The notes below the pieces were generated by a model. It did no database searches. It was not told the origin of the DNA and was given only the letters and a program-made list of their open reading frames with translations. This document shows positions 1 through 64,000 of a stretch of DNA of 64,000 nucleotides, piece by piece. Made by a program: the position numbers and the translations under genes. This DNA is from Thalia democratica (taxonomy: Eukaryota), in assembly GCA_965202585.1 (NCBI GenBank), contig OZ241833.1, forward strand, positions 19,716,001-19,780,000, read 5' to 3'. Position 1 is the stretch's first letter. Each line of letters starts with the position of its first letter.

Positions 1-2220
1 ACTGATTAAAATAATATTAATGAGTATTAAATAGAAGTGTTTAGCATGTAATTGTAGTTTAAAGTTTACTTTTATACTAAGCGAATTTGTTTTAATAAAT
101 ACCTTTTTTAACTAATTACATAGTAACTACATACCACTAAATTTATTAACAAAATTAAATTAAATTTTTATTCGCGCTAAATGCAATTGAGTCAAACACT
201 TTTGATGTCTCGATAAATTTTTTAGGAATTCAAAATAGTTATATTTAAAAGTAGTCTAGATAGGTTATTAGACATATGCAACAGTAATTTTTCAAGTATA
301 TTTGGACTTATAAGATACGTGTTAGAAATCTTGAAAAACTAAAAATAAAATAAAACTAAATATAAACTGTCTTAATTAAATGTTAGCTTATAAAAACATT
401 TTTTTATATAATAAGAGTTATCTTAGAATTTGTTTTGTATACATATAATAAGTTATTGATATCAAAACAATTGATAACTAATAAATGAAAATAAGATTTG
501 GATAATCCATTGAATAAAAATATAGAAAAACTTAAAAAAATTTTGTCTAAAAAAAACTTAGTAAGACTAATTACGTTGATACCAAATATAGTGTGAAAAT
601 TAAATAGTTTTATCAAAAAACTAATCCTTAAAATCTCTATTTATTGGTTAAATTCACAAGTTAATAAGTTTCTATTTTTTGGATAAAATTAGATTTAGAA
701 ATGTATGTTAATTTTTCAAGTCGTAGTAATTTGTTAGCCTTTTACATTAAACAAACTTAAAAATGTGTTAAAAAGTTTAAAAGGCAACAGCTGTAACTCA
801 ATAATTCTTAAATTGTGAATAAAAATTTGTTAAATTAAATCCTAACTTTTAAACATAACGTTTTGTTAGCTTAAATTTTTAGATTGTGTAAACTAGTTTT
901 GCCTGAGTTTTTATCTTTTTTATTTATAAAAAACTCTCTTAAGTACATCAAGTCGAGTTTCTAGAACCGCCCTTATGTTTAGGACTTAATTTATGCTTTG
1001 TCATCAAAAACTGTTGTGTGTAGTTTATTTTTTGCAGTATACCATGCTTTATTGTTAGTTATTGACCAGTTTTAAAGATTTAAAACTTACTGTTAGTTAA
1101 ACATGTTTAAATATATATTTTTGTTTGTTAACAAATTACTGTATGAATAACTTGTGTTTACACTGTACATGTTAATTTTCAGAAAAATGGTAAAATCATT
1201 GCATAAATAAAGTTTTACAAAATGCAAAATAATTAATGGGTAAACTTTCTCAAAACAATTTTCTAAGCTTATAAAATCTAACAATTTTAGGTTAATTAAA
1301 AAAATAAAGTTTTTGCTGAAATTGATTTAACTTAGAAAAAAAAGAATTATTAGATTGCGATAAAAGTTAATAGGTTTAATTTTTTATATAAACAACAAAG
1401 TAGAGTATTTTAAATACTTTATAATGACTAAGTTACAGATTCTATTTATTAAACAACATTTTGACTATTCAAAACCTTCATAATGTTGAATTGAACTAGA
1501 AAAGGAGTAAAAAAAGCTGGTGTATGTAAACAAGCATTGTTTACTTTCTAACAAAGAAATTTACACAGTATCGGTATGGACTTTATGATGAAAGAATACT
1601 TTAGTGCAGTGCTAACTTTTGTATAACTGCAGCAGTGAACATAAAAAAAAAATAATATAGAAAAATTGAAAAGAAAAAAGTATGCTTTTATTAATAATTC
1701 TAGATTAAAATGCTTTTTTTTACTTGCTTTTATTCTTTATCAAATATTTTTTATTAAAAGTATACTAATTTTCAAGTTCTGATTTTAAGTTTTATTTGTA
1801 GTCGTCTGTGAGTTATTGTCTAAGTTAAAAACATCAAAGTTTCATTAAAAACTATTCTTTTAAGATAAAAGTACTTTTTAATTATATTTTGAAGTTTAAG
1901 TATATTTTTATTTAATTTACTTAAAAGTAGAAAACAGTTAAAGAATAAACAAGTACAGTATATACAATGCTTAACACTACATATAAGGTATATTTTTAAC
2001 TTGAAATAAAACTTTTAAAGTTTTCGTTAATATCGTCAACTTTTAGATATATATTTTTTTTACTTATTTCAGCTTGCATGTTTTATATTATTAATATATT
2101 TATGGACTATATGAAATATTTATTTATTCAGCTTTTGAAACTGTTTAGATTTTTATTTATCAAATTTATATAGAAATTTATACTAGATAAAAAAAATAAA
2201 ACTTTACTTTTATCATCACT

Positions 2221-2472
2221 ATGAAGGTAATTTATGCAGGATTCTCAAAATGTGGAACAAAAACAATGAATTCTGCGTTAAACGAACTTGGTTTTAATGT
2301 TTACGACTTAGTTGAAAACTGCCAGTTTTTAGGGAAAGAATGGAATAAAATATTAACAGTTGGCGGAACAACAGAAGATTTCAGAAAAATGTTTGAAGAT
2401 GTTGATGCAGTAACTGATATTCCAGGATGTTTTTTTTGGGAGGAGATACATAAAGCATTTCCAGACTCAAAA
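2221..2472 (+). CDS. Sulfotransferase exon 1 (MKVIYAG...AFPDSK)
   Basis: ATG at 2221; donor AAA|GTGTTT at 2473 (weak consensus), phase 0. Confidence 0.85.
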
Positions 2473-3984
2473 GTGTTTTCATTATATAATCACTAAAACT
2501 TTATCTTGATATTTTTAAATTTTTTAGTTATAATACAGTAAAAGTTTACAGGCGATATTTAACTTTTTAAGTACGCGTTGATTTCTGCTGCTTTGAAACA
2601 AAGTGCAATAATAAGTATTGCTGTTTTATGTAAAGTTAAAAAAAAACTCAAAAAAACAACAACATTACACAATTGTACAGTAGTTTTTATCTAAAGTAAT
2701 CATTAATTTTAGGCAATATAAGAGTTACGCAGAGTAAGATAATATAGAATTAAGAACGTCATGCGTATTAGTTGTGTTTTTTATCAACATTTTATAACAA
2801 ACTTTTAAATTTAAATCGTCATGTTTTTAAATTTCGTTTCCAATACTTAAACTTTACAGCGTAGTACACAAAAATACATCTGTTCTAAAACTAAGATCTT
2901 CTACTAAGCAGTATTGTAGTAGAAGAAAAGTATTAAAAACTTTACACATGAACACGTTTTAAAAACAATTTGGATTTTTAAATTTTTATATACTAATACA
3001 AAAATTTTTATTAATTGAAATATTAATAAAAATATTTAGTCATATAAAAAACTTTTAATTTAAGGCAAGTTTAAGAAGAAATTAACACATTAATTTAGTT
3101 AAAAAAAAGAACCTGAAAGCTACAAAAAAAAGTTTGAATTTATTAGCTGTTTTTTACAGATAATTTTTAGCCAACGAGAGAGCGAAGATATCTGGTGGAA
3201 AAGTTTTGAAAAGCAGTTGAAATCTAACGATGTATTTGTTTTGAAACTTTTAGGTATTCTATCTCCGACGTTTATTCACTTAGACACGTTGGGAAGAAAA
3301 ATAAGTAAGTGTACCTAGAAGTTTTTAACTTATAAATAAATTTTACTCAAGTTTAAGAAAAACTAACAAAATGAAGTTAAAAATGTTAAATACGAAGAGA
3401 TCTATTAAATAACTAATTTTTGATAGTTTTTTGGTACAATATTCTAAACATTCAACAGCTAAACTAAAACTAAATTTTTGCTTATATCGGTTTAAACATG
3501 TACGACTGAAAAAATGTTTTTTGAAATAGTTTATTTTTTAGTTCAAACAGCTTTTGGTTTTAAGTTCTCCAATCCTTTGTTTGGTAGGCCTACGTATAAC
3601 GAAATGATGGCACGAAAGTCTTACAGAATGCACAACTCTTATGTTTTAAACGTTAGTAATCTTTGTCAAAGTTAGTGTTTGTAAAAACTTATTTATTGTT
3701 TTTAAAAATAAACACAACATACGCTAACTCTTTAGAACGCACCAAAAGATAAACTCCACATCGTAGATTTCACTAAAGGCTGGCAGCCATTATGCGAATT
3801 CTTGGAGGTTCCAGTGCCAGATAAGGAGTTTCCTTACAAAAACAAAGGGGCAAGCGGTACCAATGAAATGATAAACACCAATCCTGTTTTCATCAGAATG
3901 CAAAGAGAACTGATTTTTTCTTCGGCAACAATTGCTTGTTTATTTGGTTTTGCTGCTTATAAATTTGTTAACTTTTTAAAGTAA
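2221..3984 (+). CDS. Sulfotransferase-like gene (Sulfotransfer_4/P-loop type), 4 exons, 251 aa, with a hydrophobic C-terminal tail
   Basis: Exons 2221-2472, 3160-3304, 3542-3651 and 3736-3984 join through GT-AG introns (phases 0,1,0) into 756 nt with no internal stop. The N-terminal MKVIYAGFSKCGTKTM resembles the PAPS-binding loop. D.P..FFWEEI..AFPDSK, R.SEDIWWKSF and KGWQPLCEFLEVPVPDKEFPYKN match my recollection of this family (no HMM run). Confidence 0.87.
3160..3304 (+). CDS. Sulfotransferase exon 2 (IIFSQRESEDIWWKSF...LGRKI)
   Basis: Acceptor TTTTTACAG|, donor A|GTAAGT, open frame. Confidence 0.85.
3542..3651 (+). CDS. Sulfotransferase exon 3 (..QTAFGFKF...YRMHNSYVLN)
   Basis: Acceptor TTTTTAG| (an in-frame alternative CAG lies at 3548-3550); donor AAC|GTTAGT. 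Confidence 0.8.
3736..3984 (+). CDS. Sulfotransferase exon 4 (NAPKDKL...KFVNFLK*)
   Basis: 84-nt intron with GCTAAC branch-like motif and TTTAG| acceptor; in frame with track ORF 3802-3984; TAA at 3982-3984. Confidence 0.88.
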   Translation, partial: NAPKDKLHIVDFTKGWQPLCEFLEVPVPDKEFPYKNKGASGTNEMINTNPVFIRMQRELIFSSATIACLFGFAAYKFVNFLK

Positions 3985-4599
3985 AATTACTAAAAATTCA
4001 AGCTCATTTCAAATGAAGCTAACTTAAATTTTTAGTTTGTTACGTTTTAAAAACTGCTTAAAATGATTTTAATTCTAGTTTACAAAGTTTAAAAACCTTT
4101 AAGCAGATGATAGTTATCATAACAAAATAAAATAAAAATCCTTATCTCTTGCATTTTTTTTTTTTAAATTTACTATTTTTTGTTGAATATTTTTGTTTCA
4201 GTAGAACGTGTTTGAAAAGTTTTATTAAATAAAATCAATGATAATTTTTTTGGAACTTATATTTGCGTAAATTTAAACTGCGCCCATAACAAAAATCACT
4301 CATACAGTAATATCTTGTTAGGTATCTATACTTAGCCTATTATTTTTTTAGTCTTCTTAATTGTTAGAAAATATTACTCGACTATCTTTTAATAGTCTTT
4401 TAATAAAACTTTGGTCGTGGGCAAATTTCAAAAAATATAATTTTTGCAACCATAGTTGTAGTCTTACATTTTTACTGTTCATAACAGACCCGAAGTGTTT
4501 AAAATAAGTTTTGAATTTGTTAAGCTTTCTCTATATCTGTTTTTTAATGCTGTTTAATTTAAACTTAAGAATATCTAGCGTACGTTTTACAAATTTTTT

Positions 4600-4704
4600 T
4601 TCAATCTGCATTTGCATGTTCGCGAACCGCAGTTGTACCATTTTATGGTCTGCGTCCCATAAAAAATAGACACATGCTCACATGCCGCAGTTTACCTAAC
4701 CCTG
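4600..4704. mobile_element. Degenerate hAT/Charlie-like MITE end
   Basis: Ends GCCGCAGTTTACCTAACCCTG followed by GTTTAAAG (NTNTANAN-like target). Carries TGCGTCCCATAAAAA, similar to the reverse complement of TTTTTATGGGTCGCA in the 8505-8767 element. Partner end not found. Confidence 0.4.
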
Positions 4705-6003
4705 GTTTAAAGCTTTGAAAATAATATTTTAAATTATTTTTCAAAATTCAACAGCTTATGATTTTAGTTCGCTGATTTAACTTGTTAAAAAAATAAAACA
4801 GTCGTCAGTTAGATTATATTATTATTTTTTTTATTGTATTATTTTCTTTTTTAATCACTAAAACATGTAGTGCAACATTAATAATAAGTTTTCCTTAATT
4901 TTATATGTTAGCTAAAAATTCTTAAACTTAAGCTCGTTACTTAAATACAAAAACTACAAAAGTTATTAGCTTTAGTTTTACTGTTATAATGTTTAAAAAC
5001 GTTTTGTTCAAAAATGATCAACTCTTAGTATGTAAAAACTTTTTAAATCAGAAGCTATTATTAATCGAATTTAAATAAACTATTTTAAAATATTGACTCT
5101 TAATACAATTGAACAAAAAAAAGTCCATTGTTTTTTCGGTTAAGTTATAAATTTATTTCGTTTTGCAATATTTTAAAACTTATATGGTAACAATAGTAAG
5201 AAACTTAAATAAAAATTAATCAAGTCAAGGATATTTAACTAAATCAGAAATTTTTTCTAAACAAACATGATAGAATTTGTTAAATAAATTATAAAATTTT
5301 GCTACTGTACTATTTTATTTACTTAAATTAAAAAATAATAAACATACTAGTTTAGCTTTCATTGAGATTTTTATATCATTTCAAATACTAAACACTCATA
5401 ATTTTTTATATATTTTAGTAGTTAAGGCCTTTTTTCGGACAAAATTAAGTCAGAATAATATGTTATTTATTAAAATATTAAAACAGACTTTAAATTGGAT
5501 TTATGTTTGAATAAAAAAATTTGTTATAAAAGTTTACTTAATTGTGGTTAAGTAAATATCGTATATAAGTATTATAAAAAGTCTTTTCTATAAAAGTTCA
5601 AAAGTTTTTAAATAGTCTTGGTCGATTAATTACCTTTTGTATTCTTAATCAACAACCAAAGTTTAAACAACTAATAAGTTTGAATCAGCGGTTAGAAATT
5701 TAAAAAATGCAAAAATGTATCTATTATATAACCTAATCAGAAAACTTTTATTTCTTCCTGAATGATCCCACTAGCCATCTTTAAGAATCTCTAACTTAAT
5801 TTTCTAGAATTTTATACTCATACTTGTGTAGTTTATAGGTTATAAATGTTCGGTTTGTTGAACACTATAGGCTTATTTAAAAATGAAAAAAGTGATGAAT
5901 ATAATTTATCTGATAATTTCAGATTTAATTGGTAAGTTGTTCTTTTGATAATTTAAAAAGTAAACTTTACCTTGTATCAAGATTTTAGCTTTACTATATA
6001 CAG

Positions 6004-6301
6004 CAGGGTTTCCCAAAGTGAGCCAAGTGGCCCTCTTGGGAGCCATTACAAATGTTCAGGGGGCCACGAGCAGCAAAGGGGCCAAAGGCGGGGCCATGAG
6101 CAGTAAAGAAGCTACAGAGCTACAGGGGAGCCATGAAGTCATAATTTGAAATTTACACTAGATACTCTAGAGTTGACGATGAAGAGCAAAAAACGAGGTC
6201 TTAGTTGTTTTTAAAGGTAGTTTGAGTAATATTGTTGAAGGGGGCCATAGACTTTTTAATTTCTTCAAAGGGGGCCACTTGAATTTTTTTTGGAAACCCT
6301 G
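6004..6301. mobile_element. hAT-type MITE (298 bp)
   Basis: TIRs CAGGGTTTCCCAAA / TTTGGAAACCCTG; 8-bp TSD ATATACAG / ATATACAA (7/8); multiple internal GGGGCCA subterminal motifs. Confidence 0.87.
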
Positions 6302-8504
6302 ATATACAAACTTAAAGGTTTTGTTTTAGTTACCACAAAATTTGATGTAATAACTAAGTTTGAACCTTGATAAAAGTAAGATAGTTTTCGATAATAGTTT
6401 TTTAACATTGGTTGTAATAGTAGCTAAATTTTTATGAATTCATATTACTATTCATTTTAACTATTAACTTCCTTATGGCTAAGTACGTACCATTCACATA
6501 TGCATTTCTTCTCGAGTACGTATTTTTGAACCAATAGCTTTGATTTCAAAATTAAACTTACATGTACTTCTTAGGTACGTTATACGTTTACATCAGAATT
6601 TAAACTCTTATAATTACAACTTCGACTGTAAATATTTCAAAAAAATAAAGAGGCTACATTTCAAAAAGTAATATACCCTTTAAAAAATCAAAAAATGCTT
6701 TTCAAGATTTAAAATCAGAAAATGTACTTTTATTAAATAGATATTTTATAATTACTAAAATTTACTATATTTTAGTAGGTTTTTAAACTTATATAATCAA
6801 ATATAAAAAGTTATATAAGGTTTTAAAAGTATAAAAATCTTAATTGGGGTGTTAATAACAAAATAATATTTTTTTGTTTTTATTAATATTTGTAAAAAAT
6901 ATAATTAACAACTCCTCAGAATTAACATTTTTTTTTTAATTTGAGAAGTTTCAATTTAGATGTCAAAATTTGAACTGTCGTTCACCCCTTAAGTACGCAC
7001 AGGCTGTGTTCAGAGATCTTACAAAAAGATCATTTCTAAAGGAAGATTACTGTAATTTAGAATTTAACAAGTTTACTAAATTATGATTTTTACAACAAAA
7101 GTTAAAACTATTATATCAAATTAAATGCTTGATCATTAAACAGTTGGACTCTAAACCTTTAAACTAAAATTCACTTTGTTGTTACTTTTACATATTAATC
7201 TGCAATTTTAACTATTTTGAATGACACAATTGATTTTTTGAAACCAAAGTAAACAAAATGCATTTCTTTTTCACAACCACCATTACGAGGACTTTCATAG
7301 GCGCAAATAAACAAATGGTCACAAACTTACAACTGGAACAAGGTTGGTCGAAGAAAATGCTCAGAGAACCATGCATGAGTACTTTTCGGATCCAGTAAAC
7401 AAGAGGCTGACCGATTATCTCGTTGAGAGAAACACTGAAGGTGCTTTTTTTTGACAATGAAAGCTGTTTCCGAAGAATCAAAGCAACAGTAACTACAATC
7501 TGAAATTTTGTACGTTCGAACCGCCCGAGTTTAATTGTTGATGATTTAAGAAATTACGCTTTTTTTATGAACGTAGCCGCGCAATTAAAGGATGTATAGT
7601 TTCATTGTCAAAGTATTGTTAAATTTATATACATTTAAATACATATATTTTATATATGTACCTTAATTTATTTATAGTTTCTTCACTCCACATACTTCTT
7701 TGTTTTATAGTATGAGACGCTATACGAACTTTAGATTATGTTAGTTGGTGCCAGTGGCAATGTTTAGTTATATAAGTAGTAATATATTTGAGTTCTGAAT
7801 CCTGAGGCTCTAAACATTTATTTTTACTTTATTAGTTTAATGTGTATGAAACAATCAACCTGCTATAATAGTTGGTTTACTGATAATATTGCTGTTAGAA
7901 AAACTGTTAGCTTTTCATATTGTTATTCTGAATAAAAATACATAAAGTTAAAATTTTGTCTACAATTTTTTATATTTTAAATTTAAACAAATAAGTTAAT
8001 CTTGTTATCATACTGAAGTTTATTTATAGTTTTAAAAGAACTTTTGATACTGCTTGCTAAGTTCTAGTTTTGTTTTAGATATCAATTTCTACTTGCCGAA
8101 AGCAGTCAATATTATTTAGATTTTAACTATGTCTATTTTCAAATGAAAGTAATTTACTGTTAATAAGCTCCCCTTATTTTTTTACTTAGTTTAGTATTAA
8201 CTTATTTATTTTTAATAAAAAAAAATTTCTCTGTATTTTATTTGTTACTTTTTATAATGTATGTACTTAGTTTAAGTTATAACTAGTCAGTTTGAACTTC
8301 AATTGTTGGTAGATAAAACCATCATCAAAAAATCTTATATAATCGTATACAACTCATGAAACTTTTAGCTTGTTGTTAGGATAACTTCAATAACTTTTTT
8401 ATTTGTTTGTGAACAAATTTTCATGATGTTCAACATCTGCTTTCTCTCATTTTTAAAAATTTTAATGATTACATTAGGATCTACTACCGGTTCTATATCA
8501 TACC

Positions 8505-8767
8505 CAGCGGTCGGCAGGCATGTATATTTAAAAGTAAAACGGGCTAAAATTGTAGTTTCAGTTTTTACTTTTAAAATATATGAGTGTTAGTTTCAGATTT
8601 CCCATATACTTTACCTAAAACTTTGTTTTATGCTCTTCACTTTAACCTCAAAATATCTAGTGCAAGTTTCAAAGGTTTTTTTTTTATGGGTCGCATCAAA
8701 TTTAAAATGAAAATATGCTTGAAGACCGCATTTTTACCCTTCATGAGCCACAGTTTGCCGACCACTG
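8505..8767. mobile_element. hAT/Charlie-like MITE (~263 bp)
   Basis: TIRs CAGCGGTCGGCA / TGCCGACCACTG; Charlie-like right subterminal GAGCCACAGTTTGCCGACC. TSD not recognisable. Confidence 0.68.
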
Positions 8768-11700
8768 ACTTAGACCTTTTATAACAGTTTAAAAAAAATA
8801 TATAAACATAACAATAAAAGTCAGCCAACAATTTTCGATTTTTTTAAATTTTTAAGTATAGCAGTTAATTTTATTCTATTAAAAATTAAACTTAGTTTTT
8901 GATTTTATTATGACTTTCATAATAATCAAAAAGTATTCTTAAAGTTATCTCAAACATATTATAAAAAATATCTATAAAGTTTACTATACTTAAACAGTTT
9001 TATAACTTTAGTAGATTTAGTTTAGTTTGTATAGTAAAAAATAAAAGTGTCCAACAATATGCTTTTTAAAAATAGTTAAGTTTTATGTTAATAAAAAATA
9101 AACAGATCAATACACTGATATAAATTAAAATTTTTGTCTAATTTTATTTTAAGTTTTATAAATTATACAAACAGTATTAATCTAACTAAATTTTTTGGTT
9201 AATTTTGATTGTGATTATATATTTAAAAATAGTCGTTCAATTTTAATTTAAAATATTAATAACCTAATTATATATATTTTTTTTTTTTTGGTTGGTTAAA
9301 AAAATTGAATAAAATAATCTTGTTATATAATACTGTTTTCTTTTTTACAGTTTTTATATATACTTTTTAGTTAAAATCTAACTAGTAATGAATAAAAATC
9401 TAGACTAAATACAAGTACATAACCTATACAGCTTTGTTTAACATATATTTGCAATTGGTTGTTAAGTAGATTTAATGTTAAAAACAAAAAATGATTTGTT
9501 TTATATGTTTAGCTTCTTAAGATTTTCGTTTATTCAATTAATATTATAAATATATGTTCGTCTTTTTAAGATAATACTACAACAATTACAACTTATAACT
9601 ACACACTAAAATTAGAAAAAATAACAATTTGTTTTTATTATTTGCTTTTTAAGTCACGTTTACCACTTATTAACTTAACATATTTAAGAATATTAGTATT
9701 TTTTCTTTAATTCAGTTATAAAACTTGCTTTAAGATATATAAGCAATATACCAGTCTTAATATTTTTTTTATTTGTAAAAATATTTTAGATGCATACTGT
9801 TTAGGGAAATTTGATGTTTGTTAGTCTTTAATTACCGTACTGACATACGACATAAATTATTTTTTCGTAAATATATTTTCCTTAAATTACCTTAAAATAA
9901 TCTGTTTTCTACAGTTTTCCAATTGTAATTACTTTACTTAAATTTTTGCAAGAATTGTTTACCATTCTAAATTAGTCTTAGTTTTTTTAATCATATATAA
10001 CTTAACAGTTTAAGTCAAAAGTAGAACTATAAACTAATGTTTGTTAGAACAATTTGTTTTCGGTCTTTAAAAGTTTTAAATACGAAAAACGGGTTAGAAA
10101 TTAAAAACAAGTAAAGAATTTATGTTTTTTATTTTTCTTTAAATTTAAATAAACTAATACGACTTAATAAACAAACATCCTCGTTTTTCAACTGTATTAT
10201 TTTTAAAAAATGAATTTTACAATCAATATTTTTAAGAAATTTTAATCAAAAAATACAAAGTCTCTAAAAATAGTAGCGAACAAAATACTACTACTTAAAA
10301 ATACAATGCAGTAAAAAGAAGTATAAAAAGGTTGTAATTTAGATAACAACTTGGGAATTAAAAATATAGATAATCTATTTATATGTCATTTTTTGTATAA
10401 AGTCTAATACTTTCAATCGGTTGTTCATTAAGAATAGTAAGCTAGGCTTTAAAATTTATTTAACCTTTGAAATAAACTGTACAGCTTTTAGAAATGTTAA
10501 AACTAATAACTGTAATTAGCTCAATATTTTTTTCATATAATTTTTTTTTCTTCGTTTTTGAATATTTTGTTGCCTTATTTTTTTAGAATTTGTGTATTAA
10601 TTACGATGGTAAAATGTTAACAAAATATATAGAAATACAGGTTTTGATTTTTTGAACATTTTAATTTACTAAATCTATCTTAATGACACAAATTATAGGA
10701 ATTACAAAAACAAAATAAGTAGTTATAAATTAATTGAGTTATTTCATAATGAATAAAGTAATAACTAAGTATTTAAAATGAGTCTTTGATAACTTTAGAC
10801 ACCTATGAAAAAACGTCTTGACAGTAATTTTTGTTTTGTGTTAAGTTAAATTTTCGGAATCTATGACAAAAGTTTATTAGCTAGATGAGAATAAATAAAG
10901 AAAGATAAAACAAAGTTAAGCAACTTTTAATAAAAGAGTCGCGCAAAATTAGAAGAAATTTATTGTATAAATTTTCTATTAGTACTTTTTACTTTGATAG
11001 AAAATTTTCGTTTATGACACACTAAACCTAATAAATAAAGGTTCCATTTACATTTTATAGCTTTAAGAACACTTTTCTCTTATTGATAGTCACATATATC
11101 TAAATATAAAAAATTAATGATACTGCATGAGTAACCAAAAAGAAAATATATAAACATAAAGCTAATTTCAATAAACAAAATTTGTTACCATAAATAAGTT
11201 TAGGATCAGTCTTTTTAAAATGTACATAATTGAATAATATATTATTATTTCACGTATCTACACATTTCTTTCATCTACATTTTGTTTCTAATTGTTAAAG
11301 TATGTTCGATTTTACTGTTTTGAGTTACAAATGGTTAAGTAAAAACAATCAGAGTTAAAAAAAACTTTTTTTTATGAGTTTAAAGCTTAAACTTTATATA
11401 TTTATTAAATACAGATGCTAAGTAATTTTTTTAGGTTGGTAAATTTCTAGTTTATTATGCTAAGCTTTTTGGTATTGTTAAGATTTAAACTTCTTAAAAA
11501 AATGTGGTCGTTAATTTGTTATAAATAAAGTTTTTCAGAGTAAACTTACATTTGTATTTAAAAAAATAAAAAGTTGAAAACATAAATATTAGTATAACAA
11601 AATCTACTCGCTCATTTGAAATTTTTCCTAACTGTTTTAGCGTTGAAGTTATTGAAGTATTATTATTAATGTTAATGTCGTTTGTATAATATTATATGCA

Positions 11701-14700
11701 CTTTTATAGACTATGAAAAAAAAAACATTTAACTATGATTTTTTTTAATTATCTCAACTTTTGTTTTAAAAACAGTAAACCCTAAAAAAATAAATTTCAA
11801 ATAGTTATTTTATTTAAAACTTCAAAAACTCTTTTCGCTTTAAAAACTAATGTAGGTTTTTGGATAAAAAAAAACGTTTAGAAATGTTGCAAAATGTAAA
11901 AGTTTATTGTACCTAAACAAAGTTTTAGTACAAAACGTTATTTGGCAATAAAATAGTAACCAACGTAATTTTTATGATAGCTAAACTTTAAACGTTTAAG
12001 TATTTACTAAAAACTAAGGCGAAAACTGATCTTAAAACTTAAATTTATAACTGAAATAAAGCAATAATTGTTTAAACAAAATGTTTTCAATAAAAGTTGT
12101 TTGAAATTAATTTAAGTCTTAGAAGTTTATAAATTAATGTAAAATTACTCGGTAGGTTTGAAAATAAAATTAATTTGTATCAAAGTAGAGAGTTTCGCGT
12201 GTTGGTACAAATTTTGCGGTTAGATTCTATTTGCTTTCTGTTTGTTAGATGTTAGAATTTGTGATTATCATGGCTGTCAAACTTATATAAAAATTCTCAA
12301 GATATTAAAAACTTAAATGTAGTAATTGCTATAGAACAACTAAAACTAGCAGAAGTTTGCATACAAAGGTTTGGAATAGAGTCTAAAAAGAGTTTGTATC
12401 TTTAAGACAAATAGAATCTAACAATTTAAAATTATTTTAAGCTTTTTTTTGTGATTTAAATCAAATCAAACAAAGATTTAAAAAATAACGATTTTTATTT
12501 ATGGCTTTATCAAAAGTTTTCGTAAAGTTTCACATATAAAAATTTATTAGACTTTTCTTGTTTTATTTTCAATCTTTTTGATATTTTGTGTAAGTACTTT
12601 AAGATATAGTTCTAATTTAAAAAGTTTAGATAGAATTTTGTATCTAAATTTATTCTAAAGACCGTTAGGTTTCAAAGTTTTAATAAAACCGATAACCAAA
12701 AGGTTCTTCGTGCACTAGGTCCTAAAACAATATATTTTGAGCGTCTTTTTTCGTCGTTCAATAAACTAATTTAAAAAAAACAGTAATAAATTAAACTTAG
12801 ACTTGAACTAGTTTAAAACATTTAAATTGCGTTATTTAAATAAATTTCTGTTAAAAATTATTTTTCAAAGTTTGTCAGTCAGTTTTTTTGTGTTTGTATT
12901 GTAGAAGGAACCTAGGTTCAGTGTTGAAGTAAAAAATTAAATAAGCTTTTACAAAACTATTTATAGTGTATACAGAAGTTTATCAATAGTAGAATTACGC
13001 AAAAACTACTTTAGTGATATATTCGAAATAATTATCAATAAAATGCCAATTATATGTACTAGTTTTGAAGAAAGCAATTGAAACATTTGAACAAATTTAG
13101 AGCTATTTTTTAGTTCAATCTTCTATACTTGTGGTACGTGTTATAAATTTACATACAGTGCAAGTTTTTAATGGAAAGTAGAGTAACTATAGATAAAATA
13201 ATAAATGTTTTTAGATAAAGTACTTATCAAATACGTTTACATGAGTTTAAACTTTCTTCATTTTATCATTCTTTACTAGTAAATTTTTTACCAGCAAAAA
13301 CTTACGTCGTCTATAAAAATGTAACTTGTTTAATAATGATATTGCTTTAAATACTACTCGTATACTAAAAAAACTACAAAAGAAATTAAAAAACAATTGC
13401 AATACAACTTGCTTAAAAGGTTTTTATTAACCTTAGAAATTTAGTAAGTATTATCAAGTTGTTTTTAAAAATCCTTAGTTTCACAAAAAATAAGTTCTTA
13501 TAATTAATCAAAAAGTCTGGTTTAGAATATAATAGTATACTTTAATTTTCATTAATAAACTATTCAAGTTTGATCACATCTAGTTGAAAAAAAAGTTAGC
13601 TAAGATTTTACAGAACAATTTGATAAACCAGTAAAAAGTAATAAAAGTGTAAATCGTAAGTCATTTTAATAGGACGAAGCTAGAACATGGTCATTTTTTA
13701 TGTAACTCGAATTTAGACATCTGACATTGTAAGCTTGTTATAATGAACGACATCACTTACCTTCAGAGGATGTTCCAAATAAATGTCATTTTTCTGTATA
13801 ATTTGAATCAATGCAAAGCAGAAAGACGACATTAATACACTTAAGAAAAAACTCTTTCTTTTAATTTCCTAGTTTAAATGTTGTCAAAAAGTTTTTTAAT
13901 CCGACAAAACTAACAATATTTGTTATTTCATAAAATAGTCAACCAGTCAAACTAAAACGGCGTATATATTAAAGTTTGGCTTGAGTTATGTAAAATGAAT
14001 ATATGTCAAAATTACGACGGATGTTTTTATTTTTTTGGAACTTTTACAAACATACTCTTAATAGATTAAGTAAAACATTATCTTAATATTTTAAGAAACT
14101 TTAGAAGCAAATTAAAACCTAGCTTTAGTTTTGTTTGTATAACATAAATTTATATTTGACAAAAATTAACTTAGCTACTTACTTCAAGAGCATCAACTTA
14201 AATTAAAGTATGTAACTATTTTTGGTACTTTTATCTGAAAACGATTTGTATACGATTACTAACTAAATCAAACATTTAAAAAAAAATTACTTAGTTATTA
14301 CTTAACTTATACCTGTTTACAATAAAATGCATTACTTATTATGTTGCTGAATTGCAAATTTTTCTGTGAGAAAACTAATTTGTTTAATCTAAAAGGAAGT
14401 TAAACAATAACTATAGCTGATTAAATGTAAATTTAGAACGTAAGTGCAAAAAAAAACCTAGCCAGTTAATTGTTAATAACTTTTCTGATCGTTTTTTTTT
14501 GTATTTACAAAAAGGCTTTTTTTTTAAAACTTTTTTTGTACAAAAAATTAGGAATGAATTTTTTAAAGAAACTATAATTACAATAAAACTTTACACAGCG
14601 AATTTTATTTTAGATTGTTTTTACTTTTGTCATAAAGATATTAAAACCCTAAAAAACGTACCGTTTTTTTTTTTTTTTTGATAATATGTCCTTAACTAAA

Positions 14701-17700
14701 AGAAAAAACAAAAAAAACCTAATTTTTGTATAAAGATACTTTCTTGAGAAAAATACAGTAATTAAAAAAATACATACATAAATTTGACAAACTGTTAAAC
14801 TTTATAGAAACTAAAACTTAAACAATTATCAATATTATTTTTTCAAAATTGATAATAAGTTTATGTTTATACAAACTGGTTGAACATAGTGTTTTTTCAA
14901 TTCAAAGCAAAAATAAAAAATTAACAGAAAATGTTTGTAGTTGATGTAATTCTCAATTAAAGCTAATAAAACAGTTAGTAAGTAGTTAAATATCACGCTA
15001 TTTTCATAAGGTTGGGTTTGATAGTATCATTAGATGTCGTTTAGTACAAAAACTTTAATTTTGTGTGTATCGGTAGGAATCAATAAAAATGTTCGTAGAT
15101 TTTATTTACATTATGAGTACATGATGTTTCGAAAGCGTGGCTAATTTAGTCTTAACAATTTAATTAAATAAAGAAAGTTCACTACATACTACCTTTTCAT
15201 TTAAATGTTTTTTTAACTATAAGTAAGGTTAAAAAGGAAAATACATGAAAAAAAGATCTAATAAATGTTTAAAAAATTAAAAATATATATTTCAAAAAAA
15301 ATAAGCTAGGTTCTTGCTTTTTATAGGCTATATTCACTCTTTTTATGTACAGTTAACTTACACTGAATTAAGTCATTGAAGCAGTTTGATTATTGTTATT
15401 GCTGTTTAGCTATAGATCTTATCACATAATAAGTTCATTTGTTAATTAAATCAGCAAAATAAAACCTACAGTAGCTTTTTGAGAGGACATACGCATTTAT
15501 ATAAAAACAAATTCATAGTTTATAAATATGAATAAGAGTTTGTATCGTTGAAAGTAAGTTTTTAAGTGCTTATTATTGTAACATTTCAAAAAAAAAAATT
15601 TAGATAAAAACTCATAAACGTAATATGTTTTTGGCTTATAAAACAGCGAGTTATTTGTTTAGATTAAAATTTTCTATATTTTATGTGAGGTAATATCATA
15701 TTTAAAAAAACGTACATAAGTATTATCATCCAAATTTATAGCTAATGACATTTTTAAGTATATAAAAATAAGTACTTAGAAATTTATTTTCAAATACTTA
15801 ATTGTTTTTAATTTGTTATGCAAAAAATGTTTTGTTTAAGTAAAGTCGAAAAGTATACAAAATAAATTTTCGTAACTTCTTTAGTAATAGTCAAAACCTT
15901 ATCAGTACTATTACTTCTATTAACTTATGTACTTGAAACTTGATGAGAAATTATTATTGATATATTTATAAAAAAAAGTTTTTATTAATCTTATATATAA
16001 GTTATTTAAACACTGAAAATTTTTGAAACTTTTTTAATGTGTTAAAATTTTTGTAAAATATATTTCTTGCTTAAAACGAAACATTATAAAGTTAATTAGT
16101 TCTCTTACCGCATAAGTTTATCAAATGATAATAAATTTAAAATTATTTTCTTATTAACTTATTCTATTTAAAAAGTTTACATACTTATAAGCTAAATTTT
16201 ACCCAAAAAATCGATTAGGTTAAAAAATTATATATAAAAAAATTTGACTTCTTCAGAGCCGTTTTTATTAGTTATATATTAAATAAAACAAATTGAAAAG
16301 TATAAATTTTAGATTAAAACTATTTTCTAAAATAGATTTGTCAAAATAATATAAGTTTTATATAAAAAAAAAAGCTACCTTAATATTAACTATCATTATA
16401 TTTTTTATTCAGTTCAAAATACAAATTAACGATTTTTTTTATTACACAATGATGTGTTTGAAAAAAAAGTTTTTTTATTTTTTACACAAAAAAATCAGCA
16501 GTATTGTTAAAAGTAATAACTTTCAGTTATCTTATTAGTATAAGTTTGTTTAACAAATCTTTAAAATACTTTACTTATATACTTATCGAAAAATAAATCT
16601 TATAAAGTTTGTAGCATTAGTCTAATAAACTACAGCATAAATATTAAAAAAAAAAAGTTGTTAAGCAAATTTATAAAAAGATACAAACATAATTTGATTT
16701 TAGATATTTAATAGCTTTTATATCGTACTTTAAATTATAACGTTATCTCTGACGTTTTTAAAGTAACAACTATTGTTGTTGGTTTGCGATTATAATATAA
16801 AACTAAACACTGTTTTAAACATAATTGTATATATCAGTGTTTAATCATTATCATTAAAAGTTTGTACAAAAGTATTTATTTTGATCAGTTCATTAGAAAA
16901 ATAAGCAGTTAAAACTACTTTCAATAAAAAATAAAAAAAGACTAACGATACTTTTGACATTAATTATGCATATTTTAAAACGTTTTATCGACAATAAAGT
17001 ATTTTTTATTTATAAACTAAAAAATTGTTGAATATATCATATAAAATATCTCAATTTTAGAAAAAAAAAATATGGCTCAAGTACATAATAAATATTATAA
17101 ATTAGTCTTAATAAGTAGAGCATTTTACTTTAATGTTTAAAGTATGTAGTACTATTGCTAATTAGAAACTAAGCTGTTTAACTAGTTGTAAAAACTATTT
17201 TCTCTAGTAAAGGGACGCATTCAACTGAAAAATATTTAATAGATATAGTTTTAAACTTAAACAAACAATAAAATGTTTAAGCTTTTTTTGTTTTAAAAAT
17301 GATAGCTGTTTTTGTAAATAGCTATCAACATACACAGACTTTTATAAAGTTCAGTTTCAAATTTCAAAACGGTGTATGCAAGTTAAATACATTAAAACGC
17401 TAAATTTATTATTCTAAACAAAACATCTCAAAAAAATACCAACTGTACAGCAATAAAACTAATTAATGAGATTTATGTCATTAACTTATTACAAAACCTA
17501 ATTAACAAAATTACCAGTTCTTCAATTTTCCATTAAAAATTATTCAAATCAAATTTGTTACACCACATAAATTTTATGAAAACAAACTACTGCTTTTAAT
17601 ACTGTGCGTCGTATTTTCACGAACCACGAGTGCAAACCACTGCTCTGCACCAATTTAATTGTTTTTAATTATTTAACTTGTTGACAACTACTTTGCACTC

Positions 17701-20700
17701 TGGTTTCGTTTCAGACTCCAAGTTTTACAATAGTTATATAGGTTTAAGCTTGCAGTAACTAGTAGTTAAGAGTTTGTACATTTGCGCAGAAAAAACGTAA
17801 ACGTGAGTTGTTATGTCTAGACTATGTTGTGTTTTAGTGATAGTCTATTAAGTTTTTAATCAATAAAAATTACAATGTAGGGTAAAAAATTTTTTCTTTT
17901 TAAAAATTATTAACATTCATATACAAATATAATACTATTTTTTACATTTTTTGTTAAAAGAAAATAACATTTTAAAAACAACTAAACTTTGTTAATAAAA
18001 GTATAAGCTTGCAGAAACTAAACTTTATTTTAAGAAAATGTTTAATATTGTTCAAAGAACAAAAGTTCTTACAACAAATTTATATGCTTTCAATTTTAAA
18101 AATAAATTTTCACACTTTTTATTAACAAAACTTATAGTTGTGCGGTTAGATATTAATTTAAACATTTACTCGTTAAAAGGAAACGAAACGATTGAAAATT
18201 AATATTGTAGCTTGAAATAATATTTAGGAAAACAAACAAAAATCTAATGTTCAAAATTAGTTTTATCTTTTCCTATAACTTATTAAGGTTAAAACAAATG
18301 TTTAATGCAAAAAATAATAATACATTTAAATAATTAAAGTTTCATCGTGTAGCACACTTAATGTTTTTTTAGACTTATATTTTCTTGCACACTCTAAAAA
18401 CTGTAAGTAGGTCTTATAAACAAGGTTTTTCTAAAAAGTGAGTTAAGATTAATTTGATAATACTTCTACCATGATTTTAAAAAGTATAAAACATCGTTTT
18501 TCTACTAATTGTAAATAGAACCATTGTTGGTTAAAAATAGTTTTAAAAATATTAAACAAAAAGTTTTTTGACGAGTGGTACCACGTTTAAAATGGATTTT
18601 TTTTTCAAACAAATTTTATTGAACTGAACTAAAAAATGGTTATAAATATTAATTAGATTAATTAGTGTTTACAAACTGTTTTCAAAGTTGATAATCAAAC
18701 AAAAAACACAAACACATTTTGAGGTCCATATTTTAGTTGGAATGTTTATGATAACTAAGATGTATGTTCTAGCTAAATGATTTTGAAACTTGAAAATGTG
18801 TAAATGGTGGTTTTGTTTCTCAACTTTTAATCATAATAGTCTTTATAAGCTACATTTGAAACATTTAAAATCCTTTGAAACTAAAAAAAAAATTTTTTGT
18901 AAATGTAAAATTAATATATTTGAAAGATTTATTCGCTAGTTTTGTTTGTAATATTGTAACCGCTTTTTAGTGGATTTAGATGTATTATATATACACTTTT
19001 TATATCTTATATTTGAAAAACTATCAACTAAAAAATGTAGAGAATTTTAATTAACCATTAGTAGTAAATAACTAAATAATAAAGCTCATAAATTTTTTTT
19101 CATTATAAGTTTGCTTTATTGATGAGTAAAATTTTTACCAATTTACAGCAAGTTAAATCAGTTGATTTTAATGAAAAGTATTACTTATTTATATATGAAA
19201 ATTTGTGCTGTATATTTAAAGTTTTATTTAAAAGCAATTTGAGCTATAAATAGAGTAGTAGTTCTAATTTTAATACAAAGTATTGGGCTGTAATCAAGGA
19301 GAATTTCATGGTTAGTAATTTTAAATTAACTACTCTATACATAAGTACTTAATAGCTGTTATACTAACAAAGAAAAAAATAACAAAAGCTCTTGTATTTA
19401 TAGTAGTTATAGTTTGTTTTCAGAAACTTGTAAAGCAGAACTTTTATGACAAACCTGTTCTAGTGACATTCTAATTCTAAGTTTTACAGTTGTAATAACT
19501 TTATTTTTATTAAAAAGGGTGTGTCTTTATATGTTAAAGTGACCTTTATGCCAACAAAAACCACCAAACTACACGCACTTTTTATCTAATTAACTAAGCT
19601 TAACTTTATGTATTAACTTAGTAGTTATTAAATACATTGTACAGGAATTCTGAACTTTAATCAACTTGTTTTTGTTTATCAAAATTGTAATTTAACAAAA
19701 ACAAACAGATTTTTAAAATTTCAGATTGAAATATTAGTTCTCCTTATGAAATTGAAAATAGCTAACTTTAATCAAGCTTTACTAAAAAGGTTCTTACTAT
19801 TAATAACATAAAACATTGTAGATAAGTAAAATAAAGTTGTAAGATTTTAATGCATACTTTTAATTTAGTACAAAAACACAACATTAAAAACAAAAGCTTT
19901 ATTTTACAATCACACGAGAAATTTTTTACAAATAGTTGCCAAACTGCAAGAAAAAACGGCTTGCTCTTAGCTAGCTTGCGAAATATTAATCTAAAGTTGT
20001 TCAAACATTCGTTGTTTCAAACTGCGCTTGGTCACAAGAAACCTGTAGTAATTAAAACCCGTGAAAGTTGTCTTGTTACGATACTGGTAACATTTGACTG
20101 ACGTGCAAAAATCTCGACAGGAAATCAACGTAAAAAGTGAGAATGTACGAAAATTTGTTCCAAGAAAAACATGAAAACAAAAAGCTTGAAACTTATAGAA
20201 GTATCGGTCAGAAATAGTAGATACAAAAAGAATGTACACTTTTAAGAATGATTTGTTCTTTTTGAAAGAATACTATTTGATATGATGGTTGCAAAAAAGA
20301 TAAAGAACTTAAATATAAAATGAAAGTAAGTTTTACATATAAATAATACTTTTTAATTTTATAACAACTTGTAAGCCTAAATAACAGCTTTAATACTATC
20401 GTTAATTTAAATATAATTTCGTTACTGGTTTGTTTGGAACATTGTTTAGATATTAGTTTTACGTCCAAGATAGATTTTAGACAAAGTGCAAATTACTTAT
20501 ACAAGTAAATATTATTGAAAATTTAAAAAACAGCAAAAAAGTTATTAAATAAGTGGGTATAGTAAAAAAGTAAAGTAGTTTACTAATAATACTATAGTAT
20601 AAATGTAGTAGTTAGTAGTCCAATGTATTTTTGTAGGGTTGTATCTGAATGTTTATTTAGTCTTATGTGTTTAAAAAAATATATATCAACATCTTTTCTA

Positions 20701-21563
20701 CAAGTAAAATTTTGCAGTAACATGTTTTAAACTGTATAAAAACTTATGTTGTTATGTATAAGATTTAAAAAGTAGTTGTTAAAAATTTTGTAAGTTGTAT
20801 GATTTTTCGCTTGTTAGCAGCGTGCAAATATTACTATAAGTTTTCAAATACATTAAATTAACTTATATTTTAAGGTATTAGTATATACCCAAACCATTTA
20901 AAACTTCTTGTTTATAGATTAAGTTTTGTTTTAAAAAGTTTAATGTTTTTATGTGTTTGTTTTAAATAATGGAAACTAAAAGAAATAATAAGAGGCTAAA
21001 AATATATTCAGAACTAAACATACAAACTAAAAAAAAGTTTTTCTCGAAAAAGATTACAGTAAAGTTAAATCTAACAATCCAATAAAAAAAGTTAATAGTT
21101 AGTATGTTTCAAAATGTTTTAGAAAGCTATATAAATAAGTATAAGGCAGAATTGTGACTTAAGACTTTCAAAGTTTGCTTATAAGCACAACTGCTTGCTT
21201 TAATTAACTACACAAACCCAAGTTATATTAGAACTTAGCACCACCACTACTAGAAATAAAAATTGAAATACAAAGTTCTTATAGTAAGCATGAAAAACAC
21301 AGTCTGTAGCTTTTATTTTTAATCGCTCACACTTGAACATGTTTTGTTGTACAATGTTTCTTAGTTTCAGAATAGTGTTTCAAACAAAACTTCAAACTTA
21401 AAAGTGTATTACAGAAATTAAAGGACATAAAAAATACTCTGATTTTCATTTTTCAATAAGCTTTTTCAAACACAACTATCAACCAACAGTAAGGTGTCAA
21501 ACAAGGGTTTTCTGAAAACATAATCTAAATAAGACTCTAAAAAAACTCATTTCTGTACTTCTT

Positions 21564-21899
21564 TTAAGAAGAAGACGAAATCTGCTGGTGGGTTTTGAAA
21601 TCCGGCTGGGCCGAGTTAGCTGATGCCCAGTTTGCGAACCTGTGGATCGTCGACGCGGATCCGTTGGAAGTCGTCAGATCCTTCGCCAGCTCCTGGTTCG
21701 CAGAGCTTCTTCCGTCCTGGCTCCTGAACTGCTCCTGGTCGTGATCCATCTGCTCGCTCTTGTGCTCGTTGTGCGCGTTCACGATGGCCATGATCGAGCT
21801 GTTGACCCTGTTCAGGTCCTTTTCGATGTCAGCGGCCGAGCTGACGTACTTGCCTCCCGCCGCAATCGCTGAAAAAGCCGAAGCTCTCGACAGGCTCTG
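21564..21899 (-). CDS. HMBOX1: Hmbox exon 11 (terminal)
   Basis: TTTTTAG|CAG tandem acceptor; QSLSRAS...DLNRVNSSIMAIVN...ISSSS*; in frame with track ORF 21564-21791. Confidence 0.88.
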   Translation of the reverse strand, partial: QSLSRASAFSAIAAGGKYVSSAADIEKDLNRVNSSIMAIVNAHNEHKSEQMDHDQEQFRSQDGRSSANQELAKDLTTSNGSASTIHRFANWASANSAQPDFKTHQQISSSS

Positions 21900-24800
21900 C
21901 TAAAAACATAGCCGGTTGTTTTCTTGCGCGTATTTTATTGCAGGTGTTAAAGAAGCTTTTATATTTATAAACTGTACTGTAACCGGTTTAAGTTGTATTT
22001 TTTAATGTAAGGTTAGCTCATTTTCTTAAAGTGTAAAAACTTTTGTAGCTAACATTTATTGTAAAGCATTCCTCCATTTGATCAGTGTATTAGAGCAATT
22101 TTTAAAACTATCTGTTTTGATTACCGTACCGTTTATTTAATTTAAGATCATTAATAAACTTTTGCAGCAGTTTTACATTTATTTATTAATTTTATAACAA
22201 AATACACGTAAAACACGCATAAGACATAAAAATGAGCGAGCTTTCGCATATACTTTTTTTTCAGTTTTTAAACTGTGTATAGAAACTTGCCTGCTGGATA
22301 TCGTGATGGGAGCTCCCGTTGGTCTGCTGTGCGGCCATGCTGAGGCTCTCGTTGGAGTGAAGCGAGTAAGTTGGCGATGAGGTGCACACTCTCCGGGGAG
22401 AGGGGGAAGTCAAACTGTTGGAACCCTGCTCCATGTTAGAATCAGCTTGTTCTGGGGATAATTTTTATGTCAGTAAGTTGATTTAAAAAAGGTTGTTTTC
22501 AGTTTGTCGGCTCGTGAAAAATATTATTTAAAGAGTTAGGAGTTATTATGAGTTTTAGTTTTAATTAAAATTATTTAATGAAGCAATAAATTCTTTAGGT
22601 TTAAATCCTTGTTTTACAGTGAGCTTGAATTAATAGCGTTTTAATAAAGTTTATAGTCGCTACGCAAGTAAATACACCCAAAGTCAAATTAAACTTATTT
22701 TAGCCAAGAAAAAAATCAGATAATGCGGAACAGAATGAGCTAAAAGGTTGATTCAGTGTTTGCGGTTTAACTTCGAAAAATAAGTTGTTGGTTTTGAAAT
22801 ATTCTCGAACTTGATATGAATGAAGGACATTCTTTTGTTATGAGTATATACTAAGTTTCATGAAATATATGTGATGAATTATATGAAAAGGACTTAGTAT
22901 AAATACGTAATCATTTATTAATAAACCAGTTCATACGTTAAGACTTCAAACTTTACATAGTTTTTTGATTTTATAAAACTTAACATGCACATAAACAATT
23001 GTGCGCTTTTAAAACAGCACTAACTTTTTACCCACAACTATTTACAATTAAGCTATGATATTTTTACGGCTTTTTTTTGAGTCTAGGTTAATTATGTTTG
23101 TGACAATACTTTTTTCTTGAATTTTTGTGGTTCAACTGAAAAAGTATTAATAATTCTTTAAAAACTAATAGAAGGTAGAATAAAATCTTGCCTTAAAAGG
23201 TGTTTTATACCTATTTAAATGTTAGTTATATATTTTATTTTCAAATAAAACATATAAGCAATTTTATACCTTTATACCAAAAAAATGTTTACGTAAGTAA
23301 GTGTAAATTTAAAAAATAGTTATCTTTTAAGTAAGTTTTTTTAATCGCAATGAGAGCGTTTTTAACTTATATGCTACTTTAAAATCCACTGTTTTAAATT
23401 TAATATTGTAGTATGTACACACAAATTGTTTCAAAACCATTTCAAAAAAAAAGAAAAGACACTGATAAAATAATGTAAGACGGATTCAACATTCATAAGT
23501 TTAATACTTTAATACAAAGCTAAAATTTTATATTAAACAAAGAAATCAAAGTATAAACATTGCATAAAATTATCGTTTTTTAAACTGATTCCCTAAAAAT
23601 AAATTACCAAAAAAGTCTAGACATTAATTTGTCACACGTTTTACTTTACTTCATTTTTTCCCATAAAAAACATTGTCATTAGTTTAAAACTCACAAAATG
23701 AGCCCCTTTACTGCAATGAAATTTAAGGTGTAATGTAAGCTTTACAAGACTAATAAAGTTAATTAAGTATTAATTTAACTTCGGCCCGTTAAACGATGTT
23801 TACACGCAGAAAAGTAATTTTGTATGTTCTTTTGTAAACTAATGATGATTAGTTTTGCAACCTTATTAAAGAAATGAAACCTACTTCCCATGGTTAAGTT
23901 TCAAAAATGGCGCAGTATCGCTTCTTCTACTTTAAAAAAGAAACAGTGAGAAAATGATTGCTTAATGTAATCTTTCTAATGTTACAGGTTGTTGTTTAGA
24001 AATTTTGCTTTTATTTTTAATCATATTATCACTTATTATAACGTAAATTCACGCTGATAAAGTACAGTTCAGTAAAAACAAAAACAATTAGAGTTTAAAA
24101 CCACTAATCTGTTCAAAAATAATTACGCACAAGCGCAAGTGCTGTACACAAAGAAACATGTGATTCTACAAATATTGCTATAAATATATGTATCAGTAGA
24201 CTATTGAAACTTATTTGGAGTTTCGAGGGAAATAATTCAAGCAATTCAATGTTCACAAGTGTGCCAACGACCGGGAAACTTGTGACAAAATAGTTCAACT
24301 CGTTTGATGCGCATATTTTTCTTTGTTGTCAAGTATAAATACAAATAGGTCTTTGAATTGATCAATTAACAAGTTTTCTGTGTAAGTTTGAATCTTATTA
24401 AAATCAAAGAAAAACAAAAAGCTTGAATGACCGATTTCTAAGTGTTTTTGAATGAATAGTACACAAGTGTTGAACCTTGTTTACTTTTATTACATTAGGA
24501 AATCAAAACAAAACTCTTGAAATAAATAACTTTGTTGTTGTTTATATATTGCTTTCTACTTTGATATTTTTGATTAAAAATAAGAAGACTTTTATTGAAA
24601 AAAAAGCTATGAAACTACTTTTAAACTCAAAAAAGTATATTTTTAATTCTATAGCATTAAAAAAACAGTTAAAGTGATTATTCAAAAGGTAATAATACAA
24701 CATTGCAACTGTAAAATTATATTTAGTTTTGTGAAACAATGGTTAGCTTTTTCAGTTTACAAAAACAATTTTAGGACGTGCTTATTAGAGGTTAAACTTG

Positions 24801-27800
24801 TATTATCATTAACTTAATATTCTAAATTTTCGAAAAAAGTAAGTTTTTGTACGGCATACTGTAAAGATACTGCAGTATTTATTAGAAAATTTATAGAACA
24901 AATAAAACTAAAACAAATTATGTCTAATAAACTTCTATCATCAGTAAGAGAGAATAATTTATTTATTACAGACTTAAGTGCAACAAACTAAAGTAAAAAC
25001 AAACTCTATACAACTTTTACAGTTTTATTAAATAAATTGTTTAAAATAAAGTTAAATAAGTAATGTTAGTTATCAAATGGTTTTAAGTATGTATTGTAAG
25101 TTTTGGTTATACTATGTTGACTTATTTTTATATTTTGATAGTTAAAAAAATATGATAGTTGTTTAGATTTTGAAGACCCAAAATTTAATTCTTAAAAAAT
25201 ACAAAGATAAATAGAGTAAGCTTGTTAAATTTTAGATTAGTAAGTTTAATTGCTACTAAAACTAAACTAAGTAGTCGTAAATTAAAAGTTTATTTTAGTT
25301 CTTAATATTATCAGACATCCTACAAGTTATGTTTATATGCAAAGGAAAAATGCGATTTTAAAGAGCTATTATACTTGGTTTAAAAAGCGTAATAGTTCAT
25401 TTTGATTTAAGATAATGTTATATGTAAATAAAAAGTTCTAATCATAAATTATATCAAAGGAAAATAAAACACAATTAGTATACATAAAAGTTAATCGGTT
25501 TTGTTTGAAAATAATGCATACAAAATATCCTACTCATAAAAAATATTTTTTTTTATAATTTTATACTGATTAATTAGTGAAATGGCTGAAACTTTATGAA
25601 AATATCTATAAAAATGTTTTTTTTTTTGCTGAACATTATACTGTAAAGCCTCTGTATTTTTAAAGCCTTGAGCACTATAAAACCATTTTTAAATTTCTAT
25701 CATAATTAAAATTTAAAATTTGTATCATTTAGAGAATAAAAGCAAACTGTTTAAAAAGAGTAAAAAGTTATTGTTACATAAAACCGCTATTTCTTAAAAA
25801 GGCGAAAAACTATTTGTTAAAGCACTGTATAATTATTTTTGTTTTTAATATATTTCAAAACTCTGAATGTAACTTCGTTTTGTATTTACAAGGACCGTTA
25901 AAATTCATTGAAAAGATAACAAAAGTAAAAAACTAATTTATATAGATAATAATATAGTGCTTTAACAAATAATTTTTCGGCTCTTAAAGAAATAGCGGTT
26001 TTATGTAACAAGAACTTTTTACTATTCTTTTATAAAACCTAAAATTAAGTCTAAAGTTTCAAATTTTGATAGTTTAACTAATATAATAAAAAAGTATTCA
26101 AATCTTATAATTAAGATTTAAAAAAATATTTTTATATCAGTAAAGCTTTTTTACTTTAAAACATTAAAGTAATCTTGATTTAGCACTTTTAAAATCCCAA
26201 AATAGCGTACTCAACAAGAAGTGCGTACCTAAGAAGTATGAGTCTAAATGAAAAATTGCATTTTAAACACAAATTTTATGGCTTAATAGTGCGTATACAA
26301 CGGGAAGTTAGTATTGAACAGGAATATTAATGTACAAATAAGTGTTTCACTAAACCTTTTTTTGAGCTTCTACATTTTCTACGTAAAGTTATAAGCTAGA
26401 ACTTTAATAGTTTAAAGTTCTACAGCTATATTATATTTACCAAGTTAATATGTTTAGTTTTTAATTTTAGTTATGAAAAACTCTCAAAATTTTTAAACAT
26501 ACTTAAAACACCAGGACTTGAAAGCTACAAATATAAATAACTTTGTCACATAAAGTTGGGTAATCTTTTAATATTTTGATTTTGAATTTACAAAAAGTCA
26601 TAAGTTAAGTATAAAGCATGACTTTTACAATATATAACAAAAGAAAAATCTGAATAATCAGTAAAAGCTTTTATGGTTAATATAAAACTGCATGCTCGGA
26701 AAAAGGTTTGATAAAAGAAAGTTTAAGACGATTTCAAAAAAGTGATTTCCAATCAGTTATTAAGAGCTTTATAACTTGTCTTAAGTATTTTTACTTATAA
26801 CGTGGTTCCATAAATTAGAATACTACTAAACGATTTCATTTTTAAGAGAAGTAATTAAAAAACAGGAAACAACTAAAACTTGACTAAATTTGCTCTATAA
26901 AAACAGTAACATATAGCACAACATCGGTCATTATCTTATTAAGCAAACACAAGTTAAACATTTATTACCTGAGAGTTAAAGCTTACAAACTTTTTAACTA
27001 CAATTTTAAGTTTAAAAGTTTAGTAGTTAAAAATAAACCATTAGCCTCAAAATTAGTTAAAGAAAAAATACACATACTATAAACTTTTAGTTTTAACATG
27101 ATAAGTAACATATATTTCTTGGTATTAAAATGTATGGAAAACACACAAAAAATAAAGATTTGGTTTTAGTATGGATATCTAAAAATCCTAACGTCCTATC
27201 ATTAATTGTGGAATAGTATTAAGAAACTTTTTTACAAGTATTTGGTGGTACAGTTTTTACTTTTATAATATTTATTTAAGTAAATAAGTTTTGAAAATAG
27301 TAAATAAGAAGCTTATTGGCTACAAAAACATTTGTAGTAATTTATGCTACTTAACTTTAAAATAATAATGCTTAAAAAAAGTTTGAACACTTTATTTTTA
27401 GCAATATTCAAAAGTTAAAATCAGGTAGATATTAATGTTTCTAACATTTCAATTTTTTATACATATTTTACAGATATTAGAAAAATAAAACTTTACTTGT
27501 AACAAAATTATTTTCTTTAAGAACAGATTTTACGTTGTTTTAACTGAGTGAGAAAAATCCTATTTAAAATAATGAGCTTACTGAAAGCTTTGTCATCAGT
27601 TATTCAAAAAACATAGTTTTTCTTCAAAATTTTAATCTTTTAAAGTTTTATAAGTTAAAATTTTTATACGTAATCCGTCCATAAGTAATTTTATCTTTTA
27701 AAACTTAATTTATTCGTTACATACCGTTACTAATTGAACTGTAGCCGTCTTATTAAAAATTCATTACTACTTTGTACATTTTCAAAGCAAAGTCTTGAGT

Positions 27801-30800
27801 TTTTGGAGCAATATTAATCAAAGTTTTTGCACTCAAAAATCATAAAAATTCCATTTTGAAATAGATATATAACTGTAGTGTGGTTTAGACAGAAAAAGAA
27901 CAAAAAAATACTTAAAGCATAACTGTTAATGAATTAAAGTTCACGTTAGTCATATATTTTTTAACATAGATGAACAGTACTTCTATGTACTTTTTTTTTT
28001 TCTTTTTTATTAAGTTTATTTTAAGTTAAAAGTATTATCATACAGCAAGTCAGTTAATGGTTAAGTGTGTAAGTATTAACTTTAAATAATTAGCTTTTTC
28101 AAGTTATAAACTTTATAAAATTTAGTATATATATCTTTTGTTAATTAAGTCTCTGACTTTGTTCGGAAAGCTAAAAGTTTTTAAATATAAATGAAAGAAT
28201 AAAATAAATGGCTAATATTTTTGTAGGTGTTTCAATGAAAAGTTTTGGTTTAAAATATAATTTAAACAATTATGTTTTTACTATTTTCAGATGCTTATAG
28301 AAAAACTTTTTAACCGATTTAAACTTTTTTACGATTTACTGAATTACTAAATATAGTTATCAACTTTTTAGTTTTAATTCAATTTACGATTACAGGCTGT
28401 CTAAATTTGTTAAAATTCAAAATAAGTTAAAATATTCAAATCTTAGAATATTTTGACTCTTATTTTAAAATAAATAGTTTAAGAGTTATTACAAACTTTA
28501 TCTGTTATATTATTCTCCAAGTTAACTTAAAAAACGCAACACTTTCGAATACACATTTTGCACGAAGCATACCGTTTTGAGCCTGGAGTAATAAACGAAA
28601 AATTCACTCCCAATCTATGGCAGCACTTCGACGATATTTATTAAAACATATCTTCAGGCTACACTACTTATTCCACACCGAGAGAAATTTTCCTATCACG
28701 TCGTTTTCCCACTTTTTTGTTCGTTATTAACTTAAGTTGTGGTCGGTTTCCATGAAAGTATGTAAATTAATGTGTTCGAAAAGTGTAAAGTGTATATCGG
28801 ATACGTGTTAATTAGCTTTGTGAAAGCGAAATTGCAACTAAAGCCATCGCAAATTCTGTCTTTACTTTTTTAATAACACGAGTTTTTTGAAGTCCTTTTA
28901 TATGAGCTGTTTTGAAAATTTTAAGAAGTCAATTGCTGAAAACGTTTAGCTTGTGACATTAAAAGCGAAACAAATTAAGCATAACATCATCGTAATGCTA
29001 AATGTCGTAACTTGACAATATATCGCGTTGAAATTGAGTTGTCATAGTAATATAAACTTCGCCGTGTTTTCACTTGAAATCAAAGTTATAAAAATCAAAA
29101 TTGACAAAATAAAATGTTGAACCCACCCGGTATAACATTTTTAATATTTTTAGCGTGACAATGTTAGTAAAACAAAAAAGTAATTGTTCGCAGCCTTCTA
29201 AATATATTTTATTACATAGCTGACAGAATTAGTAATTTTCCATTGTCTACGTTTTCAATAAAAAAGGAACACGACACCATGCAAACTTAGTTTAACAAAA
29301 TTTTTGACAAGTAATTTTTAGGAAAAATCGAAAAAGTTTGATGGAACTCTTGTTCAATTAAGCTTAATTAATATAACAATCCATTATAATGTTTATAAAA
29401 AATTAAATACCTTGGTAAACGTTTCATGAAAAACTAATTAGATGCCAAATGAAACTACAAACTTTGAAAAAGCAAGTTTTTCAGCATTCTATCCAAGATA
29501 GTTTTACCACTGACAGATCATAAAAAATATATTTTTAAAGTTACTTTTGATTTGGTATATGTTAAAAAAAAAAAAACTCAGGAATAAATTATTAAATAGT
29601 TTTTATTGACGTATACTTTTGTTATTGCTTAATTGTGATTATCTAGTCTTCTGTTTTTTATTGTTTACTTGAATTTAATTTTCAAGTTAAAAAAAACACA
29701 TCGTATTTATAATATTGATAAATTCCTATTATACTTTAAAAAATTTGTTTAAATTCCAGATTTTTGTTGAAACTTATTTTCATTTAAATACTTAAGAAAG
29801 TTTTTGTTTTTACAAGACGGGTTAAGGGGTTAATTACTACATTTGTTATAACAACAGCAACATAATAACGTTGACTTGTAGTTGTTTATGTAAACATTTT
29901 TATGTCATTTACTCAAACAAAGTATAATTTCATAAAAACGTTTTTATAGTGTTCCCAATTACTTGCGAACTTCGAAGTCGATGCGACAATTAAAAAATAA
30001 CTTCTTATGTTTGCGTTTTGTCTCTACACTTTAATTTTATGTTTAGTCAATTATAGCTTTTAACGTTTTAAATTTTGTAAAGGCTTAAAATGCTTTCATA
30101 AAGATTCTAAATAGTTTTTAGCAATTTTAAAAATAATTCTGTTCATTTTGTATAAAAGTAACCCGACTTCTACACTTTTTAAACGTGAAATTATACGACT
30201 TAAAATAGTAATATTTAAAATTATAATTTTATGGTTATGGAAATAATAGTTATTAAAGCTCACCAATATTTCTTTTTCTTTTGTCATCCTTTCTTCTGTT
30301 TGCGAACCAATTGTAGACTTTTCCAGCCGTCACTTTTTCCGTTTCCGACATTGAAAGACCTGTGAATGGAAGTAATTTCACGTAAGTACAAGTTTCACAG
30401 CAATTTACTGAAGGAACATATGGTTGAACAGTGATAATGAATAGTTAGCTTGATAAAAAGCACTCATTCGCTTTTAAACCATTATTTCAATAACTAAACT
30501 AAATTGCCAGGTTAAGTGCTTTATTAAGGCTTTGCCAATAAAGTGAAAAATGTACTTAAATTACAATGTGTTTTAAAAGTATTTTTAATTTTTGGAAATT
30601 TGTTTTAAACTTTCTATCTGCTTTTAAGTTGTATCTAATCTATCAAAAGTATGCTACTGATAGTGTACATTATATTACGATTGTTTTAAAATTTAATCTC
30701 AGTTTGAAAACTGCTTTCCTAATAAATATCAAAAAAAGTTTTTGAAAAAAATGGGTGTAACATAAATATTTACTCTGTGTTTTAATTAATATGTCTGAAA

Positions 30801-33800
30801 AAACGTCTATTTAAATAAGTACTTTCACAGCCAATATTGGCGAGCTTTTCGTTTTAACGGTAAATTAAGTTTAAAAAGCAGTTTTTTTAGTTTTGAGCTT
30901 TTAGTTATTAAAAATAATATGCACTGAAGTTATCAATTTGGAATGAAAGAAGCTTGGATTTAATTTAAACCATTCTGTCATTAACTTGTACCCTCGGGCT
31001 TTCAATGAAAGTAAAATTTAATATAAATCTTACAATAGACAAAATCAAGTTTTTTAGCACGAACTAAGTCTAGTTCAAATTTCGTTTATTCCTCAAACTT
31101 AATATTTGTTCAACCTTTGTATACATACGTTTTTGTATAAGCAAATTAGTTTTAATTACGTTTTATAAGAAACTTAAAATTGCTAAAATTCTGTAGTATG
31201 CATGCAAGTTAAATAAATTATATGTTTAGTGAATTTAAATACAATTAAGTTATACATACATTAGGTACTTTACCTACCAATAGAAAATTAATAAAAAGTA
31301 AAAAATAGTACTTTTAAATTAAAAAAGTTGAAAGTTTATTTTACTTCGCATAAGTTATCTTCAGTGCAAACAATAGTTAGACAGATTCCTTTTAAGATAA
31401 AACAATATTTTAAAACAAAAAAGATAAAATCTGCTAAAAGCAAAAAAAAATCTTAATTCAAACAATCTAGATTGGTTTAAATGGGGCGTTAAATTTTGAT
31501 CGAGTTAAATGATCAGCTAAATATTTAACATTTTACTAGTTGATAAAGAGAAAATAGTTAGCACTTTTTATTACAATTAAAAAGTCTGTTCACCTTATAA
31601 GGAACAGACATCATAACACTTATCAAAGAAGAATGTTTAATTATTACAATGCGTAAAGGCATAAAAATTTTGCTAACTGCTTGACTCATACTTTAATTAT
31701 TGCTATACTTGTACGGCATTTACAATCAAAATGTTTAATAAATAAAGTTCTTATTCAAATAAAAGACCTTTACAAAAAACATATTTGATTTGTGAACTTT
31801 TTTCGTAAAAGTTAACGACTATTTTTGAAGCAGTATGTGATAATTTAAAAGTTACACATTGTCAAATAAGCAACAAACAGCTATTTATTCTTATTAAGTT
31901 ATTGACAGCTAGTAATCTCTGTACTAAGAAAGCTACACGACTAAGCCAAAACTTTATGTAGTTTCTACCTTGGAGAATAACCGTAACATTATGTTTGTAT
32001 TAAACTGCTTAAAACACAAAATATAACTTTAAGATAGCGCTTGTTTGTTATAAACATGGCATACATAGTCCTAAAATAAACTGATTTTTCATAAGCTACT
32101 TGTAGTTAATTTTTCAAGTACACTCCTTTTTTGCTGTTTAAGTTAATATTTCTCACGACTAGAACATTTTTAAGCTTAACCATTTAAGGGAGAAGTTATT
32201 AGTTATTCGTACTAGCTTTCTTGAAATCATGTTTCCCTAAAGCAAAGTTTTTTAACTCAAGTTTTTATTTTTTTTAAACTTAAAGCATATTTAGTTGAGA
32301 TTTTTTAAAGTAGTTGTCAAAAATGTTACAAAAGAAAATGTTTAAATCAGTCTAACTTGAAAGTGTTATTCAACAAAAAAAGCAATCCAGTAAAAAAAAT
32401 CGTAGGTTTTACAAAATAATTTGTTATGATTTTATCATAAATGATATTATTATTATGATATTATTATAAATATACTAATGAAAGTATGCTTTCTAATATT
32501 TCTTAGTTAGTACTCATATTGAAACATTAAAACTGACACACCTTTTGTTACATTTTAAATAAAGATTTCTGATACAAAAAATCAGGTGTTTAGCAGGAAA
32601 TAATAAGCTTCAACAATGCAACATGAGTGAATTTATTAAATGCAAATTTTGTACGTTAACGCAGACAAGTCGAAAAATAATTCAGAATTTTCACAGTTGA
32701 GAGATTGCGCTAAACTCCACACTTTTGTATGGTGCACGGTTAAATAACTGAATAGAAAAGAAAACTATACTAAACAGCCTTTGACTTAGTAAGGAGACTG
32801 AAATAAAATTCCATGTAATTTTTATTTGCTGGGCGTGCTATCTCGAGCGAAGTTTACATCGAAATTATCTTAATTCAATTATGTTTACTACTAAGTAATT
32901 ATGTTGTCTTTATATGTATTTTTTATTGTATAAAGTACCCCATGATATAGTTTATTTTGTGCTGTTTTTTTTAATAACTCATATAGGTTTTAAACTTTTT
33001 TTTACATTAAAAAAAACTTTACTTTAGGCTTATAAACGATTATATCAAACTAAAAAAAGAAGACTTTTTAAGCAAATTGCTTTTTTGTAAAGAGTATTGA
33101 GTATTTTACAATAAACTTTTGTCTTTAAAGCATAAGTACTATATAACGCGTTTTAATATCTTAAGTAGAAAAAATTGTAATTAAAAATATGTTTATAAAT
33201 TAGCAATAGTTTGAAGGTTTGTTATTAAACTATATTATAAAAAAAATCAATGTAGAACATTTTTTACTTGTATAACAATAAAAAAGTTTAAAAGTATGAT
33301 AGATGCATCACCATAATGTTAAGCTGTTTAGATTAGCAAATAATTCAAAAATTTGAGTCAAGTGTTTTGCTTCAAGGACCTGCAGCCATGTAAATGCAAT
33401 TAGATTGCTTAAACAAATACAATTATGATAAGCTTGCTTTGCTTTGTATTATTTGTTGTACTTGCAATTTAAATTAAATTTATATAGAATTTATGTTGGT
33501 TGTTTAAACTTGTTTTAGTGTCGAGTGGCAAAATAAATATTTTTATAAGTAAAATATAAATGTTTATGAAGTAAGATGAATTTAATATGTTTAAACTCAA
33601 ACACAATTTAGTTTACAAATAAAGTTTAGTATAAACAAACAGTTGTAACTTACCAGGTTTGTGACTTTGTATGATTTGATTGCATGCCAAAGCAATCTCT
33701 TCCCTTTTAGTTTCATCTGGGTAGTTGTTAGTGTTGTAAAACCCTTCTAAAACTGAGACGCATTCTTTTGGCCAAGTAAACCTGCATAAAAATTCATAAC

Positions 33801-36800
33801 TCAAACGATATTACTAAGATAAGATAGTATACTTAGTATTCTCATTATTTTTAGATACCTTATAAATTGAGAAAAAAAGTTAAAATTCACAGTTCAAAAA
33901 ATATTCAAGTTAATTTCACATTTTCAAAGCAGATAAAACTTTATGCTTACTCACACACTTTACCGAACCGTTTCGAGTTTTAAAACCCGAGGCCGCGGCA
34001 GCAAACAAAAAAAAAAAGCAACGCGCAGTGTCAAGTTCAGATCTTCCAAACACAACGCGCGACTTCAAAGGCTTCTGCGGCGCGAATTTGTTTTTGACTT
34101 GTGTCGCTTCGGGTGCTTGTGTGTAGCGAGTACTGAAGCGGCAGCAAAAAAAAAAATCAAACTCGTTTCGTTCTCAACAGCGACGAAAGGTACCTCGTAA
34201 CTGCGTCACTCAATATTAAAAGTTATGCATCTCACTCGATGGCAATAAACAAAGTTCACGGCGGTTTTTGTGTAAATCAACGGTTTTTATTGAGATGGAA
34301 ACGTTCTCAGCGAGGTCGCAAAGGTTACCGATGGAAAGGTCGCGGCAAAGAGATTTGCTCCGCGTAAATTTTTGTGATAACAACCGACAAAAACTTTATC
34401 AAGTTTAGTTTGTGTTGCTAAACCCTTTATATGAGCTTCGATCTGGTTATAATCGAGTCGAACAAAAATGTAGCACAGCAAAGTAAGCATACTCGGGTAG
34501 AAGGTGTTTTTAAAAGTACGAAAAGTTTCTGTTAAAATTAAAAGCTGTGATATTTAAAACATTAAAGTCGTTTAGAGCTGTATTATATTTATTTTAAAAT
34601 TTAAAAATAAAAAAACTAGAATAATAAACTTTTTTAACTACCCTTTCATAAAACAAACATGTTTAGGGGTTATAAATAATTAAGTATAACATAAAAACTT
34701 GTCTCAAAAATTCTAACAAAAAAGTTGCATATATGGTAACAAGATGAAACAGAAGCAATATTTTTTTTGATAATAATAATGTTTTTATTAATTTACCCAA
34801 CATTATACAACTTAAATTCAAACTAGACTTCAATTGCGACTGTTTATATTTTGAAATTGAGCCTAAGCTTAACCTTTATGTAAACAAAAAATATTTCTAT
34901 ACTATATTAATAATTTTACTTTAATTGTCCAGTATTTTTTTGCTAGGACAAATGAAGCAACATACAATCAAGCAAACATTTCAAAATAGATATATTTGCA
35001 TACACCAGTGTTGTTGTTGGCCTTGTTATAACTTGATTATTTTAGCATTACGCTAAACAACACTAAGCGAACTAGTCAAACAAATTTTGCAACTGACCTC
35101 GATCCTCGTTTTGTTTTGACAACGTGCTGTCCCGTCGGGTGGTCCTGCGCCGACTCCTGGTCGGTTACCGAGCATGCCCCCATTCTTGAAAATAACAGCG
35201 GCTGGTGTTGCGACCCCGAAATGCCCCCACCTGCGCAAAAAATAAAAACATTAGTCGAAAATAATATTAACAAACAAGATAGCCGGAAAACTGGTACAAA
35301 AACTCGTTAAATAGTCACATGTGTACGGAGTGTTTATTTTCAACTATTAACTTGAACTTGAATTTGTTAAATAGTGAGAAGAAAATTTTTACTTGTTTGA
35401 ATTGTACATGCGTTAAATATTAACGAGAGAATAACTGGCGACCCTGTTTAGTTCACACTGTTTGTATTGGAACGTTAGCAACTCCAAGTCTATTATCAAC
35501 TACAAATAGCTTTCAAACTTTCTGGTAAAAAATTGTTTGTAAAGCTTAAACGACTTTTGGGTAAATAGTATTTATATCCTTTAATATGTCTTACTTGAAA
35601 ATATTTAATATACATTTTTTAGTTTACCGTTTTATGTGTTTTTTTTTCAAACTAAAAAAAAATTATTCCTTTTAAAATGATGCAATAAATGTTATCCCTA
35701 AACACAAAATGTGAGTTTTAATCATTAAAGCTATAATTTCGTACACATGTACTTATTGAAGCTTTATAAAAACAGTTCGTTATAAAAATTCGTAGACAGC
35801 AATCATCTTAGCTGCAATTACTACCGTTTAAAGTTACACGAGAGGTTCGTGTAACGAAGAAAAAGTAAACATTTAAGCAGCAACAGTGTGATTGATGTGA
35901 TGTAAGCGTTCCTTTTAACCATAAAACGCTTGATGAATATTTAATCAAACGGCGAGTTAACTAGCGATGAAAAAAGTTTGCAATCGCGCAAACGAACGTA
36001 GCAGCAGCAAAAAGCTCGGTGTGTTTAAAGCACTTGAAATGCAACAAAGAAAACAGTTGTCAAGTTATTAAAACAACGCGCGAATGTTCCTTCGCGCCGC
36101 CGACACAGTGTTGTGTTGAGCGCGTGTTTATGGAAATGCGCAAGTTGAATAATTTATCGAGCTCGCTGTTGACTAGCTCTGGCAAACAATGCTCAAGCGA
36201 AAAGATCAAGTTTAACCTCAAGTCTGTCTGCTTTATTCCCAATTATTTCAACCAGGTAAATAGGAGCGCGCGGCGATGTTTTTTAGTGGGAGAACAAACA
36301 CAAGTTTGTTATGGGCGTTTATGTTGTATATATGGATGAGTATTTGTGTGGTGAGTGAGAATTAGGAGCAGCATTTTTTTTCCTGAGACGGCCAAATGGA
36401 ATTTTTAACTAGAGGAGCATAACAAATATTTCACCCATTTCTGATAACTCATTTCCTCTTATCACGATTTAGTTAAAGCTCGACTAGCGCTAAGTCGAAA
36501 TGTTTAAGCTTTTTTTTAATAAAACAGTATTTTTGATTGATTTTTGCACTTGCTTCGACTGCTCGAAACTTGCTAAAGCATTTTCCAACAATTTTCGCGC
36601 ACCTGAGCGAAAACAATAAAAATGCTTTTGAGTAGACACGTTATACTGCAATTGTAACCATAGTAAGACGATGCCTACGTGATGCCATGGCGTCGGTGAG
36701 CGTTTCGGAAAAAAGAGAAGCCAAAAAAGAGCTTAGAAGGAGTAGGTGGTGAAAAGTGGAAAACACAAATGCGGTTTGGGTGTTCGAATGGAAGAATGAA

Positions 36801-39800
36801 TGACGGAACATACGTGTAAAATTTATAAGCACACCTAGTTTCCCAACTTATTATTACTCCTAGTGCTGCTGCTCAGTGTGGAAAACTAACTCAACCATTC
36901 AATTCGTAAGAAAAGTAGTATATGCGAGTGTTTTACACAAAGTTTCACGGTGCATGTTAAAGCTATCGCTTTCTGTTTTTATTACATAAAAACTACAGGA
37001 AACGCGTTACAAATATTGAGCACTGAGAAATACTTACCAGTAATACGCTTATTTATAAACTTAAGCTTCGTAAAAGTTTACACACACGGTTACACTTAAA
37101 CTTGCAATTTAGTTTTACTATTTCGACTTTAACTTAATAGATTATTATTTAAGTGTTTTGTATAACTTAAAATTGTATAAAACTACTGCTCTCTAAAAAA
37201 TAAAAAGTATACATGATATGTTAATTGAAGTATAAAGATTACAAGTAAGTGATAAACAAGCTTGTTCACTTGCACAGCTTCAATTTATGTTTGTAAGTTT
37301 GAAAACGTAACAAATTAAGTTCTGTTTAGAAAATAGAATAAAAAACATAAGATAATACACAAAACTAGTTTCTACTCACCTGAAGAGTACTTTCGCTTTT
37401 CTGCTAAATACCATGAATACATAGTTTTCTTTTTCTGCCCACTTATGTCTTGTGGTTGTGCGAGCCATTGTGAAATGTAACTCTGGCTAATGGCTGCAAT
37501 CACACAATCTTTTTTTAATACTTTGTGGTAAACAAAAATATACAGTTTTTCAACACAACTTTTAGTTTTCTTTCTCACAGAAAAAGTCTTACAGCAATCT
37601 AACTGCTTCTAACAAGTTCCGAAAAAACAAAAACATAAATTATTAAAAATATGCATTTTTTTCCAATGCATCTTCAACAAACCGTTTCTGGTCGCTTTTG
37701 CGATGGCCGACTGCGAGATGTGTCGCTCGCTGATGAACTTCCTGATTTCGTCCTTCACCTGCTGCGGGTCCTGCCTGAACAGCTCGTCCAGCTCGTCGTG
37801 GATGTCCGAGCTGTACTGCTGCTGCTCCTCCCCCGACTGCTGCCCCCCGTTGGAGGAGTTGTGCAAAGGTGCCGCGATTCCGTCCGAGCTCCTCCGCAAC
37901 ATGCTCGCCGCTGTTTTAATTGCTGTTGTTGTTTTGGCTGACTTTTGCGTGAGTTACAGTTTAGATTTTTACTTATTTGAAAAACTCTGTTCAATTTTTT
38001 TTTGCTACATAAAAAAGCTCATAAGTTTTTACTCTATCTGATGTTACAGGCTAAGAAAAAATTAGGGAAAAGTAGAGCGTAAAATTGATCTTATATTTTT
38101 AAGTTTCTTTCAGAGTAAAATTTTATTTATGTTCAATCAACTTAAGTTTAAACTACTACTTTGTATGTATTCTAGAAGTGAAATAGTTGGTAATGCGATT
38201 ATGAATGGCGAAAAACTTAAACTAATTTTCTCATGTATCAGTAAAATCAAAGTCTATTCTTCAGCACAATTAATGTCACGAGTCTTAACTAAATCTTTAA
38301 ACTTAATCGGTTGCTAATCAAGCTTGAAAACTCATTAAATAAAAAAAAGCCCTAACCCTTAACACAACAGAAAAGTAATTTTTCAAGCAAAAAAAAAGAA
38401 CAGGTTTGAAAAGCTTACTGCAGCTTTGCTAATAGCTTAATTGAATTAAAAAGGATCGAAACGTTTTCACCACCTTGCTAAACTTAATGATCACCTTAAC
38501 GTAATGAGTTTTAAAGTACATTTGAGTCTTTTACTTTTGAAAGTTTTTTTAACGAACTTTTTAATTGTTCATAAAAGCAATAATCAGCATTAACAGGTTC
38601 GTTTATGATGATATTAGGGAACTTATGCAATTTTCAGCACAGCTGCAAAACATATTTTAAGTGCTTGATGAATCTTTAAAAGTTTGTTACTAAAATTTAA
38701 CACTAAAAAAATAAATAAAAACTGCTTTAAGCTGTTTTTCCTTAAACTTTAAACGATAGGTCTTTTTTTGTTAATAAACCTATTCTTTTTAGAATGCAGC
38801 TTTAGCATTTTTTTGTTAGCCTAGTTTTTACTTTTTTTTGAAAGTAAGTAATGTGATATATCATTAAAACAAAAAACTTGCTTTAAAAAAATTATATTTC
38901 AAAATTTTAATAACAATCTTGTTAGACTTTTAATGTTTTATAGTAACTGATTCTAATAACAGCTATCTTTATTTATTTTATATAGCTATGTTATTATAAG
39001 TTCCGAAAATATAATAAATATGTTACTTAAGATCAACTTATTTAATTCTAAAGTACACATACCTCAAATCTTAAACTTAAGTACTAACATATTCAAGTTA
39101 AGTTACGTTTATAATAAATAAAAGTCTAGTTTGAGTACTTATGTAGCTGCTTAAAATTTAAGCAACAACGATATTACCTTGATTTTGCATGAACGACTTC
39201 GAAAAAGTATTATTGAAGTTGTTTTGGAATAGAGTGTTTGCAAGCTGCTGGTTTCCCCACCCGCCCGCGGCTATTTGCAATAAGTTAGGGTGATTCTGTT
39301 CAAATGACTTTTAATTATACCTCATTGTAGAATAAAGCTTGATTACACTATTTCATTTGAGCTTATAGATAATTACATCATGTACTTTTTTAGTTTTTAC
39401 TCAACACATTTTATGTTTTACATTGATTGTTATGCAGAATAGAAGTTTGTCGAAAACATTTTAGCATTAAGTTAAAGACACTTAGACTAAATTTAAATAT
39501 TTTTTACCCTCAGCGATGCTTGATATACTAGTGAGTTCGGTTGAGTCAAAGCCTGTGGAAAGACAGAAGAACTTGCTGAGCTCTGTAAAAAAATATTTAA
39601 TGTAGAACTTGTTTTTATAGGTTTGTTTATTCATTTTGATACGTATGAATAGCTAAATTCACGTTGAGTAACATTTACTAAACAATTATTGATAGAAGTA
39701 CAAAGTAGTGTGAACTTTATACAACGCTTCACTCACAGTACACAAAATAAAAACATTACAACAATCAAATTCTTCAGCAATTTTAATTAGTTTGTTGATT

Positions 39801-40975
39801 AATAAAAAATTGTTATGAATTTCAAAGAAAAACATAATTAGTTTTAAGAAATATTTTAAACTTTGTCAGTACTAAATCTCATAAGTTGTAGTTTAAAACA
39901 TTTTATTAATATCTAGTCGACATCGAATACTATAAATTGCACTAAAGATACTTTTTATTTTCTTAGCCTATATTTCTAAATTAACTTTGACAAAATAAAT
40001 GTTTTTTGTTACGATCTATTTTTAGTTTATTTCTCGTGAATAGTTTACTTGGTTAGGCGACTGAGCTCTGTTTTGTTCTGAGTTCGCTTTTTCTTCTTTA
40101 ACAGATCTGTTGTTTGAGCTTGGTCCATTAAGGCTATTGTTAAAAAACGATACTGGTCTTGAACCGTTGTCTATCCTAGGATATAACAAGTGCATAACTT
40201 TTGAGTTGGTTAAAAGTTTCTATCTAAATGTAGCAAAGGTAATTTTTTTTTTGTTTATATTTTGAAAGAAATTCTACTGGTTGTAGTTATAAAACCTTAA
40301 AAAGTATTAAAAAAAGGAAGTAATGACAAAATGATTTAATCTAATTTTAATTATCAGACTATTTTAGCAACGTAGCTTATTTAAAACATTTGAACTATTT
40401 TATATATGTGTTTTTTAATATTTTCCTTATTGATACTTTTTTTTTATATTACTCAAAGCAGATTCCTTGAAAAAAAGACTGTTTAAAGCTTAAACTAATT
40501 ATGATATTTCATCAAATTATGCTATTTGAATATATGTATATATACATACAATTTAATATATATAAAATTATAATAAATATATCAGAGCATACTTTGGTAT
40601 TGTTACTGAGATTCAATATTTTTTTAAACAAACTGATTCTAATTGATTGTACTATTACTTATATTCTTATAAAGTTACATTAATAAATATTTATAAATAA
40701 TCCAAAAAGGAAAATATGATATTATTCGTTTTATAAGCACTTTAATTTCCTGGAAGATTATTGTTAAAACTTTCTGTCTTTACTTGCTTTAACTATTATA
40801 GTTTTAGTTACAAAAATAAATTTTAGTTAACAAACTTCGAAGTAACTCCAAGTTTTTGCATTTCCTCGACACCAGCAATAATTTGATGTTTGCTTAGCCC
40901 ACTTTTCACTAGTTTCTGAAGTAGGATTATTTGTTCCACCGTATATTTCGGCGGATGTAAGCAGTTTTCATCCAT
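21564..40975 (-). CDS. HMBOX1: HMBOX1-like HNF-class homeobox gene, 11 coding exons, 551 aa
   Basis: Exons 40975-40836, 40175-40049, 39582-39508, 39295-39178, 37910-37683, 37493-37380, 35230-35098, 33781-33654, 30359-30264, 22451-22291 and 21899-21564 splice in frame (1656 nt). Motifs align with vertebrate HMBOX1 as recalled: PKYTVEQIILLQKLVKSGLSKHQII (cf. PRFTIEQIDLLQRLRRTGMTKHEIL); POU-like VKDEIRKFISERHISQ...ISQSYISQWL; homeodomain RGSRFTWPKEC...YPDETKREEIALACN...VTAGKVYNWFANRRK; C-terminal VNSSIMAI (cf. VNHTILAL). Confidence 0.93.
22291..22451 (-). CDS. HMBOX1: Hmbox exon 10 (Ser-rich), GC donor
   Basis: TCCCCAG| acceptor, phase 1; ends CAG|GCAAGT, phase 0; open frame EQADSNMEQ...HHDIQQ. 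Confidence 0.8.
30264..30359 (-). CDS. HMBOX1: Hmbox exon 9 (homeodomain helix 3)
   Basis: TTCACAG| acceptor, TTG|GTGAGC donor; LSMSETEKVTAGKVYNWFANRRKDDKRKRNI. Missed by the ORF track. Confidence 0.94.
33654..33781 (-). CDS. HMBOX1: Hmbox exon 8 (homeodomain helices 1-2)
   Basis: TTTATGCAG| acceptor, CTG|GTAAGT donor; FTWPKECVSVLEGFYNTNNYPDETKREEIALACNQ. Confidence 0.94.
33940..34500. promoter_or_regulatory. CpG-rich non-coding island in Hmbox intron 7 (candidate cis-regulatory module)
   Basis: Sharp local rise in GC and CpG against the AT-rich intron; no protein-like ORF; duplicated GCGGCAGCAAA(A)n motif. Confidence 0.45.
35098..35230 (-). CDS. HMBOX1: Hmbox exon 7 (linker ending KTKRGSR)
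   Basis: TTTTTTGCGCAG| acceptor, GAG|GTCAGT donor, phases 1 to 2. Confidence 0.88.
35830..36900. promoter_or_regulatory. CpG-rich non-coding island in Hmbox intron 6, including a candidate internal promoter
   Basis: About 1 kb of elevated GC/CpG. Minus-strand TATAAAT at 36827-36821, TCATTC initiators (+1 at 36797 and 36801), GACGCCATGG with ATG at 36688. Confidence 0.5.
37380..37493 (-). CDS. HMBOX1: Hmbox exon 6 (ISQSYISQWL...YSWYLAEKRK)
   Basis: TTGCAG| acceptor, CAG|GTGAGT donor, phases 1 to 1. Confidence 0.92.
37683..37910 (-). CDS. HMBOX1: Hmbox exon 5 (start of POU-like domain)
   Basis: AAAACAG| acceptor, ACG|GTTTGT donor; ELDELFRQDPQQVKDEIRKFISERHISQSAIAKAT. Confidence 0.92.
39178..39295 (-). 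CDS. HMBOX1: Hmbox exon 4 (NHPNLLQIAAGGWG...FMQNQ)
   Basis: GAACAG| acceptor, AAG|GTAATA donor, phases 0 to 1. Confidence 0.78.
39508..39582 (-). CDS. HMBOX1: Hmbox exon 3 (SSASSSVFPQ...ASLR)
   Basis: TTTTACAG| acceptor, AGG|GTAAAA donor, phases 0 to 0. Confidence 0.75.
40049..40175 (-). CDS. HMBOX1: Hmbox exon 2 (low complexity, IDNGSRPVSF...QSPNQ)
   Basis: CCTAG| acceptor, CAA|GTAAAC donor, phases 2 to 0, open frame. Confidence 0.75.
40836..40975 (-). CDS. HMBOX1: Hmbox exon 1 (MDENCLHPPKYTVEQ...GVTS)
   Basis: ATG at 40975, preceded by acceptor CTTCAG| (exon starts 40990, in frame); donor AA|GTTTGT, phase 2. Confidence 0.85.
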
Positions 40976-42839
40976 TATTGTTAAGCTATACTGAAGATAT
41001 AAACTTTAAACAAAGAATTTTAATTGTCTATTAAAAACATTTGTACTTTCAAAATTTAGAAACTTGAGAAATAACTTTTCGTCTTATACATTAAGCTTAA
41101 AAAAATATATTAAAAACAGCTAATAGTATAGAAAGTCTTTTTAACTTTCTAAAAAGAACAAAAAATATAAGATGTGCTTTTATTTGTTTACTGTGTGATT
41201 TCGTAAATAAAACAAATCTTAACTAATCTTCTTGCCATTACATTTAAATAACCGATGGTTATAAAATCAGCGTTGATTGTTATATAAAAAAATATATAAA
41301 GTAACTTTTTGTAAAATGTCGGTATACTCGCTTATTATAATTGCTTCATACAAAGAGTAACGTTTAATGTATAAAGAAAAATTTGACAACTGATACATAT
41401 CAAATTAAGATTCGTTGTTCTCAATAACATTTCTATCCAAAGAATGGAACAATAAATTTATTCAAAATAAATAATAATCACAAATTATTTTTATCAAATG
41501 TTACTAAAATATTTAAATATGTAAATTAATGAATTTTGTTTTGTAGTAACGTGTTTATTTTCAGTTATTAAGTTTTATCGGTTTAAATTTAGAACAAAAC
41601 TTTATGAATTCTATTTACTTTAGTTAGATCAAGAAGAAAACGGAACTTAAGAACTTTGGTAAACTTTCGATTTTACTCTCCATTGAGAAAAGTACTTTAA
41701 AATATTTATAGTCGTAATACTTATAAAAAATAAAACTTCAGACAAGTTTTAATGCAAAAGTACAAAAAATTGTTTATAAAAAATATACTAATCTAAGTTT
41801 TTTACACTAATATAGTTGTTATCAAAAGCATTTTTTTTAATTCTCAGCATAGTTTAAAATATTTTTATAAAAAGCAAGTTTTTTTACGTTAAAAATAGTT
41901 CATAACTAAAAACTTGTTTTTTATAGTCAATAGAACATTTATAAAAGTTACCTGATAGAAGCGATAACTTTTAACGCATATTTTATTTAAACAATAATTT
42001 TATGAAATCAAATGTTTTGTTGTTCGTAAAACTTACTTTGAAAAAGATAACTTGAATTGAAAAAAACGTTGTGTCACTAAACCACTGTTGTTTTTGTTAA
42101 TACAGAGTTTTTAACATTGTGTATTAGAGCATTTTTTTCTACTGACCACATGTTGAATGCTGTCTCAAAAACAATTGAACACAAACAATGATTTTCACCG
42201 TAGCACAAACGTTGCTTAACATTTTAGTATTTGAATATCAAGAAAATTTAACATACATTTTATATAAACTTTAAGTTTTAAGATATTTAGTACAAATAGT
42301 TATGTTCAAAAATTGTTGATAAAAAAATGTACTCAGATTTAGCGACAAACGTAGAATTTCTTATACTTTTAGTTTTAAATTTTTTGTCAGAATACTAAAA
42401 CATTATAATCGGTGTAACGTACATCGCGTTAAGAGAATGCGTAAAAAATAATATCAATATTAAAAATCATATAACGAAAACATTTAAGAACTAAAAGCAA
42501 GTTTTTAAACTAAAAAACATAGTACATATGAAATGTTTTTCAAATACTAACTAAACTATAAATAAGTCAAATCTGTTTGCTTTATGTCTTACCACGTACT
42601 AATTGTTGATAAATGTTTTTGTAGTACACTATACAAAGCTTTGCCAACTTAAAAAAGAAATCTTCCTGGTAATTTTTTTTTATGTTTGAACAGTTAGAAA
42701 ACAAAATTTTAATCGAAAGTTACAACAGACAAAAATAAAAAATGATGTTTAAAAAAATTCCAACTATGCTTTTCCTTTAACTTAATTTTAAAATGTAAAA
42801 AAAAAACATATATACATTATTTTTCATTCCACAGTTTTG

Positions 42840-43000
42840 TTTAGTAGTACTCTAAGTTAACTCGCTTAACTTTGCGAAGACTTCTACGAATGCTGAGTGC
42901 ATACAATGACATCACACCGTTTACGAAAAAAACTTTTTCTCATGCAAATACGAGCGATCAACACAACAACGCCAACTGGTGGTGATTGTAATGTTTTTTT
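42840..43000 (-). promoter_or_regulatory. Possible Hmbox promoter / 5'UTR exon
   Basis: Nearest CpG-richer block upstream of the acceptor at 40991; CRE-like TGACATCA at 42907-42914; candidate donor AAA|GTTAAG at 42870. Confidence 0.3.
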
Positions 43001-46000
43001 GTTTATCTCACAGAAGAAAAAAACATAAAAAAAAATTTCGTACAGAGAGTAGGAATATTTTTTTGTAAAGGCAAACAAACTCCTGATTAAAAAAAAATAA
43101 TTTAAAATTCTTCTAAAGCGTTTTATAATTTGTTAAATTTTGTCACTTTAATTTAAACATGGGTTTAGTTGGTAATTTTTACTATTTTTTTTTAACTCCA
43201 AAAAAATAGTTAGTATAAATTTCTAAAACTAAACGTAATTATAACATAAAACTTTTAAATAACTTTTTTTTTAAATACTTAAAATTTTGATTGTATATTT
43301 ATAATATTTTTGTTTGATATAATTACAATTAAAACATATGAAAACGTTTTTTTTTTATCGTTTAGTCTGTAAACCCCTTAAAATACTTTACGGTAAAGAC
43401 TGTAGTATAGAAATATCACTAAATATAGTTTAATACTGGACAAAAATAAGTACATAGTTTTGTTATAAATTTCAAAGGATCGTATTTCCATAAGAACCAT
43501 ACTTGAAAAAGTGTTTTACTAGAAAACATGTAAAAAAACAAATACATTACTATAATACTACAATCACTAGTAACTATTTTAGATTAATTTTAACTTAAAA
43601 AGGAAACAATGATATAAAAATTTATGCGTATTTAGGTAAAACAATTAAGAAATTTAAATGATAAAATATCAAAAAATTTAAACTTGTATAGTAGACATTA
43701 CTAATCAACTATGAATTTTCTTTAACATTAATAGTTTTACCCTGATGAGTTTTAAGCTAAAAATAAATCGATTAAACTTCTCTGAAATATTAAAGTCACC
43801 TTATAAAAGCTTAATATTACAGATAAATTTATGCAAGTATTTATAAGCATTTTTTTTAGTTATTAAAAACTGTAATATAGTAGATGAGTGATTTTATAAT
43901 GCTTTTTTGTAAATAAACTTACTTAGCACAGGCAAGCTTACTTCATTTTAATAATTAATTTGATTATATATACTTTTTTTTTTAGTATCTTGAATTTATC
44001 AGTTATATTTTTTGGTCACAAACGTTAACCTTGAAAACAGTTTAAAATACATTAAAGTTAAAACATTAGACACAAACTTTAATAAAAATCTTTTAAATGT
44101 TTAAGCTTTGCCATAAATAATTAAACAGCCTGAATTTAAACACAATTTTACTTGTTTTTTTTGATCTAAGCAAACGTTTACAAAACAATTTTTTTTATGT
44201 ATTTTCAGTTCAATACTAGCTATAGTAATAACAAACAAAGTATACTTTGTAAAACAGTTCTAAAACTTAACTTTAAGACTCTCGATGTAGTAACATTTAC
44301 TTACTTAAAAGTTAGATTAAACAAAATTTAATGATTATTATTTTATATTGATGGTGAATAATTAAAAATTATATGCTTATCTTCTAAGTTGCTTGTTTAA
44401 AATAAACTCAATTATTAGGTTTGCGAGTGTTTTTAGTTTAGACAAAAATCTTCAAAAAAAGTTCTAAAAATTAAAAAAATTTAAACTAATGTATTGAAAC
44501 TAGTTAAAGTGTTACACTTTTTAACTATTAGCTTTAAAAGTATTCATAATTTCTAAAATTTAAGCTCGCACTAATGTTTTTTGTCCTAATGGATGACGTT
44601 TGTTCAGTCGAAAATATAGTTTTGTTCTAACTATTTGTCGATTGGTGGCTAATTATACAAGGCTTTGAGCTTGTTGAAAAACTAGTGTTTCCTTACTATA
44701 ACTTCAGGATTAAAAATCTTCAAATTTTTTAATAATTTTGTTTATTTAACTTTTAGTAGACTTTATTAAAAACGTACAACTGTACTGCAACTTTTCAAAA
44801 GTGTCGCTTCACTGCTGAAGTTTTGTAAATTAATTAAGCTACAAAAATCCTATTATTTTTATTTTAGATAAGTTAGACTTTTATTTTATAATGTATTTAA
44901 ATATGTAACCACCAAAGTAAAACTATTCGTTGTAAAAAAGATATTTTTTGATACAAGCTTAATTTATAAAACATCTTTTAATAGCTAAACATTTTTTTAA
45001 TTTAAAGCTTTAAATTTTAATGTTGATAGAAATCAATTAATTCAAAAAAATTTTAAGGTTTTAAACTTATTTAAGTAATTAACTTGAGCTCACTAAACTC
45101 TAACGTTAGTTACACAACGTTTAGAGTTTTTTCATTACAAACTCATTAAATAAGCAATTAAAGTCACAAACTCAATGTTCATTAAAATTTAATCAGAGTT
45201 ATGAAAAAAAAGTTGAAATATGTCTCCAGCGAGATTAATTTTAGGCAATTATAAGATTTAATTCACAACGCTAAATACCAATAATGTCTGCAATTGGAAA
45301 AGAGTACAAATAATAAAATTGATAATAATTGTATTTTCAAAAAGCAATGTCATAGTAATAATCTAAAAACTTCAAATTGGGCTGACAGTAGTTTCTAAAA
45401 AAATTGTGACTAAAAACTATCCGAATTAATTTATCTTGCTGGCAAAACACTAAATCAGAAAGCATGTTCTAATTTTAAGTACTTACTCGACCACTAATTT
45501 CAAAAACAAAAAAAAAGATGTATGTATCAATTTGAATAAAGTGTAAAACATAACAGTTTAAAGTCTTTGAAAATATTTTATTTTATTTTGTTGTTTCGTT
45601 TTAAATTTGGACTACATAAAAGCATTTACTACTTAAACTTTAAGTTTCTGACAAGTCTTTTTTGTATTTGTAAATTTGTATTTGTAAATTATTTTTATCT
45701 TAAGGTGATAAGTTAGCGAAAAAATCTATTAAAAAAATTATTACTTGTTCATTTTTTTTAAGATAGATTGGTACAGATAGGTTTAAAATAATTTATGCTT
45801 TTAACGCTATCCATCAATGATAAAAATCTATTATTGAAAAATAAAATTTGTTTTTTTTTAAACCATTGTTTTAAAAATCTTAATGTTAATTAAAATAATC
45901 TATAAGTGACAATAGTTTGTATGTACTAGAAAATGTTTAATTCTTTTTAATTATAAGCTTAAATAAAAATTATTTATAAACTTATCAGAAAATAAAATAG

Positions 46001-49000
46001 ATGTTATAACTAAACAAACTAAGCCAAGTAATTTATCTTTATGATAAAAAACAAGTAATTTATACAGAAAAACAAAGTATTATAACTATCTTTGTATTAA
46101 CGTAATCTATCTAAAAAGCTGAGCTAAACAAATGACCTAAATTTGTTTAGGCTAGTAAAAGCAAACGTTAGTAAAGAATATATATCTCTTTACTTTTTAA
46201 AATCAATATATAATAAGTAAATGCACATTAGTACAACTAAAACCAACCAATTAAGTAAGAACTGATTAAAGTTTGTTAATGAAAACAAGTATAAAATTAC
46301 TTTTTTTTTTGTACAAAACATTAAGCACATAAACTTTTTGATGTAACAACACCAATCAATAAAATTACTTTCTTCTTGTAAACCCATAGAAGATTTCAAG
46401 CTTTTGTTTGCTAATAAATCATCATCTACTATTTCTTATAAACATTAACTCTTTATTAATTGCTTTTGTATAACAAGTTTTACTATTTGATAGGTTTTTA
46501 ATTGTTTTTATAAAAATAAGGTTTAATAAAGACAATATCGTTTCATACGAATTTTGTTTAACGAGTAAAAAACATTTTTGTTGTTTTAGTAATCAATTGA
46601 TAATTTGTTAGTTTATAAAAAATCTATATATTAGTAAAGTTTTCTTTGGTTTAATTTAGTATAAATAAGACAACAAACTATAAAAATTTATAAAAAACAA
46701 CTAACTTAATTAGTACAATGAAAACTCAAAGCTTCTTGAAATTCTAAAGTAGTTACTTAAAAACTCTAAATTTAGCTAAAATTAAAACTTATACTTACTT
46801 TAAGTTCAGAAGAGTTTGTTTTATTTTGGAAATTAAAAGTTAATAAACAGATTGATTTGTTTATAAACAACTCAAATGTGCAGCTATACGCCTCATAAAA
46901 AATATGGTTACTTTACGAACGAATACTTGCTTTCGAAACTACTGTTATTAAAAATTACTTCAAGAAATTATTACATAGTTTCTTTGTTATAAGTTTAGTT
47001 TATTATTACTCTCTTTATTTTCTAAAATACTTATTAAGACTTTTAATGACTTTTATTAAAATTGTTTTAATTAGCTATCGGTTTTTTAATGTAACAAAGC
47101 TTTTTTTATTTATAAGTTTTTTTTTAGATACGTCAAAGTTATACTTTAAGTAAAAATTTTTGTTGGAATACTATTTAATATACTTCAACAAACAAAGTAT
47201 ATCAATAATTAAAAAAAAGTTTAATACTGATAAGTAATGCCATATCTGATAACTACTTTTCAAGGATGTATATTTTTAGCTTTAGTTAATTTCAAGCTTA
47301 AACTAAGTAATTTTTGTTTTGTTAATTTATAAACAAACTTAATTAAAAAATGTAACAACTATTTACTTTTAAATTTTTGCAAGTATTTGATTGCATATTT
47401 TTGTCATCTAACTCTAGAAAATATTTGTTTTCTTTTACTATATATAATTCAAAAATATGTTCTCACTCAATTGAGTTGAAAGCTATATATTTTTCAAAGT
47501 TTATATAACTGAAATTGTTGTTTAAAATTTTTTCATTCAATTTATTTGACTAATAAAACTTTTATTTGTTTTGCTTAATATAGTTTTATTTGTTCTTCAA
47601 GTTGATACAGTATTTGATGTGCTTTATTTCTTAAATGATAATATTTTAATTAAAAATTTTTCGAAGTAATCACTAATTATCGGTGAATATTTGTTAGGTT
47701 TAGTATTTTGTACGTTTAAAGTAATTTACAAACTTTTTTTTGTTTTAGTTATTAATAAAAAAACAAGATTTTGTAAGATAGTTGAAGTAGTTTTCATAAT
47801 TTCAATATTGCTTTTGTTTTTCTTGTTACTATAAAATAAATGAAAAATTCACACCTTTACAAAATCATTCATAATACATCTTAGTCGTTATTTTAGACAA
47901 CTTAACAATTATCAGTTTAAAGGAAATCTAAAAGAAAGCGAAAAACAATATTTTACTAATCTGAAAGTCTAAGTATCTTACAAAACTTAACACATAATCT
48001 ACTAACACAACAAAGAAAAAAGTTATTAAAACTTTTGTTAACAAAGGAATTTAAAGCTTTATAGATATGCTTGCTATCGTAAGCTAAACTCCACTTTGAT
48101 AACAAAAATAATTTTTAAGTAATAACTCTCTTTTTTTTCTAAGAAACAAAATTAATGTTTATTGTAAATTAACTTTATAAACACTTCATTATTAGTTTTT
48201 ATCAAAAGTTTCTAAGAATTGACGAAAGAAACAATTATTTACTTGTGTATGTCAAGCACTTTACGAGTACAAGTTAACCTTTATTCTGAACCTAAGTAAA
48301 ATATAACAGAAACATAAAAACAAAATTTTAGTAAAAACTATAGTCTTAAATGTCATATTATCATTATGTTGTGTAAAATTATATCTTAATAATACAGTAC
48401 TTATATTTGTTTTATTTACAATATATTACCTAATTTATAATGCATTTTGTACACGGTGAGATAGTTTTCTATAAATACTTTTCTTACGACTCTTAATTTT
48501 ATACACTTAAAAAATAATTACCTTTACTTTTAATTATCTAAGGCACATTACAATACATACATCTGTAAACGTTTTTATTTTATTATTACGTTATTGAACA
48601 TATTTTTAGTTGTGTATGTATGTATATAGTGTTTAATTATAATGATTAGAAAATAATTGCTTTGATTAAAAATAAAGATAATAAAAAGTTTAGAAAATAC
48701 TTTCATTTAACGTTTATTATATACTATTTACTTTTTTTAAAATCGGATATTAATGTTTTGATTTACAGCTACACTTTTAAAATATTGTTCATTTTATCAT
48801 GCTAAGTAGTTTGTTTTTGTTTAACAAAAGTTTCTTATGTATTAACACCAAATAAACTTAGAAAGCTGTGTTTTTTTTTCGGTCTGAAAAAGTAATAAAA
48901 TTGTAAATATTTAAGAGATCTTTATACAAAGTACTACAGCTATAACCAATTGTGATATGATGATTAAAAAAATCTATTAAAACTTAATTAGACAGTTGAA

Positions 49001-52000
49001 AATTATATATAAACAAAAAAGTGTTATTATCTTAATTCAAGTGTTTTTATAAATTAATGTTTTTATATTTCGGTATAATTCAGTCAACAATCACTAAGGT
49101 TTACATACAAGCTCTTATTTTTTATTGTAGCTTAGTTTTAATTGTTTTCTTGAACTACAACGAAATAATTAAATTTAATTTACCAGTTTATATTATAAGT
49201 TTGTATGCTAGTAGTTATACAAAAACATGAAAAAATTATTATAGACTTAGATAATCGTTTTTTATTGTTATTTTCTATTGAGTATTTAACTTAATTTAAA
49301 TCTAGACTAGGGTTTTTTAAACTCATCTCCTTACTTGAAACTTATTAGTATTTCAAAATATTAATTCTAGTGATTTACTCTACGAATCGCAAAAGTTTTT
49401 GAATTTTATACAACGTTTTACCCTCTCAATAAGTAACTAGAAAAAAAACACTTTTTATTTGAGGTTTTTTATTTTCAATGAAAGCAAGTGAATAATAAAA
49501 AAATGTATTAAAAAAATAATAACAAAAGAGTAGATTCCTCAAAATTTTATGAAAAATGACAAACAGTGGTATTACATTTACTTATGTCGTAATTATAACA
49601 CATAAAAAAAAAAAAACCTAACAAAAATTTATACATTTTAGAAAACAACGAACATTGCATTACATTTACAACCCCTTTAATTGAAATGTGAATATATTTT
49701 ATTTTAAAACAGTATTATAAAATAAGTTTTTAAAATGAAGGTAAAAAGAAATTTAATATTCTTTAAAGTACACACATACTTTTAAAAGCATATCTGTAAT
49801 ATTAGTATAACATGCTACTGATAATTCCTTTCAAAAAATTTTGATTGTAACTTTTCATAATTGTTAACAGCAGAATTTTTAAATTATGTTATGAACAATT
49901 TTGCCTTCTGAACTCGTTCATATCATTAAATAAGTTTATTGAACCCGAGAAAGAAATCGAAGCACAAAAATATGTTCAAAGCACCTGGAAGTAACAAAAA
50001 CTTTTTAGTTATTAAGCTACAAGACTACTTTTTTACTTTTACTGTTTTGATCTAAAAAATAAAGAAAGAAATAAAATACAAATCTCTTAACGTTAAAACT
50101 TGTACTGTACAGTTATAATAATGTGTATACATTAAAAAACCAAAGTAAGATATTTAGATCAAAATAACTTAAATTCGGAAATAAATATTAGAACTTTCTT
50201 TTTTCTGAAATTTATAAACTCAATTTATTTAACTGTTTAAAGCTCAAAAGATAATTAAAATCTTTAAAGTTAAGTTCTATGTGCTTGTAGAAAAAGAGTA
50301 AGTCTTTTATCTACTTCAGCCTTTTTGATTTGTACAACAGCAAATATATATTTATACTTATAAATTTAACTTTGAAAAGTTAAACCAACAAACACAAAAG
50401 AAAAGTACACGTAAACTGCTTGCTATAATAAACTCTTATAAGAAAAAAATCGACTAACGTTGTTTTAATTTTTTTACTCTTACAGTAGTTTTAGTTAATA
50501 GCTTAGTCAATGTTTTTGAAGCTTATATATCAAAGACTTTGTAAATATATCCAAAAAGAAAGAAATATTAATTCATTATAAGTAAACTTACTAAGTGTAA
50601 TAAGAGTATAGTAGTAATTGCTACAATCTAGATTTGGCAAAAGTTGTTAGAACCCAACTAGCATACTCATTGAGGACTATCTTAAGGTTGCAGTTTGGAA
50701 GAATGTTTCGAGAAACTTTATAATTATTAGTATAAACATCAGCAATTTCATCTTCATTTTTGATGTCTTCTTCAAAAATAAAAAAATCATTACAAATATT
50801 GCATATTTAAAGTTGTTTTGTTTTAGTAGTAAATAATTAATGTTTTTTTTAATGAAATATTTGAATGATTATTAAGTAAAGGAAAACTTAAGGGACTCAA
50901 AATAAACTTAGAAATATGTTCAAAAACACATTTATGAACTATTTAACAATTTCATTAGTTTTAATATATTTTTTAAGATGAATATTGTTGTAAAGATTGC
51001 TGGTTACCTGAGAAGCATTAGGGTTTTAAGACAATTATATTAGTCTTAATAATATAAAGTTTTGGATCTTATTCTCTAGCAAGCACTTAGGGATACAAAC
51101 ATACAGAAGATTTTTAGTTTTAATTTCATTATTTTTTTTACAAACTGTTTATATAGTGACAAAAAAACCCTCAAAATACTTGGTCCAAGTACCTGGTATA
51201 CAAAAAAAGACTTCTTAGTTATTGAGTCGTACACTATTTGGATACAATTTAATGTCAAATCCAAAAGAGTGTTTTAAAAGTTTCTTTTTTGTCGTTCAAT
51301 AAACAATATAAGTGAGAAACCTGTTTATAATGATATAATCAAAACTACTTTACATTTTTGTTTTCTTCTTTTTGATCTGTATTTAAATGCGTACTCAAGT
51401 AGAAGATAAATCTATGTACAAAAGTAGTTCGAGCTTGAAATTTAAAACAATTGTTAGGTAGAGACCTTTAAGTTATTTACAGCATAAGTCTGTAGACATA
51501 CATATACTATTTTTATTTAAACTAAAGAATACTTTTTCAAGGAAATAAATTTTATTTTGTTGCAATTAAACGCATTATTAACATAAACTTATTGTTAAAT
51601 AAAGTAAATCTTAAAAATTGTCACAAGTGCTATAAAAACTGTTATTACATAATACCTAAAAAAGATCTATTATGTTTATAAATAGTTCATATAACTTCAT
51701 TTAAACTTCAAAACACTTATATATTTTTTTTTAAACACTAGTCAATAGTCATTGAAAAATATCACTGTTAAAAAAAAATTTAAATACTATGGATTTTAAA
51801 TCCTAAAGCAGTGTTTAAAAATACCTAACAAAACACACTGTTCAAAACAGCTATAATATATATTTTTCAAATTTAGTTCTAGGTGCTTTTGTTCAAAACT
51901 TTTTTAAGTCTCTAAAAATATAATAAATGTCAAAAAAAAAATTTGATTTAGCTAAATGTAGGCAAAAAAACATAGATAATAGTACCTTGTGTTAACATTT

Positions 52001-53639
52001 TTTTTGTAATATATTTTTTAAACAAGTCGAAAAAGGAAATTTCGTTTGAAACTTATCCTCAAACAGTTAGTCTATTTTTCATTTTAGCTTTTTCAAGTTA
52101 AGTAAAAAATTTTTGTTTATCTTTACTTAATTTATATTTTACTAGGATTTGAAAAAATTAGTTTAAAAGTTACACAATGTAGTTAAAAATTTTTTGTAAT
52201 GCTTAATACTTTTTCTTGTCTTAAACAAGATTGAAACATTTTGAGTAAGCCTTTTTTTCTCGTTTAACTTATTTTACGGGTCTTAGATATTAGCAGTGTT
52301 TTTATATTTTGATTAGCCAATTTTCGCAAAGTTCTAGTATTGCTTTATAAAACCTTTTTCTATTAAACTATGTGATTTGTATTAGTTTTCAAACTTTTAG
52401 AAATATAAGTTGCTAGTATGTTTCTTAAAAGAGGTTAAAACGAAACAAGCTAGTTAAATATAACAATAACAACAATTTGCAAACACCTGTTTTATTGAAC
52501 TTGACTTAGTATTTAAAAACTATCATGTAAAACTCAATAAAACTATGTTATAAGCTTAAAACAGATAAATGTACGACAGTTAAGTAAAGCAAATACTTTT
52601 TATATTGTTTTAAGCACTTTTATTTATAAAACATTAGATTATTATCATTAGAAACTCGTAGCAAAAACGAATCATCAAAGAACGTTTTGTTTTGTTAGTA
52701 GCGTTTACTACTAAATTAGGTGAAAAGTATTGTCTTTTATTTAAAATTTTTTATACTTAAATGTTTCCATTCTATTTTACAAAGAATTGTAGTACTTTCA
52801 ATTATATTTATAACATAAGGAATCCGCCAAGGTTACCTACTAATCCAGAAACGCCAGATGTTACAATGGATATCTAGATACTTAGTTTAATAGTTTTTAA
52901 ACTTAAAAAAAACTTTCTATGCAATTGTTGGATAATAATTAATTGTTTTTTGCCATAAAAAAAGAAGGTATTATGTGAAAATAAGCTATAAGACATCATT
53001 TTGATTAGTATTTTTTTAATGAATTTTTAAATACTACTGCTACTGAGAGGTGTACAGCATAACAAGTAGCAAATGTTTTAAATTGATTAAAACCGTTTTT
53101 AAGATAAGAAACTATTTTTGGATTATGTAGAGCGGTCCTCCTTTGGCTATTGTTAGAGACGGAAAAAACTGTTCAACTTTTCAAAACATGGTTGCAATGT
53201 GACAGTGTTTCAATTTTGCTATTATGAGTTGTACAACTTTCAAAAAATATGTAACTAATCATTTGAAAAATCAAAATAATTTAGAAAAGCAGTTTGATAG
53301 TGTATTCTAATGCAGGAGTAGAACACTTTGTTAAAATATTTTATCTTTATATAAGCTTTAACGTCAAATAAATTTTAAGCCAGAGTGTAAAAAAATACCT
53401 TAGGTTTACAACAACTTATTTTATCTAAAAGCTAATTAATTTTATATAAAACTTTGTCAATTATCTTAAACTTTTTTTTTTCAAATACATGGCGGTGATA
53501 TTTGAAAGATATTTAGATCTAATAATAGTATCATGAGGCACGTTTAAAAAAGATATAAAGTATATGTAAAATATAAGTGAAATCTAACAAACTCGAAGTT
53601 GCTCAATAAAAGCGGACTAACTTATCTTAAAACCATTGT

Positions 53640-54660
53640 ATAAATGCTGTAATTAACAGTATAAAACTATAGTTTCAGAAAAAGATTAATAACTACTTTT
53701 GATCGAATTTTTAAACATTATTAATTTTGATACTCAATAAAAACAAATATGACATTAAGAATGGACTTGATACAGTTTTTTTTAATTATTAATTTACTTG
53801 AAAAATTATTTATAACTTAATTCTAGCATTCTAACATAAACACATGTGCATCATACTAGATTGAATACAAAATAATTTTGATGTTGATTGAAATTTTTAG
53901 TGTTTCAATTGCTAATCACTGATCCATTACATGAAAATGTTATGCAATTGTTTTTTTTCAAAAATTTATGCAATTCTTTTAGTAACACTTATTATAAATA
54001 AATCTAGATTAGCTGATGAAATACTATACATCTTGTAGCAAAAAATTAAAAAAAAATTTGCTTATATATTAAAGATCATTCTTTAATAGACATGAGTTTA
54101 TGAAAAAAAAAAAGTAAACAACAATCTGCCCATATGACATAATATGACACATATGGCATAAATGCTGTAATTAACAGTATAAAACTATAGTTTCAGAAAA
54201 AGATTAATAACTACTTTTGATCGAATTTTTAAACATTATTAATTTTGATACTCAATAAAAACAAATATGACATTAAGAATGGACTTGATACAGTTTTTTT
54301 TAATTATTAATTTACTTAAAAAAATTATTTTATAACTTAATTCTAGCATTCTAACATAAACACATGTGCATCATACTAGATTGAATACAAAATAATTTTG
54401 ATGTTGATTGAAATTTTTAGTGTTTCAATTGCTAATCACTGATCCATTACATGAAAATGTTATGCAATTGTTTTTTTTCAAAAATTTATGCAATTCTTTT
54501 AGTAACACTTATTATAAATAAATCTAGATTAGCTGATGAAATACTATACATCTTGTAGCAAAAAATTAAAAAAAATTTGCTTATATATTAAAGATCATTC
54601 TTTAATAGACATGAGTTTATGAAAAAAAAAAAAGTAAACAACAATCTGCCCATATGACAT
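53640..54660. repeat. Near-perfect direct tandem duplication (53640-54140 and 54158-54660)
   Basis: The copies differ by one substitution and four 1-nt homopolymer indels; 17-nt junction insert at 54141-54157. Confidence 0.97.
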
Positions 54661-55838
54661 GAACAACTTTTAATGATATGTATATGATAAAAAGAACTTT
54701 TTGCGCATTTTAAAACAATATAATTTTGTCTTAAATGTCTTCAAAATGTGAGATAAATGCTTCATATAGATATATATTAATGTGTAATATTTTTACTTCA
54801 TATACAGTATTCTACCACATAACTCCACCTAGTTTATATCTTAAGTTCAATATTTAGTATAAAAGTTTTACTTTTTTAAATGGTAATTTAAACTAAAATT
54901 AATTTAATTTTTACGTTTTGAAACTATTTGTACTGATACTTTCATACTTAAACTTTGATTAATAAAAGTATATAGCATTTTTTTAAGTCCTAACATTGTG
55001 TCTTATTCATCAAAACTGTTCTTTTTATTTGTAAGTTTGTACAAACTAAATCCGTATCAAAAAACATAATAGACAAGCTAAATGAACATCAGCTAAATAC
55101 ATAAGTTTTAGTCACTTTTCATCGTATCTGCCGTATACCCTCGCATTTTTTACCTGGGTTCAGCATGAGAAGTTACGCGGGAGACTACTGTAATTGCGAT
55201 CATTTCCTTTTTTTTCAATACTTTATATATTTAAAAAAGTCAAAACAGTACAAATAAAAAACAAGTTTAATATTTTCAAGATTTTTTTCTTTAAGTTAAA
55301 AACTTTTACTACTTGTAAGTACTAAGAATGACATAAAAAAGGTAGCTATAGAATATACTAATGGTGTCTTAAAACTTGCATTGAAATATAAATAAATGGG
55401 CGAGTAAAAGGCGTAATAAACACAAATAAATTGCTCAATTTAAGTAACTAAAAGAAAAAAAAAAACTTGATGAAATGTATGTGTGATAAACGTTAAAACG
55501 TGTACTACTAAATAAAACAAAAGCAGCAGTATAAGCCCTGCTACAGCTGTGCAAAACACAATCAAATCAATCTTGTCTTCGAACGTTGAATAGATCATCA
55601 TATAACAAATTGCTTTAACTTTAATTCAAAGAATCTATGAATAATTGTTTTACATGATTTTTTTTTAGTTTTGCTGCTTCTAAAATACAGTGAATCTTTT
55701 TATATTATTTGATTAATCTTTAACAAACATAATACAGAGTTTGCCAAACTGTTGATGCAGTTTTCCGCAGCAGATTTCAAAGTTACAAATTAAATAAATA
55801 GTTCAAATAGTTAAATACTATAAATAAAAAACTAATAA

Positions 55839-55976
55839 TTAGAAGTCCCTGTTCGCCTGCCTTCCCTCGTCCTCAATGTTCTTCCTCTCGTCGTCAGCAG
55901 CTTTCTCCGCTTCGTTCGGATCCCACTTGTCATCGTCCTCTTCTTCCCCCGCATCTTCATCCTCTCCATCGTATAT
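55839..55976 (-). CDS. Acidic/coiled-coil gene terminal coding exon
   Basis: TTTTCAACAG| acceptor; 45 codons plus TAA. Confidence 0.83.
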   Translation of the reverse strand: MYDGEDEDAGEEEDDDKWDPNEAEKAADDERKNIEDEGRQANRDF

Positions 55977-58094
55977 CTGTTGAAAATTTTGTTGTTTTAT
56001 AAAATTTTATACGACAAACTGTTAAATTTATGTCGTAATAACTCGAGGATTATTTTTGTTGACTTGGAATAAAATACTGTTTTTAAATCATGTTTACTAT
56101 CCATTTACTATTTTTTTTGTAGTTTCGTAATTAAATATACTTATTTTTCTATATTTCTACTGTCTCTAACTTAAATATACTCTTATCTTCTTCATCGTAT
56201 ATCTTCAAAAAAAATTATATTGAATAAAATACTTCATGACAAACTGTTATACTCAAGTTTTATGTTTTGCTCTAAGTAGACATAATTTATAAATCATCTT
56301 GGCAGCTAATAGTTCTTCATATTTTTGTAGCTTTATGTTTCTTATAGTTAATATTTACTAGAAAATTAATAAGTAATTTAACTTCAATTAATATTTCATT
56401 CATTTACAAACTCAACTTTAGAAGTAGTTATTGAATTTCTTAAGGACTTGAATTAAAAGAATTAGACCAGCGACTATTACCTCTCGGGCCAAATTCCTTT
56501 GTTTTAGGGGAAAAATTTTCATTATTACAAGCTATGTAAATAAATGTTTATTAATTGTCTTTTTAAATTTTAAGTTAGTATTTTAATGTTATTCTTTTTA
56601 AGTTAAGTAAACTCTGTAAATTTAACAATTTTTTATATAGAACAAGCGTAAAGTTCAAAAAGTTTAGTTTTTTCTTCAAAACTTTACACTATTTTGTATA
56701 TTGCGGGTAAATTTGGTAATTACCTTTCAAAAATGGGTAAAACATGAATAAAAGGTTAAGAACCGCTGTATTAGATCTATTACTATCTAGAACTCAATAA
56801 TATATATTACTTTAATGAAAAGTTTTAAGTTTGCTTAATTATCACCCAAAAAAACAATTACACGTCAAGTTAATTTTTAAATAGCTTAGACAAACTTACA
56901 AAAGCTACTTTTAAAATTTAAAAAGTAATAACAAGGTATATATACTTATAAACTACTAAAGAATAGCTGCATCAAAAGCTCACATATTGTACTTGCTCCT
57001 GTTCGTTTTCTTCAGTTCCGTCTGCCGCGTAATTTTCCTCCAAGTTTTCATCTGACTTAGGCGGGGCGTTGATGAAACTTTCTCCTACTTCCCGGTCACC
57101 GACCGCCGCGACAGGAGGCTCGTTCAACTGAACAACTTCCTTGTCTGTTGAAATCGTTGAAAACAAATTTATGATCTTATAAATTCTTTGTAATAAGCTA
57201 ACTTCGAGTACTTTATGTTTAGAGCTCTTTGTTTCAACGAAAACATATAAAAGGATTAAATATAAATTTTAACCTTCATTTTCAACATCTTTCACTTCGT
57301 TTTCATCTAAATTCATGTCTGCATCTTCAGCTGTTTCTTCACCTGATTTAAATAAAAAAAGGTAAAAAAAAACATAACTTTTGATTTATTTATTTTGATT
57401 GATATGATTTATTTTTATATTTACAAAGAATTAAAATTTATTTCATATACCAAACTACAATTTATTTATACATCATTCAGTAAAAGTTGCTAAACGTTTT
57501 AAACTTTTATTAGCTATATATAAAAAATTATGATTAAAGTAAATAAAATATATCAAAAAATTGGCAGCTTTTGTTTCACAATATTATTTTAATTGTTTAA
57601 CAAATTTTCAAATAAGGGATATTTAAAAGGTAGCCAAAGGTTTTTTGAATACTTTTTCAGGTTTTCAGAATTTCTTTGAGTTTTTTGAGGTTAAAATTAA
57701 GCTTAAAAATGTCTTAGAAGCATAAAAATATTAAGAAAATACTGTAATGGTACTACCAAAGTGTTTAAAATAAACATAAATTTATACTTTTTTAACATTC
57801 CAAGTTTTTCCAGAATACTTTTGCCTAAACTGTCGAAATAATAGTTTTTTCTAGTTTTTTTGGCCCTGTACCTACAAATTGAACATTTTAAATTTATCAA
57901 ATTCAATAAAAACAATGTAACACAATATTTAAAAAGAATATAAAAACTTTGAAAACTACACGCAAACCTTCTTTTTGAAGCTGCTGCTTTTGTTGAAGTT
58001 CCAACAAGTTTGCCTGTTGGTTGTCAGCCAACTGCTGCTGGGCTTCCTGCAACTTTTGTATTTCTTCAATCACTTGGTCCTCCTTCACTACTTC
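55839..58094 (-). CDS. 3' part of a gene for a Gln-rich coiled-coil protein with an acidic C-terminus (weakly reminiscent of GOLM1/GOLM2-type Golgi proteins); 5' exons not found in the window
   Basis: Exons 58094-57968, 57342-57274, 57144-56984 and 55976-55839 splice in frame (phases 0/1/1/0): EVVKEDQVIEEIQKLQEAQQQ...DMNLDENEVKD...EQVQY-IYDGEDEDAGEEEDDDKWDPNE...ANRDF*. The family assignment rests on composition and recalled motifs only. Confidence 0.8.
56149..56202 (-). other. Duplicated copy of the terminal-exon start (alternative last exon or pseudo-exon) IYDEEDKSIFKLETVEI*
   Basis: ATATACGATGAAGAAGAT parallels ATATACGATGGAGAGGAT of the 55976 exon; upstream intron sequence is also similar; acceptor TTTTTTTTGAAG|. 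Confidence 0.45.
56468..56768. mobile_element. hAT/Charlie-like MITE (~301 bp)
   Basis: Right end GGTTAAGAACCGCTG (Charlie-type CAGCGGTTCT..), degenerate left end CAGCGACTATTACC; flanks AATTAGAC / TATTAGAT (6/8). Confidence 0.6.
56984..57144 (-). CDS. Acidic/coiled-coil gene internal exon
   Basis: TTCAACAG| acceptor, TAT|GTGAGC donor; inside track ORF 56972-57166. Confidence 0.83.
57274..57342 (-). CDS. Acidic/coiled-coil gene internal exon (69 nt)
   Basis: AAATCAG| acceptor, AAG|GTTAAA donor; EETAEDADMNLDENEVKDVENE. Confidence 0.8.
57626..57868. mobile_element. Degenerate copy of the CAGGGTTGCCA MITE family
   Basis: Ends AAAGGTAGCCA / TGGCCCTG; internal TTTTGCCTAAACTGTCGAAAT matches TTTTGCCTAAATTGTCAAATT of 58277-58607; flanks TATTTA / TACCTA. 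Confidence 0.45.
57968..58094 (-). CDS. Acidic/coiled-coil gene internal exon (Q-rich)
   Basis: ATACAG| acceptor, AAG|GTTTGC donor; inside track ORF 57903-58088. Confidence 0.82.
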
Positions 58095-58276
58095 CTGTAT
58101 TCAGTATGATAAATTGTGCTATATATCGTAAACTAAATAACTAAGTTTGCGAGAATCCAAAGTAATAACTAAATATAAAATGTTAGATCTTTGATATATT
58201 TTAATAGTTTTTTTGTAAACCTCTTTTAAGAAATACCAAAAATTGAATGTATTATTTTAATATAAGTTGATATTAC

Positions 58277-58607
58277 CAGGGTTACCACTCTTTTTATCAA
58301 AATTTTTTCCAGGTTTTTCAAAGTACACATTTTTGGGTCTATTTTTAGTTAAAAGTTAAGTTTAAGGTAAGAAACTGTGTTAAATAGTATAAAAACATTT
58401 AAAATATACTTTTAGCTACTTTTAATATGTTTTTTTAATAAAAAATTTTTGATGATGACAAAAACTTTTATCTATATGATAGATTTTTCGAGTCAAATCG
58501 AAATTTTACTACTGAACATGTGAAAATTTCTCAAATTCCAGGTTTTTTTTTGCCTAAATTGTCAAATTCCAGGTTTTTCTAGGTTTCCAGGTAAAGTGGC
58601 AACCCTG
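58277..58607. mobile_element. MITE with CAGGGTTRCCAC TIRs and an apparent 6-bp TSD (331 bp)
   Basis: TATTAC|CAGGGTTACCAC ... GTGGCAACCCTG|TATTAC; repeated subterminal CCAGGTTTTT motifs. Confidence 0.85.
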
Positions 58608-58640
58608 TATTACAATATATTTTTACGTTAAGCTTTAAAG

Positions 58641-59553
58641 CAGGGTTTCCCAAACTTTTTTTCTAATGGCCCCCTTCGAGGAAATTTAAAAGGCCATGGC
58701 CCCCTACAATATGGCTTCACAAATTTATATTGTGCACATTTTTTATTCGTTTAAAAACGAATGGGTGCATTCTAATAAGTTCAGCGTAATACCACTGTTA
58801 CTTGAAAGACTATATTTTTGAATTTTTAAGGTGACTCATTCAAATTTTTAATTAGCTTCTAGCGCTGCCATTACATCTGGTTGTAATAAATAATTTTCAT
58901 AGTAACAAAAATGTTGTTTAAATAAAAGCCTCTCTATCACAAAAAAAACTTGGAATAAATACAATTTATTAAATTGAAATGTCTTTGTAAATGTCAATTG
59001 CAACAAATTAAGTAATTTAATTCGTACCTTAAATATCAAATTTAGAAAATGAAACGTTAATCAAAAACATTTTGATATTTTTAATGGTTGTAACATAAAA
59101 ATTGCAAAGAAATTAATATTCTATGGAATGAAAAAAAAGAACTCAAAAATACTTTGTCCAATGACCTAGTATTTGAAAAAACCTTTCGGTAATCTCGTTG
59201 TACACTACTTGGATACAGTTTAACGTCTTGTCCAGGACAATGAAATGATTAGTTTATTTAACAAACATAAAACATAATCGAGTTATAAAATTAGATGACA
59301 CAATTTTCTGGATAGGCAAACTGCTTGTTAGGGTGTTGACTGCTGGATTGTCTAGTTACGTTGCTATAGACTGGTTGATGTGGCTAGTTCGGTTGCTAAA
59401 GACTGTTGAATTTGTACTTAGTTTATAAATCTAGCTATTTTAAATACCTAATTAAGATAACTTAACAAGAAAAAAACAAGTTCAGTCTACTATTCTACTT
59501 AAACTTATCTTAAGTCAGTCTGAGTTAGAAAAAAATCCTGAGTTATCCTAAGC
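58641..59553. repeat. Left arm of the 913-bp inverted repeat
   Basis: Base-by-base comparison with the reverse complement of 61339-62251 gives 4 substitutions and no indels. Confidence 0.98.
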
Positions 59554-59673
59554 CAAAGGGGGGCCCATGTCTAGAAAAGGGGCCATAAGGGAGCCTTTTC
59601 AATTTTTTGCCGTCTTTGAAAATTACGTAAATTTTTGCAACAGCAATTTTAGAATTTTAGTTTTTGGCCCTGG
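59554..59673. mobile_element. Truncated hAT-like MITE end abutting the left arm
   Basis: GGGGCCC/GGGGCCA motifs, ending TTTGGCCCTG; its left part is absent where the arm joins. Confidence 0.4.
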
Positions 59674-61257
59674 GTTTAGATATAAAATCCACTTTGTGTA
59701 AGTATGTTCTAGAAATAGCTTTAGTGCTTAGGTCAGATAACTCAATGTAAAGTTCAATCTATTGCCAATTTTATTTACAGTATATGTTTACATTACAGTT
59801 TCAACCAATTAAATTGAGAAATTTACAGTCTAAAGATGTTGCTTAAAACAAAGTTAAACATCAGCTGCTCAGTTTTTATAAGGTAATGTGAATTATTAGA
59901 TTATTAACTTATCTTATATAGAGAGATAGTTATTTGTGTATCAAAAATGCAACTCCTACTTGATTCAATATGCCAACCAGGCAATCTCATCAAATGTATT
60001 TCAAGTATGTTTTCATATATTTATACTCATGTTTTAGCAAACAATATTTTATTAAAACTTATTGTATTTAAAGGTTATTCTGAATTTACAATATGATGAA
60101 TCAGCAAAAAAAAAAAGTTGTTTTTCATGTTATTTTTTATTTTATCTATTAAAGCTTTATTCTTTGATTAATTTCTAATATGTATGGGTAAAGTGGGATA
60201 GGGATAAGGGTATAAAAAAAATAAAGCTTTAAAAAAAATGTATCTATTCTGTAAATTTGCAAATCAGACTGACCTTTAAGTATACTATTCATTAAATTTT
60301 AAATTGTAAGTTCTTAGAGTTTTTAATAACTAACATTAAATATAACTTTTCAAAATTCAATAATGTGAACAACTTTTTTTTAAATGTAGATTCTTACTTA
60401 AATTAATATAGAAGTTTTTTTTATGGTTGCCCCTATAAGTTATAAAATTGTAACTTTCTAGCATATTGCTAATAAAACTATTATATTTTTATAAATAAAT
60501 GTTGTGTACTATGAGTTTAACTTAGTTTAACTTTTATTTTAAACCAAACCACATTTAAAAAATAATTTTTAGTTACCTTAGTAATTAAGTAGTATGTAAC
60601 ATTCTTAAGTACCACTCTTATTTAATAATTCCAATAAACTCTGACTAACTCTTTTTTTGGTTAGTATGAACCATTTGTTATTCTTACATATGTTGCCTTG
60701 AGCTTATTTTTTGTACAATTTAAACTTAAGATAATTAAGACTTAAAAAAAAAGTCAAAAGTTGTTAACAAAATTAATGGTGTGAGGTTCATTACCAAAAT
60801 GTTTTTCTCCACACTAATCCATTGACCTTTGTTGTAAGTGTTCACATTTTTCTTTCTTACTAATCTTCATCTATTTTTTAAATCCTTACAATAAACTTTG
60901 TATATACTTGTTAGTAATGATAAAAGTGCTAATAACCTATTTTATTTATTACCAGTTATAAATGAGATTTTTTTCAAATCATTTTAAGTATATATGAAAT
61001 AATATAATAAAAAAAACTTAATAATATTTGAAAAGGTTTAAATTTTTTCCCACTGAAACCTGGTAAAAAAATATAAAAGTTTATTTTCACCTTTTTAATT
61101 ATTTAATTAATCTCTTTACTTTACAGTAAATTTGAGCAATATTTTAAAGTTTGGTCAAATAAGTATATACATTTATTTTAAACAAGTCATATGGTGAAAT
61201 TGAATGTTTTTTAATTACTTCTCAGTTTACTTAACATTACACTTAACATTTTACATA

Positions 61258-61338
61258 CAGGATTGCCAAATAATTGGTACACTCAGAATAAATCAGGACA
61301 TTTTGAAACTTTTGAAAATCTAAGAATGACTCAGGACA
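61258..61338. mobile_element. MITE end (CAGGATTGCCAAA, TCAGGA repeats) that continues into the right arm
   Basis: TIR-like start at 61258; TCAGGA repeats on both sides of the arm boundary at 61339. Confidence 0.4.
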
Positions 61339-62251
61339 GCTTAGGATAACTCAGGATTTTTTTCTAACTCAGACTGACTTAAGATAAGTTTAAGTAGAAT
61401 AATAGACTGAACTTGTTTTTTTCTTGTTAAGTTATCTTAATTAGGTATTTAAAATAGCTAGATTTATAAACTAAGTACAAATTCAACAGTCTTTAGCAAC
61501 CGAACTAGCCACATCAACCAGTCTATAGCAACGTAACTAGACAATCCAGCAGTCAACACCCTAACAAGCAGTTTGCCTATCCAGAAAATTGTGTCATCTA
61601 ATTTTATAACTCGATTATGTTTTATGTTTGTTAAATAAACTAATCATTTCATTGTCCTGGACAAGACGTTAAACTGTATCCAAGTAGTGTACAACGAGAT
61701 TACCGAAAGGTTTTTTCAAATACTAGGTCATTGGACAAAGTATTTTTGAGTTCTTTTTTTTCATTCCATAGAATATTAATTTCTTTGCAATTTTTATGTT
61801 ACAACCATTAAAAATATCAAAATGTTTTTGATTAACGTTTCATTTTCTAAATTTGATATTTAAGGTACGAATTAAATTACTTAATTTGTTGCAATTGACA
61901 TTTACAAAGACATTTCCATTTAATAAATTGTATTTATTCCAAGTTTTTTTTGTGATAGAGAGGCTTTTATTTAAACAACATTTTTGTTACTATGAAAATT
62001 ATTTATTACAACCAGATGTAATGGCAGCGCTAGAAGCTAATTAAAAATTTGAATGAGTCACCTTAAAAATTCAAAAATATAGTCTTTCAAGTAACAGTGG
62101 TATTACGCTGAACTTATTAGAATGCACCCATTCGTTTTTAAACGAATAAAAAATGTGCACAATATAAATTTGTGAAGCCATATTGTAGGGGGGCATGGCC
62201 TTTTAAATTTCCTCGAAAGGGGCCATTAGAAAAAAAGTTTGGGAAACCCTG
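61339..62251. repeat. Right arm of the 913-bp inverted repeat
   Basis: Mirror of 58641-59553 (paired coordinates sum to 120892); mirror ORFs 58848-59039(-) and 61853-62044(+). Confidence 0.98.
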
Positions 62252-62706
62252 TTTTAAAACAATTAAAAAACTTTACAGTATCAGCTTATAAATGTAATAA
62301 AAAACAGATTAGCATTCCTCCAGGTTTTTTCTCAGTTTATCATCATAACTTTCTTCTTACAACAGCTAGTATAGGTATTTTTTACTTGTTTTTTAAAACT
62401 AAATTTATTTTATAGATGTTTTATTACTAAAATTTATACTTAAGTGTACACAAAAACATTTAAAATTACATATTAGTAAGAAAAAAGGTTTATTTTATTT
62501 GATTTTTACACATTTTGATTTTTTAGAAATTGTTTTAGCATTCTAAACTAATTCCTATGCACACAAATGTACAAAGATGCTCATATTTAAATCGGCATAC
62601 TGACAATTCCCACTCAAAAATATTTTTAACTTTCTTTATTTATTTCTTTTTTTTCTAATATTTTTGTTTCGTTTATATTTATTATTAATTTATGTTTTAC
62701 TATCAC

Positions 62707-62791
62707 TGTTACCCCTAATCCTTGGTTGGTAAGCGGTTATCGGATTTGATCGGGTGGGAAATGATCGCGGGTTGGAAATGAGCGGTTCACA
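62707..62791. repeat. Short GC-richer block with a 17-nt tandem repeat
   Basis: CGGGTGGGAAATGATCG (62751-62767) followed by CGGGTTGGAAATGAGCG (62768-62784), 15/17 identical; probably a transposon subterminal remnant. Confidence 0.4.
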
Positions 62792-63402
62792 TTTTTAAAC
62801 ACGTTTTATTTAATACTTAAACTAGATTAAGTTTAGTTAGTTCATAATTTTATAAAATTATTGTTTATACATACATGTATTATCTAGGTGTGTAAAGACA
62901 CATTTAAAACAATACATGATACAGATTAAAATATTTTTTAATAGGTATACATTACAATATACAAAACAATGTTTTTTTGACAAACTAAGTTAATTTTTAT
63001 GCACTAATATATACAGTTACTGTTTATTTAATACAAATTAAATTTAGGGATGGTAAATTTATAAGGTTTGTATATTGTTAATCAAAGTAGTTAAAATTCA
63101 AGCAAATAAACAACTAAACATTGCCACACACTTAAACTATGACTATCTGTAGATTTCAAATCTCAAGTCAATTTAGTCATTTTTTAGTTAAAATAAATAT
63201 TTGTATACTAAAATATTAGGCTAGTTTTTGGTCATTTAGGCTGGCGTTTTTGCTTTATGAGTGGCAAATTAAATTTATGATGTATGTTTTATTCAATTTA
63301 CAGTGTTGGTTTGATATATAAAATATAATAAACTTTAAGTCTTGCAGCTGATAAAATTTTAAATTTTATTTATATAATTTTACACATATAGGTGTGAACA
63401 AT

Positions 63403-63710
63403 TAGTGTTGCTAAAAAACTTAAATCCCGGAAAAGCTTGGAATTTGAAAATTTATGCCTTATAATTTTAGAAAAACCTTGAATTTGAGAACTTATGAAAA
63501 AAACTGGAATTTTAAACAATTTTTACGTGTAAAGTAATGAAATTTCGATTTGACACAAAAAATTTACTTTATAGATACTTTTTTTAAACTCACTAAAAGT
63601 AGCTCAACAGTATCTATTTAGTATTGCTATATTATTAAAGACAGTTTTTTATTCCATGTAATTTAATTTTATACCAAAAAAAGAAGCAGAAAATTATACT
63701 TTTAAAAACT
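63403..63710. mobile_element. Diverged, inverted copy of the 58277-58607 MITE
   Basis: TAGTGTTGCTA start, repeated GGAATTTGA motifs, GAAATTTCGATTTGAC, TAAAAGTAGCT; collinear with the reverse complement of 58277-58607. End approximate. Confidence 0.55.
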
Positions 63711-64000
63711 TTATGTAAGTGCATTGCATCTTTGCTTTTAAAACGCCTTCACCTATTATTGTGCATTGGAACTTAACCTAGAATCTTTTCTAAAAAATCA
63801 AAGTCAGTAAAAACACCTCTAATAAGAACTCTCAGATGAGCAATATTTGTTGTACCTGTTCTCTTATATTAACAGATTGATTAAAGTTCTAATTTGATTG
63901 ATGCTGCTTTATAAACTTCAGAGATTTAATAAACACGACTAAATGTTGTCATTGAAGAAAAGAACAAAAATATTTTACTACCGCCAACATAAATTCTTAA

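Follow-up and report, generated by a model that had tools for sequence, protein, structure and literature searches.

The window analysed here is the whole stretch of 64,000 nucleotides from Thalia democratica. It contains a unit with two long inverted arms, neighboured by copies of the repeats M1 and M2 and by an exon-like open reading frame (Table 1). When the arms (913 bp each) were compared with one another, mismatches were found at four positions (58674, 58699, 58975, and 59490), and the terminus CAGGGTTTCCCAAAC was identical at both outer ends of the unit. Both features had been noted in an earlier sequence-only reading of this DNA and proved to be real. Chance similarity of the arms is impossible at 909 matches in 913 positions. 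A search with M1 gave 4,618 first-look candidates, and 38 of the 39 other full matches ended at query positions 266-286 of 301 (58605-58625), mostly near 58609.

Table 1. Features of the unit and its surroundings, with positions counted in the window.
Feature	Position	Strand	Description
Exon-like ORF	57957-58095	-	Gln/Glu-rich peptide; acceptor-like ACAG/G upstream, donor-like AAG/GTTTG downstream, no in-frame ATG; predicted from sequence only
M1	58340-58607		Copy of a high-copy, unrelated MITE; ends at 58607, 33 bp away from the unit, with an inverted terminus of CAGGGTTGCCAC type
Left flanking 8-mer	58633-58640		CTTTAAAG; fits the family target preference; found once in contig C869, without an adjoining element
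Left arm	58641-59553	+	A end 58641-59477 (837 bp), filler 59478 (1 nt), and 59479-59553 (first 75 bp of region B)
Fold-back junction	59552-59553		2-bp GC microhomology; position 75 of B (inverted copy) joined to position 1,862 of B; unique in the genome
Spacer	59554-61338	-	The family's own region B; stops 77 bp before the B-end terminus
Inner-segment remnant	61258-61413	-	156 bp, ending in CAGGATTGCCA; the right arm takes in its first 75 bp
Right arm	61339-62251	-	Matches the left arm in content; the private A-B deletion junction lies at 61413-61415
Right flanking 8-mer	62252-62259		TTTTAAAA; fits the family target preference; lies inside M2
M2	62252-62552		Copy of a high-copy repeat, cut exactly at the arm terminus

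Read on the minus strand, the unit begins with the 837-bp A end of a repeat family, passes over an internal deletion of ~4 kb into 1,862 bp of region B, and ends in a second, inverted copy of the 913 bp with which it starts. The internal deletion took out the transposase region, and the inverted copy occupies the place of the missing last 77 bp and of the second (B) terminus. A 1-nt filler is found at the A-B deletion joint, and 2 bp of microhomology at the fold-back joint. The arms had previously been described as composite, with an inner part of ~200 bp from a second element. Their two-part build was confirmed, as was the CAGGATTGCCA end at 61258, which is the inner 11-bp inverted terminus of the family's inner segment and is kept on the right only; however, the inner parts derived from this segment (59479-59553 and 61339-61413) measure 75 bp each. 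The 1.8-kb spacer, taken before for unrelated DNA, runs on from the inner part of the arm in more than 35 other family copies at 92-96% identity (over positions 1-1785). Likewise, what had been taken for a third, truncated MITE at 59554 is the opposite subterminal region of the family itself and breaks off 77 bp ahead of the terminus. The whole interior is family sequence, and the suggestion that the unit carries host DNA was abandoned.

Full-length copies of this family are 5.4-7.7 kb long and have 15-bp terminal inverted repeats (TIRs) with different subterminal regions at the two ends. In every full-length copy examined, A and B were parts of one element, and perfect duplications of an 8-bp target site (TSDs) were found around five out of five. 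The family inserts preferentially at nTnTAnAn (all 27 flanks have T in position 4 and A in position 5), and its targets agree with the nnnTAnnn consensus of hAT Buster elements (PMC3517528). One full-length copy (L051) has an ORF with 97% identity to a 592-aa protein (P0001; PF14291, PF27073, PF27046), and an intact 592-aa transposase of the family is present in public data. Comparison with a local Pfam copy gave no significant match for the transposase ORFs, and neither a PDB sequence search nor phage tblastn was of use for naming. Among 1,162 relatives, the named ones are SCAND3-, ZBED8-, or ZBED5-like, and the transposase was therefore classed as Buster-type. On these sequence features the repeat family as a whole is assignable to the Buster group of the hAT superfamily. 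The outer 837 bp of the arm is a high-copy repeat, and its terminal 36 bp were matched at 513 places in the assembly. The arms hold non-coding terminal sequence only, which in full-length copies lies downstream of the transposase ORF.

Further comparison revealed how the unit departs from this family. Family elements possess one A and one B end, while both ends of the unit are A. Beyond arm position 841 only the two arms of this locus match each other, and all but one of the other matches end by position 837. Across the 802-Mb assembly, the A-B deletion junction is present in the two arms alone and the fold-back junction occurs a single time; a genome-wide check for other copies of the unit, proposed in the sequence-only reading, found none, both junctions being private to the locus. 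Because neither junction is found elsewhere, the unit does not come from a long-TIR family, and the earlier view of a recent inverted duplication of one transposon end was upheld. That the unit is an ordinary family member with natural TIRs of ~0.9 kb would be in keeping with the structure itself and with nothing more; given the short TIRs and differing subterminal regions of full-length copies, and arm matches that end elsewhere at ~837, this idea has next to no chance of being correct. The unit belongs to a high-copy Buster-type hAT family, of which it is a rearranged, non-autonomous copy private to this locus.

Palindromes are a known class of assembly artefact, and a chimeric fold-back read or a mis-join could produce one. 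Relative to 28 family copies, each arm carries 2 derived changes, and 5 private substitutions are common to both arms. From these counts it follows that the arm differences represent real divergence after duplication rather than sequencing noise. Moreover, the structure is not a perfect palindrome, as it contains a 1.8-kb loop; neither of its flanks is the inverted counterpart of the other; at the joint 2 bp overlap, with no repeat for an assembler to mis-join through; and an independent contig, C869, confirms the left flank to the base. An artefact is accordingly regarded as highly improbable.

Two different host sequences abut the identical termini of the unit, each with base precision. An 8-bp TSD had been assumed around the unit; the flanking 8-mers CTTTAAAG and TTTTAAAA match at only six of eight positions and so are not a TSD. 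On the right, M2 extends at least 31 nt further left, with conserved sequence, in more than 100 other copies. On the left, C869 agrees with the flank as far as the precise terminus; 229 unique bp missing from chromosome C9 come next, and C869 rejoins C9 at window-equivalent 64910, which is 6,269 bp past the left-flank end at 58640. The C9-specific block of 6.27 kb would thereby have its right breakpoint at ~64909, while C9 was read as far as window position 64000; a pattern search for C9 sequence at this breakpoint matched C869 only. This contig may be a paralogue rather than an allele (~96% identity). It also lacks the repeats (2.66 kb) that follow the unit on its right side; hence the haplotypes differ by more than the unit's event. 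The empty site that the earlier reading anticipated was therefore found in part: C869 has the left 8-mer once without an element, but it runs on into the 229 bp absent from C9. A simple insertion is recognized by an identical 8-bp duplication and contiguous empty-site flanks, and the unit shows neither. This comparison points to the loss of at least 229 bp of host DNA. It can be stated with high confidence that the unit is a private rearranged family copy, without host DNA, that did not arise as a simple insertion.

With respect to its origin, the best overall explanation is probably a family copy that was rearranged by way of paired inverted copies and a central deletion. The starting point would be two copies of one deletion derivative (~2.8 kb each), closely spaced and oppositely oriented so that their B ends faced each other. 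Such a pair could arise by local hAT re-insertion or by sister-chromatid or hybrid-element transposition, with one copy having landed at CTTTAAAG in unique, putatively intronic DNA and the other within M2 at TTTTAAAA. The resulting long, near-perfect palindrome would then have been stabilised by an asymmetric central deletion, closed by end-joining at the 2-bp microhomology. Lost in this deletion would have been the greater part of one copy, 77 bp from the other, and the intervening host DNA, comprising at least the 229 bp kept in C869 and the left part of M2. Whether paired copies and a central deletion were the specific route is about evenly balanced. Since no second copy of the A-B deletion derivative was found in the assembly, we infer its independent existence, and an allele representing the intermediate, with both inverted copies complete, was not encountered.

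At other loci (e.g., L048), family copies occur as close or nested inverted pairs, and closely linked hAT copies are familiar from 'double Ds'. Inverted Ds pairs provoke deletions; in rice OsRLG5, closely linked inverse Ds pairs from local transposition were found to provoke deletions, inversions, and duplications (PMC3239180). Those pairs were seen as they arose, with both elements intact, whereas at the present locus the product left by the deletion is all that is visible, and its precursor is reconstructed. Two replication-based routes were also considered and rejected. A replication template switch alone would have copied the flank too, and the left terminus is exact and lies at a target-like site. 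Sister-fork fusion alone would give mutually inverted flanks, which the unit does not have.

Alternatively, the fold-back could have formed first and then integrated. Here a broken or excised deletion derivative would have primed on itself, either through snap-back or template switching in gap repair or through fused aborted re-replication forks, as proposed for maize Ac. The molecule with two identical termini would have been inserted by transposase, and a later flanking deletion or one-ended event would have erased the TSD and the adjoining host DNA. The exact termini and the 2-bp microhomology at the fold-back junction agree with this sequence of events, as does the structure itself, which equals that of Ac composite insertions with two unequal inverted same-end fragments and a non-homologous joint. 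However, an extra adjacent deletion is required to explain the unequal 8-mers, the truncated M2, and the absence of the 229 bp; the TSDs of Ac composite insertions were perfect; and the unit has no second copy. Formation of the fold-back before integration is for these reasons thought unlikely, and the rearrangement of paired inverted copies is preferred.

The sequence-only reading had gone further and suggested a newborn composite or foldback element, carrying host DNA, that an autonomous hAT could mobilise. The unit does have two complete termini with subterminal motifs, and it belongs to a very successful family, as seen from the number of matches to the terminal 36-mer, for which an intact transposase is on public record. 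Set against this are the interior made of family sequence, the lack of a TSD or of any other copy, and termini that lie in non-contiguous host sequences. Furthermore, an uninterrupted full-length transposase frame was found in none of the 74 scored matches in the assembly, the best having one stop, and natural family elements use two slightly different ends. Mobilisation of the unit as a new element is therefore very unlikely. The unit is an ordinary by-product of faulty transposition, and annotation should mask it as part of the family and treat it neither as a new element nor as host DNA that was captured.

Comparable structures are known from maize. The Ac 'killer' composites p1-ww-id1 and p1-ww-id4 consist of two unequal inverted same-end fragments (Wang et al. 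2020, 10.1101/2020.01.07.897926). In the unit, the corresponding fragments are 913 bp and 2,700 bp (837 + 1 + 1,862) and meet at 2 bp of microhomology. Membership of the hAT superfamily, inverted unequal same-end fragments, a non-homologous joint, and an origin in aberrant transposition are thus common to both, as is a position in or near a host gene (here putative) whose transcription could give dsRNA. For the maize composites, dsRNA and siRNA were shown (10.1101/2020.01.07.897926). The maize insertions, however, have perfect 8-bp TSDs and large inverted duplications of host DNA (10.1101/2020.01.07.897926), whereas the 8-mers of the unit differ and its flanks are unrelated. Aberrant or alternative hAT transposition, as invoked earlier for this locus, is a plausible origin that matches the maize Ac composites (10.1101/2020.01.07.897926), but not their perfect TSD. 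The systems also differ in that the unit is a Buster-type element in an animal and the composites are Ac in a plant. In addition, both internal junctions of the unit are base-resolved, a precision out of reach of the maize work on its composites.

A second maize structure, Mu killer (Muk), belongs to the Mutator superfamily and includes part of the transposase gene. In the summary given by the maize study, it is a natural inverted duplication of the terminal part of a DNA transposon (10.1101/2020.01.07.897926). The unit resembles Muk as an inverted duplication of one terminal part and a potential source of hairpin RNA, but its arms are exclusively non-coding and it is a hAT rather than a Mutator element. 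Among hAT elements, Ds-like internally deleted non-autonomous derivatives come from abortive gap repair, and ordinary derivatives of this kind keep both natural ends and the TSD. With these the unit shares the ~4-kb internal deletion of the transposase and the 1-nt filler at the joint; unlike them, it has lost one natural end.

Earlier descriptions of the rearranged element were sought and none was found. In this non-model, AT-rich, 802-Mb genome, the unit is a footprint of aberrant hAT transposition that has been well preserved, and a second contig, C869 (possibly a paralogue), keeps an unoccupied left site. The base-resolved junctions and this left site show that animal Buster-type elements make same-end inverted composites of the class described for Ac.

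It is plausible that the unit lies within an intron of a minus-strand gene, with which the exon-like ORF at 57957-58095 is consistent. If the host gene were transcribed through the unit, a hairpin with a stem of 913 bp and a loop of 1.8 kb would form in the RNA. An Rfam search matched no family. The unit is most likely an inert structural variant, and it is considered rather improbable that an intronic 913-bp hairpin is diced into small RNAs helping to silence the family, or persists as heavily A-to-I-edited intronic dsRNA. Were the hairpin expressed and processed, it would be a natural small-RNA silencing trigger for a DNA transposon family in an animal, and its small RNAs would target the terminal region common to more than 500 Buster-type copies.

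Repeat detection returned one pair of inverted segments, 58634-59553 and 61339-62258, which are 99% complementary and separated by 1,785 nt, and alignment anchored on the termini defined arms of 913 bp each that differ at only four positions (58674, 58699, 58975, and 59490). Arm similarity ends sharply one base past 913 bp, and the outer ends of the unit, left and right alike, are CAGGGTTTCCCAAAC. The inverted repeat described in the sequence-only reading is thereby borne out. The window, C9:19716001-19780000 in the assembly, has 25% G+C and zero N; a chance origin of the pair was ruled out by its length and identity.

Copy searches and BLAST over the 802-Mb assembly placed the unit in a high-copy hAT family. 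Matches to the outer 837 bp of the arm (region A) were 94-98% identical among the best 40 of 2,176 candidates, which were scored; the arms themselves aside, all but one of these end by position 837, the exception reaching 841. The 36-nt terminus occurs 513 times assembly-wide when up to two mismatches are allowed. High copy number extends to the 1,785-bp 'spacer' (more than 35 full-length matches, 92-96% identity), which at those loci lies 2.6-4.9 kb from, and on the strand opposite to, an A copy. From BLAST comparison between the unit and six such loci, the family order is A, an internal region X, and the other-end region B. Full-length copies are 5.4-7.7 kb long with 15-bp TIRs that differ by one base between ends (…CCCAAAC and …CCCAAAG), and perfect 8-bp TSDs were found in five out of five. 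The target consensus is nTnTAnAn, positions 4 and 5 being T and A in 27/27 flanks, and this matches nnnTAnnn, the target signature of the Buster group (PMC3517528). X carries an opposite-strand ORF 97% identical to a 592-aa protein with PF14291, PF27073, and PF27046; the named members among its 1,162 relatives are SCAND3-, ZBED8- or ZBED5-like. Because the transposase reads towards A, the ends were labelled A and B, and A is the downstream end in conventional orientation. An intact 592-aa transposase (P0001) is present in public ENA-derived data, and is 97% identical to the best assembly copy, which lies in the L051 locus (G000:C10:24802296-24804071) and has a single TAA stop.

On the minus strand, the unit begins with A, a 1-nt filler, and B from its first base; the internal deletion at this junction corresponds to L051 positions 2429-6469 and includes the transposase. 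B extends for 1,862 bp, ending 77 bp before the family's B terminus, where a 2-bp GC overlap marks the join to a second, inverted stretch made up of A, the filler, and B's first 75 bp. Since the fold-back copies all three, the same A-B deletion junction is present in both arms. With 81-nt probes against the whole assembly, this junction was found in the two arms only and the fold-back junction once, and the unit does not represent a long-TIR family. The interior is wholly family sequence and host DNA is absent from it. The unrelated DNA proposed for the middle is therefore dismissed, and the supposed third MITE at 59554 proved to be the GGCCCC-rich subterminal region of the family's B end.

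Features of the unit and its surroundings (window positions)
Feature	Position	Strand	Basis or remark
Left arm	58641-59553		Anchored alignment
Right arm	61339-62251		Anchored alignment
Region A	58641-59477		Copy search
Region B	61413 down to 59552	minus	BLAST against six loci
GC overlap at fold-back	59552-59553		
Inner-segment remnants	61258-61413 and 59479-59553		Sequence comparison
M1 (MITE)	58340-58607		
M2 (repeat)	62252-62552		
C9-specific block	58641 to about 64909		Right breakpoint beyond window
Exon-like ORF	57957-58095	minus	Acceptor- and donor-like sites, no ATG; sequence only
Other coding-like ORF pieces	55832-55969, 56972-57166	minus	
Tandem duplication	53635-54632		

In full-length copies, an inner segment of ~4.2 kb (C10:24801443-24805624; L051:2444-6625) encloses the transposase ORF and is bounded by CAGGGTTGCCA, an 11-bp inverted terminus that occurs at 2444 and 6625 of L051. 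TSDs accompany the outer CAGGGTTTCCCAAAC ends and not the inner CAGGGTTGCCA ends, and no matching TSD surrounds the inner segment in L051. These 'full-length' copies look composite, with a CAGGGTTGCCA-bounded segment inside a CAGGGTTTCCCAAAC-ended outer element. The second element noticed earlier, with an end at 61258, is real: CAGGATTGCCA at this position is the right end of the family's own inner segment, of which the unit keeps 156 bp after the deletion, 75 bp of these within the arms. M1, an unrelated MITE with 4,618 candidates, shares the end motif CAGGGTTGCCAC with the inner segment.

The 8-mers adjoining the unit are unequal: the left one is CTTTAAAG, the right one TTTTAAAA, and each fits the family target preference. 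Unlike the unit, even older family copies retain perfect TSDs. The left flank consists of M1 followed by 33 bp. On the right, the repeat M2 begins at the first flanking base (2,182 candidates, 87-92% identity). Conserved sequence extends at least 31 nt left of the TTTTAAAA site in over 100 M2 copies elsewhere; here M2 ends exactly at the arm terminus, and its left part is absent from the opposite side of the unit. M2 is unclassified, has over 1,800 pattern matches across the genome, and carries in its interior the TTTTAAAA that served as a hAT target. An unplaced 35-kb contig, C869, aligns with window positions 58021-58640 (95.8% identity); the match takes in CTTTAAAG and runs to the base immediately preceding the terminus. 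C869 continues with 229 bp (C869:27523-27751; L057:624-852) that have no match elsewhere in the assembly, and rejoins from C9:19780910 onwards at 96%, equivalent to window position 64910, just outside the window. From these matches, C9 holds 6,269 bp where C869 holds 229 bp; the C9 stretch comprises the unit and 2.66 kb of the repeats M2 and M3. C869 looks like an alternative haplotype of the locus (about 96% identity). The unit is not a simple insertion: its two exact termini are joints of transposase type, each to a different host sequence, and the host DNA expected between the two target sites is missing.

Polarised against 28 family copies, the arms show two derived changes each and share five private substitutions; their closest sampled relatives are 97.6-98.7% identical. 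The arm-specific changes indicate that the arms diverged (0.44%) after duplication, and the shared changes and the relatives' identity place the duplication well after the lineage split from those relatives. The sequence-based suggestion that one end was recently duplicated in inverted orientation is upheld. Four features speak against an origin of the structure as an assembly artefact: the divergence pattern, the 1.8-kb loop, flanks that are unrelated to each other, and the 2-bp joint.

hAT elements typically re-insert locally, and long palindromes are unstable and commonly stabilized by central deletions. We give an even chance to an origin from paired inverted deletion-derivative copies followed by asymmetric central deletion. 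Two copies of one ~2.8-kb derivative would have lain close together in opposite orientation with B ends facing, the first at CTTTAAAG, the second within M2, produced by local re-insertion or by a single sister-chromatid/hybrid-element event re-inserting nearby. The deletion would then have taken the palindrome centre (the bulk of one copy, 77 bp from its partner, and the intervening host DNA), its ends joining at the 2-bp microhomology. In rice, inverted pairs of Ds elements in close linkage form and go on to trigger deletions as well as rearrangements of other kinds (PMC3239180). The family itself has inverted pairs, close together or nested, at other sites too, for example at L048 (C8:19805141-19809939), where a minus copy is truncated within the transposase region and a plus copy's terminus is 14 bp away. 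In the main alternative, a fold-back may have formed first, through snap-back, a template switch during gap repair, or fusion of aborted re-replication forks, then integrated and later lost its TSD by flanking deletion. Fork fusion is the model for maize Ac composite insertions (10.1101/2020.01.07.897926), which, like the unit, consist of two inverted fragments, unequal in length, from the same end. This order of events needs one step more, and we regard it as unlikely.

The view that the unit is a newborn mobilizable element does not hold, as no sign of its past movement was found and, among the 74 transposase matches scored in the assembly (a lower bound), not one keeps its frame uninterrupted from residue 1 to 592. 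The unit is a further example, resolved to the base, of a known class of aberrant hAT products. An intron probably extends upstream from the exon-like ORF over the unit, although no exon was found on its upstream side. If transcribed, the unit would certainly form a 913-bp stem. Rfam gave no family match. RNA evidence of hairpin processing would lift its otherwise modest interest. The three coding-like, G+C-richer ORF pieces, which are acidic, Gln-rich, and Arg-rich, resemble exons belonging to a gene on the minus strand. The tandem duplication has a period of about 520 bp, its two copies being 96-98% identical.
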